Source: Acidobacteriota bacterium
GTDB lineage: Bacteria > Acidobacteriota > CAIWXX01
Length of the DNA stretch: 64,000 bases
Assembly: GCA_040755995.1 (NCBI GenBank)
Contig: JBFMAF010000024.1
Coordinates: 256,001-320,000, forward strand
Direction of reading: 5' to 3'
Position numbers and translations under genes: made by a program
Shown here: positions 1 to 64,000 of the stretch, one piece after another
How the letters are laid out: each line of letters opens with the position of its first letter
Numbering within the stretch: position 1 is the stretch's first letter
Notes under the pieces: model-generated
Databases searched by the model: none
The model's input: the letters and a program-made list of their open reading frames with translations, nothing else
What the model was told of the DNA's origin: nothing

Positions 1-11
1 GGAGGCCAGCC

Positions 12-242
12 ATGAAGGAATTGTTGGAGCTCATTGCGAAGCAACTGGTTGACAATCCGGACAAGGTCTCTGTGACGGAAGTGGGCGGCGAGCAGACGAC
101 TGTGCTGGAGCTGAGGGTGGCTCAACAGGACCTGGGCAAGGTCATCGGCAAGCAGGGCCGGACGGCGCATGCGATCCGCACAATTCTGAACGCCGCAGGA
201 ATGAAGGTGAAGAAGCGGTTTGTGCTGGAAATCCTGGAGTAG
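12..242 (+). CDS. khpA: KH-domain RNA-binding protein KhpA (YlqC/UPF0109)
   Basis: 76 aa; [19 protein letters not shown] motif; GGAGG SD at 1-5; usual position upstream of rimM. Confidence 0.95.
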
Positions 243-326
243 CAGAGAGTCACGGGCGACCGCCGGGACGACGCCCATAGCGAGCAGCTGTTGTCTTTCG
301 GAGGCCGCCAGGCAGGCGGAACGGTG

Positions 327-854
327 ATGCGACCCGACCGAGTCACTCTGGCCAAGGTGCGTCGCCCGCAGGGGCTCGGTGGCGAGCTCCGCCTCGACGT
401 TTGCACGGATTTCCCCGAGCATCTGCGCACGTTGAAGGAGGCCCTGTTGGAACGGCCGGACGGCCGCGTGGAGCCAGTGCGGATCGAATCAGTACGCCCA
501 GTGCGCGACGGCGTTGTACTGAAGACGTCTGCGGCGTCCTCGATCGAGGAGGCGCGGGGGCTCGTTGGGGCCGAGCTGTGCGTCCCCCGCGATCAGGCGT
601 GGCCGCTGCCCGAAGGGCATCACTATATCTTCGATCTGATAGGCTGTTCGGTGTTCGTGGATGGAGGCGAACGAGTCGGGAGTGTGAGCAGTGTGGAGGT
701 CGTGCCGACTTCCATGTTGCGAGTGGAATCGGCCGCGGGCCATCGCGAAGTACTCATCCCGTTTTGCGACACCATCTGCTATCGAGTCGAGCCCGAGCGC
801 GGTGAGATCTGGATTCGACCTCCTGAAGGACTGCTTGATCTCAATGCGGTTTGA
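327..854 (+). CDS. rimM: 16S rRNA processing protein RimM
   Basis: RPQGLGGEL N-terminal motif, HYIFDLIGC, VLIPF, PPEGLLDL C-terminus; synteny. Start ATG 327 (GTG 324 possible). Confidence 0.92.
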   Translation: MRPDRVTLAKVRRPQGLGGELRLDVCTDFPEHLRTLKEALLERPDGRVEPVRIESVRPVRDGVVLKTSAASSIEEARGLVGAELCVPRDQAWPLPEGHHYIFDLIGCSVFVDGGERVGSVSSVEVVPTSMLRVESAAGHREVLIPFCDTICYRVEPERGEIWIRPPEGLLDLNAV

Positions 855-1599
855 CATTCTCACTATCTTCCCCGAGTTCTTCGCCGGACCGATTGGGGGA
901 GGGCCCTTCTCATGTGGGCTCCTCAAGCGGGCCATTTCGGCCGGGCTGGTTTCCGTGCACGTCCACAACCTGCGGGATTGGGCCGAGGGGCCTCACCGGC
1001 AGGTGGATGATACGCCGTATGGCGGCGGGCCGGGGATGGTGATGAAGGTCGAACCGATCTGCCGCGCAATCGAGGCAATACGGGCCATGGCTGATCCCCC
1101 GGTGGTCGCGTTGCTTTCGGCGCAGGGGCGGCTCTTCGATCAGACGACCGCCTCTCGCTATCGGGCGGCAGGCCGTCTGGTGCTGATCTGCGGTCGCTAC
1201 GAGGGTGTCGATCGGCGTGTGGCGGACATGGTCGTGGACGAGGAGCTGTCGGTGGGTGATTTCGTGCTCGCCGGCGGCGAGATTGCCGCGCTGAACGTGA
1301 TCGAATCCGTTTCGCGGCTGGTGCCTGGCGCGGCGGGCAACCCGGAGTCGGTGGAGTCGGAGAGCTTCACGCGCGGGCTTCTGGACTATCCGCAATATAC
1401 GCGGCCGGCCGACTTCAACGGCTGGCGCGTGCCCGAGGAGCTGCTGTCGGGGCACCATGCGCGTATCGAGAGGTGGCGAAGGGAGGCGGCGCTGGAGCTG
1501 ACTCGACGCAACCGGCCGGATCTCTATCTGAAGCTCGCCGGAGACCCGGAGCGTCGCGAGGAGGTGTCGAGGAGGCGGGGCGAGGGCCATTTCGTGTAG
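844..1599 (+). CDS. trmD: tRNA (guanine37-N1)-methyltransferase
   Basis: [51 protein letters not shown] 844 overlaps rimM end. Confidence 0.97.
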
Positions 1600-1667
1600 A
1601 ATCTGGAATCGTCTCGCGAGCCCGAGGAGCGAACCGGTCAGGAGAGGGTCAGGAAAGGAGAACACAG

Positions 1668-2078
1668 ATGCAACTTGCCAAGACATACGAGGAGTCGCGG
1701 CTGAAGGACCGGCAGGTGCCGGACTTCAGAGCCGGTGACACCGTCAAGGTTCATGTCAAGGTGAAAGAGGGTGAAAAGGAAAGAATACAGGCGTTCGAGG
1801 GAGTTGTGATAGCACGGCGGAGAGCGGGCCTGTCATCCACGTTCACCGTGAGGAAGGTTTCATTCAGGGTTGGAGTCGAACGGATATTCCCGCTTTACTC
1901 CCCCAACATCGACAAGATCGATGTGATCAAGCGAGGCGCCGGCAAGCGTGCGCGCTACTACTACCTGCGGAAGCTGCAGGGCAAGGCGGCCCGGTTGAAG
2001 GAGAAGCGGATTGTGCGGGCGGGCGCGTCGAGCGCGTCGAGCGCGGGGGCCGAGACGCATGTCGCGGGGGAGAAATAG
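1668..2078 (+). CDS. rplS: 50S ribosomal protein L19
   Basis: [47 protein letters not shown] before ATG 1668. Confidence 0.98.
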
Positions 2079-2184
2079 CGACGCTAGATCTCGCTCCGCA
2101 GATGGTAGAAACGCGGTGTAGTCGTTCAGGGAGAGAGCAGACACGGTGACGCGGTGAAGGGGTGCGGCGGGGAGTAGGGGAGGA

Positions 2185-2817
2185 ATGGCGCGTAGAAGTC
2201 GCTGCGGTCTCGCTCTTGAAGAGGAGCTCCATCGCCAGGGCTTCCGGCGTGTCGCCGGAGTGGACGAGGTTGGCCGCGGTGCTCTCTTCGGGCCGGTCGT
2301 CGCCGCTGCGGTCATCATTGACGGCCCTGCGCACCCCGCCCTCGACGACAGCAAGCTCCTCACCCCCGCCGCCCGCAAGGAGCTTGCGCTATGGGTCATG
2401 AAGCGGACGAGGTTCGCGGTGGCCAGCGCGAGTGTGGCGGAGATCGACCGGTACAACATTCGAATCGCCACGTTCGAGGCCATGACGCGGGCGCTCCGCC
2501 TTCTCGACCCTGCGCCCGACTTCGTCCTCGTCGACGGGTATCCGATTTCCCGCCTGGACCTGCCGCAGGAGGGTGTGATCGGAGGCGACAGAACCTCCGC
2601 ATCCATCGCCGCGGCCTCCATCGTCGCCAAGGTCATGCGCGATCATCTGATGAGACTGTATGCCGAAAGGTTCCCGTGCTATAATCTGGGCCAAAACAAG
2701 GGATATGGGTCTGTGATGCACAAGGAGGCAATCCAGAGGTTCGGATTGACCGAACATCACCGCCGGTCGTTCTGCGGGTCGCTGGACAATCGACAACTGG
2801 CGCTCGGCTACGCGTGA
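2185..2817 (+). CDS. rnhB: Ribonuclease HII
   Basis: AGVDEVGRGALFGPVVAAAV, LDDSKLL, VLVDG, SIAAASIVAKV, NKGYG, HRRSF. Confidence 0.96.
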   Translation: MARRSRCGLALEEELHRQGFRRVAGVDEVGRGALFGPVVAAAVIIDGPAHPALDDSKLLTPAARKELALWVMKRTRFAVASASVAEIDRYNIRIATFEAMTRALRLLDPAPDFVLVDGYPISRLDLPQEGVIGGDRTSASIAAASIVAKVMRDHLMRLYAERFPCYNLGQNKGYGSVMHKEAIQRFGLTEHHRRSFCGSLDNRQLALGYA

Positions 2818-2824
2818 GACGACA

Positions 2825-5800
2825 ATGGCCGTCAATCGAGAGAAGATAAACAAGAACGCCGAGAAGCACATCAAGGCCGGGCGGCTCGAGGCCGCGATCT
2901 CCGAGTACCTGATTCTTCTCAAGGAGAATCCGAAAGACTGGCAGACTCGGAACCAGGTCGGCGACCTGTATGCCCGGCTGGGGAAGGTGAGAGAGGCCGT
3001 CCATCACTGGACGGAGATGGCCGAGTTCTACGCGCAGGACGGCTTCCTCCTGAAAGCCATCGCCATGTACGGCAAGGTCAGGCGAATCGATCCGAATAAC
3101 CTGAACATAGTCCTGAAGCTCGCTGATCTGAATGCGAAACAGGGCCTGATCAACGACGCGCGCGACCTGTACGTCGATGTCGCGGGCCAGTTCCAGACGC
3201 AAGGCAAGATCGATGACGCGCTGAATGTTTACAGGCGCATCGTCGACATCGATCGCGACAACATCAAAATCCGGATCAAGCTTGCAGAGCTTTACGCCAA
3301 AGAGAAGATGATGGCGGAGGCTGTCGAGGAGTTCACGCGAGCCGCCGAGGAGCTCCAGCGACGCGGGCAGACCGAGGAGTGCGTACAGGTCCTGAACCAG
3401 GCCATGGCCATGGATCGCGGCAACCCTCAGGCCGTTCTGGCACTGGCCAAGGTAATGTCCAACGCAGGCCAGCAGAAGGAGGCCCTGCACGCCGTCGAAG
3501 AGGCGCTGCAAGCCAACGCGAACTCACCGCTCCTTCTCAAGTTCCTCGGCGAGACGTATCTCAAAGCTCAGGACTTCGGCAACGCAGAGAAATTCTACAA
3601 GCGCCTGGTGGAGACCGACCCGACAGAAACCCAGAATCTGCTCGCGCTGGGCCAGCAGTACCTCAAGCGCAATCAACTCGAACGCGCACTCGACCTCTTC
3701 GAGCCGGTCGTCAATGTGCTGGTCAAACAGCGTGAAGGCGAGAAGGCCATCGGACTGCTGCGCACCATTCTGAACGTCAGCTCGAGCCACATCCCGACCC
3801 TCAGGAAGCTCGTCGATATTTACCAGACTTTCAAACAGCGTACGAACCTCATCGCCGCGCTCAGTTCTCTCTCGGATGCGCTGTATGCCTCAGGCGACAG
3901 CCAGGCCGCGCTGGCTGCCATGCAGCAGGTGATCGACCTCGACCCGGAGAACTACTCACATCGCGAGAAGCTGGTGAAGATCCAGGGCGAGAAAGAGGCA
4001 CAGGCCCCGCAGGCGCCCGCGGCCGCCGGCCGTCCGTCCGCCGCGCCGGTCGAGGCACCCGAGGTCGAGAGGCCTCTCCCGCCGAGGCCGCCCGCGCGAC
4101 CCAAGCCCCCTCGACTGGACACGGACGAAGGCGTCCCGGCCCAGGTACTCGAGTACCTCACCGAGGCCGATGTCTTCACGCGCTACAACCTCGTCGACAA
4201 GGCCCTGGAACAACTTCTCGCAGCGATCAAGCTCGATCCGCGCAACTGCCGCGCACACACCCACCTGCGCGAGATCTACCAGGAGAAAGGGTACATCCCA
4301 GAGGCCATCGCAGAGAGCATCACGGTTTCGGAGATACTGCAGGAGCAGGGGGAGATCGACGCGGCGCGAGAGGTTCTCATGGAGGCGTCGCAACTCGATC
4401 CGACCTCCGCGCCGCTGCGGTCGCGAATGGAGGCGCTCGAGCGCGGAGCCGCTCCGCCTCCGGAACCTGCGCGCGCCCGGGCCAAACCCGGCGCTGCGCC
4501 GCCGGCCGCCAGGCCCGCCAAGGCGGCCAGGGTGGAAGAGGAGGAGGAGTTTGAGATAGACCTGACGCTGCTGGAGGCGGTGGAGCAGCCGGAGGAGCCC
4601 TCGCGGCTCCTGAGAGAAGTCGAGGAGGTGAAGGAGGAGGAGCCCGCCACGGCCGCGCTCCCGCCGGAGGACTTCGTCGAGGCGATTGACGAGGTGCCCG
4701 AGCTGGTGGATGAGATCGGCACCGGGGCCGCCGTCTCGGAATTCGAACAGACGATTCGTACGAGCCGCGAAGCGGTGGAAGCCAGACGGGAGGAAGAAGA
4801 GGTCGGGCTGCTGGACGAGTTCGGACCCGGGGCGGAAGGAGCTGCCGCCGAAGTGATCGAGCTGCCGGAAGAACCGGTCGAGATCGAGCCGGCACTGGCG
4901 GAGGGCCCCGAGGAAGTGGCAGCGCTGGAAATGCCGGAGCTGGTGGAGGAAGAACGACTTGAGGTCGAGGAGCGCCCGGTGTTCGGGGAGCCTCAGGAGG
5001 TCGAGATGCCGGAGATCGACCTCGAAGCGCTTGCGCTGGAGGTCGAGGCAGCGCCGAAGCCTGGGAAGCCCGCGGCGCCGCCGCCACCGGTGGCACCTCT
5101 GGCACCGCCCGCCGTAGCGAAGCCCGCCGTGCCGCCGACACCAGTGGCGCCTCCGGCACCGCCCGCAGTGGTGAGACCCGCGGCGCCGCCAACACCGATG
5201 GTGCCTCCGGCACCGCCCGCTGTAGTGAAGCCCGCCGTGCCGCCCGCGCCGGTCGCGCCACCGAAACCGCCTGTGCGCGCGCCCGTTGCGCAACCTCCTG
5301 TGGTGGCCAAGCCGGCGCCACCGCCACCCATCGTGAAGGCGCCGATCCCGGAAATCACGCCGCCGCGCCCGCCAGTCGTCCAGCGACCGATGCCAACGCC
5401 TCCCCCGCCCGTGGCCAGGCCCACGCCGTCTTTCGCAGAGGACATCCCGGAGTTGCGTGACCTCATCGAAGAGGTCGCGCGGCTGAACGTGCATCTGGAG
5501 CCGCCCAGGCCGCCTGCGAGTGCGCCGCCGCCTCCTCCCGTCGCGCCGGTTCCGCCGGTGGTGACGAGACCGCCGGAGATAATGGCGGCGAAGCCGCCCG
5601 TGAGGCTGGGCACGGAGGCTCCGCTGACTCTGGACGAGGTTCTGCTGGAGGACATTGCGGAGCTGGAAGCAATCGTGAAGGATGCGGCCAAGGGTTTGCA
5701 GCCGAGGCCCGCAGGAGTTGCGCGGGGGCCGGCAGGAATTGCAGAAGAAGAAGCGGCCGATTTGATCTCGACATTGGATGAGATCGAGGAGGTTGGGGAG

Positions 5801-6556
5801 GTTGAGGCGGCGGAGGTGATGGCGGCTGACCTCTCGCAAGCGCCGATCGCCCCCGGCCTCGAGGAAGCGCTCGCGGGAGCTCCGGCCGTCCGCGAAGAGG
5901 TGCCCACGCTGGACCTGGAAGACAGGGTCGACATCACCGCCGTGACGATGGCACCTCCGGAGCCGGCGGCGCGGATCGAGGCGGCTGCCGAGCCGGAGAA
6001 ATTCTTCGATCTGGGTAGCGAGCTCGAGGCGGACCTGCTGAAGGCCGAGGCGGTGAGGGCGGCTGGCGAGGGGGAGATCGTCACAGACGAGAGCCAGTCG
6101 TACCAGGAGAAGAGCCTGGAGGAGCTCTTTACGGAATTCAAGCGCGGGATTGACAAGCAGCTCGGCGAAGAGGATTTCGACACGCGCTACAATCTTGGGA
6201 TCGCCTACAAGGAAATGGGGCTGATCGACGAGGCCATCGGGCAATTCCAGATCGCGGCTCGCGACCCGACGAAGTTTCTCGAGTGCTGCTCGCTGCTCGG
6301 CCTCTGTTTCCTCGAGAAAGGTATGCCCAAGCAGGCTGTGTCGTGGTTGAAGAAGGGGATCGAATCGCCCGGTCATAAAGACGAGGAGTACCAGGGACTC
6401 CGCTACGATCTCGGGTTGGCCTATGAGCAGTGCGGCGAGTATGGCAAGGCGATGGAGGCTTTCCGTGATGTCTTCGGATTCAATGCGAACTACAGGGCGG
6501 TAGGGGAGAAGATCAAGGAACTCGAGGCCCATCTGGCTCGAAGCAAACGGTCGTGA
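2825..6556 (+). CDS. Large TPR protein, SgmX-like architecture (N-terminal TPR array, acidic/Pro-rich linker, C-terminal TPRs)
   Basis: Repeated TPR helices over the first ~390 aa; Pro/Glu-rich linker; C-terminal ELFTEFKRGIDKQLGEEDFDTRYNLGIAYKEMGLIDEAI resembles the Myxococcus SgmX C-terminus as I recall it. Confidence 0.85.
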   Translation: MAVNREKINKNAEKHIKAGRLEAAISEYLILLKENPKDWQTRNQVGDLYARLGKVREAVHHWTEMAEFYAQDGFLLKAIAMYGKVRRIDPNNLNIVLKLADLNAKQGLINDARDLYVDVAGQFQTQGKIDDALNVYRRIVDIDRDNIKIRIKLAELYAKEKMMAEAVEEFTRAAEELQRRGQTEECVQVLNQAMAMDRGNPQAVLALAKVMSNAGQQKEALHAVEEALQANANSPLLLKFLGETYLKAQDFGNAEKFYKRLVETDPTETQNLLALGQQYLKRNQLERALDLFEPVVNVLVKQREGEKAIGLLRTILNVSSSHIPTLRKLVDIYQTFKQRTNLIAALSSLSDALYASGDSQAALAAMQQVIDLDPENYSHREKLVKIQGEKEAQAPQAPAAAGRPSAAPVEAPEVERPLPPRPPARPKPPRLDTDEGVPAQVLEYLTEADVFTRYNLVDKALEQLLAAIKLDPRNCRAHTHLREIYQEKGYIPEAIAESITVSEILQEQGEIDAAREVLMEASQLDPTSAPLRSRMEALERGAAPPPEPARARAKPGAAPPAARPAKAARVEEEEEFEIDLTLLEAVEQPEEPSRLLREVEEVKEEEPATAALPPEDFVEAIDEVPELVDEIGTGAAVSEFEQTIRTSREAVEARREEEEVGLLDEFGPGAEGAAAEVIELPEEPVEIEPALAEGPEEVAALEMPELVEEERLEVEERPVFGEPQEVEMPEIDLEALALEVEAAPKPGKPAAPPPPVAPLAPPAVAKPAVPPTPVAPPAPPAVVRPAAPPTPMVPPAPPAVVKPAVPPAPVAPPKPPVRAPVAQPPVVAKPAPPPPIVKAPIPEITPPRPPVVQRPMPTPPPPVARPTPSFAEDIPELRDLIEEVARLNVHLEPPRPPASAPPPPPVAPVPPVVTRPPEIMAAKPPVRLGTEAPLTLDEVLLEDIAELEAIVKDAAKGLQPRPAGVARGPAGIAEEEAADLISTLDEIEEVGEVEAAEVMAADLSQAPIAPGLEEALAGAPAVREEVPTLDLEDRVDITAVTMAPPEPAARIEAAAEPEKFFDLGSELEADLLKAEAVRAAGEGEIVTDESQSYQEKSLEELFTEFKRGIDKQLGEEDFDTRYNLGIAYKEMGLIDEAIGQFQIAARDPTKFLECCSLLGLCFLEKGMPKQAVSWLKKGIESPGHKDEEYQGLRYDLGLAYEQCGEYGKAMEAFRDVFGFNANYRAVGEKIKELEAHLARSKRS
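5066..5272 (+). repeat. Coding 54-bp (18-aa) tandem repeat, about 3.8 copies, in the Pro-rich linker
   Basis: Units start at 5066, 5120, 5174, 5228: (K/R)PA(A/V)PPxP(V/M)xPxAPPAVx. Confidence 0.85.
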
Positions 6557-6822
6557 GTCCCACCTGGGCGCTCTACTCGTACATCATCTGCTCGTACGCA
6601 GCAGGCATAGTGCTGTGCCTCGCTCCATGGTCCACCCTCTGGGACCACAACTACTTCGTCGAGCTCCTGGGGATTCGCGACACGATTGCGAGCGGCTGGG
6701 TGCGCGGCGCCATCAGCGGGCTGGGGGCGGTGAACCTGATGCTGGCCATCCGATCGATTCTCTCGATCTCGAAGCTCCCGGCCAAGACGACCGATGCCGG
6801 GCAACATGAAATCGAGGTGTGA
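6553..6822 (+). CDS. Small membrane protein, two hydrophobic segments
   Basis: GTGA overlap with upstream stop; GIVLCLAPWSTLWDHN and WVRGAISGLGAVNL segments. Confidence 0.7.
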   Translation: MSPTWALYSYIICSYAAGIVLCLAPWSTLWDHNYFVELLGIRDTIASGWVRGAISGLGAVNLMLAIRSILSISKLPAKTTDAGQHEIEV

Positions 6823-6823
6823 G

Positions 6824-7576
6824 GTGCTATCCACGAATCGCTTGACATTCCGGGAGGTGCGAGCAGCGCTGTTTCGCACGAAGCACGGGTTCTTCCTGTT
6901 GTTCGGCGCTCTCTTCGGCGGCATCCCAACGGTGATTTCCGTCTTCTTCGCGATCGGCATGCTCAATGAACGTGCGATCCTGCGGGACGGGCATCCGGCC
7001 ACGGCGACGGTCAAGGGAAAGCATATCAGCTCGGACAGCGACAGCACCTCGTACTACGTCGTATACGAGTTCCGGGCGGCGAACGGGCGGACGTACGGAG
7101 GCCAGAGGAGTGCCGACAATCGAACCTACTACGCGACAGACGAGGGCTCGAGATTCACTCTGTACTACTCGCCCGAGGACCCGTTCGACATAGCGATCCC
7201 CGGCCACCCCGCCATGCCGTGGTGGGTCCTGCTGTTCCTGTCGCTGTTCATGGTCGTCGGAGGCACCCTCGCGTACTTCGGCGTGCGAGGTCTGCGGTCG
7301 AAACTACGCACATTCGGTTCCGGGCTTCAGGCTACGGCCAAGAATCTCGGCGTGCGCGAGGACCCGTCGATGCGCGTGAACAACAGGCCGTGCCGGTCGA
7401 TCGAGTTCTCCTTCAACGACTTTCAGGGCCGCTCCTACACATGCCGGTCCAGCTTCCTCAGCGACAAGATGCTCGCGTCGATCGAGGGCATGGAAGAGGT
7501 CCCCATCGTCTATCTGCCCGATCGCCCCGAAGAAGCCGACCTGGACCTCGACCGCCTCGCCGAGCGCGGCCTCTGA
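6824..7576 (+). CDS. DUF3592-like membrane protein, two related halves
   Basis: TM - G..ATATV...YYVVYEFRAANGRTY...LYYSPEDP - TM - second similar unit ending IVYLPDRPE; GTG 6824 after GAGG (ATG 6794 alternative). Confidence 0.7.
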   Translation: MLSTNRLTFREVRAALFRTKHGFFLLFGALFGGIPTVISVFFAIGMLNERAILRDGHPATATVKGKHISSDSDSTSYYVVYEFRAANGRTYGGQRSADNRTYYATDEGSRFTLYYSPEDPFDIAIPGHPAMPWWVLLFLSLFMVVGGTLAYFGVRGLRSKLRTFGSGLQATAKNLGVREDPSMRVNNRPCRSIEFSFNDFQGRSYTCRSSFLSDKMLASIEGMEEVPIVYLPDRPEEADLDLDRLAERGL

Positions 7577-7614
7577 CCAAGGAAGCATGCGAGTCCGCTC
7601 TGCCCGCCCCCGGC

Positions 7615-7644
7615 GTAGAGAGTGGAGAGTAGAGAGTGGACAGC
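7615..7644 (+). repeat. Heptamer repeat (AGAGTRG)n; inverted copy at 52799-52836
   Basis: gtagagagtggagagtagagagtggacagc. Confidence 0.8.
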
Positions 7645-7749
7645 TTTCGCGTGACTGGGACGCATCGCGCCAAGACTTGACCGGATCGCGAGAGGTTTCT
7701 TTCACGTCAAGCCATTCTAGATCGGACGAACGAGAGGAGGTACTGAGAG

Positions 7750-8922
7750 ATGGGCAAGCCGTCATCCTATCGCGAAGTTGTCTTCCGGCCGACACTCTGG
7801 AACAGGATCGAGGCCGAGGCGAAGCGACGGAGCGAGGGCGGGCAACCGCCTTACATGCTGCACATCGGCGATACTTGGCTGGATCTGCCGAAGGAGCTTT
7901 TCGAGCCGCTCGAGTATGAGCCCTGGGCCCAGATGCTCTCGCGCTACGGCTCGACTCAGGGACAGATCGAGCTCCGCGATCGACTCGCGACCAAGCTGAG
8001 ATTGAGGAACCGGCTCCCGGTGCAGGGGCCCGAGCAGGTTCAGATCACCTACGGCGCCACCGGCGGGCTCTTTCTCGTGCTGCACGGAATCCTCGAGAAG
8101 GACAGCGAAGTGCTGACGCTGTGCCCGTTCTGGCCGATCCTGCGGACACTGGCCGCCTGGGCGAACGTACGGCTGATCGAAGTGCCGTTCTTCGATCGCA
8201 TCACCACGGCTGCAGACGAGGTGGACATCGAGGCGATCCTGCGGCCGTTTCTGACCGACAGGACATCAGCCGTCTACTTCAACTACCCGAACAATCCCTG
8301 CGGCGTGTTCCTCCGACCCGGGCATCTCGAGCAGATCGCGCGCTTCGCCGCGAAGAACGACCTGTGGATCATCTCGGACGAGGCATACGAGGATTTCGTC
8401 TGGGTCGATGAACCATTCGTAAGCACAGGGGCGCTCCCGGGCGCGTTCGACCGTACGATCTCCGTGTTCACCTTCTCCAAGAGCTACGCCGCAGCCGGGC
8501 TGCGCCTTGGCTGCATCACCGGCCAGCTCGGCGTCGTGGCCACGCTCAATCCGCTCAACGTCGCCACCGGTTACGAACCCGGTCGCCTGGCGCAGGTCCA
8601 GTGGATTCGCGCGCTGGAGCGCCACGATGCCATCGTGAGCAGGCTGAGGCAGGCATACCGCGATGGGCTGCGCGCGGTGGAAACGAATCTTAAGGTGCCC
8701 TACTTGAGGCCCGAGGGCTCCTTCTACGTGTTCGTCGACCTTCGCGAAAGGTGGAAGGGACTGGACGAGTCGCAGAAGATGAGCAGGATGATCGAGGCAG
8801 GTGTCGTCCTGGCTCCTGGCGAAGCATTCGGAGCCGCCTACGACGGATGGGCGCGGTTCTGCTACACGGCTCTGCCGCCGGAAGAGATAGGCAAGGCCGC
8901 GCAGCGCGTTAACCGGCTCTAG
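7750..8922 (+). CDS. PLP-dependent aminotransferase, class I/II
   Basis: NYPNNPCG, IISDEAY, FTFSKSYAAAGLRLG (PLP lysine), PEGSFYVF; GAGGAGG SD. Confidence 0.92.
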   Translation: MGKPSSYREVVFRPTLWNRIEAEAKRRSEGGQPPYMLHIGDTWLDLPKELFEPLEYEPWAQMLSRYGSTQGQIELRDRLATKLRLRNRLPVQGPEQVQITYGATGGLFLVLHGILEKDSEVLTLCPFWPILRTLAAWANVRLIEVPFFDRITTAADEVDIEAILRPFLTDRTSAVYFNYPNNPCGVFLRPGHLEQIARFAAKNDLWIISDEAYEDFVWVDEPFVSTGALPGAFDRTISVFTFSKSYAAAGLRLGCITGQLGVVATLNPLNVATGYEPGRLAQVQWIRALERHDAIVSRLRQAYRDGLRAVETNLKVPYLRPEGSFYVFVDLRERWKGLDESQKMSRMIEAGVVLAPGEAFGAAYDGWARFCYTALPPEEIGKAAQRVNRL

Positions 8923-8944
8923 ACTTCCTCCGGAGGCGATCGGC

Positions 8945-9754
8945 ATGGAGCGAAAGATCGGATTCGCACAATTCGAACCCAGGTTCGGCGAAACGGATGC
9001 AAACCTGCGGGCGGTGGAGCGGCTGGCGGCGGAGGCCGCGGGCGCGGACCTGCTTGTGTTCCCGGAGCTCGCGGTCTCCGGCTACGAGTTCGTCGATCGC
9101 GATGAGCTCTTGTCGCTGGCCGAGCCATTCGGCGACGGGCCGACCTCGGTGCTCGCCAGGTCGTTGGCGATCTTGCACAACGCGGCGCTCGTCATCGGCT
9201 ATCCGGAGAGCTGCGGCGAAATGTTATACAATTCGTGCGTCATCGCTACACCCGACGGGCGGCTCGCGAACTATCGCAAGACGCATCTCTTCTCGCGCGA
9301 GACGGTCATGTTCGCGCGCGGAGAGGCCCCGCCTCCGGTCGTGCAGACGCCGGCCGGCCGAGTGGGCGTGATGGTTTGTTTCGACTGGGTGTTTCCAGAG
9401 GCCTCTCGAATTCTGGCGCTTGCCGGCGCCCAGATCATTGCGCATCCTTCCAACCTGGTGCTCCAGTTCTGCCAGCGCGTCATGTTCGCGAGGAGTGTCG
9501 AGAACGCCGTCTACTCGATCACTGCGAATCGGATCGGTACCGAGTCGCGAGCCGGCCGGACGTTGACGTTCACCGGGGCCAGCCAGATACTGAGTCCCCA
9601 AGGGGAGCTCCTGGCGCAGGCCCCGACCGACGCCGAATGCGTATCGATCGTGACCTCCGACATCTCGCGTGCAGACGACAAGCGAATGACCGAGTGCAAC
9701 GACCTGCTCGCCGACCGGCGCGTGGAGCTTTACGGAACTCTGCTGGATAGATGA
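8945..9754 (+). CDS. Nitrilase-family carbon-nitrogen hydrolase (amidase)
   Basis: Catalytic E-K-C triad motifs VFPEL, YRKTHLF, MVCFDWVFPE. Confidence 0.92.
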   Translation: MERKIGFAQFEPRFGETDANLRAVERLAAEAAGADLLVFPELAVSGYEFVDRDELLSLAEPFGDGPTSVLARSLAILHNAALVIGYPESCGEMLYNSCVIATPDGRLANYRKTHLFSRETVMFARGEAPPPVVQTPAGRVGVMVCFDWVFPEASRILALAGAQIIAHPSNLVLQFCQRVMFARSVENAVYSITANRIGTESRAGRTLTFTGASQILSPQGELLAQAPTDAECVSIVTSDISRADDKRMTECNDLLADRRVELYGTLLDR

Positions 9755-9776
9755 AGGGGCCGTGCACAGCGCGGCT

Positions 9777-9824
9777 GACGCAGTGACACGGGGACGCGGA
9801 GAGGCGGAGACGTGGTGACCCGAA
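9777..9824 (+). repeat. Octamer tandem repeat of the same family, 6 units
   Basis: gacgcagt gacacggg gacgcgga gaggcgga gacgtggt gacccgaa. Confidence 0.8.
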
Positions 9825-9890
9825 GATGCGCAAGCAGGGCCGCTGGATGCCGATTCATGCCGTGTGACTCCATGCTACAATAAGGGCGTC

Positions 9891-10586
9891 ATGAAGGTTC
9901 TACTCTTCAACCTCCCGCGTCATCTCGACGCCCTCCGCGCGGGCCTGCTGGCGCGCCCGCCGTTCGCCGTCGAGGAGGTCTCGAGGGCGGGCGAGCTGCT
10001 ACGCCGTCTGGAATCGACTCAGTTCGGGATGGTCATAATGAACCTGCCGGGCGACGGAATCGACATAGAACAAATCCTGCCTGTGATTCGATCGAGGGGT
10101 ATCCCGAGTGCGCGTTGCATTCTGATGTTGCTTGTGCCGGAGGCGCATCTGGAGGCGCGGCGGCCGCTGCTGAGCAGGGGAGTCAACGCGCTGCTTTCCG
10201 CGGCGGCGCAGACCGATGAGCTGGAGGCTGCCATAGCCCGGCAGATCGAGGTGGCGCCGAGGGTGAACGCCCGTGTCATGGTGCGCGTCAAGGCCAGGGT
10301 TCAGCTGGGTCAGGCGTCGTTCATCTTCCAAACGGTGAACGTCTCGGCCACAGGGATGTTCCTTGCCTGTGCCACCACTCTCCCGGTGGACTCCTTCTTC
10401 AGCTTCGAGCTGGTGCTGCCCGGCACATCGACACCTCTCGTCGGTGAGGCCCGTGTGGTGCGCCACGCTGCACACGGACGCGAAAGCTCGCTGGGCATGG
10501 GGACAAGCTTCACATCCCTGCGGCACGATGGCCGCCAGATACTTCAGAACTTCCTGGACAAGGCGCTGGCGGCGTCCTCCCGTTAG
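9891..10586 (+). CDS. Degenerate receiver-like domain plus PilZ domain protein
   Basis: C-terminal PRVNAR...NVSATG...GEARVVR...GMGTSF PilZ pattern; N-terminal REC-like part lacks acidic pocket residues. Confidence 0.75.
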   Translation: MKVLLFNLPRHLDALRAGLLARPPFAVEEVSRAGELLRRLESTQFGMVIMNLPGDGIDIEQILPVIRSRGIPSARCILMLLVPEAHLEARRPLLSRGVNALLSAAAQTDELEAAIARQIEVAPRVNARVMVRVKARVQLGQASFIFQTVNVSATGMFLACATTLPVDSFFSFELVLPGTSTPLVGEARVVRHAAHGRESSLGMGTSFTSLRHDGRQILQNFLDKALAASSR

Positions 10587-10589
10587 GAA

Positions 10590-11669
10590 CTACAGACCGC
10601 GTCGGAAGCGCTTCGCGCGGCGCGCTTCGTCCCCGGGTAGGGCACCACCGGCGATGCCTCCTCGCGGAATGGTCTGCCACCGGATCGCAGCCGGCCTTCG
10701 CAGTGCATTCATGCGACCACGCAGCAACACCTCGATCAAGACGGCGGCGAGCTTGTCCGGATTGTGACGGATGAGCTCCTTCTGACTGATCAAGCCTCCG
10801 GCGATGACCTCGTACTGAAGCTGTGAGACCTCGTCCCGGGAGAACGTGACGAGATCCTGGTCCTGCCTGCGATACCTTCGAAGCAGCGATGCCGACGGGC
10901 GCCCGGTGTTCACGATGACCACGTCGATTACGCCCCGGCCCACATATCGTTCCATCTCGCTGACGAACGTGCGGACGGTGAACCCGTCGGTCTCGCCGGG
11001 CTTCGTCATTACATTGACCACGTATACGACGGTGGCGCGGGCCCGGCGCAGCGCCTCCGGAATGCCTTTCACCAGAAGGTTCGGGACGATGCTCGTATAC
11101 AGATCCCCTGGGCCGATCACTACCAGATCGGCCTGCTGGATGGCCTGCAGCGCGTCGCGTGTGGCCCGCGCCGCCGGCTGCAGCGCGACGCTCGATATGG
11201 GGTCGCCCTTGCCACGCGCGTCGATCCGTCCTTCGCCGTGGATCCTGCGGCCATTCTTCAGCGTCGCCACGAGGTGGGCGTCGGTCGTCGTCACCGGCAC
11301 GACCTTGCCGCGGATCGCCAGGATCTGCGCGGCCTCCTTGAGCGCCTCCGTGAAGTCGCCTGTGACCCCGACCAGGCCCGCCAAGAGGAGGTTGCCGAGC
11401 ACGTGCCCCTTGAGTTTGCCCTTCGGGAAACGATAAGTGAAGAGGTCTCGCATGAGCTGCGGCGATCCGGAGAGTGCAATCAGCGCCGGCCGAACGCTGC
11501 CGGGAGGCAGGATGCCGAGCTCGGTGCGAAGAGCGCCGGTGGAGCCTCCCGAATCGGCCATAGACACGACCGCAGTCAGGTCGATCGGGTACTTCTTCAG
11601 CCCCGTCAGGACGACATACGTACCGGTCCCACCGCCCATCACCACGACCCGAGACAACATCCTTCGCAT
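10590..11669 (-). CDS. yvcK: YvcK/CofD-family UDP-GlcNAc-binding gluconeogenesis factor
   Basis: VVVMGGGTG, SMADSGGSTG, GHVLGNL, IGPGDLYTSIVPNL, NVMTKPGET. Confidence 0.92.
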   Translation of the reverse strand: MRRMLSRVVVMGGGTGTYVVLTGLKKYPIDLTAVVSMADSGGSTGALRTELGILPPGSVRPALIALSGSPQLMRDLFTYRFPKGKLKGHVLGNLLLAGLVGVTGDFTEALKEAAQILAIRGKVVPVTTTDAHLVATLKNGRRIHGEGRIDARGKGDPISSVALQPAARATRDALQAIQQADLVVIGPGDLYTSIVPNLLVKGIPEALRRARATVVYVVNVMTKPGETDGFTVRTFVSEMERYVGRGVIDVVIVNTGRPSASLLRRYRRQDQDLVTFSRDEVSQLQYEVIAGGLISQKELIRHNPDKLAAVLIEVLLRGRMNALRRPAAIRWQTIPRGGIAGGALPGDEARRAKRFRRGL

Positions 11670-11881
11670 CTCTGGCAGTCTACCGAAGACAGGGCCGGAG
11701 CTCAATCCCAGGCACATCGCGGCGTCACGGCCGCGATTCGGCGGCGCGCTCCGAGGCTCACCTGATGCGGCAGGAACAGGGGACTGCGGGCGAGGTTGAA
11801 TGCCGCCACCCTGGGATTGTACGATCTAGTAGCGCGAGCGTGAACGAGAGGGATTGAAGTAACCAACAGGAGGGTGGGCTC

Positions 11882-12523
11882 ATGGCCATAGACCCGAGGC
11901 GTCGTCAGAAGCAACTGGCGCGGAAAGCGGCCAAGCGAAAGGCGGTCCTGCAGAAGCGAGCGAAGGCAGCCGGAGGGCAAGCAGCGCTTCTCCGACAGAT
12001 CGCACTCGCCCCCATCTACGAGTGTCTCGTGCCCAGGCAGCTTTTCGAAATCGGGATCGGGGATGTCATCCTGAGCCGGAGGCTGGCGGATGGGAGCCTC
12101 ATGGTGTCGATCTTCCTCGTCGATGTCTTCTGTCTGGGCGTCAAGAGCGCATTGGTGGCCGTAACCTCGCCGGCGGACTACCGGGAGAAAGTATCCGCGA
12201 TGAGCGCCAACGAGGTGCTGGAACCGGTCGCACCGGAATACCTGAGGCGGCTTGTTGAAGAAGCGGTCGAGTACGCGGGGGGCCTCGGAATCCCGCCGCA
12301 CCCAGACTACCGCGAGGCAGCTGCCCTCTTCGGGAACATCGACGCTACTGCGTGTGACGAGACCTTCGAGTTCGGCTACCAGGGGAAGCCGATGTTCGTG
12401 AACGGACCGCATGACAGCCCGGCGTTCTGCAACAGAGTCCTGCAGACACTGAGGGAGCGGCTCGGCGACGATGGATTCCACTTCATGCTGGGTGGCCCTG
12501 AGGATGGGACGGCCTGCTACTAG
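11882..12523 (+). CDS. Conserved hypothetical protein with basic N-terminus
   Basis: AGGAGG SD; protein-like sequence (FLVDVFCLGVK, IPPHPDY, FEFGYQGKPMFVNGPHD); upstream TTGAAT-18-TACGAT. Confidence 0.8.
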   Translation: MAIDPRRRQKQLARKAAKRKAVLQKRAKAAGGQAALLRQIALAPIYECLVPRQLFEIGIGDVILSRRLADGSLMVSIFLVDVFCLGVKSALVAVTSPADYREKVSAMSANEVLEPVAPEYLRRLVEEAVEYAGGLGIPPHPDYREAAALFGNIDATACDETFEFGYQGKPMFVNGPHDSPAFCNRVLQTLRERLGDDGFHFMLGGPEDGTACY

Positions 12524-12868
12524 TAGAGGCAGGCCGTGACGGTTGGTCCCGGCTTAGCGGCTGAGACCGCCCTGCTCGACGCGCGGCCTATGACAGGAGA
12601 ACGATCTGGGACTGCCGTTCGACGGTCTGGCCATCAGCCATTCGTACGGACCCGCGGGGCCTGCTGCGAGTGGCGAGGATCGCGACGGCACCCGCATGAG
12701 GTGACCGGAACACGCCAGCGCTGAATGCGGGAGCCGCCGAGCGGCGGCCTTCACCCGCTACCACCGCCGCGGGCTGTCGGCCCCTGTCGCGCATCGCCAC
12801 GCACCCCGCTTCAAAGAGACAGCCAAGCGACGCAGTGCGTCATGCGCGGCAGCAAAGGCGAACCCGTG

Positions 12869-12897
12869 TTGTCCGCGCGCCCGGCGCTCTGTATAAT
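12869..12897 (+). promoter_or_regulatory. Sigma70-type promoter TTGTCC-17-TATAAT
   Basis: Near-consensus hexamers with 17-bp spacer, 6 nt before ATG 12904. Confidence 0.65.
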
Positions 12898-12903
12898 GAT
12901 CGC

Positions 12904-13221
12904 ATGGATCGTCGTGCAGCTGGCGGCCCAGGCCGTGCGTCCGAGGCACTGCCGTCGCTGCCGCTCAACCGGTGCGCAAAGGGAGACCAGGCGGTGCACG
13001 GCCGGCACGATCGGGCTCTTGACGTTCTCTCGGACTTGCTCGCCACCCCGGCGCCCGACCGGGAACGGAGGATAGCCAAGCTGGCCAAGCCCATGTTGGT
13101 GCGGCTGCTGGCCATAGCTATCCGGGACAGCGAGCGGGAGAAGACAGAGCTGAAAGACGAGGTCGATTGCGTGAGCCGGCGCCTCAAGGCGGTCGAGACG
13201 CCGGGTGCGAAGGAGCAGTGA
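12904..13221 (+). CDS. Hypothetical protein (105 aa) translationally coupled to the Ser/Thr kinase
   Basis: Directly after a strong promoter; its TGA overlaps the kinase ATG (TGATG); coiled-coil-like C-terminus. Confidence 0.5.
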   Translation: MDRRAAGGPGRASEALPSLPLNRCAKGDQAVHGRHDRALDVLSDLLATPAPDRERRIAKLAKPMLVRLLAIAIRDSEREKTELKDEVDCVSRRLKAVETPGAKEQ

Positions 13222-14741
13222 TGAGCGAGCAAGAGACTGTGCCGGACCCGCGGACGGGAACCGGCGCTGCCAGCCTGGCCGGGCAGGTGATAGACGGATT
13301 CCAGGTCGAGTCGCTGCTCGGAGCCGGAGGAATGGGCGAAGTCTGGAAAGCGCGAGATGCGCGCCTGGACCGGCACGTGGCTTTGAAGATCGTCGCGGAA
13401 CCGTACGCCCGCGATCGCGAGTTCCGCGCGCGTTTCGAGCGGGAAGCTCGCGCAGCCTCGGCTCTGAACCACCCGAACGTCGCGCAGGTCTACTCGTTCG
13501 GTGAGTACTCCGGCCGTCCTTACTACGCGATGGAGTACGTCGAGGGCCAGTCGCTCGCCGACATCCTGAAGCAACAGGGGCGCATCTCCGGACTGAAGTG
13601 CCTCGAATACCTGGCTCAGGCGTGCGCGGGGCTGCGAGCTGCGCTGGAGAAGGGGATCGTGCACCGAGACATCAAGCCGGCCAATCTCATGCTGGATCCG
13701 AAGGGCTTTGTGAAGATTGTTGATTTCGGCCTCGCGAGGCGCATGGCCGACCCATCCACGATCACCAGGACGGACGCTGTGATCGGCACGCCGAACTACA
13801 TGTCGCCGGAGCAGGCGGTGGCTGCCGAGGTGGACCACCGTTCGGACATCTACTCGCTGGGAGCCACCTTCTATCACCTGTTCGCTGGTGAGCCTCCGTT
13901 CGAAGCCCCCACCCCCATCGCCCTCATAATGAAACACGTCGAAGAGCCTCTCCGCCCTCTGAAGCAGTGCAATCCCAGGGTGCCGACGCCGGTCTGCAGC
14001 ATCATAGAGAAGATGATGTCGAAACGTCCCGACGACCGGTACCAGGACTATGACGAGCTGCTGGCGGACATCGGCCGTGCGGAGGCGGGGAAGAGCGTGG
14101 TCGACGCCACCGGGGCGATGGAGCCACAGGTCCGTGCGATGGAGCCGAGCCTGCCGCGGGCTCTCCCTTCGCGCGGTCAGTGGATTCCTGTGGCGCTGAT
14201 CGGAGCTCTGGCTCTGTTGCTCGCGCTGCTTGCGCTGGAGCGCATGGGGATTCTGGGATTCTCGTTCATGGGATCATCGCGCGAGGGCCGGTCCACCAGC
14301 CAGCCCGTCCCTGCGTCGTCTGAAGGTGGATTGCGCTCCGGGTCTGGCGCCGCATCTCCAGCCGGGCCCGGCAGTGTCGCCGGAGGCAAGGAGGGGGCCG
14401 GTGGCATACCCTGGCCGTTCAACCAGATCGAGGAGGGAACGGTCGCTTATCAATCTGCCATGCGCGCGAAGACGCTCGCCAGCATGAAACGCCTGTCCAC
14501 ATTGATCGCAATGTACACGTCCGAACGGGGTATGCCGTTGTTGGACGTCGCGGAACTGAGAAGCGTCGACGAGGGGTATGCATATGGTCTCAAGGATGGC
14601 TGGGGCGGGGACATCAGGTACGAGCGCATGGGGGAGCTGGGGTATCGCCTCGTCTCGCCCGGGCCGGACGGCAGCCTCGGCACCGGCGACGATATCATCC
14701 TCGAGAGCCCGAGCGGCGGTGCGGCTCGGGTGCGGGGGTGA
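13221..14741 (+). CDS. Hanks-type Ser/Thr protein kinase with TM helix and C-terminal GspG/pseudopilin-like domain
   Basis: GAGGMGEVW, VALK, HRDIKPAN, DFGLA, GTPNYMSPE; TM WIPVALIGALALLLALLAL; C-terminal KDGWGGDIRY...YRLVSPGPDGSLGTGDDI. Confidence 0.9.
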   Translation: MSEQETVPDPRTGTGAASLAGQVIDGFQVESLLGAGGMGEVWKARDARLDRHVALKIVAEPYARDREFRARFEREARAASALNHPNVAQVYSFGEYSGRPYYAMEYVEGQSLADILKQQGRISGLKCLEYLAQACAGLRAALEKGIVHRDIKPANLMLDPKGFVKIVDFGLARRMADPSTITRTDAVIGTPNYMSPEQAVAAEVDHRSDIYSLGATFYHLFAGEPPFEAPTPIALIMKHVEEPLRPLKQCNPRVPTPVCSIIEKMMSKRPDDRYQDYDELLADIGRAEAGKSVVDATGAMEPQVRAMEPSLPRALPSRGQWIPVALIGALALLLALLALERMGILGFSFMGSSREGRSTSQPVPASSEGGLRSGSGAASPAGPGSVAGGKEGAGGIPWPFNQIEEGTVAYQSAMRAKTLASMKRLSTLIAMYTSERGMPLLDVAELRSVDEGYAYGLKDGWGGDIRYERMGELGYRLVSPGPDGSLGTGDDIILESPSGGAARVRG

Positions 14742-14767
14742 GCCGGCTGTCCGCGCCTGTCAGAAGG

Positions 14768-17137
14768 TCAGGGACTGAGGCGGCGCCAGGAGCCCTGGCC
14801 GTCGAGCTCGATCGACACCGCGCCGCTGAGATCAGTGCGAAGAACAGTGGCACGGTCGCCACGGAATGCTGCCACGACCGCAGGATTCGGCAGGTTCCAC
14901 GGATTGCCTTGCCCGGCTGAAATCACGACCACTTGCGGCCGTACGGCCGCCTGGAAACCGGCGGTCAGGTTCGACTTGCTCCCGTGATGCGGGCACTTCA
15001 GCAGCGTCGAGCGCATCGACAGGCCCGATTCCATAATGTCCTGGATACCTCGGGTCTCAATGTCTCCGGGCAGCAGCGCGGAGCTCTCGCCGAAGGTCAA
15101 TCTGAGGACGAGCGAGTCGTCGTTCCGGACCTTTGCATGCCGCTCGCGGCCGGCCGGACCCAGGACTTCGATCAGCACGGAACCGATACTGATCCGGTCG
15201 CCACGCGCAAGCTGCCTGACGGCGGTAGGCGCGGGAACAGCTCGACGAAACCGCGCGTAGAACGGGTCATCCAGGGGGTTGATCCCTTCCCAGACCTGAT
15301 CGACGCGGAAATTGGATACTATGTAGCGCAGGCCGTTGATGTGATCGGCGTGTGCGTGGGAGACGACGACGTAGTCGATTCGGGCGAAGCCGCGGTGGAA
15401 CAGGTATGGAGCCACGACGCTGGCGCCGAAGTCGAACGAATCGTCGTAGTTCCCGCCGCCATCCACAAGCATCCGCTCGCCGGTCGGAAATTCTACAAGC
15501 GTAGAATCGCCCTGGCCGACGTCGATGAATGTGAACCGGAGCCCGCGCGGAGGGAAGGTGAAGGGCCACGAGACGGAGAGAACGAACGTGAGCGCGATGG
15601 CCGAGAAGAGCGCGTAGCGCGCGATGCGGCGGCGGAACGGTACGAGCGATGCGATCAGCAGCGCGTAGAACGCCCAGATGACAAAGGCAGGGGAAGATGG
15701 CACGCGATACGAGACGATGGACGGAAAGGGGACGGCGTTCGAGAGCGCGAGGAAAAGCTGCGCTGCAAGCGAGATGAGCTTGCCGGTCCAGAGGCTGAGA
15801 TGGACGGAGACGTAGCTCGCCAGGTAGAACACGAGGCCGAGGCCGAGGATCAGGCCGGAGAGCGGTATGGCCGCGTAGTTCAGAGCGAGCCCGCAGAGGG
15901 TGACTCGATTGAAGTGATAGGCGAGGTAGGGGGCGAGGCCCAGCGTCGTCGAGAGGTTCACGGAAGTGAGGCTCCGGAACCAGCCCGCGCGTCCCTCCGT
16001 CCTGGCGATGGCTGTGATCCGTGGCACGAATACCACCAGGACGGCCGTGGCGAGGAAGGTAAGCTGGAAGCCGTAATCATACACGGCAGATGGGGACGCA
16101 GCCACCGTCAGCAGCAGCGCAATCGCCAGGGTGTTCATGAGCTGATGGTCACGGTACAGCAAGCGCCCCGCCAGGTAGACGGTGATCATCAGGAAGGAGC
16201 GAACCACCGACGGCTCGAATTCCACCATTGCGGCATACAACAGCATCGCCACGAATACCAGGACGATCACGATGCGCTCGGGAAGGCGGAGCACTCTCAG
16301 GAACATGAATAGAAACAGAGCGAACACGGCGAAGTTGCCGCCCGAGATGGCCAGCAGGTGATAAAGCCCCGAGCGCCGCATCGATTCCTGCACATCCTGC
16401 GGGAGACGCTCGCGTTCACCCAGGATCAGAGCAGCCGCAAGGTCTCCGGCTGCCACGCCGCGGGTGTTGATTCCCGCCAGACGACCAGCGAAGTCCTGCC
16501 GGATCTGCGCAGCCAGCCGCCGGAGGCTCCAGCCGCCGTCCGCTACTTTCCGCACGAGCGCCGGGCTCTTCGTATACCCTCGGTGATGGATCGACTCAGA
16601 TTTCAGATACGCGGCCTGGTCGAACGCACCAGGATTCCGAAACCCACCTGTCTCGAATACCCTCGCCGCAAACTCGACACGGTCGCCGGGCAGCAGCAGA
16701 GGGAGCGCCTCACCAGTCTGACTGTGTGGAATGGAGAGACGGAGGTTGAACTGGAGCCCGATCCGCGTATCTCTCCCGATCTCCATACTGTCTACGGCCA
16801 CGTCGAGCTGGTAGCGGTCGGGCAGCGGGCGCGGGAGGCGCAAAACGGTGCCCGTCATGTCGACGTATTCGGTGCGCGTCGCGCCGAGCAGCCCCGGTGA
16901 GAGCAAATGCGCCGAATAGGCCGCATCCTGCTCCAGACGATTGAGCCCCCCTGCAGGAATGAGTGCCGCCGAGGCGAGCATCGCCGCGAGCGCCACTCTG
17001 TCACGGCGGTAGCAGAGGATACCGACGCCCAGCACGGCCGCCGCCGCGAGCGCCAGCAGCCACATCGGAGCCGCCTCGGGGATCACCCAGGTGCCGGTCA
17101 AGAGCGCGATTGCGGGCAACAGCAGCGGCTGCTTCAC
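14768..17137 (-). CDS. comEC: DNA internalization competence protein ComEC/Rec2
   Basis: HLLAISGGNF competence domain; MBL domain FIDVGQGD, SHAHADHING, NDDSLVL, CPHHGS; start placed at GTG 17137. Confidence 0.93.
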   Translation of the reverse strand: MKQPLLLPAIALLTGTWVIPEAAPMWLLALAAAAVLGVGILCYRRDRVALAAMLASAALIPAGGLNRLEQDAAYSAHLLSPGLLGATRTEYVDMTGTVLRLPRPLPDRYQLDVAVDSMEIGRDTRIGLQFNLRLSIPHSQTGEALPLLLPGDRVEFAARVFETGGFRNPGAFDQAAYLKSESIHHRGYTKSPALVRKVADGGWSLRRLAAQIRQDFAGRLAGINTRGVAAGDLAAALILGERERLPQDVQESMRRSGLYHLLAISGGNFAVFALFLFMFLRVLRLPERIVIVLVFVAMLLYAAMVEFEPSVVRSFLMITVYLAGRLLYRDHQLMNTLAIALLLTVAASPSAVYDYGFQLTFLATAVLVVFVPRITAIARTEGRAGWFRSLTSVNLSTTLGLAPYLAYHFNRVTLCGLALNYAAIPLSGLILGLGLVFYLASYVSVHLSLWTGKLISLAAQLFLALSNAVPFPSIVSYRVPSSPAFVIWAFYALLIASLVPFRRRIARYALFSAIALTFVLSVSWPFTFPPRGLRFTFIDVGQGDSTLVEFPTGERMLVDGGGNYDDSFDFGASVVAPYLFHRGFARIDYVVVSHAHADHINGLRYIVSNFRVDQVWEGINPLDDPFYARFRRAVPAPTAVRQLARGDRISIGSVLIEVLGPAGRERHAKVRNDDSLVLRLTFGESSALLPGDIETRGIQDIMESGLSMRSTLLKCPHHGSKSNLTAGFQAAVRPQVVVISAGQGNPWNLPNPAVVAAFRGDRATVLRTDLSGAVSIELDGQGSWRRLSP

Positions 17138-17247
17138 GGTCCCGGAGTGTAGCACACCTCGTATCCGCAGGCACGATTCGGGTATAATCGCCCGAGCAGA
17201 GGGCTGAGCCCCTGACACTGCTCTTATACTGTCGAAAGGAGATCTGA

Positions 17248-17712
17248 ATGAAAGGCAATGACAGGCTGATTCAAGTCCTGAACGCGCTGCTCGCAGACGA
17301 GCTTACCGCCATCAATCAGTACATGGTGCATTCCGAAATGTGCGCGAATTGGGGATACGAGAAGCTGCATGAGCACTTCGAGAAGCGCGCCGTCGATGAG
17401 ATGAAGCACGCCGAGAAGCTCATCGGAAGAATCCTGTTCCTGGAAGGCATTCCGGTCGTCTCGCAGTTGAACATGGTCCGCATCGGACCGGATGTTCCCA
17501 AAATGCTGTCAAACGATCACGAGGCGGAGGAAGGGGCGATCAAGGCTTACAACGAGGCTATCAGGCTCGCAGGCGAAGTGCCCGACTTCGCCACGCGAGA
17601 GATCCTCGAGCACATCCTGGACGACGAGGATCGCCACATCGACGAGATCGAGGCACTTCAGGACCAGATCTCGCAAATGAGTCTGCAGGTCTTCCTGAGC
17701 AGGCAGATCTAG
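17248..17712 (+). CDS. bfr: Bacterioferritin
   Basis: ELTAINQY, DEMKHAEKLIGRILFLEG, DEDRHID; AAAGGAG SD. Confidence 0.96.
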   Translation: MKGNDRLIQVLNALLADELTAINQYMVHSEMCANWGYEKLHEHFEKRAVDEMKHAEKLIGRILFLEGIPVVSQLNMVRIGPDVPKMLSNDHEAEEGAIKAYNEAIRLAGEVPDFATREILEHILDDEDRHIDEIEALQDQISQMSLQVFLSRQI

Positions 17713-17732
17713 ATCGGCGACCATACAGCGCG

Positions 17733-19085
17733 TCATGCACCGGGTCTACTCGTCGAATCCGTCGTGGACTCATGACGCGCCGTATCCTCCGGTCTGAGCA
17801 CCGCCATCGCCTCCAGGTGGTGCGTCTGCGGGAACATGTCGAAGGCCCGTAGATCGACCAGCTGGAAGCCGGACGCACGAAGGCGGCCGAGATCTCGGGC
17901 CAGGGTCGACGGCTCGCAGGAGAAGTACACAAGCAAGGGCGGCCGCATCGACCCCAGGTACTCGATGAGGGACCCATCCGATGCGAGTCCCGCACGTGGA
18001 GGGTCCACTACGACGACATCGGGTGACCCCGTCATGCCAGGGTCACGCAGAGAGGCGCACACATCGACCGCCAGGAACCGAAGGCCGCCCATGCCGGCGG
18101 CCTCCGCAGCATCGCGTGCCAGACGTATCGCATCTGCGTTCTCTTCGACTCCGACAACCGTCTCGAATCGATCGCCGAGGTGCTGGGTGAAGAAACCGGC
18201 GCCACAGTACAGATCCAGCGCCAGCCTGCCCGATGTCGGCAGCACGGCATCCAGGGCATCGAGAAGCGCCTGGTGCATGAAGCGGTTCGCCTGGAAGAAG
18301 CAGGTGGGCGATGCGAGGTAGGCGTGGCGCCCGACCCGCAACACAGCCCGGTCCTTGCCTGCCCGCTGCACGATGCGGTGAGCAGACCTGCCACCCGCGT
18401 CGCGAACAATGCCGACCCCGGCGCACCCGGGGATCCGAGCCAGATCTCGCACCAGTCCAGTGGGCGGTTCCCGATCCGTGCGCAGCCAGAGCAAAACCCC
18501 TTCGTCTGTCGACAGCGCGTCGATCTCGCCCATGCGGCCGAGCGCCCGCGTCTCAAGAGTGCATTTCAGATGCGGCAGGCAGGCGTTGAGCGGCTCGACC
18601 AGCAGCAGGCACCTCTCGACCGCGCAGACGACACGACTTCGATTGCGATAGAACCCGATATCGAGCCGACCCCCTGGCCACGCCGCCTTCAACGTCGCGC
18701 GAATGCGATAGCCGAATTCGGGCGAACGGACGACCGTCACGGGCCCATGCCAGTCGACACGCCCGACCCGGCGAAGCGTCTCGAGCAGCGCTCCTCCCTT
18801 GATTTCAATCTGGTACGCGTAATCTGCATGCTGTAGATCGCATCCGCCGCAGTCGCCATAGTAGGGGCACGGAGCCTCCCGGCGATGTGGATTCGGCTCG
18901 AGCAGATGCTCGGCCCGGGCCCACTTCACACCCTTCTCCTGATACGTCTTGCGCACCTCGATCGTCTCATCAGGCAGAACGAAGGGGACCAGGACGGTTT
19001 CGCCGGTGAGCGGCTGGCGCGCCAGCCCATAGCCCCCAGCGACGACCTTCTCGACCCGCAGCCTCAGCGCAGCGGCTCCTGCCAT
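17733..19085 (-). CDS. rlmD: 23S rRNA (uracil-5)-methyltransferase, RlmD/RumA family with TRAM domain
   Basis: CPYYGDCGGCDLQH 4Fe-4S motif, FFQAN, LDLYCGAG, DPPRAG, YFSCEPSTLARD, DMFPQTHHLE. Confidence 0.9.
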   Translation of the reverse strand: MAGAAALRLRVEKVVAGGYGLARQPLTGETVLVPFVLPDETIEVRKTYQEKGVKWARAEHLLEPNPHRREAPCPYYGDCGGCDLQHADYAYQIEIKGGALLETLRRVGRVDWHGPVTVVRSPEFGYRIRATLKAAWPGGRLDIGFYRNRSRVVCAVERCLLLVEPLNACLPHLKCTLETRALGRMGEIDALSTDEGVLLWLRTDREPPTGLVRDLARIPGCAGVGIVRDAGGRSAHRIVQRAGKDRAVLRVGRHAYLASPTCFFQANRFMHQALLDALDAVLPTSGRLALDLYCGAGFFTQHLGDRFETVVGVEENADAIRLARDAAEAAGMGGLRFLAVDVCASLRDPGMTGSPDVVVVDPPRAGLASDGSLIEYLGSMRPPLLVYFSCEPSTLARDLGRLRASGFQLVDLRAFDMFPQTHHLEAMAVLRPEDTARHESTTDSTSRPGA

Positions 19086-19894
19086 GCGAAGCCCACAGTG
19101 ACGCCGTAGCAGAAGCTGTTCTCGTTGAGCCCCTTGCTGATCCCCAGGTCGAACACGAAGTTCCTCCGGCGGACTCGGGCCCCGACGAGCGCGTTGTGCA
19201 CGTCGTCGGCCCCGGGATCGCCCGGGCCGGCCCGGCCGGACAGCTCGATCAGCGGGCTGACCTTACTACGGTTGTAGACAAGCGCCACGCCATAGCGGAA
19301 CAGGTCGTTCTGTGAGCGCGGTGCCTGCGGATTGTCGATGATCACGAATCCGGAGTTGAGATGCAGCTCGAAGCGTCGACCGACCCAGCTCGCGAGCACG
19401 TCCGCGCGAAAGTCCATCGAATTGATGCCGAGGTCGTAAAGATCCTTGGTTGTGGGCAGGCGAACGCCGGCGCGAAGCGCCATGGAGGTGGAATCGAGCA
19501 GCCGTGGGATTTGGAACTTGACCGAGAGTGTCGAGTCACCCGCATCCCAATGGTCGCGTGTGATGTCGTGGAGAAGCAACGGCACGCGAAGCTCGACCTC
19601 CACATTGTCCGCGACCCCATACGAGACGCCCGTGTCGAGAAGCAGAAGCTCATCGATCTTCACGCGGCCGAACGGGAGGTAGAGTTGGTCAAGGTAGGTC
19701 GCACCGGATTCGACCCGCAGGATGCCACGCGGCAGGCCGGACGCGGACTCCACTTGAATGAAAGGGCGGTCCTGGCCGCAGGCGGATCGAGCCAAGCCGA
19801 AACAGGCTGCCAGTACTCCCAGAGCGGCCGCGACCCTTGGCCTGCGGGCGCCCGCACGGCCCATGATCACTGTCGATCGCTCATTATTGGTCAT
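19064..19894 (-). CDS. Exported beta-rich outer-membrane transporter-like protein
   Basis: Signal-peptide-like segment, alternating beta-strand patterns, GDSTLSVKFQ, RLPT, C-terminal YGVTVGFAW. Confidence 0.65.
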   Translation of the reverse strand: MTNNERSTVIMGRAGARRPRVAAALGVLAACFGLARSACGQDRPFIQVESASGLPRGILRVESGATYLDQLYLPFGRVKIDELLLLDTGVSYGVADNVEVELRVPLLLHDITRDHWDAGDSTLSVKFQIPRLLDSTSMALRAGVRLPTTKDLYDLGINSMDFRADVLASWVGRRFELHLNSGFVIIDNPQAPRSQNDLFRYGVALVYNRSKVSPLIELSGRAGPGDPGADDVHNALVGARVRRRNFVFDLGISKGLNENSFCYGVTVGFAWQEPLR

Positions 19895-20591
19895 CGAGTC
19901 TGAATCGGTCTGACGAGACCGGCACGTTCAGCTGCAAGTTGCGGTACTCGCACCGCTCGTACAGCCTGTCGGGCTGGTCGTAGATCTCGATGCCGACGGG
20001 GAGCTTGTTTGCGCGGTCCACGGTGACGACGGCACGTGCACAGGAGTAAGCCGGTCGGGCCTCCCGGAACTCCAGCTGCAGTTGTATGCAGGGCATCTTC
20101 TCCCAATACTCAAGCACAGTTTGCATTGTCACTTCATTGCGTTCGAGGCCGCGCTTGCAGTTCTCGCCCACGATCTCGATCATGCGTCCGATACCCACGT
20201 CGGTCACGGGATGGTGGTTGCCCTGCAAGGCGCGCGGGTCGTCAGGCTGGAGAGAGAAAGGAAGGAAGCTCAGGAGGCCACCGCGGCGCCCGCGGAGTCT
20301 GCCCTTGTACTGTCCTGCCACGTAGACGATTTCCTGCCCCTTGAACCTCTCGCCGATCCATTTCATGTACACCTTGAACGGTTTCTGGAACACGAGCTCT
20401 ATCGTCTCTTCGGGAGCCATTTCGCTATCCAGGCGCTCCTGCTTGATCAGCGTGGCCGTGTAAGAGTCAACCGCGTCGTACGCCGTTGCCATCTCGGCCA
20501 GAACCTTCGCCGGCTGGGGCGGCCTTTCGGCCGCATGGGCGAGCGAGGCCGCGAGAACGAGCGCGACCGTGCAGATGATGACCTTCTTCAT
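19884..20591 (-). CDS. DUF1571 / LolA-like exported protein
   Basis: Signal peptide MKKVIICTVALVLAASLAHA; SYTATLIKQERL, KPFKVYMKW, HHPVTDVGIG, LPVGIEIYD. Confidence 0.8.
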   Translation of the reverse strand: MKKVIICTVALVLAASLAHAAERPPQPAKVLAEMATAYDAVDSYTATLIKQERLDSEMAPEETIELVFQKPFKVYMKWIGERFKGQEIVYVAGQYKGRLRGRRGGLLSFLPFSLQPDDPRALQGNHHPVTDVGIGRMIEIVGENCKRGLERNEVTMQTVLEYWEKMPCIQLQLEFREARPAYSCARAVVTVDRANKLPVGIEIYDQPDRLYERCEYRNLQLNVPVSSDRFRLDDQ

Positions 20592-20807
20592 CCGGTGCAT
20601 TCTATACAGCGCGTCGTAAGTCCACAATAGGTCACAATCCTGCGGCCTCGCCTTTGCATTGGTGAACGTGGACGATCCTTGTCTGCTGCATCGTTAAGTT
20701 GCCAGCCCGGCATAACCGCCCTTGCACCTCGATCCGAGTGTCCATATGCTCTGCGGGTGGGCAGTGGACAGCCGATGCGAATGAGACGGGTGCGAGAGGA
20801 GAGTGTC

Positions 20808-21707
20808 GTGGCACCAACGGCGTCGCCCGCTCTGCTGATCGCCGATCTCGACCACACGCTCTGGGACTGGGCGTCTTTCATCGTCCCGTCGCTCAGGGCG
20901 ATGGTCGCGTCGATCGAGGGATCGACCTGTTATTCGTGCCGATTCATCCTTCGCGCGCTCCGGCAGACCTACCAGGAGCACGGCACCGTCGAGTACGCGT
21001 TTGCTTTGCAGGAGTCGGCCATCTGGAGGCGGTGGGTGCGCGATCGTCGCGGGACGTTGGACGAGTTCTTACGGGAGGTGGTGGACCCGGCGAGCGCCGC
21101 GTTTGCGAGTGAGCGCCGGGCGCGGCTCGCCGCCTACCCCGGCGTTCACGCCACGCTACACCGGCTGAAGCAGCAGTCGGTGCGGGTCGCCGGCCTGACC
21201 GACGCGCCGGCGTTCCCCGCCGAACAACGGCTCAAATACTGCGGACTCGACGACTGCTTCGACGCCCTCTATGCGCTCAAGAACTACCACATACCGCGAA
21301 GCCCGTCGGGGCAGTGGCGGGTCAAGCCGGAGATCCTGCGGCGCATGCGCTCGGGCCACTACCGTTCCATGGTGCCGCGCGTCGTGCAGATCCCTGCGCG
21401 CCATCAGAAGCCTGACCCGCGGGGCGTCCTGCGAATCTTACGGGACTTCGACGTCCGTCCCCACCGTGCGATCTACCTGGGCGACTCGCTCCACAAGGAT
21501 GGTGGCGCCGCGCGCGCCGCCGGCGTGCGCTTCGTCTGGGCGCGCTACGGAACGCACCTGAGCGACGAGCTCTTGGAGGAGCTCTCGTTGTACACGCCGG
21601 CCGAGGTGCGCCGCCGCAACTGCAGTCCGCAGGCAGGCGAGACACACAGGCGATCGGAGATCGAGTGCTTCGCGGACATCCTGCGGGAGCTGGATTCGCT
21701 GCGCTGA
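20808..21707 (+). CDS. HAD-superfamily hydrolase
   Basis: Motif I LIADLDHTLWDW, KPDPRG, YLGDSLHKDG; upstream TTGCAC-17-TATGCT at 20722-20750; start uncertain (20775-20808). Confidence 0.88.
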   Translation: MAPTASPALLIADLDHTLWDWASFIVPSLRAMVASIEGSTCYSCRFILRALRQTYQEHGTVEYAFALQESAIWRRWVRDRRGTLDEFLREVVDPASAAFASERRARLAAYPGVHATLHRLKQQSVRVAGLTDAPAFPAEQRLKYCGLDDCFDALYALKNYHIPRSPSGQWRVKPEILRRMRSGHYRSMVPRVVQIPARHQKPDPRGVLRILRDFDVRPHRAIYLGDSLHKDGGAARAAGVRFVWARYGTHLSDELLEELSLYTPAEVRRRNCSPQAGETHRRSEIECFADILRELDSLR

Positions 21708-21824
21708 TAGTAGACGGGGCAGGCAAGGCGGAGCCTGCAGGGGAGCGCCACGTTCGATGGGTCGCCCGCTGGCGGGCCGACGGGCCGACGCTGGCGGATC
21801 TCAATCCGCCGAATCGGTGCTAGA

Positions 21825-21905
21825 ATACGGAGAGCGAGACGTGTGACGGGCTTGCAGGGCAAGGTGATCGCTCCGCTTGATCTGGTTCAGGAGATTGAGA
21901 AATGA
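21825..21905 (+). pseudogene. C-terminal remnant of a PIN-domain (VapC-like) toxin gene
   Basis: Frame reads IRRARRVTGLQGKVIAPLDLVQEIEK* with ATGA overlap onto the next gene; no PIN core upstream (in-frame stops at 21705-21713). Confidence 0.5.
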
Positions 21906-22111
21906 TTACCGAATTGAAACCGTTGGTGGAAATCAATCGGCAGGGCATTCGCTTGCTGTACCAGGAGTTAGGCGTCGTGAATGCAGTCAGATTCCTCAGA
22001 CAATTCACGGCCGGCTTCGGCGATTACACCAGAGAACGCGAAGTCCTGTTCAGGACAAGGACGCTTGAAGAGATTGTGGCTGAAATAGAAAAGCAGCGCC
22101 CATCGTCCTAA
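21902..22111 (+). CDS. Small putative antitoxin of a family usually paired with PIN toxins
   Basis: 69 aa MITELKPLVEINRQGIRLLYQELGVVNAVRFLRQF...GDYTRER; AGGAG SD; more AT-rich than neighbours. Confidence 0.75.
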   Translation: MITELKPLVEINRQGIRLLYQELGVVNAVRFLRQFTAGFGDYTREREVLFRTRTLEEIVAEIEKQRPSS

Positions 22112-22309
22112 CATGTGCGACCGGGGAGGCGGAGTTTGCAACCAACCATGCTCTTGCGTGCGCGTCTGCAGGCCGCATTGCGTTTCTCGCTGCCATACCC
22201 GTGCCCGACCAACGCCGGGAACGGGCACGGGTAACGGTACGGGTCCGAAGGTGCATCTTAAGTTTCTTCCGCACGCGGCCCATTCTGCCGATGTACAGCC
22301 CGCACCTCC

Positions 22310-23905
22310 ATGCCCGCACGAGCGAAGCTGATCGTTTTCAGGGCGCTGGACCTGCTGGCCAGTGTCTGCAGCATCGCCTCGGTGTTGCTGCTGGTGCTCC
22401 CCGACATCGACGTGCCTGTCGCCGGCGGCTTCGTACGACTCGCAGGGCCGAGGAATCAGTTTCTGGTCGCCCTTTGGTGCGTCATCGCGATGCGCAGCCT
22501 GGTACCATCCAAGCGACCCTGGATCTTCTCTGTTGCAGACCGGATCGCTGCGTCCGTGGGATCGGGACGGGCGACAGTTCTATTCCTGATCGCCGCAGGC
22601 TGGCTGCTCTCGCTGGTATTCTACGGGAGGGGGGCGGTGATCGAGGGGGATGGCGCATATTACTATGCGTTTCTGCGCTCCTCGCTGATGGACCGGGACC
22701 TCAACTTCCGGAATGAGTTGGGGTACTATGCCAGCCAGTCGGATTCGGTCTCCGACTGCGAGGTCAACGGCGCCACAGGGTTGGTCAGCAACCCGTTCTC
22801 TATCGGACCCGCAATCCTATGGTCGCCGTTTTTTCTCATTGGACATGGGTATGCCTGGACGACGGGAGCCGCAGTCGATGGGTACTCCGCGCCGTACGAG
22901 GCCGCGGTCATTCTCGGAACGCAGGTATACGCCGCACTGGGTATTCTGCTTACGATGGGAGTGGTCCGGCGGGTGGTTGGCGCTCACGCTCCCTTGTGGT
23001 CGGTGCTTGGATTGTGGCTGGCCTCCCCGCTCGTGGAGTACTTCAGGTTTGCAGCTTCCATGTCCCACGCGCACTCTGTGTTCGCCGTATCGCTCTTCCT
23101 GTATCTGTATGTGAAGGTGGAGAGCGACCAGAGGCCGAGGGACTGGATTGCGCTGGGCATCGCCGGGGGTCTGGTGTTTCTCGTCCGCTGGCAGGATGCG
23201 ACTTTCTGTCTCTTGCCACTTGTGGCGCTGTTTCGCGGAAAGCGACTGCGCGACGCAGTTGCTGACGGGTACCTCTACGCCGGCTCGTTCTTCCTCGTGG
23301 CCCTTCCACAGCTGATGGTGTTCAAGGTCCTGTACGGCGGATGGGTGACCGTGCCCCAAGGAAGCGGCTTCGTCGGCATTCTGCCCCGGTACATCTGGCA
23401 TGTCCTCTTCTCGACCAACCACGGCCTCCTCACGTGGCATCCGGTTTTCGTCCTCTGTCTCGGGGGACTCGCATGGGGGGCGGCGCGACGACTGCGGCAA
23501 CACCGGCTGCTCCTGGTCGGTCTCCTCCTCCAGCTCTACGTCAACGCCAGCATCACGCAATGGTGGGCGGGGCATAGCTTCGGCGCCAGGCGATTCCTCG
23601 GTTGCTTTGCGCTCTTCGCAGTCGGCATCGCGACCACCATGAACTGGAGGGCCCTGCAGGGGCGACGAGGTCACGCGGTGATCTTCGCGTTGTGCGTTCT
23701 CAACTACGCCCTGTGGCAGACCTGGAAGAGTGGCCTGCTTCCACCAGAAGGGCTGGTGTCGATATCAGAATTCGTGGGAGCCGTCCTCGGAGGTGCTACA
23801 TCAATAGGTGCCAAGACAGCAGCCACCATCGTAGGCATCGGGCTTTTGGCCCTCGGGGACGGGCCGACGAGGCAACAAGGGTGGAGGAACGAGGAGCTCC
23901 AGTAA
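22310..23905 (+). CDS. GT-C fold membrane glycosyltransferase (GT39/ArnT-like)
   Basis: GDGAYYYAFLRSSLMDRDL, NPFSIGPAILWSPF, SMSHAHS, WWAGHSFGARRF; many TM helices. Confidence 0.82.
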   Translation: MPARAKLIVFRALDLLASVCSIASVLLLVLPDIDVPVAGGFVRLAGPRNQFLVALWCVIAMRSLVPSKRPWIFSVADRIAASVGSGRATVLFLIAAGWLLSLVFYGRGAVIEGDGAYYYAFLRSSLMDRDLNFRNELGYYASQSDSVSDCEVNGATGLVSNPFSIGPAILWSPFFLIGHGYAWTTGAAVDGYSAPYEAAVILGTQVYAALGILLTMGVVRRVVGAHAPLWSVLGLWLASPLVEYFRFAASMSHAHSVFAVSLFLYLYVKVESDQRPRDWIALGIAGGLVFLVRWQDATFCLLPLVALFRGKRLRDAVADGYLYAGSFFLVALPQLMVFKVLYGGWVTVPQGSGFVGILPRYIWHVLFSTNHGLLTWHPVFVLCLGGLAWGAARRLRQHRLLLVGLLLQLYVNASITQWWAGHSFGARRFLGCFALFAVGIATTMNWRALQGRRGHAVIFALCVLNYALWQTWKSGLLPPEGLVSISEFVGAVLGGATSIGAKTAATIVGIGLLALGDGPTRQQGWRNEELQ

Positions 23906-23955
23906 GGCGCGGATGCTTCGCTGGCTGATGGGCTCGACTGGTCGGTAGCAGAGGT

Positions 23956-26295
23956 CTAGCGCATTGGAGTTGAGAGATCCTTTGCCGAAATGACCTCGAT
24001 CTCGGTGATGACCCATGGCACGGTGGGATCCTTGGCCAGCTGCTTCAGGCGGATTGACTGCACGAATTGCGGTGGGAGCACAATGGTCATGGGCATCTCT
24101 CGTGGGTTGCTCAATGCAGCTCGGAAGGCCAGCGGGGCGGCGGACCCCAACCACACACTCTTCCAAACTCGCCCGTCCACCGGTACCTCGACCCGCACCT
24201 TGCGTGGGAAGGCTGTCGCGTACCGACCGAGATACAACCTGATCCCCGTGACCTCCGTCAGCTGCGCCAACTGCACTGTCATCTGCTCCGAGCCGGTCTG
24301 AGAAGCCCCGATGAAGCAGGGGGAATGGACATCGCCATCGTGGATTGCGCGAAGCGAATCAGCGGTCGGCAGGACCTTGATTGAGGCGATCTCGGCAGGC
24401 GTGCCAAAGACGGGATGGTCGGTGGGTGGTCCGTGGCGCAGGAGATAGAGGCTGTCAGACTGACTGTTTGAAACATGGATGACATCAGGGCGGCCGGACG
24501 CGTACCGCAGGATCTCGCCCGCGGAATCCATCCCCCGGTGGATCAAGATATACACCGGTCCAATCGAGGCCAGCTCACTCAGCATATCCGGATCGCGTCT
24601 CTTCAAGCCGACCCTCAACGCGGCATAGTGCGGAGGGAAGTACCCGCCGTAGCCGTTCACCACGGGGTGGCCGTGCGACATCCCCCGGTACATCGCCGCA
24701 CAATCCGCCTCCACCGGGCCAATTGGCAGCTCCAGAACGGGCGTCTGCGGTGACGGGAGCCGATCGAGCAGCTCGCAGGCAACAGGAGTGGGGCTGAGCG
24801 GCAGTGCGCCGATCCAACCATCTGCCATCAACCCGACCCCACAGAGAAGGAACAGGAGCGTCGGTCGGACACGCAACCGCAACCGCAGATCCCGGAAGGC
24901 AATACCGGCTGATGCAGCGAGACACAGGACTACAACCATCCAGAACCTGGCGGGAACACGGACGGAGGAGAAGCCCGGCAGCAGCATGAGCTTGGCGTAT
25001 GGTGCGCCGTCCCAGATTGGCATCGAGCAAAATCGGGCTGTTGGCCCAAGCGACATCAAGAAGGCGAACGCTGCACTTGATAGGTAGAATCCTGCTACCG
25101 AGCGACGCCGGTAGGCAGCGGCAAAGGTGCCAGAGGTTACCGCGAGAGCGAGCAGTGCGAAGAAGGCGTGCCCCAGCTCCTTGTCAATGCGAGAGACGCT
25201 GATCCACACTCCCGCCACTCCGAGCCGCCACGGGCCCCAGATGGCAACCGACAGCGCCGTCAGTGAAAACAACAGGGATGTAGCCGCGAAGACTGTCCTG
25301 AGCACTCTCATGGGCGATTCCTGCCGAGCTCCGGCCCCGCGAGAAACAACCAGGATTCCCCATACGACCACTGCTCCGAGGACGGCGCCCGGGAAGAGGG
25401 CTGTCTCCAGATCGGTCGGCCGGAGTATCCTGCTCCAGATGGTCAAATCCGGTGAGACACCGAGCACCGAAACGATGTCTGCGCTGAACCGGCGGATCTC
25501 ACCAATCTCCCTTGTTAGACCCAGCGTCTGTTGCACGCGAAGGTATCCAAAGAGAACGGGCAGAAGTGGGACGGCCCCCATGGCCCACGCCGCACCAATC
25601 CGCACGAATGCCCGCGGATTCCTCACCGGGTCGGCAAACCACAGGATCCATAGAAGGACGAGAATGGAGAAGTAGAACAGGTAGTACCCGCAGGAAAGTG
25701 CTTGCATCAGCCATGCGAGGCCAAAGAGGAACAGCCAACGCGCCCGAGGCACTTGCATATAGCGATGCAAGCATGCCAGCGCGACCGGCGCCCAGTATGC
25801 GGACAACACCTGTATGTGTCCTATCTGGGCGGCTCTGTACGGGGCAAACCCGTAAGCCAAACCTGCAATGACGGATGCCACGTGATCTCTAGTCAAACAG
25901 AAGCAGAGCAGGTGGGCGGCGATGGCGGATAGGGCGAAGGAGATCAAGAAGGCGAGGTTGTACGCGAGTACCGGTGTTCCACCCAGCCACTGAACAGGAG
26001 TCGTGATCACAGATATCCCCAGCAAGTGCTCGGCGAGAGCCAGGCTGCCACGCAGGGGGAAGAACGACGGGGCATTCCACCAATCGGTGGTCAAGGGCAC
26101 TGTGCGAGAATTCCACCAGAGGATCCACGTATTCAAGCCGGGATCGATCGGGTCCGATGGCAGATGAGTGTGCAAGTGTAAGAGGAGGGGCGAAGTCCAG
26201 ACGATCGCCAAAGCCACGTAGATCAGTAATGCGAGCGTGACAGGCGCCGACACCCGCATCCGGTCCCGGGCCGTCTCAGCGCGGTGCAGCTCCAT
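23956..26295 (-). CDS. GT-C fold membrane glycosyltransferase (YfhO-like) with C-terminal discoidin/F5-8-like domain
   Basis: DPGLNTWILWW, FAPYRAAQIGHIQVLS, RVPARF, VLELP, HPVVNGYGGYFP; C-terminal beta domain ending WVITEIEV. Confidence 0.8.
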   Translation of the reverse strand: MELHRAETARDRMRVSAPVTLALLIYVALAIVWTSPLLLHLHTHLPSDPIDPGLNTWILWWNSRTVPLTTDWWNAPSFFPLRGSLALAEHLLGISVITTPVQWLGGTPVLAYNLAFLISFALSAIAAHLLCFCLTRDHVASVIAGLAYGFAPYRAAQIGHIQVLSAYWAPVALACLHRYMQVPRARWLFLFGLAWLMQALSCGYYLFYFSILVLLWILWFADPVRNPRAFVRIGAAWAMGAVPLLPVLFGYLRVQQTLGLTREIGEIRRFSADIVSVLGVSPDLTIWSRILRPTDLETALFPGAVLGAVVVWGILVVSRGAGARQESPMRVLRTVFAATSLLFSLTALSVAIWGPWRLGVAGVWISVSRIDKELGHAFFALLALAVTSGTFAAAYRRRSVAGFYLSSAAFAFLMSLGPTARFCSMPIWDGAPYAKLMLLPGFSSVRVPARFWMVVVLCLAASAGIAFRDLRLRLRVRPTLLFLLCGVGLMADGWIGALPLSPTPVACELLDRLPSPQTPVLELPIGPVEADCAAMYRGMSHGHPVVNGYGGYFPPHYAALRVGLKRRDPDMLSELASIGPVYILIHRGMDSAGEILRYASGRPDVIHVSNSQSDSLYLLRHGPPTDHPVFGTPAEIASIKVLPTADSLRAIHDGDVHSPCFIGASQTGSEQMTVQLAQLTEVTGIRLYLGRYATAFPRKVRVEVPVDGRVWKSVWLGSAAPLAFRAALSNPREMPMTIVLPPQFVQSIRLKQLAKDPTVPWVITEIEVISAKDLSTPMR

Positions 26296-26828
26296 GGCTC
26301 GTGGATTATACATAGGAGTGCCTTGGGAAGCACGGGGCGGTGGGCGACGTTGCCGCGAGGATCGGGCCATGCCTTGTGCGGTTGGCACCGGGCCGCGAGC
26401 CTATCGAACCGGACTCGCGAAGTGGCTGTAGCCTGTCTGTTCAGGGACCAGTGCGCGGCAGCCCTGCCGCTCCTGGCACAGGGCACCACAGCTCGCGGCG
26501 TAGCCAGGGATCTTGGGATTCCCGAACGGACGTGGCACCACTGCATCTCACGGTTCTGAAGCTCCATCGAGGCGTGAGCGCCAGGGCGGCGGGCTCGTAA
26601 TGGGTCAGCAGCGAGTGCCTGGTGCTGACAGTTCGGGAGAGTCTGCGGGAGTCGGTCCGAAGTCCGCGGTGACTGCGATCCTAATGTACTTCCTGGTCGC
26701 CATGTTCAGACCGCCGAACCGCGAGAGCACCGGTGTGCCAACCTGCGCGGGTTGGGCAACGTCGCGCGGGCGCGCCGAAAGCGATCTCGATGTCTCTCGA
26801 TGTCGCGAACGCGTGGAGACTCCCGACG

Positions 26829-27305
26829 CTAGAACCCGAATCGCTTCTTTATCGCGTCCAGCTGCTTCAGGTGGTTGGCGTCGTGCGCGGCAAGGCGCTC
26901 CGCGGCCACCTGGATCGTGTAGTTCTGCACCTCTGGGTGCCTGCCGGGCCGCAGCCACTCCTTCTCCTTCAGCTTCTTCAGCAGGTCCGTCGTCTTCTTG
27001 CGCGCCGTTATGAACTTCTGCAGATTCTCGTCGAAGTCCTCTTCGATGTGATCCGTCGCCGCCCACGCATCCGTATCATAGAGCTGGATCTGGGGGTTGT
27101 CGGTTGTGAGCATCGCCTTGATACGAGAGAGCGCGACGGGCTCGAAGGCGGCCAGATGAGCGACTATCTCCTTGATGCTCCACTTCTTCTCCTCCGGTCT
27201 CACCCGCAGCTGCGCCTCCGAAAGGCCGTCCGTCATGTTCCGCAGCTTCTCGATCGTGTGCACCAGGTCGCCGGTAGTCTTCTTCTGGTCCTGAGTCTTC
27301 GACAT
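26829..27305 (-). CDS. DinB-family protein
   Basis: KWSIKEIVAHL, GRHPE, HDANHLKQL; GGAGG SD. Confidence 0.9.
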   Translation of the reverse strand: MSKTQDQKKTTGDLVHTIEKLRNMTDGLSEAQLRVRPEEKKWSIKEIVAHLAAFEPVALSRIKAMLTTDNPQIQLYDTDAWAATDHIEEDFDENLQKFITARKKTTDLLKKLKEKEWLRPGRHPEVQNYTIQVAAERLAAHDANHLKQLDAIKKRFGF

Positions 27306-27409
27306 GACCTACCTCCGTCGCATAGAGTATCACAAAACGGGCCCATGGCAGACAAGCCCGAGCGGCTGCGCCGCCCGCATCCTCGGGTGCAAGACATTCA
27401 CCCAGCACA

Positions 27410-28777
27410 TCAGGCCAGCAATTCCTTGAGCTTGATGGCGAGGCCTCCGAAGGCTCCGTTCGAGAGAATGACCACAGCATCGTTGGCACCCGCACTCGAC
27501 GCAATCGCCCGAGCGATCTCGTCGATGTCGGGGATGTAAGCAGCCTCGCGTCCGGTCTGTGCGATTGCGGAGGCGACGGCCGCCGGGTCGAGGGCTGCGG
27601 CGACGCGGCTCGACTGGAACACCGGCCCGATGATGACCCTGTCGGCGTCTTGAAACGCCTCCGGCATCTTCTCCTGAAACACCTTCATCCGCATCGACCA
27701 GCTCCGCGGCTCGAATACGGCCCATATCCGCCGCCCCGGCAGGCTCTCGCGCAACGCTCGCAGGGTTGCGGCGATGGCAGTGGGGTGATGAGCGAAATCG
27801 TCGTATACGAGCAGGCCGCCCGCGCACTTCACAAGCAGCTCCTGACGGCGATGCACCCCGGCAAACATCGGGAGCAGCTCGGCAAGTCGATCGAACGGCA
27901 CGCCGTACTCGTGCGCCGCCAGAATGCAGCCGGTGCTATTGACGATGTTGTGCATGCCGATCAGCCAGGTTCTGAAACGGCCCGGAACCCGAGAGATGGC
28001 GAAGGAACGCATTCCATTGGGTTCCACGCACACGTCGAGCGGGCTGTGGTCTCCGGCGCTCGTCCCGAAGCTGATCACCTCGCATCGTGCCTTGCTCCTG
28101 ATGCGGCCGACACCCGCGCCGTGTGCATACATGACGAGCCTTCCGTTAGCAGGGATCACGTTGACCAGGCGTTCGAATGCCAGCAGGTAGCTGTCAAGAT
28201 CCTTGTAGATGTCCGCATGGTCGTATTCCACGTCGTTGAGCAATACCAGCCAGGGCCTGTAGTGAAGGAACTTGGGGCCCTTGTCGAAAAACGCCGTGTC
28301 GTACTCGTCGCCCTCGACCACGAACGGCTCGCCATGGCCCACCTGCGCGCCGCAGCGGAAGTCCAGCGGGATGCCGCCGACCAGGAAGCCCGGATCGAGG
28401 TCCTGGAGGAGCCATGCGAGCAGAGCCGAGCACGTCGTCTTCCCGTGCGTTCCGGCGACCACAGCCGTGCGACGGTTCTCGAGGAACAGCTCCTTCAGCA
28501 CCTCCGCCTGGCTCCGGAACGGAATGCGACGCGCGAGTACCTCCTCCAGTTCCTCATTCCCGCGCGATATCGCGTTCCCTACTACTACCAGATCCGGACT
28601 CCCTAAGTTCACCGGGTCGTACACATCTGCGAACGGAATCCCCTCCTCTTCGAGCAGCTCTCTCATGGGTGAGTAGACGCCCTGGTCCGAGCCGGTGACG
28701 TCGTGGTCGATGTCGCGCAGCAACACCGCGAGGTGTGCCATGGCGGTGCCGCCGATGCCAAGCAGGTGGTATCGCAC
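27410..28777 (-). CDS. mpl: UDP-N-acetylmuramate:L-alanyl-gamma-D-glutamyl-meso-diaminopimelate ligase
   Basis: HLLGIGGTAM, AGTHGKTT, EGDEYDTAFFDKGPKFLHY, DDFAHHPTAI, FEPRS, SNGAFGG. Confidence 0.93.
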   Translation of the reverse strand: MRYHLLGIGGTAMAHLAVLLRDIDHDVTGSDQGVYSPMRELLEEEGIPFADVYDPVNLGSPDLVVVGNAISRGNEELEEVLARRIPFRSQAEVLKELFLENRRTAVVAGTHGKTTCSALLAWLLQDLDPGFLVGGIPLDFRCGAQVGHGEPFVVEGDEYDTAFFDKGPKFLHYRPWLVLLNDVEYDHADIYKDLDSYLLAFERLVNVIPANGRLVMYAHGAGVGRIRSKARCEVISFGTSAGDHSPLDVCVEPNGMRSFAISRVPGRFRTWLIGMHNIVNSTGCILAAHEYGVPFDRLAELLPMFAGVHRRQELLVKCAGGLLVYDDFAHHPTAIAATLRALRESLPGRRIWAVFEPRSWSMRMKVFQEKMPEAFQDADRVIIGPVFQSSRVAAALDPAAVASAIAQTGREAAYIPDIDEIARAIASSAGANDAVVILSNGAFGGLAIKLKELLA

Positions 28778-28810
28778 GTCAAATGCCCGAGCCGCGCGGC
28801 GATCGCCGCA

Positions 28811-29038
28811 TCATCCGCCCGAGTATATCGGCGCGATGACCACGCGGTCTCCGTCGCCGATCATGTCTTGAAGCTTGATGCCGTGGCCGTTGCGGAGCAC
28901 GATCTTGGGCTGGTCCGCATTCAGATTCAGCCCCGCAACGAGCGTCTCGGCCGAGACAGGGGCATCGAAATCCATGTCCTTCTCGCTGAACCCTCCCTGG
29001 TAGATGTAGGGTCCTATCAGTTTTACGAATACTCTCAT
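28811..29038 (-). CDS. MoaD/ThiS ubiquitin-like sulfur carrier
   Basis: 75 aa beta-grasp pattern ending GG (APIYSGG); directly downstream of the AOR gene. Confidence 0.9.
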   Translation of the reverse strand: MRVFVKLIGPYIYQGGFSEKDMDFDAPVSAETLVAGLNLNADQPKIVLRNGHGIKLQDMIGDGDRVVIAPIYSGG

Positions 29039-29062
29039 GTGCCGCTGCAGCCTGCTCGCTCC

Positions 29063-30898
29063 TCACTCGATCCGCGTGAATTTCTCCAGCTCGGCCGCTT
29101 CCTTCTCGAGCCCCAGCTCGCGCATCGTCTTCTTCGTCGGTATGCCTCGGCTGTCATACCCCCGGATGTCGTAGTACTCGTCCAGGAGTTTCTCGTACTT
29201 TTCCATCTCGAGTATCTTCCCGGCGATCGGGCCGTCCGTGTCCGCGTTTGCCGGGTCGAACCAGATCTTGGGTGGATAGTCGGTCGACCGGTCCCAATCC
29301 GGGTATTCCCGCGCCCAGAACGCCTTCATCAGTGCGTAGATCCTGTCGCTCACTTTCCAGAAATCGTCCAGCGTCCAGTTCAGGCCCGTCGCCTTGTTGA
29401 AGTACACGGTGTAGTTGTTCAGATCCCAGCCGAGCTCGATCCACGGGAACCGGCACGACACGATGAACTCGAACAATCCGCCTCGGATGCGCTGCAGGTC
29501 GACTACCTTCTGGGCCTTCTCACGCCCATACGAGTCGCGTGGCGTCTGGTTGATCTCGTACGTGATGACCCAAGCCTCCTTGTGATGGGCCCCGATGGGG
29601 CTGGTGGCGAAAGCGAGCGCCATGCCTGGTATGAACTTGCAGTTGTATGCCGAGATCTCGAGCCCCTTGCATTGCATCGCATAGGCCTCGGAGCCCTTGC
29701 CGATCTTCTGGGCCATGATCCGCGTCCCGTCAGCCAGCAGATCGCCTACACCCTCGCGCAAGGCGGTCATCCGGAGCAGCTCCTTCGCGCGCTCGGCGTC
29801 GCCGAATTTGAAGTCGCCCGCGATCGCGCCATGATCGATCGCATCAGCGTAGAAGCCGAGTACTGCGCCGGCGGAAATCGTGTCCATGCCGTACTCGTCG
29901 CACATCCAGTTGAGCGATGCCATCTGAGCGAGCTCGAAGATCTCGAGGTTGCTGCCGAGCATGCCGACGTTCTCGTAATCGAGCTCCGACTCGTGCCCCT
30001 CCTTGTCGAGCACCGTGATCCCGCATCTCATGGTGCAGTTGGGGCATCCATATGTGGCGACCCGGGCCTCGTCGACCCGCTGGCCGTCGATGCGCCACGC
30101 TTCGGGATGGCGGGTCTTGCGCATGTTGCGAACGGGGAGCGCCGCGACTTCGTTGCACCAGGCCAGCACCCCGGTCGTGCTCTGTCGCGACCAGCCGGTC
30201 TTCTTGTCAAGCGCGCCGACCTTCTTGAGATCGGTCGCGCCGATTTTCTTGAACTCGTCCATCGCAGCCAGCGGGATGTCCTTGGTGCCTTTCACGACAA
30301 TGGCCTTCAGCTTCTTCGATCCCATGACGGCACCGATGCCCGGCCGCCCGCCGGCCCGGCCTTCCAGGCTGCGGATAATCGAGAAGAGGCACTTGTTCTC
30401 GCCCGCCTGACCTATGGTCAGGATGCCGACACCCTTTCCGTGCCTCTTGTAAAGCCATTCGAGGGTATCGTAGGTACCCTTGCCCCAGACCTCATCCGCC
30501 GGCAGGTACTGGACGCGGTCATTCTCGATATAGACGTAGCTCGGCCGGTCGCACGCGCCCTCGAATATCGCCACATCGTAGCCCGCCTTGCGAAGATGCG
30601 ACGTCACGTACGTGCCGAGATTGCCGTCTCCGTAACCGCCCGTGAGCGGAGACCGGGCGGCGACCACCGTCTTGCCCGTGTTCGGGGCGGCGACACCCGA
30701 AATCGGCCCCAGCGCCACGATGAGCTTGTTGTCGGGGCCCAACGGATCGGTTCCAGGCTTCAGCTCGTCCCACAGGATCTTCAGGGCGAAGCCACGCCCC
30801 CCGACCCATTGCGTCGCGAATCTCTCGTCAAAAGTCTCAATACGGTGGCTCTTAGAGGAGAGATCGATGCGAAGTATCTGTCCGATCCAGCCTTTCAT
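29063..30898 (-). CDS. Tungsten-dependent aldehyde:ferredoxin oxidoreductase, formaldehyde oxidoreductase (FOR)-like
   Basis: GGRG, SPLTGGYGDGNLGT, GAVMGSKKLKA, CPNCTMRC, ELDYEN, DEYGMDTIS, GAHHKEAWVI, CRFPW. Confidence 0.93.
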   Translation of the reverse strand: MKGWIGQILRIDLSSKSHRIETFDERFATQWVGGRGFALKILWDELKPGTDPLGPDNKLIVALGPISGVAAPNTGKTVVAARSPLTGGYGDGNLGTYVTSHLRKAGYDVAIFEGACDRPSYVYIENDRVQYLPADEVWGKGTYDTLEWLYKRHGKGVGILTIGQAGENKCLFSIIRSLEGRAGGRPGIGAVMGSKKLKAIVVKGTKDIPLAAMDEFKKIGATDLKKVGALDKKTGWSRQSTTGVLAWCNEVAALPVRNMRKTRHPEAWRIDGQRVDEARVATYGCPNCTMRCGITVLDKEGHESELDYENVGMLGSNLEIFELAQMASLNWMCDEYGMDTISAGAVLGFYADAIDHGAIAGDFKFGDAERAKELLRMTALREGVGDLLADGTRIMAQKIGKGSEAYAMQCKGLEISAYNCKFIPGMALAFATSPIGAHHKEAWVITYEINQTPRDSYGREKAQKVVDLQRIRGGLFEFIVSCRFPWIELGWDLNNYTVYFNKATGLNWTLDDFWKVSDRIYALMKAFWAREYPDWDRSTDYPPKIWFDPANADTDGPIAGKILEMEKYEKLLDEYYDIRGYDSRGIPTKKTMRELGLEKEAAELEKFTRIE

Positions 30899-30943
30899 GA
30901 AGCGGCCTCCCTGTGGATGAAGTAGTCATCGTGCATTCAGCCA

Positions 30944-30960
30944 TTGGATACCATATCCAA
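30944..30960. promoter_or_regulatory. Perfect inverted repeat TTGGATA-N3-TATCCAA, candidate operator between AOR and marC
   Basis: AT-rich 7-bp palindrome overlapping the likely -10 region of the AOR promoter. Confidence 0.5.
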
Positions 30961-31071
30961 CTTTGGCCGGTCAAGCGCGCACGAAGTCGATTTCGCGAAT
31001 CCCCCGGCCGCGCGAGAGGAGAACGGGTGGTTTTGCCACCGTCGTCGACATTGAGGTATCATGCCGTTGCC

Positions 31072-31710
31072 ATGTCCGAGAACCTCGCTTTCGCAGTCGT
31101 ATGCTTCTCGGCCATCTTTTTCGTCGTGGACCCCATCGCCGCTGTTCCGTTGTTCCTCTCGATCACGACGCAGGATCCTCCGGAAAAGAAGAAGAAGATG
31201 GCGGCGCGGGCCGCGATAGCGGCGTTCCTGGCACTGTCGATCTTCGCCGTCGCGGGCGGGCTGATCTTCAAGGCCTTTGGCATCAGTCTGGCTGCGTTCA
31301 AGATTGCCGGGGGGCTGATGCTCTTCATCATGTCGATTGACATGATGAAGGCCCTGCCTTCGCGCACGCGGTCGTCGGTGGAGGAGCAGGAGGAGGGGAT
31401 AGCGAAAGAGGATGTATCGATCGTGCCGATGGCCATCCCGATGCTGGCCGGGCCGGGGGCCATAGCCACTATCATGGTCCTGATCAGCCGGGCGGCCTGG
31501 CACCCGCTGCGCACGCTATCGGTGTTCGCCGCTATTGCGGTCACCTGTCTGACGGCATGGATGCTGATGCGCTCGGCGGCGATGGCGCATCGGTTCCTGA
31601 GCAAGACCGCGATCCACGTGATCGAGCGCGTGATGGGGCTGCTGTTGTCGGCTGTAGCGGTGGAGTTCGTGATCGGAGGGGTGCGAGACATGCTGCCGAC
31701 GCTGAGATGA
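31072..31710 (+). CDS. MarC-family integral membrane protein
   Basis: IFFVVDPIAAVPLF, FKIAGG, VPMAIPMLAGPGAI, ERVMGLLL. Confidence 0.93.
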   Translation: MSENLAFAVVCFSAIFFVVDPIAAVPLFLSITTQDPPEKKKKMAARAAIAAFLALSIFAVAGGLIFKAFGISLAAFKIAGGLMLFIMSIDMMKALPSRTRSSVEEQEEGIAKEDVSIVPMAIPMLAGPGAIATIMVLISRAAWHPLRTLSVFAAIAVTCLTAWMLMRSAAMAHRFLSKTAIHVIERVMGLLLSAVAVEFVIGGVRDMLPTLR

Positions 31711-31713
31711 GTG

Positions 31714-33594
31714 TCAGCGCAGGCAATCGGCGTTGGAACGTGCCCACATAGTGAAAACGATCAGGTTGTAGAGCGCCTGCGAGTGATCCTGCCGGCCCCT
31801 GAGGTGCCTCTGCCAGAGCTGTCTCCAGGAATGCCGGTCGAACAGAGACTCCGGCGCCTCTTCTATCGCCTGCTCCGCGACGCTCCTCAGCGGTGACCGG
31901 AGCCACTCGGCCATCGGCGCGCCGAAACCGTGCTTCTTGCGATCGATGATGCGGCGCGGGAGGCGGGTCGCCGCCCAGCGTCGCAGGACGTGCTTGCCCC
32001 GGCCGCCGTGCAAGAGCCACTCCTCCGGAAGGCTCAAGCAGAAGTCGACGAGGCCGGCGTCTAGGAACGGCATTCTCCCCTCGATGCTGAAGTGCATCAT
32101 CAGCCTGTCTTCCTTGACGAGGAGGTCGCCGGACAGGTAGGTGAGGAAGTCCGCGACCAGAGCCTCGTGCAGCGTGGGGTGATGAGGAAGCCGGCGCAGA
32201 ATCGAGCCCTGGAGCTCCTCGGGACTCATGGCGGCCCGTTCGATCGCCGGCGATGAGAAGAGATCCAGAAGGATGCTCTCCCCGATCGGCCTCAGCGTCG
32301 CCAGATAGCGGTTCTGCGCCGACTCGGACAGGCTCCGCAGGAAGCGCCGGGCGAGAAGGATCTCTTCGAGAAAGGAGGTCCTTCTGGTCGCGGGAAGCAG
32401 ACCCAGGCATGCGTGTGCAGATCGGATCAGGAACCCGGGCACCCAGCGAACGTGGTGCCGCAGTCGTTCGAGGTGATACTTGCGATACCCCGCGAGCACA
32501 TCATCGGCGCCGGTGCCCGTGAGCACCACCTTGACCTGTTCGGAGGCGATCTTCGCCAGGTAGTAAGTGGGGATCGCCGAAGCGTCGGCGAACGGTTCGT
32601 CAAAGACCGTCGTCAAGAGCGGCAGCACCGACTTGGCGTCTGGTGTGACGTCATACGACCGATGGTTGGTCCTGAAGCGGGATGCCACCGCCTCCGCATG
32701 CGGCCTCTCGTCGTACTGGCCCATGCCAGGGAAACCTATCGAAAACGTCCGTATGTTGCGGAACCCCAGCTCGTCCATGGCCGCCACAAGGCACGAGCTG
32801 TCGAGGCCACCGCTGAGGAACACTCCAAGCTCCACGTCGCTCCTGCAGTGCACCCGCACCGCATCGCTCAGCTTCGCCGCGAATTCGTGCTCGACTTCGA
32901 TTGGATGACCTGGCACGGGCGGCGCGGTCCAGAACGGCCGGATCACGACCGTGCCTTCGCGCCACCGCAGACAGGTGCCCTGTTCCAGCTTCCGGACCCC
33001 CTGATAGATAGTGCGATCATGAGGCACGTAGCCGAGGTCGAAGAATTGAAATGTGGACTGAAGGTCGAGCGCGAGCGCGGGAAGAAGCACGCGCAGGGCC
33101 TTCAGCTCGGAGGCGAACAGGAGCGTGCCGCCGCCGGCTGCGTAGTAGAGCGGCTTCATCCCGGCGCGATCGCGGGCCAGCACGAGCTCGCGCCGATCTT
33201 CGTCCCAGATTGCGATCGCGAACATGCCGTCGAGACGCGCGAAGCAGTCGCCACCGAGCTCCTCGTACAGGTGGACGACGGCCTCCGTGTCGCTGCTGCT
33301 CCTGAACGCGTGCCTGCCTTCCAGCTCTCGCCGGATCTCGACGTAGTTGTAGATCTCGCCGTTGAAGACCACGTGAACGGTACCGGTCTCGTTTGCCAAC
33401 GGCTGCCTGGCGGCCGGGCTCAGATCGATGATCGAGAGCCGGCGATGATAGACGCGGACGCGACAGTCCGCCAGGTCCCGGCCGATTGAGCCGCAGTCAT
33501 CCGGGCCGCGATGCCGCAGACAGAGCGAAGCCCGCTCGAACGCCTCCTCAGACGGCAGCGCTCCAATCGAAACGGCGCCCACGATGCCACACAA
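31714..33594 (-). CDS. asnB: Asparagine synthase (glutamine-hydrolysing) family amidotransferase
   Basis: MCGI, HRGPD, HRRLSIIDL, FNGEIYN, LSGGLDSS, EPFADAS, KKHGF; TTG start. Confidence 0.93.
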   Translation of the reverse strand: MCGIVGAVSIGALPSEEAFERASLCLRHRGPDDCGSIGRDLADCRVRVYHRRLSIIDLSPAARQPLANETGTVHVVFNGEIYNYVEIRRELEGRHAFRSSSDTEAVVHLYEELGGDCFARLDGMFAIAIWDEDRRELVLARDRAGMKPLYYAAGGGTLLFASELKALRVLLPALALDLQSTFQFFDLGYVPHDRTIYQGVRKLEQGTCLRWREGTVVIRPFWTAPPVPGHPIEVEHEFAAKLSDAVRVHCRSDVELGVFLSGGLDSSCLVAAMDELGFRNIRTFSIGFPGMGQYDERPHAEAVASRFRTNHRSYDVTPDAKSVLPLLTTVFDEPFADASAIPTYYLAKIASEQVKVVLTGTGADDVLAGYRKYHLERLRHHVRWVPGFLIRSAHACLGLLPATRRTSFLEEILLARRFLRSLSESAQNRYLATLRPIGESILLDLFSSPAIERAAMSPEELQGSILRRLPHHPTLHEALVADFLTYLSGDLLVKEDRLMMHFSIEGRMPFLDAGLVDFCLSLPEEWLLHGGRGKHVLRRWAATRLPRRIIDRKKHGFGAPMAEWLRSPLRSVAEQAIEEAPESLFDRHSWRQLWQRHLRGRQDHSQALYNLIVFTMWARSNADCLR

Positions 33595-33652
33595 GTCAGT
33601 CCTCGCCCCAGCCCTGCTCTTGTGCAGCCGCTTCCGTCGAAGTCACAAGCCG

Positions 33653-33682
33653 AGTCTAAGCCCCGGCTCGCGCACGTGTCAA
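33653..33682 (-). promoter_or_regulatory. Sigma70-type promoter TTGACA-18-TAGACT for asnB
   Basis: Consensus -35 on the minus strand; divergent from the promoter at 33724. Confidence 0.55.
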
Positions 33683-33723
33683 CGTTCAGACGCAGATCTC
33701 CGCGTCGACCCCCTCGGCCCGTT

Positions 33724-33752
33724 TTGACCTTGGAATATGCCTGAGCTATGAT
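33724..33752 (+). promoter_or_regulatory. Sigma70-type promoter TTGACC-17-TATGAT
   Basis: Near-consensus boxes upstream of the response regulator at 33803. Confidence 0.6.
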
Positions 33753-33802
33753 TGACGGTCGTTCGAACGTTACACACTGGTTCTGGCGGAGGGTGATTCT
33801 CA

Positions 33803-34174
33803 ATGCCGAAGATCCTGCTGGTCGAAGATAATGAGATGAACCGGGACATGCTCTCGCGGCGCTTGATGCGGAAGGGCTATGAGGTCGTCATGGCCGTCGA
33901 TGGAGCGCAGGGAGTCGCCATGGCGCAATCAGAACTGCCGTCGCTCATTCTCATGGACATGAGCCTGCCGGAAGTGGATGGGTGGGAGGCATCTCGGCGA
34001 CTGAAGGCCAAGGCCGAGACACAAGCTATCCCTATCATCGCGTTGACTGCGCACGCGATGTCCGGCGACCGGGAGAAGGCGCTCGAAGCCGGATGCGATG
34101 ACTACGACACCAAGCCGATCGAGATGCCGCGGTTGTTGGGCAAGATCGAGGCGCTGCTGAACCAGCGCGCGTAG
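33803..34174 (+). CDS. Single-domain response regulator (DivK-like)
   Basis: ILLVEDNEMNRDMLSRRL, LILMDMSLP, ALTAHAM, DTKP. Confidence 0.95.
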   Translation: MPKILLVEDNEMNRDMLSRRLMRKGYEVVMAVDGAQGVAMAQSELPSLILMDMSLPEVDGWEASRRLKAKAETQAIPIIALTAHAMSGDREKALEAGCDDYDTKPIEMPRLLGKIEALLNQRA

Positions 34175-34468
34175 TTTGCGGGACCGCTGATCGGGCTGTC
34201 GCGATCGACGTCGTAATCGATGCGACGCGGTCACGCCAACGAACCCGATCCCCGGGGTCGGCATCGGCATCTATTCGTTCGGTTCCTGCCAAAGTGTGGT
34301 CGTCGCGTGGGCCATCTCGATTCCGGCTCCGGAACGGAACCGATCCCGATGCCGATTCCGACACACGTGCCGATCCGCGGAGGGAGGCAGCGGCTCTTGA
34401 TGTCGGGCGAGTGCAGGAGTATTCTCTCCTCAGCCCGGAATTTCAGACTGGGCCTGAGGGAGGTGTCC

Positions 34469-35716
34469 GTGGCCGAGTCCAGTTCACGCGCGAAGCGTGC
34501 CCAGGCGCTGGCCCAGATTCGACGATCCGTCCGTGAATCCGGTCCGCGCCTCACGCAGCTCCTGGACCAGCTCGATGCCGCCAGGTTGGAGCTGCGCAGG
34601 GCCGCCCACTCGCTCGTCGGCAAGGCACCAATGGCGGGTCTGGAAATGGTCGGGAAGCTGGCGGCCGAACTGGAGGGCACGCTCGCTGCGCCGGAGCCGT
34701 GGGCCGGTATGCGGGACACGGCGGCACACCTCGTGGCTGCCGCCTCGGTCGTGAACGAAGAAGCCCCCGAAACGGGTGTCGCCGCAGAGCCGGGGGCGAT
34801 CAGCGATACGCCACCGAAGCCGCCCGAGGGAATCCTCGTGGCGATGGACGATGACGCGGATCTTCTGCAGCTCATCCAGGCGGCCTTTCAGGCATCAGGC
34901 TGGGAAGTGCGGACCGCCAGCACGGTCGCGCAATTGGACGCCGTGCTCGCGTCGAAGACCCCCAGTGGAATCATCCTCGACGTTGAGATGCCTGAAGTGA
35001 GCGGCTTCGATCTCTTCCTCCGCCTGCGCGAGAGGCCTGAATTGAAAGAGATCCCCGTGATGTTTCTCACATCGAGGGCGGATCCAAAGGATGTGATGGC
35101 TGGACTCGGCATGGGATCCGATGACTACCTGGTGAAGCCGATACAAATGGAGGAGCTGGTGGGCAGGGTCGTGAATCGCGTGGAGAATCTGGCCATGCTT
35201 CGCCGTCAGGCCCGGCGCGACATGTTGACCGGCCTCGCCAACCGGCGCGCCATGGAGGAAGAGCTGCTTGCCTTCTCGGCCAGACACCGGAGACATTCGG
35301 AGCCGATGGCGGTCGCCATGCTGGACATGGATCACTTCAAACGCATCAACGACACGTTCGGGCACGCGGTCGGCGATGTCGTACTGAAGGAGACGGCTCA
35401 CCGCCTGGCGACGGGGATGCGACAGTCGGACCTGTGCGGACGATGGGGCGGCGAGGAGTTCCTTGTGCTTTTTCCATACACGCCTCTCGAGCCGGCCGTG
35501 GAAGTGATCGATCGTCTCAGGCGCGACGTCGGCAGGGAACCAATGAAGGTGTCGGAGACACTGAACCTCACGGTAACGTTTTCGGCGGGGGTGGCTGCCG
35601 GGGTTCCCGGGGATGAGAATGCGCGGCAGCTGGTAGAGGCGGCCGACGTGGCATGTTACAGGGCGAAGCAACTCGGCCGGAATCGAGTGGTCTCGGCTGC
35701 AGACAGCCCCGAGTGA
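34469..35716 (+). CDS. Hpt-like + REC + GGDEF diguanylate cyclase
   Basis: AAHSLVG Hpt-like His; REC IILDVEMP; RWGGEEF active site with RQSD I-site; GGAGG SD and TTGATG-17-TATTCT promoter at 34397-34425. Confidence 0.9.
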   Translation: MAESSSRAKRAQALAQIRRSVRESGPRLTQLLDQLDAARLELRRAAHSLVGKAPMAGLEMVGKLAAELEGTLAAPEPWAGMRDTAAHLVAAASVVNEEAPETGVAAEPGAISDTPPKPPEGILVAMDDDADLLQLIQAAFQASGWEVRTASTVAQLDAVLASKTPSGIILDVEMPEVSGFDLFLRLRERPELKEIPVMFLTSRADPKDVMAGLGMGSDDYLVKPIQMEELVGRVVNRVENLAMLRRQARRDMLTGLANRRAMEEELLAFSARHRRHSEPMAVAMLDMDHFKRINDTFGHAVGDVVLKETAHRLATGMRQSDLCGRWGGEEFLVLFPYTPLEPAVEVIDRLRRDVGREPMKVSETLNLTVTFSAGVAAGVPGDENARQLVEAADVACYRAKQLGRNRVVSAADSPE

Positions 35717-35793
35717 CACCGAGATGGTGGGCGCGAGTCGAATCCGTAGAGCCGGCGTGCGCCGCGGCGCCGTCCTCTGATGGAGCTTGCGTC

Positions 35794-36186
35794 ATGAAGC
35801 TCCGAGTGCTCCTGGCAGACGACGATGCCGATCTGCGGTTTCTGACTGCCTGCACTTTGGAAGACGAAGGGTGGGAGGTGACAGGTGTTCCGAACGGAAG
35901 GGAGGCGATCGAGCGGCTTCGCCAGGGGGCATTCGATCTGGTCATCCTGGATGCCCAGATGCCCGTGATGGACGGATTCGAGGCTTACGAACTGATCAGG
36001 CAGGACGCGCTGTTCAGCGCGATCCCTATAATGTTCCTCACCGCTCAATCGACACTCGCGCAACTCGCCGAGCTAGGGGCCGGTCTGGCCGGTCACATCA
36101 AGAAGCCGTACGACGTCGATACGCTGGCTCGCCAGATCGAGGCGCTGCTCCAGAAGGCTCGACCCGGGCCTGACTCGCCCGGCTAG
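35794..36186 (+). CDS. Single-domain response regulator
   Basis: VLLADDD, LVILDAQMPVMDG, MFLTA, KKP. Confidence 0.9.
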   Translation: MKLRVLLADDDADLRFLTACTLEDEGWEVTGVPNGREAIERLRQGAFDLVILDAQMPVMDGFEAYELIRQDALFSAIPIMFLTAQSTLAQLAELGAGLAGHIKKPYDVDTLARQIEALLQKARPGPDSPG

Positions 36187-37283
36187 CTGTCCGTCCCGGC
36201 GCCCCGGGCAGCAAGAGGCAGCCTGAACCAGAAGCAGGCGCCTCCGCTCTCGTTATTCTTCACACCGATATCGCCGCCGTGGAGATCGACGAGCTGCTTG
36301 CTGATGGCCAGTCCCAGTCCACTGCTCCTCTCGCCGCCGGTGGGCTTGTTGCTGAGGCGGGCGTACTTCGTGAACACCTTCTTCATGTCCTCATCGGTGA
36401 GCCCCGGTCCAGTATCGCTAACCTCGATCCTCGCGTACGCACCATCCATGCGCGTCCTGACCGTGGCTCGGGATCCCGGCGGGCAGAACTTGATAGCGTT
36501 GCCAACCAGATTCTGCACGACCTGAGAAAGGCGAGGGCCATCGGCATCTGTGGGCGGCAGAGACGGATCGAGGTCCAGAGAGAGTGTGATCTCCTTCTCG
36601 GCCGCAGATTGGGCGTTAGCCTTCACCGCCTCCTCTGCCATCTGGTTGAGATCCGTCGCAGTCAATGCGAGAGTCAGCCGTCCATCCTGAAGGGCATGGA
36701 AATCCAGGAAATCCTCGATCATCCGCTGCATCCGGGCCGCACCGCGCGAGATGAGGCCGACCATCTGGAAGGCATCCTCGGTCATGACCGAACCGGGGGG
36801 GACCATCTTCTTGAGCATCTTGGCGCTGCCGAGCACGATTGTGAGCGGGTTCTGGAGGTCGTGGCTCGCGATCTTCATGAAATCGTCCTTCAACTGAGCC
36901 AGCCGCCTCAGCGAGAGCTGCGTCTCCACGCGCGCCATCACGACCGGGAAATCCAGGGGCTTGGTGGCATAGTCGTTGGCGCCGTCCTGAAATCCGGCAA
37001 CGACGTCTTCGCTGCGATCCTTCGCCGTCACCATGATGACCGGAAGATCCACGGGCGACTGTGTCTGCCTGATAATCTTGAGGACTTCGATCCCGCTCAT
37101 CCCAGGCATCATCACGTCCAGCAGAATCAAATCGAACTTCTGTTCGTGGGCCATCTCGATTGCCTGCGGCCCGTCTTCCGCCAGGGTCACCACACACCCC
37201 CGGCGTTCGAGCCTGCGGCGCAGGAGGTCTCGGTTGGCTTCGTCGTCATCGACTACGAGAATATGGCCTTTCAGCGGTTTCAT
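36183..37283 (-). CDS. Hybrid REC-histidine kinase
   Basis: N-terminal REC; ASHDLQNP H-box; NLVGNAIKF, DTGPG, GLGLAI. Confidence 0.93.
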   Translation of the reverse strand: MKPLKGHILVVDDDEANRDLLRRRLERRGCVVTLAEDGPQAIEMAHEQKFDLILLDVMMPGMSGIEVLKIIRQTQSPVDLPVIMVTAKDRSEDVVAGFQDGANDYATKPLDFPVVMARVETQLSLRRLAQLKDDFMKIASHDLQNPLTIVLGSAKMLKKMVPPGSVMTEDAFQMVGLISRGAARMQRMIEDFLDFHALQDGRLTLALTATDLNQMAEEAVKANAQSAAEKEITLSLDLDPSLPPTDADGPRLSQVVQNLVGNAIKFCPPGSRATVRTRMDGAYARIEVSDTGPGLTDEDMKKVFTKYARLSNKPTGGERSSGLGLAISKQLVDLHGGDIGVKNNESGGACFWFRLPLAARGAGTDS

Positions 37284-37326
37284 CGACGTCTATCCCCGCA
37301 ACAGGCGCGCCAACATCTTGCCTTCG

Positions 37327-37355
37327 AAATTACCCGGTTCAACCCCGTATGTCAA
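37327..37355 (-). promoter_or_regulatory. Sigma70-type promoter TTGACA-17-TAATTT
   Basis: Consensus -35 with 17-bp spacer upstream of the REC-HK gene. Confidence 0.55.
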
Positions 37356-37742
37356 ACCAGGTGTGAACCTGGACCATTGAACGGCGGTGCCGCCACAAGG
37401 GAGCGGGAGATCAGTCCATTGTTCCCGGCGGCAAATGGGTGCTATGTTGCGCGTACAGGAGGAGCCGGTTCCCATGCACTACATCGTGAGCGAGCAAGGC
37501 GATTTCGGCCAGGTAGCCAGGTTGGACTGGCTGCATCATCGCAGGGCGGTCGGGCGAGTCAGCTGCCTTCCTCGGCATGACGACGCTCACCCGGCCCCGT
37601 CAGCCGCACTGTCGCGACGGGCCGTCCGTGTGTTAGCATTCGCCGTCGATCGCCTACGTGCGAAAGTAGATGCCTATGAAACCTGAGGAGCGAGGCCGTC
37701 AGCCGGGGATCATCTGCCCTTCGAGTAGCAGGTAGAAGAGAA

Positions 37743-38624
37743 ATGCGGGCTCTGATTCTGGGCGTAACGGGCATGCTGGGACACCGGCTCTGGCTGGCCT
37801 TCCAGCGGCGCTTCGAGACGTGGGGAACGCTGAGGGGGGATTACGCAGGCATGACTCACCGCGAGCTGTTCGACCCGGCCCGGCTGGCCGAGCGCGTGCG
37901 CGCGGACGAGATTGGCACGGTGGAGCGCGCTCTGCTGGAGGTCCGGCCCGACGTGGTGATCAATTGCATAGGGGCCTTGAAACAGAGGGCGTCTGGGAGG
38001 GACCCGGTTGCGAGCATCTCGCTCAATGCCCTGTTCCCGCACCTGCTGGCGAATCTTTGCCAACGCGGCTGCATTCGCCTCATCCACATCAGCACGGACT
38101 GCGTATTCTCCGGCCGAAAGGGCATGTACCGCGAAACGGATCCGGCCGACGCCGAGGACCTATACGGCAGGACGAAGCTGCTCGGCGAGCTGAGCGGCCC
38201 GGGGTGCCTTACGCTTCGCACCTCTTTCATAGGGCGGGAGCTCGGCACTGCCCATGGCCTGCTGGAATGGTTTCTGTCCAACAGTGGAGGCCGGGTGCCA
38301 GGCTACCGGCGCGGTGTCTTCTCCGGGTTCACCACGCAGGCGTTCGCAGAGATTCTCTGCGAAGTGGTGGATAGGCATCGCGAAATCGCCGGTTTGTACC
38401 ACGTGTCTTCCGAGCCGATCAGCAAGTTCGAGCTGCTCCACATGGTCCGTCGGGCGCTGAACGTGGACATCGAAATTGAGCCCGATGACTCAGTCCAATA
38501 TGACCGGAGCCTGGACGGCACGCGCTTCCGGCAGACGGTTGGCATGAATCTGCCCAGTTGGTCTGATATGATGGCAGACCTGATGAACGAACCAGCGGAC
38601 TACTATCGGTCGAGGCAAGGTTGA
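37743..38624 (+). CDS. RmlD-like NDP-4-keto-6-deoxysugar reductase
   Basis: LILGVTGMLG, VINCIG, HISTDCVFSG, YGRTK. Confidence 0.88.
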   Translation: MRALILGVTGMLGHRLWLAFQRRFETWGTLRGDYAGMTHRELFDPARLAERVRADEIGTVERALLEVRPDVVINCIGALKQRASGRDPVASISLNALFPHLLANLCQRGCIRLIHISTDCVFSGRKGMYRETDPADAEDLYGRTKLLGELSGPGCLTLRTSFIGRELGTAHGLLEWFLSNSGGRVPGYRRGVFSGFTTQAFAEILCEVVDRHREIAGLYHVSSEPISKFELLHMVRRALNVDIEIEPDDSVQYDRSLDGTRFRQTVGMNLPSWSDMMADLMNEPADYYRSRQG

Positions 38625-38625
38625 C

Positions 38626-39672
38626 GTGTTCCTCGACGGAAAGCGAGTTCTCGTAACCGGAGGCACCGGCTCGCTCGGGCGCGCACTCGTGCGGCGCCTG
38701 CTCGACGGTGCGTCGGGGAGACCGGAGTTCGTGGCGGTGTTCTCGCGCGACGAAGCGAAGCAGCAAGACATGCGCCTCGACTACCTCAGGCGCATCGCGG
38801 CCACAGACGACATCGTATACCGGCACTCGCACGACAAGCTGAGATTCCAGATCGGCGACATCCGCGACTACGCGTCGGTCGTCCGTGCCTTGCGCGACGC
38901 GGACGTAGTGATTCACGCGGCGGCTCTCAAGCAGGTGCCCGTCTGCGAGTATTTCCCGGCCGAAGCCGTACACACCAATGTGCTTGGCGCTCAGAACCTG
39001 GTCAGGGCGGTCCGCGAGCAACAGGCGAAGGTGCAGGTCGTCGTCGGAGTCTCCACGGACAAGGCATGCAAGCCGATCAACGTCATGGGGATGACGAAGG
39101 CACTGATGGAACGCATCCTCGTCGAAGCCAATGCCAGCGTCTCGGGAACCCGCTTCGTGGCAGTCCGCTACGGAAACGTCATCGGCTCGCGAGGGTCCGT
39201 CATACCGCTCTTTCTCCAACAGATCGCCTCGGGCGGACCCGTGACGGTGACGCTCCGGGAGATGACCCGATTCTTCATCAGCATGGACCGGGCCGTGGAC
39301 ACCGTATTCGCGGCGTTGCTGACCGCGCGGCCCGGCGAGACGATCGTACCGAAACTCCCGTCGGCCCGAGTCCTGGACGTTGCGGCGGCGTTGATGGATG
39401 GGCGGGAGGTGCCGATCGTATTCACCGGCATCCGGCCGGGCGAGAAGGTGCATGAGATCCTGGTCTCGCAGGAGGAGTCGTATCGCACGGCCGAGCGCGA
39501 CGGCTATTACGTGATCTCGCCGATGCTTCCGGAGCTCGCGCCGGGAGCAGTCGAGAATCGGATTCCGTCTCAGGAGTACTCCTCCGCCTGCGGCACGCTC
39601 GATCTCAGCGCCGTTCGCGAGCTGATTCTGACCCAAGCCGCTCGGAGCAGCACCAAAGGAGACGTAGGATGA
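38626..39672 (+). CDS. UDP-GlcNAc 4,6-dehydratase/5-epimerase (FnlA/WbjB/CapE family)
   Basis: VTGGTGSLG, SRDEAKQ, HAAALKQVP, STDKACKPINVMGMTK, RYGNVIGSRGSVIP, GIRPGEK. Confidence 0.9.
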   Translation: MFLDGKRVLVTGGTGSLGRALVRRLLDGASGRPEFVAVFSRDEAKQQDMRLDYLRRIAATDDIVYRHSHDKLRFQIGDIRDYASVVRALRDADVVIHAAALKQVPVCEYFPAEAVHTNVLGAQNLVRAVREQQAKVQVVVGVSTDKACKPINVMGMTKALMERILVEANASVSGTRFVAVRYGNVIGSRGSVIPLFLQQIASGGPVTVTLREMTRFFISMDRAVDTVFAALLTARPGETIVPKLPSARVLDVAAALMDGREVPIVFTGIRPGEKVHEILVSQEESYRTAERDGYYVISPMLPELAPGAVENRIPSQEYSSACGTLDLSAVRELILTQAARSSTKGDVG

Positions 39673-40775
39673 AGGTAATGACCCTTTTCGGGACGCGGCC
39701 CGAAATCATCCGCCTGAGCCAGGTCATCAGGCAGCTAGATCGTCTCTGCGAGCACACCGTGCTGCACACCGGGCAGAATCACGATCCTCTACTCAGCGAC
39801 ATCTTCTTCGAGGAGCTAGCCCTGCGCCGTCCCGACGTCCATCTCGGGATTCGGGCGGCCTCCGCGGCGGATCAGATCGGCCAGATAGTGGCGAAGGCGG
39901 GGGAGGTGCTGGAACGGGTCGCGCCGGACCGGCTGCTGATTCTCGGAGACACCAACAGCGGGCTGGCGGCCATTCCGGCGGCTCGCCTGGGGATCCCCGT
40001 GTACCACATGGAGGCCGGGAACCGCTGCTACGACGCGCGCGTCCCGGAAGAGGTCAACCGTCGAATCATCGACCACTGCAGCGCAGTGCTCATGCCCTAC
40101 ACCCACCGAAGCAAGGAAAACCTGCTGCGGGAGGGGATCGAGCGTGACCGGATCTTCGTAGTAGGCAACCCGATCTTCGAGGTGCTGAGCGGGTTCATGG
40201 AGAAGATTCAGGCGAGCGACATCACGGAGCGGCTTGGGCTGGAGCGTCGCGGGTACTTCCTTGCGACGATGCACCGGTCGGAGAACGTGGACAATCCTCA
40301 ACGGCTCGCGCTGCTGCTGGACGGTCTCTCACGGGTTGCCGAGAGCTACAAGCAGCCGGTGCTCATGAGCGTTCATCCGCACACCGCAGACCAGCTCGAG
40401 CGGCACACCCTGCACCCGCTCTCCAGCCGCGTGCTCCTGATCCGTCCGCTCGGGTTCCTCGATTTCGTGCGACTGGAGAGAGGAGCGCGGGCGGTCCTCT
40501 CGGATAGCGGTACGGTGCAGGAGGAGTGCGCGATTCTGAGCGTACCCAACGTGACCATACGCGATGTGACGGAGAGGCCCGAGACCATCGAATGCGGGGC
40601 AACGATCGTGAGCGGGGCGGAACCCGCTGACATTCTCCGCAGGACCGAGCTGGCCCTCGCTCTGCCAGCCGCTTGGTCGCCACCGCCCGAATACATAGTG
40701 CCCAATGTGTCCGCCGCCGTGACAAAGGTCGTCCTGGGCCACCAGGGTACGACACGTCAGCTGAAGAGCTTCTGA
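39669..40775 (+). CDS. wecB: UDP-N-acetylhexosamine 2-epimerase, non-hydrolysing (FnlC/WbjD type)
   Basis: GTRPEIIRL, HTGQN, LGDTNS, HMEAGNRC, PEEVNR, SDSGTVQEE. Confidence 0.9.
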   Translation: MKVMTLFGTRPEIIRLSQVIRQLDRLCEHTVLHTGQNHDPLLSDIFFEELALRRPDVHLGIRAASAADQIGQIVAKAGEVLERVAPDRLLILGDTNSGLAAIPAARLGIPVYHMEAGNRCYDARVPEEVNRRIIDHCSAVLMPYTHRSKENLLREGIERDRIFVVGNPIFEVLSGFMEKIQASDITERLGLERRGYFLATMHRSENVDNPQRLALLLDGLSRVAESYKQPVLMSVHPHTADQLERHTLHPLSSRVLLIRPLGFLDFVRLERGARAVLSDSGTVQEECAILSVPNVTIRDVTERPETIECGATIVSGAEPADILRRTELALALPAAWSPPPEYIVPNVSAAVTKVVLGHQGTTRQLKSF

Positions 40776-40808
40776 GGGGAACTGCTGCTCCCGGCACGAC
40801 CCCATCGG

Positions 40809-42071
40809 ATGATGCGAATCCTGGTTCTGTCGCAGTACTACAGACCCGAACCGATTGCGAAGCCGCCTGAACTGGCGGAGGCTTTGCAGGGGCGCGGCCA
40901 CCGGGTCTCCGCTCTCACCAGCTTCCCGAACTACCCGAGCGGCAAATTGCACTCCGGATACCGCCTGAAGCTCATGCAGCGTGAGGTGATCGCCGGCATC
41001 CCCGTGCTGCGAGCATTGACGTTCCCGTACCACGGCCGCCGCGCATCCGGCCGAATTCTCAACTACGCCTCCTTCGCGCTGTTCGCAACCCTGGTAGGGT
41101 TTGTTGCGCCCCCCTGTGACATCATCTATGTATGGCACCCGCCGCTCACGATCGGAATAGCAGCCTGGCTTGTAGCGCGGTTCCGGCGCGTCCCGTTCGT
41201 CTACGACGTGCAGGACATTTGGCCCGAGAGCGTGACACTGTCCGGAGTGGTCCGGCCGGGTAGCTGGCTGCTGTCCACGATGTCCGCGCTCGAGAGATTC
41301 GTGTACGCTCGCGCCGATCATCTGATCGTGGTGACCGAAGGGGCGCGTCAGAACTTGATCACCAAAGGAGTTCCGGCCACGAAGGTGTCTGTGCTTCCGC
41401 ACTGGGTGGACGATCGGCTGTTCGATGCTGTCGGCCGGGAGCAGGTGCGGCTGGTGCGGGAAACCTACGCGTGGGGCTCGCGGTTTGTCGCGCTCTTCGC
41501 CGGGAATATCGGTTTGCTGCAAGGCCTGGAAACACTGGTTCGAGCTGCCGCCGAGCTGCCACCTGATGCCGGTGTGCTCCTGGTGCTGGTCGGCGATGGC
41601 ACCGACAAGAGCCGTCTCGAGAAACTTGCCATCGAGATCGGGGCGACGGATCGGGTCCAGTTCATCGAGCAACAGCCGCCCGACAGAATGCCTGCGCTCA
41701 TGGCCGCGGCGGATGTTCTGCTGGTTCATCTCAAGCGGTCTGCGATGTCCCACCACGTCATTCCCACCAAGACACTCGCCTACATGGCGGCTGGGAAGCC
41801 GCTGCTGATGGCCATGGAGGGCGCCGCTGCAGATCTCGCCAGAGCCTCGGGCGCCGGCACGCCAGTTCCACCGGAGGAGCCGGGTGCACTCGCAAGGGCT
41901 ATGCTCGCGTTGAGATCGATGGACGCAGGGGAGCGAGAAGCGATGGGATCCCGAGGGCGGGAGTACGTGAGGGTGCACCTGTCCCGGGACAAGGTCGTTC
42001 CTCAATACGAGGCGCTGTTCCAGCGCATGGTCGATGCGCGCGCCGACCGTAGCTCTTCGCGGCATCCGTGA
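40809..42071 (+). CDS. GT4 glycosyltransferase, WbuB/WbjE-like
   Basis: ILVLSQYYRPE, FPNYPSG, DVQDIWPES, FAGNIG, IPTKTLAYMAAGKP. Confidence 0.9.
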   Translation: MMRILVLSQYYRPEPIAKPPELAEALQGRGHRVSALTSFPNYPSGKLHSGYRLKLMQREVIAGIPVLRALTFPYHGRRASGRILNYASFALFATLVGFVAPPCDIIYVWHPPLTIGIAAWLVARFRRVPFVYDVQDIWPESVTLSGVVRPGSWLLSTMSALERFVYARADHLIVVTEGARQNLITKGVPATKVSVLPHWVDDRLFDAVGREQVRLVRETYAWGSRFVALFAGNIGLLQGLETLVRAAAELPPDAGVLLVLVGDGTDKSRLEKLAIEIGATDRVQFIEQQPPDRMPALMAAADVLLVHLKRSAMSHHVIPTKTLAYMAAGKPLLMAMEGAAADLARASGAGTPVPPEEPGALARAMLALRSMDAGEREAMGSRGREYVRVHLSRDKVVPQYEALFQRMVDARADRSSSRHP

Positions 42072-42206
42072 TAGACTCGAACGGAGCAGATGCCGTGATG
42101 CGCATACACGGAGAGCGGGAAGTGGCACCGCGCGGTTCTGCGCGTCTCCTCCTCACGGCCGCTCCGCGTCCGTTGCGAAACGCCCCGCTTTCGCTCGGAT
42201 CAAGCC

Positions 42207-43277
42207 ATGCTGAGCGTTGAGATGTGGACCTGGCTTTGCGCGGGGATCGTCGTTGCCGGTCTCTGTTGGGCCGGCGTGTTGAATCTGCGAAACTGGGCTG
42301 GTCGCCGGGGCATCTGGGATATCCCGAATGAACGGAGCGCCCATGCGCGGCCGGTGCCGACGGCCGGCGGCGCAGTCCTCGTTGCGGTCGTCTTGCCCGC
42401 ATTCCTCCTGCTCTCCAGCCTCACGGACGAGTGCCTGCCGCGTGCGGTAGTCTATGCCACGGGCGCCGCGCTTGTGGCCGCAGTGAGCCTGCTGGATGAC
42501 TTGCGCGGGCTCCCTGTCTGGCCTCGCCTGGTCGCTTACACCATCGCATCCGTCGCGGCAGCGCGCGGAGTAGGCTCGCTGGATACGGCCGTCTCAGCCC
42601 TGGGCGGCGCTGCCGCGCCGCAATGGGTGTCGCTGGTGATCACCGTGTTCTGGATCCTCGGCATGACCAATGCCTTCAACTTCATGGACGGCATCGATGG
42701 GATCGCGGCAAGCCAGGCAGTGCTGGCCGGGCTGACCTGGTGCGTCCTGGGCTGGTGGGAGGGTTTGATAGGAGTGGGAGGGCTCGGCTGTCTCGTCGCT
42801 TCCGCGTGTCTCACGTTCCTCCTGCACAACTGGTCTCCGGCCAGGATCTTCCTGGGCGACGTCGGCAGCACCTTCCTGGGCTACACTTTCGGCGTGATCA
42901 CGGTGATGGCGGCCGCGCGGAATGGCGTGTATGCCTTGGCCGGCGTGATGGCCGTCTGGCCGTTTCTCTTCGACACGATCTTCACGTTCTGCCGGCGTCT
43001 GTTTCGCGGTGAGAACGTATTCCGGGCGCACCGCAGTCATCTCTACCAGCGGCTGGTCCTCACGGGGCTTTCGCAGAAGGCGGTTGTTCTGATCTACGTC
43101 GCACTGGCCCTGCTCGGTTCGGGCCTTGCGTTCGCATGCGTGCCCACCTCTCGCCTTCCAATGCTGATCGCCGGGGTTGCGATTCCTATGGCCGCGTTAG
43201 GCCTTTGGCTGGCCGTGATCCTCCGAGAACGGAGATGCATTCGCTCTGGCGCGGATCAGAGGGCTGGGCTAGAATAG
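42207..43277 (+). CDS. MraY/WecA-family polyprenyl-phosphate HexNAc-1-phosphate transferase
   Basis: DIPNERSAH, LLDD, NAFNFMDGIDG, IFLGDVGS, AHRSHLYQRL. Confidence 0.92.
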   Translation: MLSVEMWTWLCAGIVVAGLCWAGVLNLRNWAGRRGIWDIPNERSAHARPVPTAGGAVLVAVVLPAFLLLSSLTDECLPRAVVYATGAALVAAVSLLDDLRGLPVWPRLVAYTIASVAAARGVGSLDTAVSALGGAAAPQWVSLVITVFWILGMTNAFNFMDGIDGIAASQAVLAGLTWCVLGWWEGLIGVGGLGCLVASACLTFLLHNWSPARIFLGDVGSTFLGYTFGVITVMAAARNGVYALAGVMAVWPFLFDTIFTFCRRLFRGENVFRAHRSHLYQRLVLTGLSQKAVVLIYVALALLGSGLAFACVPTSRLPMLIAGVAIPMAALGLWLAVILRERRCIRSGADQRAGLE

Positions 43278-43395
43278 CACCCCTGGGGTATGAGTTCCTG
43301 CGACAAGACCATGTCACGGTCGGACGACTGCGGCGCAGTGAATGGACCGTGCCTGCATCGCATCCGTCGCGACGGACGGAAAGGAGGGTGATCCT

Positions 43396-44334
43396 TTGTC
43401 GATCACATTGTACTGGCTGCAGAACGGGGGCTGCGGAGGTGACACGCATTCGTTTCTCAACGTAGATCCTCTGGATGCAACGACACTACTGGAGCTGCTC
43501 GGGGTAGACGTCCTCTGGCATCCGGCGCTGTCCAACGGAAGCGCGAACGTGCATCAACGGATCCTCGACCAGCTGCTCTCCGGTCGACAGCCTCTTGATG
43601 TGCTGTGCCTGGAGGGCTCGATTCTGCGAGGACCCGGCGGCACCGGAATGTACGACCTGATGTTCGGGAAGCCCAAGAAAGATCTGCTGGCAGCGCTCGC
43701 GCAAAAGGCGCGCTTCGTGGTAGCAATCGGCACTTGCGCAAGCTTCGGCGGTGTGGGGGCCGAGCATGAGGTCGAGGCCGTGGGGATGCAGTTCCTCAGG
43801 ACAGCGAAGGGCGGGTTCATGGGCGAGGAGTTCAGGGCCGGCAGCGGGCTCCCCGTTATCAACCTGCCGGGATGTCCATGCCATCCCTCCGTGGTTGCGG
43901 GGGCCCTGTCCGCGTTGGTCGCGGGGACGCCGCTGGATCTCGATCAGTACCAGCGCCCTCTCGATTGGTACGGCATCATGGTCCACCAGGGCTGTACCCG
44001 CAACGAATACCACGAGTACAGAGTGGAGGAGGTGGAGTTCGGAGAGAAGGGGTGTTTGTTCTTCCACAGAGGCTGCCACGGGCCGCTCGCACAAGGCCCC
44101 TGCAACAAGCTTCTCTGGAACGGACATTCATCCAAGACCCGCGTCGGCGTGCCCTGCCAGGGGTGCACTCGACCGGATTTCCCGCAACGATACGCATTCT
44201 TCCAGACTCGCAATATCGAAGGCATACCGATCGAGCTTCCGGACGGAATCGGCCGCGCGCACTACCTGGCCTACAAAGGAATGGCCGCGGCGGCGGCACC
44301 GCAACGCTTACGTGACCGCACCACCAATATTTGA
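43396..44334 (+). CDS. hupU: Cytoplasmic sensory [NiFe]-hydrogenase small subunit (HupU/HoxB-like)
   Basis: WLQNGGCGGD, GTCASFGG, NLPGCPCHP, HQGCTRNEY, GCLF..GCHGP, PCQGC; no Tat signal; AAGGAGG SD before TTG 43396. Confidence 0.88.
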   Translation: MSITLYWLQNGGCGGDTHSFLNVDPLDATTLLELLGVDVLWHPALSNGSANVHQRILDQLLSGRQPLDVLCLEGSILRGPGGTGMYDLMFGKPKKDLLAALAQKARFVVAIGTCASFGGVGAEHEVEAVGMQFLRTAKGGFMGEEFRAGSGLPVINLPGCPCHPSVVAGALSALVAGTPLDLDQYQRPLDWYGIMVHQGCTRNEYHEYRVEEVEFGEKGCLFFHRGCHGPLAQGPCNKLLWNGHSSKTRVGVPCQGCTRPDFPQRYAFFQTRNIEGIPIELPDGIGRAHYLAYKGMAAAAAPQRLRDRTTNI

Positions 44335-44423
44335 GACGCGGAGACGCGGAGATGAAAAGATGATGCAGGAGTGCCGGCTGCGAGCTCGAACGCTGAGACG
44401 GATCCCAGAAAGGCTGAGTTGAC

Positions 44424-45974
44424 ATGTCCAAAGACATCCGGTTGCACGTTCCGCTGAATCGTGTGGAGGGAGATCTAGATATAAAGGTTGACCTCAGGGA
44501 CGGGAGGGTCGCGGACGCCTGGAGCTCGGGCACGATGTACCGAGGCTTCGAGAACATCCTGGTCGGACGAGCACCGCTGGATGGGCTGGTGATCTCGCCG
44601 CGCATCTGCGGCATCTGTACGACGGCGCACCTGACGGTGGCGGCTCGCGCCCTGGACAAGATCGCCGGCACGACAGTGCCGGACAACGCCAGGAGGCTCA
44701 GGAACGTTACGCTCATGGCAGAGCACATACAGAGTGACATCCGCCACGCGTTCCTTCTATTCGCCCCGGACTTCGCCAACCCTGCCCACGCCTCGCAGGC
44801 GCTTCACGCAGAAGCCGTGCGGCGCTACGAGCCATTCAAGGGGCGGGCCGCGATCGAGACGATCAAGGAGACCAAGCGCGTGATCGAGATCATCGGGATA
44901 CTCGGCGGCCAATGGCCTCACTCGTCGTTCATGGTCCCGGGAGGTGTGGTCGGCGTGCCGGCAACTTCGGATCTTCTCCAGTGCCGGCAGATCCTGGCGT
45001 TGTACCGGCAATGGTACGAGCAGCGGGTGCTGGGATGCCGAATCGAACGATGGCAGGCCGTGCATAACCTGGAGACGCTTGAGGCCTGGCTGGATGAATG
45101 CGATTCTCACCGGGCGAGCGAGCTCGGATTCTTTCTCCGATTCGGAAGAGCGGTCGGGCTGGACACGGTCGGCAGGGGCCACGGCAACTACGTCTGCTTC
45201 GGTTCTCTCGAGCTCCCCGAGGAAACGAGCGTGAGGCCCGGTGGAGGCCCGGCTGCGGGAAATCTGTTGCAACCGGCAGGTTTCGCTCGCGGGACTGTCG
45301 TCGAATCATTCGATCAGGCGAAGATTTCGGAGCACGTCGCTCACTCGTGGTTCCGCGACTACGGCGGAGGGCGCCACCCGTCGGCAGGGGAGACCAATCC
45401 GTATGCCACCGGCAGCGAGAGTCATCGCTACTCGTGGGCCAAGGCGCCTCGCTACGACGGCGCCCCGGCCGAAACCGGCCCGCTCGCCGAAATGATCATT
45501 GCAGGCCACCCCCTGATCAGCGACTGGGTGGGAAGGCTGGGCCCGAGCGCGCTCGTGAGGGAGCTGGCGCGCCTGATCAGACCGACAACCTTGATGCCCG
45601 CCATGGACACCTGGATCGCAGAGATGTTGTCGAGCGACGGAGAGTACTACCGGCGGCACGAGGAGATCGAACACGGCGAGGGATGCGGCCTGGGCGAGGC
45701 CGCCCGAGGCGCCCTGGGACACTGGGTCACCATCCGCGATGGGAAAATCGATCACTACCAGATCATCACCCCCACCGCCTGGAACGGATCGCCAAGGGAC
45801 TCGAACGGGATACGAGGTCCCTGGGAGGAGGCGCTGATCGGAACGCCGGTCCGCGATCCCGAGAACCCGGTGGAGCTCGGGCATGTGGTCCGCTCTTTCG
45901 ACCCCTGCCTGGTCTGCACAGTCCACACTGTCTCCTGCCGCAGAGACGCTGCGCAGCTGCTTGCGAGGATCTGA
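44424..45974 (+). CDS. hupV: Sensory [NiFe]-hydrogenase large subunit (HupV/HoxC-like, group 2b/2c)
   Basis: NRVEGDL, L1 PRICGICTTAH, GGQWPHS, L2 RSFDPCLVCTVH followed by a 15-aa tail. Confidence 0.92.
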   Translation: MSKDIRLHVPLNRVEGDLDIKVDLRDGRVADAWSSGTMYRGFENILVGRAPLDGLVISPRICGICTTAHLTVAARALDKIAGTTVPDNARRLRNVTLMAEHIQSDIRHAFLLFAPDFANPAHASQALHAEAVRRYEPFKGRAAIETIKETKRVIEIIGILGGQWPHSSFMVPGGVVGVPATSDLLQCRQILALYRQWYEQRVLGCRIERWQAVHNLETLEAWLDECDSHRASELGFFLRFGRAVGLDTVGRGHGNYVCFGSLELPEETSVRPGGGPAAGNLLQPAGFARGTVVESFDQAKISEHVAHSWFRDYGGGRHPSAGETNPYATGSESHRYSWAKAPRYDGAPAETGPLAEMIIAGHPLISDWVGRLGPSALVRELARLIRPTTLMPAMDTWIAEMLSSDGEYYRRHEEIEHGEGCGLGEAARGALGHWVTIRDGKIDHYQIITPTAWNGSPRDSNGIRGPWEEALIGTPVRDPENPVELGHVVRSFDPCLVCTVHTVSCRRDAAQLLARI

Positions 45975-46007
45975 TGGGCCCGGAGCGGAACGGGCGAGGG
46001 TAGCCAT

Positions 46008-48683
<2,676 letters not shown>

Positions 48684-48958
48684 GCGAGCGCGCATCGGAT
48701 CGTTGCCGTTGCCGTGGTCGTTTCCGTCGCCGTCGCCGTGGTGGTCGCCGTTCCGGTCGCCGTTGGTCTGATCGCTGGACTCAAGGTGTGAGATGGGCAT
48801 ACGTTGGCCTCCCACGCATACGCCCACGCCTATGCCTACGGCTACGGCGACGTCAACGGCAACGCACTCAGACAAGACCAGTCAACCCTGGCAGGAGTAG
48901 CGCCGTCTGCGTGCGAGGTTCCTAGATGGAGGTGATGCACCCTGACCCGGGCCCGCAT

Positions 48959-48987
48959 TTGAAACTGCGGCTGCCGGTGGCTATGAT
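48959..48987 (+). promoter_or_regulatory. Sigma70-type promoter TTGAAA-17-TATGAT
   Basis: Near-consensus boxes 18 nt before GTG 49006. Confidence 0.55.
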
Positions 48988-49005
48988 TGCGCAGAGGGGC
49001 CCCCG

Positions 49006-51381
49006 GTGAACCCGTTCTCGATCCTGGCTCTATTCGCGTTCATGGTCTCCGTGTATCTGGGGGTCCACGTCTTCAGGCTGGATTCCAAGTCGCGGGTGAA
49101 CCGCACATTCCTCGCCCTCTGCCTCAGCTTCGCCGCTTGGGCGTTCCCATATGCATTCGTTTACGCCGAGACGGACCGGGAGCTCATCTGGTTCTACTAC
49201 CGTCTCTCATCTCTGGGCTGGGTCACGCTCGCCAGCTTCGCTCTGCACTTCTTGCTTCTGCTCTCGAAGCACGAGAGGCTGTTCGCCAGGCCTTGGATCT
49301 ACGCGGTCATCTACCTGCCGCCGGTTCTTTTCCTCTACCGCGTGTGGTCCGGCGTTCTACTTGCCTCGGATTTCCACCAGGGCCCGATGGGAACCGTGGA
49401 AATCCACGGCAGCCAGACGCTCTGGTATCGTGCGTTCAGCATCTATTATCTTGCGTATCTATTGGCGGGCTTCGCGTGCGTATGGATGTATGGGCGGCGG
49501 AGCCGGATCGAGAAGGTGCGCAGGCAGGCTGGCATCGTGGCCTACTCGGGTTTGATCACAGTCGCCGTGTGCACCTTGACGAATGTCACCCTGCCCGCCC
49601 TCGGTATCCCGCTGGTACCCGCCATTGCGCCGGTGCTGCTCCTGATCTGGCTCTTCTCCATCTGGTATGCCATCGTCAAGTACAGCTTCCTGAGCATCTC
49701 ACTCGAAGTCGCCATCGATGAAATCGTCTCCAAGATCAAGGATATGGTGCTGCTGGTGAATCCGGAGGGGAGAATCGTCAAGGCGAATCGGCAGACAGAA
49801 GTCCTGCTCGGACACTCAGCGCAGGAGCTGGTGGGGGAGACGTTGGATATCCTGTTCCATCCGGGAGAGGGCCTGGACCACGGCCTACTGGATCTAGAGA
49901 AGGCCGCAGGTGCGGCCAGGTACAGCGAATGCGAATGCCGCGCCAGGTCCGGTGAGACAGTACCCATCGGCCTCTCCGTGGCCGCGGTCAGAGACGACAG
50001 CGACAACCACATAGGGGCCGTCGTGGTCGGCCAGGACCTGCGACCGACAAGGCAGTTGCAGCGCGAGATCGCAGACCGGAGAGCCGCGGAGGAGGCTGTC
50101 AAGCGGCAGAACGAGTACCTGAGCGCGCTGCACGAAACCACGCTCGGATTGATCAGCCGCTTGGACTTGACGGAGCTCTTGGAGGACGTGATACAAAGGG
50201 CGGGCACACTCATGGGGACCGGGCACGGGTTCATCTATCTGCTCGATCCCGGCGAAGACGAGATCAGGATGCACGTGGGCACCGGCCCTCTCGCCGCAGA
50301 GGTGGGCACACGGGTGAAGCGCGGCGAGGGGCTCGGCGGGCATGTCTGGGAGTCGGGCGAAGCGCTGGTCGTCGATGACTATAGATCCTGGCCGGGGCGA
50401 ATCCGTGGGTACGATCTGTCCGATCTCCGCTCCTCCATCGGCCTGCCGCTCAAGTCCGGCGATTCAGTGGTCGGCGTGATCGGCCTCGCGTACACGAGCG
50501 AGGAACGGAGATTTGGCCCGAACGAGATCGAGACCCTGGAACGGTTCGCCCGGCTGGCTTCGATCGCTATCGAAAACGCCCGGCTGTACGCGGCACTGCA
50601 ACGGGAATTGGCGGAGAGGCGGCTGGCGGAGGAGCGCGCTGAGGGGGCCAACCGCGCAAAGAGCACCTTCCTCGCCAACATGAGCCACGAGCTCCGTACG
50701 CCCCTGAATCACATCATCGGCTTCAGCGAGCTGCTTCAGGAGAACGCCCGGGAGAGCGGACACGACGGGGATCTTCCAGATCTTCAGATGATCCAGGCCG
50801 CGGGCAGACGGCTTCTCGATATCATCAACGACATACTCGACCTGTCCAAGATCGAGGCGGGAAGGATGCAGCTTGAGCTCGAACCCTTCGACGTGGCCGC
50901 GGCGGTACGGGACATCGTCGACGCAGTCCAGCCGCTGGCGGCCAGGAATTCCAACACACTCAAGGTGCGATGCGACGAGAACGCAGGCACCATGCTCGCC
51001 GATCCCGCCAAAGTGCGCCGCGCCCTGTTCAACATCCTGAGCAATGCCGCCAAGTTCACCGACCACGGCACCATCTCGCTCGACGTGCGGCGGCACGCCG
51101 TCGGCGGGACGGATTGTGTGGCCTTCGAGGTGCGGGACACAGGCGTCGGGATCGCTCCGGAGGCGATGGACCGGCTGTTCGTCCCGTTCACACAGGCGGA
51201 TTCGTCGGCCACGAGGAAATTCGGAGGAACAGGGCTCGGACTGGCCATATCCCGCCTCTTCTGCCGTATGATGGGCGGCGATATCGGAGTCGTCAGCCAG
51301 GTGGGCCGGGGATCGACTTTCACCATCCGCCTACCCGCCCGCGTTCCTGGGACGGTAGCCGGCACGGATGCGATAGAATAG
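49006..51381 (+). CDS. Membrane histidine kinase: 7TM (HisKA_7TM-like)-PAS-GAF-HisKA-HATPase
   Basis: About seven N-terminal TM helices ([14 protein letters not shown]...YAIVKY), [27 protein letters not shown]. Confidence 0.92.
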
Positions 51382-51460
51382 ACGCCTGGTGCGGGGCTGG
51401 CGACGGCCCGCCGGCCGGCGACCGAAATGCACGCAGATTGTGTGAAAGAAAGGAACGCTG

Positions 51461-52729
51461 ATGGTCTTGGAGAAGAGTGAATCACTGTACAAGCGAGCCT
51501 GTTCCGTGATCCCAGGCGGGGTGAACAGCCCAGTGCGGGCGTTCCGCGCGGTGGGCGGCCACCCCATCTACTTCGCATCGGGCAGCGGATCAGGTTTCGT
51601 GGACGTGGACGGGAACCCGTACGTGGACTTCTGCATGTCATGGGGCCCGCTGATTCTCGGGCATGCTCACCCGGCCGTGATCAAAGCGGTGATCGATGCC
51701 GCCGGCGAGGGACTGTCATTCGGCGCCTGTCACGAGCGGGAGGTATTGATGGCCGAGGCCATCCTGCGCGCATTTCCTGAGTACGAGATGGTACGCGTGG
51801 TCAGCTCGGGAACCGAAGCCGTGATGAGCGCCATCCGCCTGGCGCGAGGCGGCACTGGACGGCCCTATATTCTGAAATTCGACGGGTGCTACCACGGCCA
51901 CTCCGACGGGTTGCTCGTTCGCGCCGGATCCGGCCTGGCCACCCAGTCGATCGCAACCAGCGCCGGCGTGCCCGATGAGATCGCATCTACCACCCTGGTG
52001 GCTCCGCTGGACGACGAAGAAACGCTCGACACAATCTTCCGCACCCACGGCGATCGGATCGCCGCCGCGATCATCGAACCGCTCCCGGCCAACGCGGGGT
52101 TGCTGGAACAACGCCCGGAGCTCCTCGCGCGCCTGCGCGAGCTGACGTTGAGCCATGGGACGCTGCTGATCTTCGATGAGGTGATCAGCGGTCTCCGGTT
52201 CAAGTTCGGCGGCTACGGCCAGATGGTCGGCATCTGCCCGGACATCGTGACCCTGGGGAAGATCATCGGTGGAGGGATGCCGGTCGGTGCCGTGGTTTCC
52301 TATGCGAGCCTGATGGACCATTTCGCGCCGACCGGCAAGGTCTATCAGGCAGGCACGCTCTCGGGGAACCCGCTCTCATTGGCCGCGGGGCTGGCGACCA
52401 TCGGGCTACTCGAGCGAGGAAGCGTCTACTCCAGGCTGGATGCCCTGGGTCTGGAGCTGGAAGTGAATCTGGCTGCTGCCAAGATTCCGGGCTTCCGTCG
52501 GATCGGATCGGTCTTCTGGCTTTATCTCGATTCCGAGCCCCCGCCTCGCCATCCGCGCGGTGTCAGCGAGCGGGCCGTGGAGCGGTTCAACCTCATCCAC
52601 CGTCGGCTGTTGCTTCGCGGCTACTACATGCCGCCCTCAGCCTGGGAAGTCGGCTTTTTGTCCACGGCCCATACCAGCGAGCAGATCCGCGGGTTTGCGA
52701 GCGCCCTGGCTGAGTGCCTGTCTGCCTAG
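51461..52729 (+). CDS. hemL: Glutamate-1-semialdehyde 2,1-aminomutase
   Basis: IPGGVNSPVRAF, SWGPLILGH, SSGTEAVM, GCYHGHSD, FDEV, GKIIGGGMPVGA, QAGTLSGNP. Confidence 0.96.
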   Translation: MVLEKSESLYKRACSVIPGGVNSPVRAFRAVGGHPIYFASGSGSGFVDVDGNPYVDFCMSWGPLILGHAHPAVIKAVIDAAGEGLSFGACHEREVLMAEAILRAFPEYEMVRVVSSGTEAVMSAIRLARGGTGRPYILKFDGCYHGHSDGLLVRAGSGLATQSIATSAGVPDEIASTTLVAPLDDEETLDTIFRTHGDRIAAAIIEPLPANAGLLEQRPELLARLRELTLSHGTLLIFDEVISGLRFKFGGYGQMVGICPDIVTLGKIIGGGMPVGAVVSYASLMDHFAPTGKVYQAGTLSGNPLSLAAGLATIGLLERGSVYSRLDALGLELEVNLAAAKIPGFRRIGSVFWLYLDSEPPPRHPRGVSERAVERFNLIHRRLLLRGYYMPPSAWEVGFLSTAHTSEQIRGFASALAECLSA

Positions 52730-52798
52730 ACCACCGGAGAGGAAGGCATGTTGCGATTGAGTCAAGCGACTGGAGCGGGTCCTCATCAATACACGGAA

Positions 52799-52836
52799 GC
52801 CGTCCGCTCTCTACTCTCCACTCTCCACTCTCTACT
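52799..52836 (-). repeat. Heptamer repeat (AGAGTRG)n, reverse complement of 7615-7644 with one extra unit
   Basis: gccgtccgctctctactctccactctccactctctact. Confidence 0.8.
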
Positions 52837-52895
52837 CGAGGCGCGGCCGGCTCGGTCCCACTTGCGTCAGCGGTCCGACGCCGCGCTTCGCTAAA

Positions 52896-54062
52896 ATGGG
52901 CTGGTTGGCTGCGATCAAGTCGGCGCTGCGTTCCGGTGGCGAGCTGCGCCACCATCTGGTGTTCGGCATCAGCCTGGCGACGCTGCTGGTGCTCGGCACA
53001 TGGTGGGCGATTTTCCTTCGTCGCAGCGTGAACGACATCTACCGTCTGCAGCTCGACCAGGTTGTGCTCGAGGGACGGCTGCTCGCGATGGAGCTCCAGG
53101 TGCGGGGAGATACGCGCCTACCGCCCGGGAGCGAATTCGAAGTGTCCAGGGACTCACCAGGCTCACCGCGTCCGATGCAGGTCTCGCTGGCACCGCGGTG
53201 GTCGGATCTGGTGGTCAGCCCTCGAGCCGAGCTGGTCCAGCATCTCGATCACAGGCACAGAATGAAGGTGATTCAGGTGAGCGGGGAGAGTTCTCTCCTG
53301 ATGATACTCATCCTGATCTCCATCTTCATGTTGTACCACGTGGTGCTCGTGGAGGGGCGCGTGCGGCGCAGCATGGAGAACTTTCTGAGCACAGTGACGC
53401 ACGAGCTCAAGAGCCCGATAGCCGGCATGAAAGCGCTGCTCCAGACGCTGGCGTCGCGTCCGGTCTCGGACGAGAAGCGCCGGCAGATCCTCGAGCTGGG
53501 CCTGCGCGAATCTGCGCGGCTGCAGCATCTGGTCGAGAACGTGCTTGCGGCCCATCGCCTGGACCGCAAGGGGATGCCGATCAAGCTGCAGCCTGTCGAC
53601 CTGCGTCCGGCAATCGAGAGGAGGCTCGAAACGAGGCGGCAGATCTTTCCGGCTGTGAGGGACGCCTTGAGCCTGGAGTGCCCCGAGAGCGTGACCGTCA
53701 CGGCCGATCCCGAGGCGCTTGGCATCATCCTCGACAACCTGCTCGACAACGCCGTCAAGTACTCGCCCCATGACCCGCAGATCCAAATCAGCGTGCGCGC
53801 GGACGGAGGCAGAGCCGTCGTCACGGTGAAGGACTACGGAATCGGTATCGAGCCCGACGAGATCGGGAACATCTTCGGGCGCTTCTATCGCGCGACACAG
53901 AGCGACGTCAAGGCGATCAAGGGCACGGGGCTGGGGCTCTTCATCGCACGCAACCTGGCTGCCGCAATCGGGGGCGAGCTGACCGCATCCAGCGAGGGAC
54001 GCGGGCATGGGAGCACTTTCACGCTGATGCTTCGTTCGTGGACGGGCCCGCACGACCGATGA
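52896..54062 (+). CDS. Two-TM sensor histidine kinase (no cognate regulator adjacent)
   Basis: Two TM helices, VTHELKSP, NLLDNAVKYS, DYGIG, GTGLGL. Confidence 0.9.
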   Translation: MGWLAAIKSALRSGGELRHHLVFGISLATLLVLGTWWAIFLRRSVNDIYRLQLDQVVLEGRLLAMELQVRGDTRLPPGSEFEVSRDSPGSPRPMQVSLAPRWSDLVVSPRAELVQHLDHRHRMKVIQVSGESSLLMILILISIFMLYHVVLVEGRVRRSMENFLSTVTHELKSPIAGMKALLQTLASRPVSDEKRRQILELGLRESARLQHLVENVLAAHRLDRKGMPIKLQPVDLRPAIERRLETRRQIFPAVRDALSLECPESVTVTADPEALGIILDNLLDNAVKYSPHDPQIQISVRADGGRAVVTVKDYGIGIEPDEIGNIFGRFYRATQSDVKAIKGTGLGLFIARNLAAAIGGELTASSEGRGHGSTFTLMLRSWTGPHDR

Positions 54063-54113
54063 GAATTCGGTTGCAGGATGAAGTATCATGATCTTGGTGA
54101 CAGGAGGAAGACG

Positions 54114-54176
54114 ATGCGGATGAGCGATATCCCCGAACTCGAGAAGCTGGACGCCTCATTGACAACTGTCAACTGA
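54114..54176 (+). pseudogene. N-terminal remnant of a putative addiction-module antitoxin (TIGR02574-like)
   Basis: AGGAGG SD then MRMSDIPELEKL; runs into a heptamer repeat and stops after 20 codons. Confidence 0.4.
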
Positions 54177-54187
54177 CAACCGTCAAC
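54160..54187. repeat. Heptamer tandem repeat (YGWCAAC)x4
   Basis: tgacaac tgtcaac tgacaac cgtcaac, abutting the lipoate ligase stop codon. Confidence 0.8.
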
Positions 54188-55002
54188 TATCTTTCATACG
54201 TCCATGCGTCGGTCGCGTACTTGGCGGCCTCGATCGACCTGATGATACCGATCTCCTCGGCCGACCACGGACGCTCCTCGAGCTCGATCCCGAACACCGA
54301 TCTGAATGCGGCGGCGAAGACGCGATCGAGGCGAGGCGGGGTGATGCCGCCGAGTATGCAGGTGATCGGGACGACCCGGCTGTCCAGCGTTGCGGCGTCG
54401 CTGCGGGTGCAACGCGCCAGCACACGCGCATCGAAGTCGACGAGAATCGAACCGTGCTGCAGAAACCGGTCGCGACTGCGCCATTGGGCGGACCCGGCGA
54501 TTTTTCTACATTTGTAGAGAATCTCCGAATGCCCGGCATCGAGGAAGCAGGGATCGTTCCGGCAGTACGCACCTGACCTCATTCGCGGGGCCAGCTCCGT
54601 CGGGATGCCGATGCGTTCGAAGCCGGCCATCAATGCGGCGCTGACCCGACGATATGGGCCGTATGGGGACGGGTCATCCAGCAACTGAGGGTGACTTGAT
54701 GCAATGCTGTAGGTGATCTCCGCGTCGTGCAGCACGGCCTGGCCTCCCGTGGGCCGCCGCACGACGGCGATGCCTGCTCGACGGCAGGCATCGAGGTCGG
54801 CGGCCGATGCCGCGGCCTGGGACTTGCCGAGGGACAGCGTCGGCTGCGACCACGCGTAGAACCTTAGAATGGTCGCCGGCACGGCAGCCACCAAGTGCAG
54901 CATGGCCTCGTCGGCCGCCATGTTGAACGCACCGGGGAGGGGGCCGTCGAGCACCAGCCGCCATGGCGAGAATGGGGGTCCGACGGGCTCATGATGGGTC
55001 AT
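54187..55002 (-). CDS. Lipoate-protein ligase A / octanoyltransferase (LipM-like)
   Basis: NMAADEA, LRFYAWSQPTLSLG, VRRPTGGQAVLH, KIAGSAQ, LQHGSI. Confidence 0.92.
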   Translation of the reverse strand: MTHHEPVGPPFSPWRLVLDGPLPGAFNMAADEAMLHLVAAVPATILRFYAWSQPTLSLGKSQAAASAADLDACRRAGIAVVRRPTGGQAVLHDAEITYSIASSHPQLLDDPSPYGPYRRVSAALMAGFERIGIPTELAPRMRSGAYCRNDPCFLDAGHSEILYKCRKIAGSAQWRSRDRFLQHGSILVDFDARVLARCTRSDAATLDSRVVPITCILGGITPPRLDRVFAAAFRSVFGIELEERPWSAEEIGIIRSIEAAKYATDAWTYER

Positions 55003-55021
55003 TGGGTGCTCTCAGGGGGCA

Positions 55022-55141
55022 GACGCGGAGACGCGGAGAGGGGGAGAAACGGAGAAACGGAGAAACGGAGAAACGGAGAAACGTGAACACGGAGAGACGG
55101 AGACGCGTAGAGCGCCAGACGCGGGGACGCGGTGACACGGA
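55022..55141 (+). repeat. Octamer tandem repeat, consensus GA(C/A)(G/A)CGGA, 15 units
   Basis: gacgcgga x2, gaggggga, gaaacgga x4, gaaacgtg ... gacacgga; related arrays at 2140, 9777, 44335. Confidence 0.9.
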
Positions 55142-55264
55142 GAAGAAACCATTTCGCGGCTCCGACCGCGGTGCCCAGTTTGTGTTATCTCGACCTTCGC
55201 CTGTCGACCCGAGGTTGCGCCGGCGCGGCCCTGACAGGCCTGGTGTACCCCAGGCTCGGCCTTG

Positions 55265-55486
55265 CTATGCTTCTGGTGTACCGGCTGGTGGTGCGGGTGC
55301 CTGGTCCTTGCCCCGCTTCGGTCCTGTGAACTTCTCGTAGAATTCGGTCAGGAACCTGGTGACGGCGTCGGTCGTGTCAGTAACATGCCGGCGCACCTTT
55401 TCGTTCTTAGCGACCAGCACCGCGGTGCCGACGATCAATGCCGACTTGAACAGCAATCCGCCAAGCTTGGAATGTCCGACGATCAT
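55265..55486 (-). CDS. Small hypothetical protein with a hydrophobic N-terminal segment
   Basis: GGGAGGAGG SD; last gene of the M48-TPR unit. Confidence 0.65.
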   Translation of the reverse strand: MIVGHSKLGGLLFKSALIVGTAVLVAKNEKVRRHVTDTTDAVTRFLTEFYEKFTGPKRGKDQAPAPPAGTPEA

Positions 55487-55510
55487 GAATCCTCCTCCCG
55501 TCTCAATACA

Positions 55511-56203
55511 TCACACATTATGTGCCGAACGCTGTGCCGCTTCAAGAAGCTTGACCTCGGGCAGGGTGGGGTCGAGCATGGAGGCGATCTGAAGATGGGT
55601 GAGGGCATCGTATGGTTGGCCCTGCCGCAACAGGGAGGCTCCGAGCATCGCATGGGCCTCGGCGTCGACAGGAGTTGTCTCGATGCCCACGAGGAGCTCT
55701 CGCGCGGCCGACTTGTGGCGTCTCTTGCGGTACCAGATCTTGCCCAGCAGTGTGCGTGTCAGTCCCGCCTCGGCCGCCTTCAGGCTCGCCGTGGCGGCCT
55801 CGAAGCTCGATTTCAATGCGGCCGACCGCGCAGCCGCCTTCGACTCGGTGCATGCGGTGCAATAGGCCACTAGCGCCCGCAGGAGAAGTGTGTGGGCGTG
55901 GTCTGCGGGCAGCCGATCGAGCACGGGAGTCAACTTGGGCGCCATAGCAGGCTCTTCAGCCAGTATCTCGTAAAGCGAAGATACGGATTCGGAGTGACCG
56001 GGGTCGAGCTCCAGAACGGCGGCGAACTGTTCCAGGGCTCTGTCGTTGCGCCCCTGGAAGTGAGCACTACGCGCTTCCTGCGCCCGTTGCGCCGCTTCGT
56101 TGATCTCGCGGATCTGCCGGGCCTTTCGCACGATCTTCTCTTCGAGCTGGGCGGCCTTGTCGCGGAGGAACCCGGCGATGCGGCTGATCGAATCACGCGG
56201 CAC
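55511..56203 (-). CDS. TPR-repeat protein
   Basis: ALEQFAAVLELDPGH, AEAHAMLGASL..QGQPYDALTHL; overlaps the M48 gene end. Confidence 0.75.
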   Translation of the reverse strand: MPRDSISRIAGFLRDKAAQLEEKIVRKARQIREINEAAQRAQEARSAHFQGRNDRALEQFAAVLELDPGHSESVSSLYEILAEEPAMAPKLTPVLDRLPADHAHTLLLRALVAYCTACTESKAAARSAALKSSFEAATASLKAAEAGLTRTLLGKIWYRKRRHKSAARELLVGIETTPVDAEAHAMLGASLLRQGQPYDALTHLQIASMLDPTLPEVKLLEAAQRSAHNV

Positions 56204-57029
56204 GCTGTCGCCTCCACGCGAGCAGCTCCTTCGTCCGCTGCCGGCTCGCGAATCTGATCAACTCCCGCACGCGATGAGGACCGAACGGGTGCGTGATCTG
56301 CTCTGCCATGAGCATCATGCCCGCCTTCGAGAGAAGCTCGGCCCGATCGAGCTCGTCGGCCTGCTTGAGAAACTCGGCCATGTTCACTTGCGAAGCGAGT
56401 GTCTGCGAGCCGGCCGAGAGAAGCAGCTCCGCCTTGACTGCCGCGGTGATGTCGGCGCACAGGCAGTATCCCAGGGCGTCGCAGGAGTACTCGCAGGCCC
56501 TGACGTACCGCATCAAGAGGGTCTTGGCGGAGAGAGCGAGCGGGATTCTGAGGAGATCCGGGAGCTGCGCGAGCAGGCTGGTGGCCTGTCCGAACAGCAG
56601 CATCATGAGGATGCGGTAGAGCCGGTGGTTGCTCTTGATGTGGCCCAACTCGTGGCCGATGATCGAGCTCATCTGCTCGGACGTGGCGGTGTCGAGGAGC
56701 GATGAGTGGAGCACGATGAAGGTCTCTTCGTCCGCCTGCAGCCCGTTGGTGTATGCATTCATCACGGGGTGGTTGCTCACGTAGATGGTCGGGGGTTCGA
56801 TTCCCAGCAAGCGGCAGTGGCTGGTCAGAGTAGCGTGCAAAACGGGGAACTGCTTTCTCGCGACGCGGACCATTTTCCCGAGCTTGAAGCCCTTGAGCAG
56901 CTTGTGCTGGACGCTGTCGATAGCGGAGATCAGTTTGACGACGATCGGGTGCTGCGACACCCTGGCAAAGGTGCTGGCCTCCTCGGCGTGCCGGTAGTCC
57001 TCGATGTCGATGATCTGCTTGTCAGGCAT
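56193..57029 (-). CDS. M48-family zinc metallopeptidase
   Basis: NAYTNG, IIGHELGHIK (HExxH), EYSCD, THP. Confidence 0.9.
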   Translation of the reverse strand: MPDKQIIDIEDYRHAEEASTFARVSQHPIVVKLISAIDSVQHKLLKGFKLGKMVRVARKQFPVLHATLTSHCRLLGIEPPTIYVSNHPVMNAYTNGLQADEETFIVLHSSLLDTATSEQMSSIIGHELGHIKSNHRLYRILMMLLFGQATSLLAQLPDLLRIPLALSAKTLLMRYVRACEYSCDALGYCLCADITAAVKAELLLSAGSQTLASQVNMAEFLKQADELDRAELLSKAGMMLMAEQITHPFGPHRVRELIRFASRQRTKELLAWRRQRAA

Positions 57030-57222
57030 GAAACCCTAATGAGGCGGGGCCTCAGACCGATGAAGCATGACCCCATGCTCCGTACCCAGGCCGAAGGCCG
57101 GTACCTGTGCCCGCACGCGCACCCGGTCGGAGGCGGATACGGGTACGGGTACAGATTCAGGCCCGTGAAATGCGGCTCGAAAGCCTCTGCTCATTCGCGC
57201 CATGCTCTACGCCTCCGGCTGC

Positions 57223-58626
57223 CTAGTCGTCCTCTGGCGGCTCGGATGGTTCGCCCTTGGCTGGCCGGATCTGGTACTGCTCCATCTTCTTGTACAGATT
57301 CGAGCGGGGGACGTCGATCTGGTTTGCTGTTTGAGATATGTTCCAATCGTTCTCGCGGAGGCGGGTGAGGATGAAGTGTTTCTCGCAGAGGTCGCGGTAT
57401 TCTCTCAGAGTGCGCGCGCCGGACACGTCCAGGATTCCGCGCGAGTTCGGCGGGGCCTTCTGGATCACCCCTTGCAGCATCAGGTCATCGGGGCCGATGC
57501 TGTCACCATCGCTCATGATCAAGAGCCGCTCGACCAGGTTTCTCAGCTCGCGGACGTTTCCGCGCCAGGGCATGGTGCGCATCGTCTGAATCGCATCCGG
57601 ATGAAAGCTCTTGTTTCGAAGGCTGTTCTCCTGGATGTACATCTGCCGAAAATGCTCCACCAGCGGCGGGATGTCATCGGGGCGCTCCCGCAGCGGCGGG
57701 CTCTGGATCGGGATCACGTTGAGCCTGAAATACAGGTCCTCGCGGAAACGGCCGGCCGTGATTTCGGCTTCGATCTCCTTGTTGGTCGCTGCGATGACCC
57801 TGACGTCGATCTTGATTATGCGATTCGCACCGATTCGCTCGATCTCCCCCTCCTGCAGCGCCCGGAGCACCTTTGCCTGCGTCTTCAGGCTCATGTCGCC
57901 GATCTCGTCCAGGAAGATCGTCCCGCCGCTCGCCTGCTCGAACTTCCCGATCTGTTTCTCGAAGGCTCCCGTGAACGAGCCCTTCTCGTGGCCGAACAGC
58001 TCGCTCTCGATCAGCTCCTCCGGTATCGCCGCGCAGTTCACCTGGACAAACGGTTCGGACCTTCGGGTGCTGAGCCGATGGATCTGTCGCGCCACCAGCT
58101 CCTTGCCCGTCCCACTCTCGCCGCGAATCAGGACTGTGGCGTGGGTAGGCGCCGCCTTCTGAATCGTCTCCAGCAGGCGCCGCATAGGGGCGCTCTCGCC
58201 CACGATCCGATATCGATTCTCTTCACGCAATCTGAACCGGCGGTTCTCCCGGGCGAGGCTCGAATGCGACAGCGCGTTGCGGACGGTCAGCAGCAGCTTG
58301 TCACGCTCGAGGGGCTTCTCGAGGAAGTCGAAGGCGCCCTGCTTTGTCGCCTCGACGGCCGTCGACACGGTGCCGTGCCCGGAGATCATGATCACCTCGG
58401 GGGGCTCCGGCGAGGCCACGATTCTCGGCAGAAGCTCCATGCCATCTACCTGCGGCATCTTGATGTCCAGCAGAACGATGTCAGGACGCTCCTCGTCGAT
58501 CATCCGCAGCCCCTCGCCGGCGTCCCGGGCTCCGACGAATACGTATCCCTCGTACTCCAGCACCATCTTCAGCGTGTCTCGAATGCCTTCGTCGTCGTCA
58601 ATCACCAGAATGCGCGGTTTCCCCAT
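57223..58626 (-). CDS. Sigma-54-dependent response regulator, NtrC/NtrX family
   Basis: REC; GESGTGKE; ELFGHEKGSFTGA; FLDEIG; FREDLYFRL; WRGNVREL; Fis-type HTH. Confidence 0.95.
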   Translation of the reverse strand: MGKPRILVIDDDEGIRDTLKMVLEYEGYVFVGARDAGEGLRMIDEERPDIVLLDIKMPQVDGMELLPRIVASPEPPEVIMISGHGTVSTAVEATKQGAFDFLEKPLERDKLLLTVRNALSHSSLARENRRFRLREENRYRIVGESAPMRRLLETIQKAAPTHATVLIRGESGTGKELVARQIHRLSTRRSEPFVQVNCAAIPEELIESELFGHEKGSFTGAFEKQIGKFEQASGGTIFLDEIGDMSLKTQAKVLRALQEGEIERIGANRIIKIDVRVIAATNKEIEAEITAGRFREDLYFRLNVIPIQSPPLRERPDDIPPLVEHFRQMYIQENSLRNKSFHPDAIQTMRTMPWRGNVRELRNLVERLLIMSDGDSIGPDDLMLQGVIQKAPPNSRGILDVSGARTLREYRDLCEKHFILTRLRENDWNISQTANQIDVPRSNLYKKMEQYQIRPAKGEPSEPPEDD

Positions 58627-58907
58627 CAGACCGGTCACCTTTCTTGCGAGCGCAGCGGGAATGAGGGGCCGAGGACTGACTCACACACCCACGGCTCGAA
58701 CACCCCTCATGCCAGCTCCAACCGTACCATGCTCACCAGCACACTTTCAAGCGGAGGCGGGATGAGGTAGCATTAATGTCCTGGGGGGATGTTGAGAAGC
58801 CGGTTTCGCTCTGCTTGCCTGAACCAGGGGGCGTGCCCAGGGAGCGTTCGGCACCAGGCGAGGAGGCGGCCCGGCATTCCGATCGACACCCGGCTAGTCA
58901 CGACTGG

Positions 58908-61649
58908 ATGAAGCAAATGGAAACGGGTCCATCACGCACTCCGATCTTCGTGTTCGATATCTGGGGATGCCGCGGCTCGCGCAATCTGGAGCCGGGGTCG
59001 TCGCGACTGGGCACGCGGACGCCCTGCTACTCCGTCCTCGGCAGGGAAGAGCTCCTCGTTTTCGACGCGGGCCGCGGACTCGCCGCGCTCGGCATCGCGA
59101 TGAAGCAGGGCGTCCGGTATCAGAACGTCTCGCATATTCACCTGCTAGTGAGCCACGCTCACATGGATCACTGGGAGGGGCTCAAGGATGTCGACTGGTT
59201 CTGGCTGAAGGACCGGCCCCTGGAAGTGACGCTCCATGGGCCGTCGGAAGCAGTCGAGGCCGCTCGCGCGGCATTCGCTCATCCGTCCTACGTTCCGCTG
59301 GAACAACTGGCCTCCGGCACCAACGTGCGCTTCGACGTGGATGCTCTGAAGGCCGGAGATGAGCGCGATCTCGGTTCGTTCCGCCTCAAGACGGCGGCTC
59401 TCAACCATTACAGCGGCAGCGGCCCCACCAAACGCATGCTGGACGCACTGGGATTCCGCGCTGAAGGGAAGGATGGGCCCGTCGTTTCCTATGTCTCGGA
59501 TCACGAGCCATCGCCCAGCCATGCCGCGGATGAGGCCCGGCTGGTGACGGGCGCCTCGCTCATCGTGCTCGACGCTCACTATGCGAACATCTCCGAGCAT
59601 TCATACGGACACGGGTCGATCGAGTACGCAGCGCGGATCGCGCGCTCGTATCCGGACACCCTGGTCATGGCCAGCCACATCGGCTCGCTTCTGAGCGACG
59701 AGTCCATCATCGAGTCGGTCCTCCGCCACGCCCAGGGCGTCGCCAATTTCCGGCTCTCGCGCGAGGGGGATTCGTATTTCTGGAACTGGCGGGAGCAGAA
59801 GTTCATCACGCACGGACAGCCCCCAGCCGTCTCCGTCGGATCAGACGGCACACCGAGGCGGCCTTTCCCGAAGGGCGGTCTCGCGACGCCGGAAGACCTC
59901 CATATCCTCAGGCACGAGCTGAAGACCCCGATCAATCAGATCATGGGCTATTCGGAGCTCATCGAGGAGGAGATGGAGGACAAGGGCGAATCATCGTACA
60001 CCGCCGACCTGCGGAAGATCCACAAGGCCTCCCAGCAGCTGCTATACCTGGTCGATCAGATCCAGCTGCCTGACTCGGCCCCCGGCGCGCCGCCGCCGGT
60101 TCCGCAGCATTCAACCGGACTGGAACAGGCGACAGCCGAGATCGGGACCGACGACGAAGCCGCTGTCGCTCTTCCGGCGGATTACGATCAGAATGGAGCA
60201 CCTGGCGAGCACGTGCTTGTGGTCGACGACAACGAGCTGAACCTTGACATGCTGTCGCGACGGCTGAAGGGGCGGGGCTACCGCGTCTCGGTTGCGAGCG
60301 ACGGGCAGCAGGCGTTCGAGAAGGTGAATGCGGACCGGTTCGACGCGATCCTCCTGGATATAATGATGCCCGGCATCAGCGGGCTTGACGTGCTGAAGGC
60401 GCTGCGCAAGACGTATACTCCGGCCGACCTGCCGGTCATCATGGCCACGGCGAGGGATCAGAGCGAGGACATCGTGGAGGCGCTGAAGCTCGGCGCAAAC
60501 GACTACGTCACCAAGCCGCTCGATTTTCCCGTCGTCGTGGCGCGCCTCCGAACCCACCTCTCGCTGAAGAAGGCCAGGGATCGTGTGAACCGCCTGGTGG
60601 AAGGGTTGGAGGTCAGGAATCGATTCATACGAAAAACGTTCGGGCGGTATCTGAGCGACGACGTGGTAGCGAGTCTGCTGGAGAGTCCGGAGGGGCTCAA
60701 GCTTGGCGGCGACCGCCGCGTTGTGACCATGCTCATGGCCGACCTCCGAGGCTTCACCTCGATGACGCATGGGATGAACCCCGAGCTGGTCATGAGAGTC
60801 CTCAACAACTACCTGGGGACCATGGCGCACGTCATCACCAAGCATCGAGGGACAATTGACGAGTTCCTCGGCGACGGCATTCTGGCGCTGTTCGGGGCGC
60901 CGATTCAGGCTGAGGACGACCCGCGGCGCGCCCTCGCATGTGCGCTCGAAATGCAGGTGGCGATCGAGGCGGTGAATGAACACAATGCGGCCGAGGGGCT
61001 GCCGTCGATCGACATGGGCGTCGCACTGAACACGGGCGAGGTCGTCGTTGGCAACATCGGATCAGAGACGCGGGCCAAGTACGGAGTGGTGGGTAGCCAG
61101 GTGAACCTGAGCGGGCGAATCGAGTCGTTCACAGTCGGCGGCCAGATTCTGATGACTGACGCCACACTGCAGGCGGCCGGCCGTGACGTGCACGTGGGGA
61201 AGGCGCTGGCGCTGAACGCGAAGGGCTTCAAGGAACCAGTGCGCGTCTACGAGCTCGTGGGACTCGGCGCGCCTTACAACATCTTCCTCCCGCAGCGGAA
61301 GGACGCGCCGGTCCAGCTCTCGCAGGAGATCCCCGTTCTTTGCTGGGTGCTGAGCGACAAGCTGATCGACACGGATGTATTCGAGGGGTTCATTACCGCA
61401 TTGTCGCCCAGGGGTGGTGAGATGCGGTCTCTGGCCAGCCTGGAGCCTATGACCAACCTCAAGCTCCGCTTTGCCGGTGATCGTGAGAAGGTGCTCGATT
61501 CCGATATCTACGTCAAGGTGACATGTGCCGACGAGACGGCCCACGAACGGCTGAGCTTCCGCTTTACTTCGGCGCGGCCCGATGTGCTCGAATATATCCG
61601 GCAGCTTCGCGAGAACAACGGCCGGTTGCCTGGGGAGCCAGCACGCTAA
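58908..61649 (+). CDS. Fusion: MBL-fold hydrolase + HisKA + REC + class III nucleotidyl cyclase (Cya2-type, probable guanylate cyclase) + PilZ-like tail
   Basis: WGCRGS and SHAHMDH (HxHxDH); RHELKTPINQIMGYSE; REC LLDIMMP; ADLRGFT, TIDEFLGDG, GNIGS..KYGVVGSQVNLSGRIES. Confidence 0.9.
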   Translation: MKQMETGPSRTPIFVFDIWGCRGSRNLEPGSSRLGTRTPCYSVLGREELLVFDAGRGLAALGIAMKQGVRYQNVSHIHLLVSHAHMDHWEGLKDVDWFWLKDRPLEVTLHGPSEAVEAARAAFAHPSYVPLEQLASGTNVRFDVDALKAGDERDLGSFRLKTAALNHYSGSGPTKRMLDALGFRAEGKDGPVVSYVSDHEPSPSHAADEARLVTGASLIVLDAHYANISEHSYGHGSIEYAARIARSYPDTLVMASHIGSLLSDESIIESVLRHAQGVANFRLSREGDSYFWNWREQKFITHGQPPAVSVGSDGTPRRPFPKGGLATPEDLHILRHELKTPINQIMGYSELIEEEMEDKGESSYTADLRKIHKASQQLLYLVDQIQLPDSAPGAPPPVPQHSTGLEQATAEIGTDDEAAVALPADYDQNGAPGEHVLVVDDNELNLDMLSRRLKGRGYRVSVASDGQQAFEKVNADRFDAILLDIMMPGISGLDVLKALRKTYTPADLPVIMATARDQSEDIVEALKLGANDYVTKPLDFPVVVARLRTHLSLKKARDRVNRLVEGLEVRNRFIRKTFGRYLSDDVVASLLESPEGLKLGGDRRVVTMLMADLRGFTSMTHGMNPELVMRVLNNYLGTMAHVITKHRGTIDEFLGDGILALFGAPIQAEDDPRRALACALEMQVAIEAVNEHNAAEGLPSIDMGVALNTGEVVVGNIGSETRAKYGVVGSQVNLSGRIESFTVGGQILMTDATLQAAGRDVHVGKALALNAKGFKEPVRVYELVGLGAPYNIFLPQRKDAPVQLSQEIPVLCWVLSDKLIDTDVFEGFITALSPRGGEMRSLASLEPMTNLKLRFAGDREKVLDSDIYVKVTCADETAHERLSFRFTSARPDVLEYIRQLRENNGRLPGEPAR

Positions 61650-61894
61650 CTCAGTTCATGCGACAGTTGGACGAAGCGGTCGACGGTCGTCGGCTCAGGT
61701 TCGCGGGTGCAGAGGCGATGCAGTCGGATTGCGGCCGTCTCGGACACCAGGCAATCGATTGGCGATCTGTGGTATCCTAGAGGCCGAGCTTCGAAACGAT
61801 CAAGTGAAGGAGTCACTCATTATCACGTCCGCGCTCCCGTGACGTGGGACATCCATCGGCCGATGAGATGAGATCGGCAGGGAGGAAGAAAGAC

Positions 61895-63973
61895 ATGGAA
61901 TCCGTGACACTCGACGATGCCCGGCGCAACGACGTGGTGGCGGCGCTCGGGAAATGCCCGCTCTTCCGCGCGCTCAAGGCTGAGCACTTCCCTCAGATTA
62001 TCAACATTGGTGAGCTCTACCAGTATGATCCGGAGGAGGTGATCATACGGCAGGGAGATCCCTCTGATTCGTTCTTCGTGATTGTGGATGGTGAGGTATC
62101 CGTGAGAGATGCCAAGCCCGACGGCGAGTACATAGAGCTCGGGCGAATGCCCGCGAAGAGCAGCGTCGGCGAGATCGGCCTGTTGTTGGATGAGCCTCGG
62201 ACTGCCACCGTGGTGGCCACTCAGCAGGCGGTGGTGTTGAAGTTCGGCGCGAAGGCCTTCCATGTCATGTTCCAGAAGATCCCGGATTTCGGCGTGGGGG
62301 TTAGCCGCGGGCTGGCCCACCGGCTGGAGCAGGTATCGGGCCGTCGCGTAGCGCTGCCCGAGTACGACACGACGAAGCCGAGGCCCCCGGTCGACGTGCT
62401 CAGCCTGCTCCCCAGGGAGCTGTGCCAGCGCCATCGCATCCTCCCGCTGCAGGTCGATGGGAGTATCGTCACGATGGGGTTCGTGGATGAGCCCAGCACG
62501 CAGGTGATGACCGCCGTTCGCGACCAGCTCGCCAGCATGGACATCAGACCCATGCACATCAACCTCGAGTTCTACAACAAGATCATGCAGAGCTACGTCG
62601 GGCTGGAAGGCTGGGGAGCGCCAGCCGAGGCTGCCCCCGAGGCGCCCCCAGCTGCACGACCTCAATCCAAGTCGCCTCGGCTGGATGGTCTGTTGGAGAG
62701 GGTGGTGGCGGAAGGCGCATCGGATTTGCACGTGTCCGCCGGCCACAAGCCTCACTGGCGCATAGAAGGCGACATGCAGACGATCGTGGACCTACCGGTG
62801 CTTGGCGAGAACGAGGTCTTCGAGCTGCTCCAGCCGGTAATGGAACACAGGCATCTGGACGAGTTCGCGGAGAGAATGGACGCGGACTTCGCCTACGCGG
62901 TGCCCGGCCTCGCCCGTTTCCGCGTCAACATGTACAAGGACAACCACGGGGTCGGTGCGGCTTTCCGTCTGATTCCGTCCAAGGTTCTCACACTCGATCA
63001 GCTCGGCCTCCCCGCAGTCCTCAAGAACTTCTGCGAGGTTCCCAAGGGGCTGATCCTGGTGACGGGTCCGACCGGCTGCGGGAAGTCCACAACCCTGGCC
63101 GCGATGATAGACCACATCATCAAGACGCGCAAGGCACACATCGTGACGCTGGAGGACCCGATCGAGTTCGTTCATCAGAGCGATGCCTGCCTGATCAACC
63201 AGCGCGAGATCGGGGGTCAGGTGCAGAGCTTCGGCAGAGGCTTGCGCGCCGCGCTGCGCGAGGACCCGGACATAGTTCTACTGGGCGAGATGCGGGATGC
63301 AGAGACGATCGCATTGGCGCTCGAGACCGCCAACACGGGCCACCTTGTGCTGGCCACGTTGCACACAAACACAGCCATCACGGCGCTCGACCGGATCATC
63401 GACTCGTTCCCCGGCGACCAGCAACCCCAGATTCAGAGCACGCTCGGGGATGTGTTGAGAGGCGTCGTCGCGCAGATGCTCGTCAAGAAGATCGGCGGAG
63501 GCCGCATGGCCGTGTGCGAGGTCATGGTCGTGAACTACGCCATACAGAACCTCGTCCGCGAGAAGAAGACTCAACAGATCCCCAGCGTCATGCAGACGGC
63601 CAGGGGCATAGGGATGGCACTGCTCAACGACGAGCTTGCGAAGCTGGTGGAGGATCGGAAGATCGAGATGCAGGAGGCCATGAGCAAGGCCATCGACAAG
63701 GACGATCTCAACCGGCGCTTCCGGAGCGGCCTGACGCTCGCCGAGGACCCACCCACCTTCGAGCGGGTCCGGATCATCGCTGTGAGGCCGTCGACTCCGG
63801 CCTCCGAGGCCGGGCTGCATCGCGGAGACTACATCGTGGAATTCGCCGGGAAGCCGACCAAGGAGTACACGGTGGACGAGATTCGAGCCGCCTTCCGCAT
63901 CGATATGCAGCACCAGCTCGGCATCCAGAGGGGTGACAAGCGCCTCAAGATTGTCATGGACATGCGCAAGTAA
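61895..63973 (+). CDS. pilT: PilT-family pilus retraction ATPase with N-terminal cNMP-binding and GspE/PilB-type N-domain and C-terminal PDZ
   Basis: cNMP IIRQGD...GEIGLL..PRTATV; LLPRELCQRHRILPL; ASDLH, GPTGCGKSTT, TLEDPIE, LREDPD...GEMRD, TGHLVLATLHT, AIQNLVRE; PDZ VRPSTPASEAGLHRGDYI; GGAGG SD. Confidence 0.92.
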   Translation: MESVTLDDARRNDVVAALGKCPLFRALKAEHFPQIINIGELYQYDPEEVIIRQGDPSDSFFVIVDGEVSVRDAKPDGEYIELGRMPAKSSVGEIGLLLDEPRTATVVATQQAVVLKFGAKAFHVMFQKIPDFGVGVSRGLAHRLEQVSGRRVALPEYDTTKPRPPVDVLSLLPRELCQRHRILPLQVDGSIVTMGFVDEPSTQVMTAVRDQLASMDIRPMHINLEFYNKIMQSYVGLEGWGAPAEAAPEAPPAARPQSKSPRLDGLLERVVAEGASDLHVSAGHKPHWRIEGDMQTIVDLPVLGENEVFELLQPVMEHRHLDEFAERMDADFAYAVPGLARFRVNMYKDNHGVGAAFRLIPSKVLTLDQLGLPAVLKNFCEVPKGLILVTGPTGCGKSTTLAAMIDHIIKTRKAHIVTLEDPIEFVHQSDACLINQREIGGQVQSFGRGLRAALREDPDIVLLGEMRDAETIALALETANTGHLVLATLHTNTAITALDRIIDSFPGDQQPQIQSTLGDVLRGVVAQMLVKKIGGGRMAVCEVMVVNYAIQNLVREKKTQQIPSVMQTARGIGMALLNDELAKLVEDRKIEMQEAMSKAIDKDDLNRRFRSGLTLAEDPPTFERVRIIAVRPSTPASEAGLHRGDYIVEFAGKPTKEYTVDEIRAAFRIDMQHQLGIQRGDKRLKIVMDMRK

Positions 63974-64000
63974 CTGCTGCGGGCGGCAGGCGAGACGGGG

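Follow-up and report, generated by a model that had tools for sequence, protein, structure and literature searches.

Organization of the locus

The window analyzed here, a 64,000-nucleotide stretch of an Acidobacteriota genome (contig JBFMAF010000024.1), ends in two co-oriented genes, whose coordinates were confirmed as given in an earlier sequence-only reading. They are separated by a gap of 245 bp (61650-61894), in which a consensus scan found no promoter-like or terminator-like site, regional counts being equal to chance. A third co-oriented gene starts 34 bp past gene 2, 8 bases outside the end of the window. The three genes have a GC content of 0.61–0.63 and a GC3 of 0.80–0.83, like the adjoining genes, and thus give no compositional sign of recent transfer. 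The features of the locus and of its predicted relay partners are as follows.

33803..34174, + strand: single-domain receiver, predicted relay member
46008..48683, + strand: hybrid kinase, PAS-GAF-HisKA-HATPase-REC-REC, predicted upstream input
58908..61649, + strand: gene 1 (P0001, 913 aa), MBL hydrolase, DHp, receiver, Cya2-type class III cyclase, PilZ-like barrel
58935..59807, + strand: MBL-fold domain of the RNase Z / atypical class II PDE clade, with S82-HxHxDH-88, H167, D222 and H235 present; predicted cNMP phosphodiesterase
59883..60062, + strand: DHp hairpin of HisKA type, H336 present, ATP-binding domain absent; predicted to serve phosphotransfer or dimerisation
60210..60563, + strand: receiver domain with acidic pocket, D484, T514 and K536
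60615..61292, + strand: FGRY transducer element and cyclase core, with D612, D656, N733 and R737; E652 and G726 as in Cya2
61305..61616, + strand: C-terminal beta-barrel and helix, PilZ-like, predicted from the model, no RxxxR motif
61895..63973, + strand: gene 2 (P0002, 692 aa), CNB, N1D/MshEN_C, PilT ATPase, PDZ
61916..62344, + strand: cyclic-nucleotide-binding domain (CNB) with intact G92-E93...R102-T103
62357..62602, + strand: PilB/GspE-type N1D, MshEN_C subdomain only, no c-di-GMP motif
62672..63715, + strand: PilT core containing Walker A and B, the Asp and His boxes and an AIRNLIRE-like motif
63722..63964, + strand: PDZ domain (Pfam PDZ_6/PDZ_2)
63974..64000, + strand: part of the spacer before gene 3 that falls within the window
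Contig C24 320008-320664 (L001:10008-10664), + strand: gene 3, CNB3 (P0122, 218 aa), CNB domain and helical tail, pocket GE...RTA

The fusion proposed for gene 1 and the PilT with its own cNMP-binding domain proposed for gene 2 were both borne out by Pfam matches above the curated cut-offs. Gene 1 carries Lactamase_B_2 (PF12706, residues 51-258), HisKA (333-385), Response_reg (436-547) and Guanylate_cyc (606-773), and gene 2 carries cNMP_binding (43-127), MshEN (160-219), T2SSE (263-588) and PDZ_6/PDZ_2 (618-686), together with a TIGR01420 PilT/PilU match of 438.8 bits against a cut-off of 319.1. The architecture of gene 1 recurs in eight other 90%-identity clusters. Additions to the earlier reading are the HisKA-type DHp, the MshEN_C/N1D subdomain, the predicted PilZ-like barrel and the third CNB gene.

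A Cya2-type cyclase fused to relay and hydrolase domains

Within the cyclase core, we take D612 and D656 to be the metal aspartates and N733 and R737 to be the transition-state Asn/Arg. The specificity Glu noted earlier is present as E652, which aligns to the Glu of structure 2W01 (Cya2 E488), where the adenylate variant 6FHT has Lys; it is found in 41/41 close cyclase sequences among the matches listed and in all eight other MBL-cyclase fusions. The E488K change is reported to turn Cya2 into an adenylate cyclase (PMC5995499). The gene 1 cyclase is of Cya2 type and has the guanylate-specifying Glu; it very probably converts GTP to cGMP. With Synechocystis Cya2 (2W01; PMC5995499) it shares 57% core identity (Z 32, rmsd 1.5 Å over 199 residues), the specificity Glu, the FGRY element and a C-terminal extension; Cya2 is a CHASE2 membrane sensor, whereas gene 1 encodes a soluble protein that has an MBL domain fused to it and takes its input through DHp and receiver. 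As of 2023, the receptor for cGMP made by Cya2 had yet to be discovered (PMC10187061).

The C-terminal extension forms a predicted barrel whose region is 40% identical to a gene 1 paralogue, on which PF07238 (PilZ) gave an E value of 0.003, under the cut-off; the profile also matched P0133. RxxxR is the switch motif of c-di-GMP-binding PilZ domains, and its absence from barrel residues 788-830 led us to reject the barrel as a c-di-GMP-binding domain of this kind. The DHp hairpin was likewise rejected as a full histidine kinase, since H336 is there but neither Pfam nor the model shows a HATPase. In the receiver, D484, T514 and K536 presumably hold their usual roles. Phosphate may come from elsewhere in the window: the hybrid kinase at 46008..48683 is the best match in the genome to the kinase of cyclase clusters elsewhere (56% over 525 aa), and the single-domain receiver at 33803..34174 shares 74% identity with the one found alongside the cyclase at other loci.

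The putative phosphodiesterase of the earlier reading corresponds to an MBL domain bearing the [T/S]HxHxDH metal motif of atypical class II cNMP phosphodiesterases (PMC9293780), which runs from S82 to H88 in gene 1 and is present in 21/21 sequences of the MBL family. Fold comparison placed the model near YhfI (Z 24.6), RNase Z/ZipD (Z 26.7) and the PhnP family (Z 23.7), and its look-alike clusters include Apyc1-type cNMP nucleases. Searching the PDB with the sequence of the domain gave nothing informative; the profile matched an arylsulfatase (7.5e-8) and, no better than E 0.36, yeast PDE1, and NCBIfam matches to the domain were all far under cut-off, with none passing. Rv1339, YhfI, C. glutamicum CpdA and Apyc1 (PMC9293780, PMC9117128) share PF12706, the metal motif and the fold with the domain; identity to atypical class II enzymes is about 15% by structural alignment, and RNase Z scores as well. 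Unlike those enzymes, the domain is fused to or clustered with a cyclase. We regard it as a candidate cGMP phosphodiesterase, its substrate being a prediction.

An accessory PilT with added CNB, N1D and PDZ domains

The core of gene 2 clusters with PilT rather than with PilB/GspE, and is closer to P. aeruginosa PilT (48%) than to PilU (36%). Its catalytic motifs and the AIRNLIRE-like motif, a mark of PilT, are kept across 120 homologues. Like the retraction ATPases of P. aeruginosa (3JVV) and Geobacter (PilT4, 6OJX), it falls in TIGR01420, fits at a TM of about 0.9 and has all ATPase motifs; it differs from canonical PilT in the extra CNB, the PilB-type N1D, the PDZ domain and its place as a paralogue outside the pil cluster. 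The N1D, matched at 29–33 bits against a cut-off of 23.1, has been described as a mark of extension ATPases (PMC11656802), so that gene 2 is a variant rather than a canonical PilT. As a c-di-GMP site the MshEN match was rejected: the RLG/RLGxxL motif occurs in 0/120 homologues and there is no MshEN_N. The domain order resembles that of MshE and of PilB with MshEN (PMC5013675, PMC11656802), in which a second-messenger sensor also stands N-terminal on a pilus ATPase beside MshEN_C/N1D; here, in contrast, a CNB takes the place of MshEN_N on a retraction-type motor, and the predicted ligand is a mononucleotide.

The receptor had been equated with the motor itself. That identification was not supported, as the genome has five PilT-family paralogues, gene 2 among them, and the canonical pilT is found away from the locus, in a pilB-pilT-pilC cluster on contig C28. 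These positions, together with flanks in which no pil gene was recognised, would also suit a different output, in which cGMP binds PilT and sets not the retraction rate but localisation or partner binding via N1D and PDZ, or serves another filament, a secretion machine or a signalling role. PDZ domains dock peptides, the N1D is described as a feature of extension ATPases, and c-di-GMP left ATP hydrolysis by PilB2 unaltered (PMC11656802). Against this stand the motifs conserved across the 120 homologues and the grouping of the core with PilT, and we consider such an output unlikely. Gene 2 is better described as an accessory PilT outside the pil cluster, with a putative role in retraction.

The cyclic-nucleotide pocket and its ligand

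The gene 2 pocket has the E(X)nR[S/T] phosphate-binding signature (E93...R102-T103). This PilT family is a large one, and the G-E...R residues of the pocket are intact in 119/120 close PilT homologues and in 54 of 62 distant ones, with a column conservation of 0.69 for the CNB against 0.80 for the ATPase. The RTA motif had been taken as a sign of cGMP. The motif itself is there (R102-T103-A104), but its value as a cGMP marker was rejected, since RS and RT are both found in cAMP- and cGMP-binding CRPs (PMC10187061) and the 62 distant family members split into 27 with RT and 22 with RS. PKA and PKG domains match the gene 2 CNB about equally.

The PilT might be a direct receptor for cAMP, or for both nucleotides, with the adjoining cyclase serving other CNB proteins or a shared cNMP pool. 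Three Lys-type cyclases in the same genome make cAMP a possible ligand, RT is common to CgrA and the cAMP binder Rv3676, and Clr takes both nucleotides. Among the genomes with a PDZ-less PilT, no Cya2-type cyclase was found in 7/9, and four of these seven keep an intact pocket, their best cyclase matches having Lys. However, RT is found in 115/120 members of the PDZ-type clade, the neighbouring cyclase belongs to the Cya2-type family in all four cases of adjacency (L120 by similarity), and among loci screened with no identity filter a Lys-type cyclase never adjoins PilT. We think the cAMP alternative less likely and favour cGMP as the predicted ligand of this PilT.

Neighbourhood and co-occurrence across relatives

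To compare gene order, 69 PilT loci were grouped at 70% identity into 28 lineages, adjacency being defined as within 1.5 kb. Set aside from the count, as showing no full CNB-N1D-PilT, were L028, L029, L132, L133 and L146 and the CNB-only matches L030-L093 and L134-L173. A pathway gene adjoins PilT in 8/28 lineages, in variable orientation: the cyclase in four (own, L026, the L103 group and L120), CNB3 in two (own and L015, the own locus being counted under both types), a TPR-CNB gene in two (the L017 group and L022) and the partner kinase alone in one (L094). The specificity Glu is seen in the cyclases of the own, L026 and L103 loci, while at L120 only a 3' fragment is present, placed in the family by its similarity. 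The linkage is labile, the cyclase of L101 being a 5'-truncated remnant. Flanks were too short to tell in nine lineages, leaving 19 informative.

These counts bear on the dedicated synthase, phosphodiesterase and receptor module envisaged at the outset. Adjacency of cyclase and PilT recurs in three other lineages, but the hydrolase adjoins PilT in this lineage alone, and we reject a conserved three-gene make/break/sense operon, hydrolase, cyclase and CNB-PilT lying together in 1/28 lineages. Nor is the cyclase tied to this PilT: in a class sample of 201 genomes it is present in 32 of the 182 in which no such PilT was found. At other loci, such as L306, the cyclase clusters with the same CNB3, TPR-CNB, receiver, kinase and MBL genes. 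The pathway parts have been shuffled into several arrangements, of which the order seen here is one, with no fixed operon, and the cyclase, standing also beside other CNB proteins, looks like a common source of cGMP for a number of readers, of which the accessory PilT is one.

If signalling genes simply tend to cluster in these genomes, the adjacency could be incidental, with the CNB of PilT independent of the adjoining cyclase. In favour of this, no pathway neighbour is seen in 11 lineages whose flanks reach 2.5 kb or more on each side, the largest soil clade included, making 11/19 of the informative ones; orientation varies; and the link is lost between near-identical relatives, L025 having no adjoining cyclase despite a PilT identity of 90% or more with L026. 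Co-occurrence also tracks kinship. Cya2-type cyclases are present in 8/9 genomes carrying a PDZ-type PilT and, in the sample of 201 class genomes, in 15/19 with the PilT against 32/182 in the others, but a quick RecA tree (49 rows, a biased sample) placed the PilT-positive class genomes apart from the five negative ones included, so that co-occurrence is confounded by kinship. Yet the same few orthologous neighbours recur (cyclase 60%, receiver 67–76%, kinase 57–64% and CNB3 40% identity), also clustered together away from PilT, and the rough chance rate of cyclase adjacency is 0.1% per lineage. We consider an incidental association very unlikely and favour a functional link between cyclase and PilT.

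In a phylum sample of 401 genomes there were only four matches, the own genome among them. The CNB-N1D query matched neither of two genomes from the same family, which carry instead extra long PilTs with an apparently duplicated N-terminal PilT domain.

A proposed cGMP pathway

We read the locus, with about even confidence, as a Cya2-type cyclase-MBL fusion and two intact-pocket proteins that are likely part of a cGMP pathway, with the accessory PilT as one predicted direct receptor. The hybrid kinase at 46008-48683 would pass phosphate, via the single receiver and/or the DHp of the cyclase itself, to the cyclase receiver; the cyclase would then, very probably, make cGMP from GTP, and the fused MBL domain may hydrolyse it and so limit the signal to a short pulse. 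The N-terminal CNB of PilT would bind cGMP, as may CNB3 and other readers. In the least certain step, binding might shift the adjoining N1D, so that the PilT hexamer docks on the type IVa pilus platform, whose genes lie on contig C28, and adds retraction in competition with PilB. Retraction could in this way be gated allosterically by a cyclic nucleotide, as first suggested.

A wider picture is tentative, and we think it rather improbable in full: an undescribed cGMP network of Vicinamibacteria and this bacterium, comprising a kinase relay, a cyclase of Cya2 type, an MBL phosphodiesterase dedicated to it and CNB receptors of four or more kinds. In it, a chimeric PilT with a CNB in place of the c-di-GMP sensor of PilB would let cGMP turn on retraction directly, while c-di-GMP would act on extension via the MshEN-bearing PilB on contig C28.

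Known systems offer partial parallels. In Rhodospirillum centenum gcy-cgrA (PMC10187061), guanylate cyclase genes likewise lie together with the gene of a cGMP receptor that has a CNB domain; that receptor, CgrA, is a transcription factor of the CRP type, whereas the receptors here have no detected DNA-binding domain and one is a motor ATPase. The P. aeruginosa Pil-Chp/CyaB/Vfr system also ties a phosphorelay-controlled class III cyclase to type IV pili; there cAMP works by transcription, in contrast to the motor binding predicted here. Literature listings showed us no study of a PilT that binds cNMPs or of a link between this cyclase and PilT, and the supplementary architecture tables of PMC5013675 could list such fusions.

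Few receptors for bacterial cGMP are known, and the direct second-messenger control of pilus motors that we found described is that of c-di-GMP on extension ATPases (PMC11656802). Through a conserved cNMP pocket on a PilT, such control would reach a retraction-type motor and a mononucleotide as well, and if cGMP does bind this PilT, a rare bacterial messenger would act straight on a pilus motor. All parts are soluble and can be expressed singly, and the locus also supplies a candidate cGMP phosphodiesterase.

Locus architecture and proposed mechanism

The domain content, motifs and gene context of the locus were observed directly. Its genes are arranged as follows, with every listed Pfam match above the curated cut-off:

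Gene 1: 58908-61649, + strand, 913 aa; Lactamase_B_2, HisKA, Response_reg and Guanylate_cyc
Gene 2: 61895-63973, + strand, 692 aa; cNMP_binding, MshEN, T2SSE and PDZ
Gene 3 (CNB3): contig beyond the window, L001:10008-10664, 34 bp 3' of gene 2, same orientation; 218-aa cyclic-nucleotide-binding (CNB) protein with an intact-looking pocket

Genes 1 and 2 are 245 bp apart. The sequence-only reading described both correctly and left out the HisKA-type hairpin (DHp), the MshEN_C subdomain (N1D) and gene 3. Across the CNB3 family (gene 3 and L360-L389), the CNB domain has a lengthened phosphate cassette, and the tail belongs to no known family. All domains at the locus come from known families, and control of a motor by an attached sensor has a precedent in c-di-GMP with PilB/MshE; searches of the open literature listed no paper on a cNMP-binding PilT. 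We favor, at even confidence, a mechanism in which a phosphorelay would gate the cyclase, the resulting cGMP pulse would be read by several CNB proteins, and one of these, an accessory PilT, would engage the pilus platform once ligand-bound.

The PilT of gene 2

Gene 2 scores 438.8 bits against TIGR01420 and keeps every ATPase motif; the structures closest to its model (pLDDT 85) are those of Geobacter PilT4 and P. aeruginosa PilT. Of 8000 proteins scored, the top 120 comprised the gene 2 product and 119 full-length homologues (55-65% identity). Every one has cNMP and T2SSE domains, and those with a named organism come from Vicinamibacteria. In a deeper search, 62 of 150 representatives covered CNB and N1D; 49 run on into the PilT core, and the others are fragments or apparently frameshifted. 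PDZ-less forms were found in Myxococcota, Kiritimatiellae and Thermoanaerobaculia records. A quick tree placed the CNB-bearing PilT cores in one group (support 90), with PDZ forms nested within (95), separate from PilB/GspE.

The MshEN match covers the C-terminal subdomain only, and the c-di-GMP motif, as defined in PMC5013675, occurs in 0 of the 120 close homologues. Since N1D is described as the mark of extension ATPases (PMC11656802), gene 2 encodes a chimera with CNB in place of MshEN_N. The cyclic-nucleotide pocket is intact in 119/120 close and 54/62 distant family members, which is consistent with nucleotide binding by PilT. Control of the motor is the most tentative step, below both binding and cGMP hydrolysis. 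That ligand binding has an output other than retraction rate seems unlikely.

The source genome has five PilT-family genes, including gene 2. The canonical pilT lies in a pilB-pilT-pilC cluster on contig C28, after which come genes for a kinase and a regulator; pilC and these two genes were identified by how their sequences start. The canonical PilB (G000:C28:184198-185928) opens with a tandem MshEN_N motif of KLG type (PMC5013675) and therefore probably binds c-di-GMP. Two same-family genomes (L390:7496-9340, L391:6836-8332) carry a PilT form whose N-terminal PilT domain appears to be duplicated. This form shares 54-56% identity with the gene 2 core and is absent from the source genome. In a Myxococcales record, a GAF-MshEN-PilB/GspE-type ATPase (L025:6174-8747) lies 5' of a PDZ-less CNB-PilT.

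The cyclase and hydrolase of gene 1

The closest natural solved relative of the cyclase is Synechocystis Cya2 (sequence E 8e-73; model Z 32, rmsd 1.5 A, 57% identity). Gene 1 E652 aligns with Cya2 E488; in Cya2 fusions, the wild type is reported to be GTP-specific and E488K to yield an adenylate cyclase (PMC5995499). Glu occupies the specificity site in 41/41 close cyclase sequences listed, gene 1 being counted twice, which strongly suggests a cGMP product. The receiver domain is of the canonical kind. His336 is present in the DHp, but no ATPase domain is, so the DHp is no kinase by itself and may serve phosphotransfer or dimerization. The C-terminal beta-barrel is PilZ-like without RxxxR. The genome encodes one further Glu-type and three Lys-type cyclases. 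The second Glu-type, Cya2-like enzyme (L009:10052-12898; G000:C9:15052-17898) is a REC-GGDEF-REC-cyclase fusion directly 3' of a large hybrid kinase gene; a single polypeptide could therefore produce c-di-GMP as well as cGMP.

In the MBL family, 21/21 sequences carry the metal motif [S/T]HxHxDH, and an alignment of 20 rows shows no variation at the His/Asp positions downstream. Atypical class II PDEs are defined by PF12706 plus this motif, and one, Rv1339, hydrolyzes both cAMP and cGMP (PMC9293780); YhfI reportedly prefers cAMP/cGMP (PMC9117128). The model matches YhfI (Z 24.6) and also ZipD/RNase Z (Z 26.7), and no NCBIfam cut-off was reached, so the fold does not fix the substrate. Gene context is more informative, and the domain may hydrolyze cGMP: the MBL-DHp-REC-cyclase fusion recurs in 8 other clusters among 15 matches. 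Shorter MBL-DHp-REC proteins (P0124-P0127, about 560 aa) stop before the cyclase and have a degenerate-looking receiver. In several genomes of the class, a TLC/MFS transporter-HEAT-CNB protein (L306:11113-14322, 1069 aa; also in L303, L305, L307, L312, L313 and L316) is encoded directly 5' of the MBL gene; it may transport nucleotides or be another receptor in this pathway.

Nucleotide specificity

The RTA motif of PilT had been taken as a sign of cGMP. This does not hold: according to PMC10187061, all cAMP- and cGMP-binding CRPs studied bear RS or RT, and RT occurs in CgrA and Rv3676 alike. The case for cGMP comes down to the cyclase and gene context. A cAMP or dual ligand is improbable on present evidence; the receptor motif suits either nucleotide, and the adjoining cyclase is Glu-type. 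Among nine PDZ-less PilT genomes, a Glu-type cyclase was found in two; the other seven keep the pocket in four cases and have lost its Arg in three.

Gene neighborhood and co-occurrence

Grouping 69 PilT-family loci at 70% identity gave 28 lineages. A pathway gene lies within 1.5 kb of PilT in 8/28, none was near PilT in 11/28 (flanks of at least 2.5 kb on both sides), and flanks were too short to tell in 9/28. The cyclase adjoins PilT in four lineages: at the discovery locus, divergently in L026, convergently in the L103 group, and in L120 as a 3' fragment on the upstream side. CNB3 is a neighbor in two (the discovery locus and L015), as is a TPR-CNB protein in two; one lineage has the partner kinase and no other pathway gene. 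The TPR-CNB protein (L017:12192-13229, L022:8741-9766) adjoins PilT, cyclase or MBL depending on the genome. This comparison speaks against the dedicated module first proposed: MBL is beside PilT only at the discovery locus, the L101 cyclase is truncated, and L025 has no cyclase though its PilT is nearly identical to that of L026. Incidental cyclase-PilT adjacency would account for the many lineages lacking a neighbor; it seems very improbable. With the discovery locus excluded, the cyclase adjoins PilT in 3/18 informative lineages, where the rough expectation is 0.1% per lineage under a null that ignores general clustering of signaling genes.

In 201 genomes of G407's class (Vicinamibacteria by member-record titles), PilT was found in 19, cyclase in 47, MBL in 20 and CNB3 in 22. 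Cyclase occurred in 15/19 PilT-positive versus 32/182 PilT-negative genomes and MBL in 12/19 versus 8/182, differences that the tests overstate, because PilT-positive genomes stand apart from negatives (five from the class included) in a RecA tree. Cyclase accompanied CNB3 in 18/22 genomes. Of the 20 MBL-positive genomes, eight have their MBL and cyclase genes fused or adjacent, and another five have them no more than about 13 kb apart.

Without PilT, L306 has the order CNB3, cyclase, receiver, kinase, transporter-HEAT-CNB, MBL, and CNB3, TPR-CNB and receiver occur together in several further loci. The best matches to the L306-type kinase and receiver lie within the window, at 46008-48683 (56% identity) and 33803-34174 (74%). 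At 33803-36186, a single receiver, an Hpt-REC-GGDEF gene and another receiver follow one another, possibly a c-di-GMP branch of the same relay. Genes for the small and large subunits of a NiFe hydrogenase lead straight into two GAF/PAS-domain kinases at 43342-51381.

Follow-up and report, generated by a model that had tools for sequence, protein, structure and literature searches.

What kind of machine is encoded by a gene that joins a cyclic-nucleotide sensor and the N-terminal domain of a pilus-extension ATPase to a pilus ATPase of the retraction type? The gene occupies positions 61895..63973 (+ strand) of the window, the whole 64,000-nucleotide stretch of an Acidobacteriota genome that was analysed. 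Its 692-aa translation holds all the motifs quoted in a preliminary description of this DNA, which had reported a four-domain chimeric PilT: a cNMP-binding fold with its phosphate-binding cassette, a GspE/PilB-type N-terminal subdomain without an RLG motif, a complete PilT core with the helix AIQNLVRE, and a PDZ domain after the core. The four domain calls all pass in Pfam, and NCBIfam confirms the core; with Pfam, cNMP_binding, MshEN_C/ND1, T2SSE (residues 263-588, E 1.4e-48) and PDZ exceed their cutoffs, the PDZ marginally. An AlphaFold2 model built from a 58-sequence alignment (mean pLDDT 87.1) contains four folded blocks, and its sole stretch with a pLDDT below 50 is a Pro/Ala-rich flexible linker (residues 237-254; 62603..62656, + strand). 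The preferred start codon is ATG 61895 rather than GTG 61844, because M1 shows a conservation of 90% or more across 58 homologues and GGAGG lies just upstream. An assembly artefact was considered and ruled out: a homologue search with residues 1-260 gave 120 proteins among the matches listed (the query itself included), and in 83 of these 120 the cNMP, T2SSE and PDZ domains occur together, with eight more distant relatives of about 590-650 aa lacking the PDZ. The domains named in the preliminary description stand. The protein is no isolated chimera, however; it belongs to a widespread family that in its basic form consists of a cNMP-binding domain (CNB), ND1 and a PilT core, three domains in all.

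The motor core (residues 261-608; 62675..63718, + strand) is of the PilT type. Walker A, Asp box, Walker B and His box (with the motif ANTGH) are all intact, and AIQNLVRE is present. The protein scores 438.8 bits with the PilT/PilU profile TIGR01420 (cutoff, 319.1) and stays below the cutoffs of the PilB profile TIGR02538 (135.1 versus 675.65) and the GspE profile TIGR02533 (157.7 versus 630.25). The best PDB match of the core is Pseudomonas aeruginosa PilT (355 bits, versus 233 for PilU, 133 for GspE and about 100-112 for PilB), and the modelled core compares with known structures at Z scores of 37-38 for PilT, 37.1 for PilU and about 29 for PilB. It is 44-49% identical to PilT of P. aeruginosa (3JVU/3JVV) and Geobacter PilT4 (6OJX/5ZFQ), with an rmsd of 1.5-2.1 over about 340-350 residues. 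The Zn-binding CxxC pairs of PilB and GspE were not found in the core of the 692-aa protein. K397, E420, E424, E465, H483, R343, R358, R455 and R537 are invariant in 58/58 aligned members and H490 is present in 57; we take K397, E465, H483, the arginines and the other invariant residues to have the functional roles described for them in PilT work. AIRNLIRE is a PilT helix motif, also visible in the 3JVU alignment; A, N, L, R and E of this helix are kept in 55-56 of the 58 members, and its first Arg is replaced by Ala or Ser in 52. R555 aligns to R294 of P. aeruginosa PilT, and the R294E mutant of that protein is described as having reduced PilC interaction (PMC6858323). A change that the preliminary description had missed concerns the AETGH motif, whose conserved Glu is replaced by Asn in 52/58 members (N480 here, aligned to E219 of P. 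aeruginosa PilT). Compared with PilT, then, the fusion adds CNB, ND1 and PDZ, carries ANTGH in place of AETGH and lies outside any pil cluster or operon in its genome.

A phylogeny of the ATPase core against PilT and PilB, a check that the preliminary description had suggested, places the core inside PilT and not in PilB/GspE. In this careful tree of 44 hand-picked cores, with only one annotated PilU row, the 17 fusion cores form a single clade (support, 99/97), which is nested in an ANTGH group (99/89) that includes short stand-alone PilTs without ND1. The ANTGH group joins gammaproteobacterial PilT (99/93), the split from PilB is supported at 100/100, and the genome's own pilB-linked PilT stands apart from the fusion and the ANTGH group. 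Five PDZ-bearing rows make up one subclade (100/96), and the PDZ clade has end branches of short to moderate length (0.19-0.27). Deep branches were poorly supported in an earlier, quick tree of 156 rows. Based on the clade structure of the 44-row tree, the fusion to PilT appears to have arisen once, and the PDZ domain appears to have been gained once, afterwards.

Between the sensor and the core lies the ND1/MshEN_C/GSPII alpha-beta subdomain (62348..62602, + strand; Pfam and hhalign). The MshEN profile PF05157 matches residues 160-219 at profile positions 9-68 of 90, with 29.4 bits against a cutoff of 23.1, and this match covers the second subdomain only. hhalign pairs residues 139-233 with PilB 48-137 at a probability of 96.75, and PDB sequence matches to the N-domains of PilF and Xanthomonas citri PilB are weak (E 0.011-0.9). 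A regular expression for the RLG-type MshEN motif matched 0 of 187 rows, and the genome's own PilB has two such motifs. In the alignment of residues 139-233 with PilB 48-137, the C-helix of the sensor sits on the last MshEN_N helix of PilB. The preliminary description had proposed a swap of the c-di-GMP-binding MshEN_N for a cNMP sensor, and this idea gains support both from the junction, which is in register with PilB, and from the existence of rare CNB-ND1-PilB proteins: in three proteins CNB-ND1 is joined to a PilB core that carries Zn motifs, and at one locus (L083) a CNB-ND1-PilT gene is followed in tandem, on the same strand, by a CNB-ND1-PilB gene. In the simplest history, the direction of which we infer, the cNMP domain would have replaced MshEN_N on PilB and the resulting module would then have moved to PilT. 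MshE, PilB and PilF share the sensor-ND1-linker-ATPase layout with the fusion, and their ND1 is homologous, whereas the sensor of the fusion is CRP-type without RLG and its core is a PilT without the Zn motif. ND1 without ND0 is also found in the N1E domains of GspE/EpsE solved with GspL/EpsL (4PHT, 2BH1), and as described in PMC8389850, this ND1 binds GspL/EpsL, a PilM homologue, and ND1 has been proposed to bind PilM. Unlike in GspE/EpsE, ND1 of the fusion sits on a retraction-type core, and its stator binding is predicted. N1D is given in PMC11656802 as the mark that distinguishes extension from retraction ATPases; a canonical PilT has no N1D/GSPII domain, and ND1 is present here.

The sensor itself is a CRP-type cNMP-binding domain with its C-helix (residues 8-149; 61916..62341, + strand; Pfam and structural matches). 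The cNMP_binding profile of Pfam matches residues 43-127 (E 1.8e-18), and the modelled sensor resembles GlxR, Mycobacterium tuberculosis CRP and Clr with Z scores of 17.8-18.6 and rmsd values of 2.2-2.7 over about 140 residues, in a match that spans the C-helix up to residue 149-153. The phosphate-binding cassette GEIGLLLDEPRTA (residues 92-104, G92-E93...R102-T103-A104; 62168..62206, + strand) lies where the preliminary description had put it. In the CRP alignment, G92, E93, R102 and T103 correspond to CRP G71, E72, R82 and S83, and R143 corresponds to CRP R123; R143 and S148 belong to the C-helix, which also forms the junction to the PilB-derived part (62288..62341, + strand; alignment, model and hhalign). 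G92, E93, R102 and R143 are each present in 87/87 rows of the PDZ clade, S/T148 is present in 87/87 and T103 in 83/87, these rows being kin, a few of them duplicates, at an overall identity of about 55-65%. The pocket is intact in 57 and degenerate in 13 of 70 PDZ-less rows, and the cassette Arg is lost in four of the five other fusions of a phylum sample. S148 maps to CRP S128 by HMMER ranges and to T127 by BLAST, and in the HMMER register the CRP T127 position is Val or Leu. S148 may be kept as part of the MshEN_N/ND1 junction instead. S128 of the partner subunit contacts the base in CRP (PMC10187061), and a CRP-like pairing of the sensors is plausible. With the CRP family (Escherichia coli CRP, GlxR, M. 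tuberculosis CRP, Clr and CgrA), the fusion shares the cassette G-E...R-S/T, the C-helix Arg and the fold; it differs from them in having no DNA-binding domain and a C-helix that leads into ND1. The Thr after the cassette Arg had been called weak evidence for cGMP, and this caution was right: an RT rather than RS cassette is also described for the cGMP-preferring CgrA (PMC10187061) and does not decide the ligand, and a neighbouring guanylyl cyclase adds local support only. We give cGMP about an even chance of being the ligand and regard cAMP as possible at a somewhat lower probability; binding of both, or of something else, would be unlikely.

That neighbour is encoded at 58776..61649, on the same strand (+) and 245 bp before the fusion, and combines a metallo-beta-lactamase-fold hydrolase, HisKA, a receiver and a Cya2-type class III cyclase, followed by a C-terminal domain without a Pfam match. 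The cyclase is nearest to Synechocystis Cya2 (PDB 2W01, E 2e-73) and has a KYGVVG motif. It has Glu at the position of Cya2 E488, within a TIDEF motif that wild-type Cya2 shares and the engineered adenylyl variant (E488K, 6FHT) does not; the E488K change is reported to turn Cya2 into an adenylyl cyclase (PMC5995499). The gene thus encodes a predicted Cya2-type guanylyl cyclase with the GTP-specifying Glu, which differs from Cya2 in being soluble and in having the hydrolase, HisKA and receiver where Cya2 has CHASE2 and a membrane part. A PDB search with the hydrolase domain gave no relative at E 0.01; the domain is a putative phosphodiesterase, a role that we infer only from the fold and from a position immediately before the cyclase in 3/16 other loci. 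The gap between the cyclase and PilT genes had no promoter-like or terminator-like site, the counts matching those of shuffled sequences. Downstream, a 34-bp gap (63974..64000 within the window, + strand) separates the fusion from a gene for a 218-aa cNMP-domain protein outside the window (contig positions 320008-320664), and in another genome (G447) a 40% homologue of that protein lies about 1.3 kb from the fusion.

How far this linkage bears on the ligand depends on its conservation. Five class III cyclases are encoded in the genome; three of them are Lys-type (adenylyl) and two Glu-type. A conserved fusion-cyclase operon was rejected as an explanation, as the cyclase profile matched only 2 of 86 loci, the gene's own locus and one without a fusion. 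Orthologues of the guanylyl cyclase occur, unlinked and all with Glu, in 5/5 of the PDZ-clade genomes first tested; in the phylum sample, only 4 of the 400 other genomes have one. Among 59 incomplete genomes from the family of another genome (G403), 41 have the cyclase, namely 10 of the 11 that carry the fusion and 31 of the 48 that do not, and a specific co-occurrence of fusion and cyclase was not significant within this family (Fisher p=0.15). Because the linkage is not conserved and the co-occurrence has a p of 0.15, the cyclase neighbour does not settle cGMP versus cAMP. Among 14 further loci around matches to the fusion, there is one (G445) where it stands head-to-head to a receiver gene plus the beginning of an adenylyl-type-like cyclase gene, a neighbour that had been considered and was discarded as a guanylyl cyclase orthologue. 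TPR-CNB genes adjoin the fusion in 2/14 loci and the cyclase in 3/16, a link to which we give low weight because that family has several copies per genome. A fair reading is that the PDZ clade lives in lineages that appear rich in cNMP signalling and capable of making cGMP, where the fusion sometimes adjoins such genes.

The HtrA/CtpA-like PDZ domain (63722..63964, + strand; Pfam, PDB and model) is joined directly to the last PilT helix. Its residues 618-686 score 27.4 bits with PDZ_6 and 27.7 with PDZ_2, marginally above the cutoff of 27, and PDZ chains of DegP and HhoA match at E values of about 1e-5 to 8e-5; together with the folded block in the model, these results bear out the assignment. 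PDZ domains have a carboxylate-binding loop consensus for C-terminal peptides. The loop is atypical here, with a conserved R610-S-G-V/L (R in 49 and G in 51 of 58 rows, including 9 PDZ-less ones).

The matches listed for residues 1-260 came from Vicinamibacteria and Myxococcales. A motif scan of GTDB genomes gave at least 119 stretches, 80 of them with flanks, and among these 80 flanked loci (matches listed) CNB, ND1 and core are in one ORF in 53 and within the locus in 57. By label, the 57 loci among the matches listed are from Myxococcota (19), Acidobacteriota (11), Pseudomonadota (8), Rifleibacteriota (4), Lentisphaerota (3), three other phyla (1 each) and unassigned sources (9). Some of these phylum labels look like mis-binning. 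The PDZ domain was seen only in Acidobacteriota rows among the matches listed. CNB-ND1-PilT thus appears to be a family of single origin, present in uncultured Myxococcota, Riflebacteria, Lentisphaerota and Acidobacteriota. When 50%-cluster representatives were searched with a profile, 64 proteins with ND1 were seen among those examined of the best 150, and some of these representatives have a decayed Walker A or His box and retain CNB-ND1. These decayed boxes, together with the degenerate pockets in PDZ-less rows, indicate that sensing and catalysis can both be lost within the family. Its distribution is patchy: the fusion was found in 5 of the 400 other genomes of the phylum sample, all PDZ-less, with six candidates scored per genome; the two closest genomes of its own family lack the gene (0/2); and the 59 genomes of the G403 family gave 11 strong matches. 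A metagenome scan with the N-terminal 260 aa gave no relative, and viral scans gave generic ATPases only or nothing.

The genome has a canonical pilB-pilT pair and three more PilT-family genes, as well as pilM followed by pilN- and pilO-like genes. By homology, the fusion is a fifth PilT paralogue and, as such, a predicted extra motor; auxiliary roles are described for PilT paralogues of Myxococcus xanthus (PMC13584747). Among the clusters from the 80 flanked loci (matches listed), no recurring pil neighbour was found. We put at about one in two the chance that the protein is an accessory pilus-retraction motor gated by cNMP via PilM docking. Six subunits would form a PilT-type ring, and binding of cNMP to the CRP-type domain would reorder the C-helix, possibly in CRP-like subunit pairs. 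As the C-helix runs straight into ND1, it would reposition ND1 in the way proposed for c-di-GMP-bound MshEN_N of PilB/MshE. ND1 would dock on the PilM stator ring, so that the motor ring would be recruited to or released from the pilus base, where it would compete with PilB and canonical PilT for PilC and retract the pilus. The PDZ domain may add a site that binds peptides, serving localisation or a second input, and here the guanylyl cyclase next to it, under receiver control, and its fused hydrolase may supply and remove the signal. Counting against the model are the gene's place outside any pil cluster, the unconserved cyclase link, the adenylyl-type cyclases of the genome, the pockets and catalytic boxes that have decayed in part of the family, the departures in AETGH and AIRNLIRE, and the lack of the gene in the two closest genomes. 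The more specific version, in which the ligand is cGMP, CRP-like sensor pairs move a PilM-docking ND1 on the PilT ring and the cyclase and hydrolase feed it, is tentative and, taken as a whole, doubtful.

ND1 is the docking part of an extension motor, several family representatives without Walker A or His-box residues keep CNB-ND1, and the genome has four other PilT-family genes. These points would fit a cNMP-controlled brake or competitor, a ring that uses ND1 to sit on PilM and, while hardly pulling itself, gets in the way of PilB or PilT. However, the catalytic residues are all kept in the aligned clade, including this protein, and the end branches of the PDZ clade are not long, so we consider a brake unlikely. 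PilT-type cores are tied to type IVa pili, and no T2SS genes recur beside the fusion among the loci compared (matches listed), which argues against service in another type IV filament machine, T2SS-like or a second pilus, reached through a GspL-like stator instead of the main type IVa pilus. Such a role is slightly less probable still, although the genome has six PilB/GspE-like ATPases, the L083 tandem could be a separate motor pair, and the solved ND1 complexes are with GspL/EpsL (PMC8389850).

Direction of movement is another point on which the fusion might depart from PilT. The nesting of the core in PilT, its lack of Zn-binding CxxC pairs and the presence of ANTGH in stand-alone PilTs without ND1 all speak against a bidirectional or extension motor, in which ND1 and the Asn of ANTGH would let a PilT core assemble pili or switch direction with cNMP. 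We regard this as improbable, even though Tad and VirB11 motors have NTGH at the AETGH site. Also in its favour are the description of N1D as a mark of extension ATPases (PMC11656802) and of Geobacter PilT as adopting both PilB-like and PilT-like ring conformations (PMC6858323). Very unlikely, finally, is a CNB that does not bind cyclic nucleotides and acts as a mere spacer or adaptor for dimerisation, leaving the motor constitutive: the lost cassette Arg and degenerate pockets among PDZ-less fusions would agree with it, but G92, E93, R102 and R143 are invariant throughout the PDZ clade at its overall identity of about 55-65%.

The domains of the fusion are all known singly; what is new is that the nucleotide pocket is intact, that the point of the swap can be placed exactly, that a sister with a PilB core exists and that a guanylyl cyclase lies next door, and these features open the protein to direct tests. 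In the literature searched, with subscription journals and supplements mostly outside it, we found no description of a PilT fused to a cNMP domain. Direct second-messenger control of pilus motors, as described in PMC11656802, is confined to c-di-GMP acting on extension ATPases, with cAMP acting via transcription. The family would break the rule that N1D is for extension only and offers a predicted direct control of a retraction-type motor by cNMP. If the more specific, cGMP-gated version is correct, this would be the first ATPase of a type IV filament to act itself as a receptor for a cyclic mononucleotide, and, with the tandem CNB-ND1-PilB sister, one nucleotide could set both extension and retraction. 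A receptor for the cGMP made by Cya2 is described as still missing in Synechocystis (PMC10187061), and the fusion, which is no transcription factor, is a candidate receptor for cGMP. With sensor, docking domain and motor in one soluble polypeptide, it makes the selection of motors through N1D and PilM directly testable. Databases annotate members of the family simply as PilT.

The gene upstream of the CNB-ND1-PilT fusion (window 58776-61649, + strand) joins hydrolase, HisKA, receiver and guanylyl cyclase domains in one product, and in 3 of 16 other loci the hydrolase is a gene of its own directly upstream of the cyclase. Visual inspection suggests a PilZ-like sequence for the C-terminal ~110 aa of the window product, which had no Pfam match. 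Genes for a sigma-54 response regulator, an M48 peptidase and a TPR protein (window 55511-58638, - strand) run divergently to the cyclase gene, and their Pfam content is ordinary. Contig C9 of the source genome (G000) carries a second Glu-type cyclase (L074:997-3441, - strand). As read from the sequence, its single chain comprises a receiver, a GGEEF domain, another receiver and a Cya2-type cyclase, together with the C-terminal domain also present in the window cyclase, and it could possibly make both c-di-GMP and cGMP. At two other Acidobacteriota loci, a HisKA-HisKA-receiver cyclase with eukaryote-like adenylyl motifs (L303:4316-6424 and L304:8585-10594) adjoins a guanylyl cyclase, with TPR-CNB genes also present; this gene group is a predicted cAMP/cGMP cluster.

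The same sensor-docking module is found on motors of both types at locus L083, where CNB-ND1-PilT and CNB-ND1-PilB genes lie in tandem (3532-7551, - strand), 99 bp apart, and another gene with a cNMP domain is located at 1470-2111. The Enterobacterales label of L083 looks doubtful. Near the CNB-ND1-PilT gene of L102 (Desulfobacteraceae) is a 798-aa PilB-type ATPase with an N-terminus that appears GAF-like by eye.

Close relatives of the fusion clade include short PilTs of Rokubacteria/Methylomirabilota and Syntrophales that share its ANTGH motif, each with a second PilT-family gene as partner (L078, L084, L087, L098, L108, L115, L125, L129, L133, L135, L138 and L145). Within the CNB-ND1-PilT family, Walker A, Walker B or the His box has decayed in cluster representatives P0268, P0272, P0275, P0319, P0353 and others, which are possible catalytically dead regulators. 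Family members also occur on contigs whose titles name Klebsiella, Enterobacteriaceae, Bifidobacterium and Erysipelotrichia (L089, L100, L119 and L080). These contigs are probably mis-binned; the sequences of L119 and L080 cluster with members from Myxococcota and Riflebacteria.
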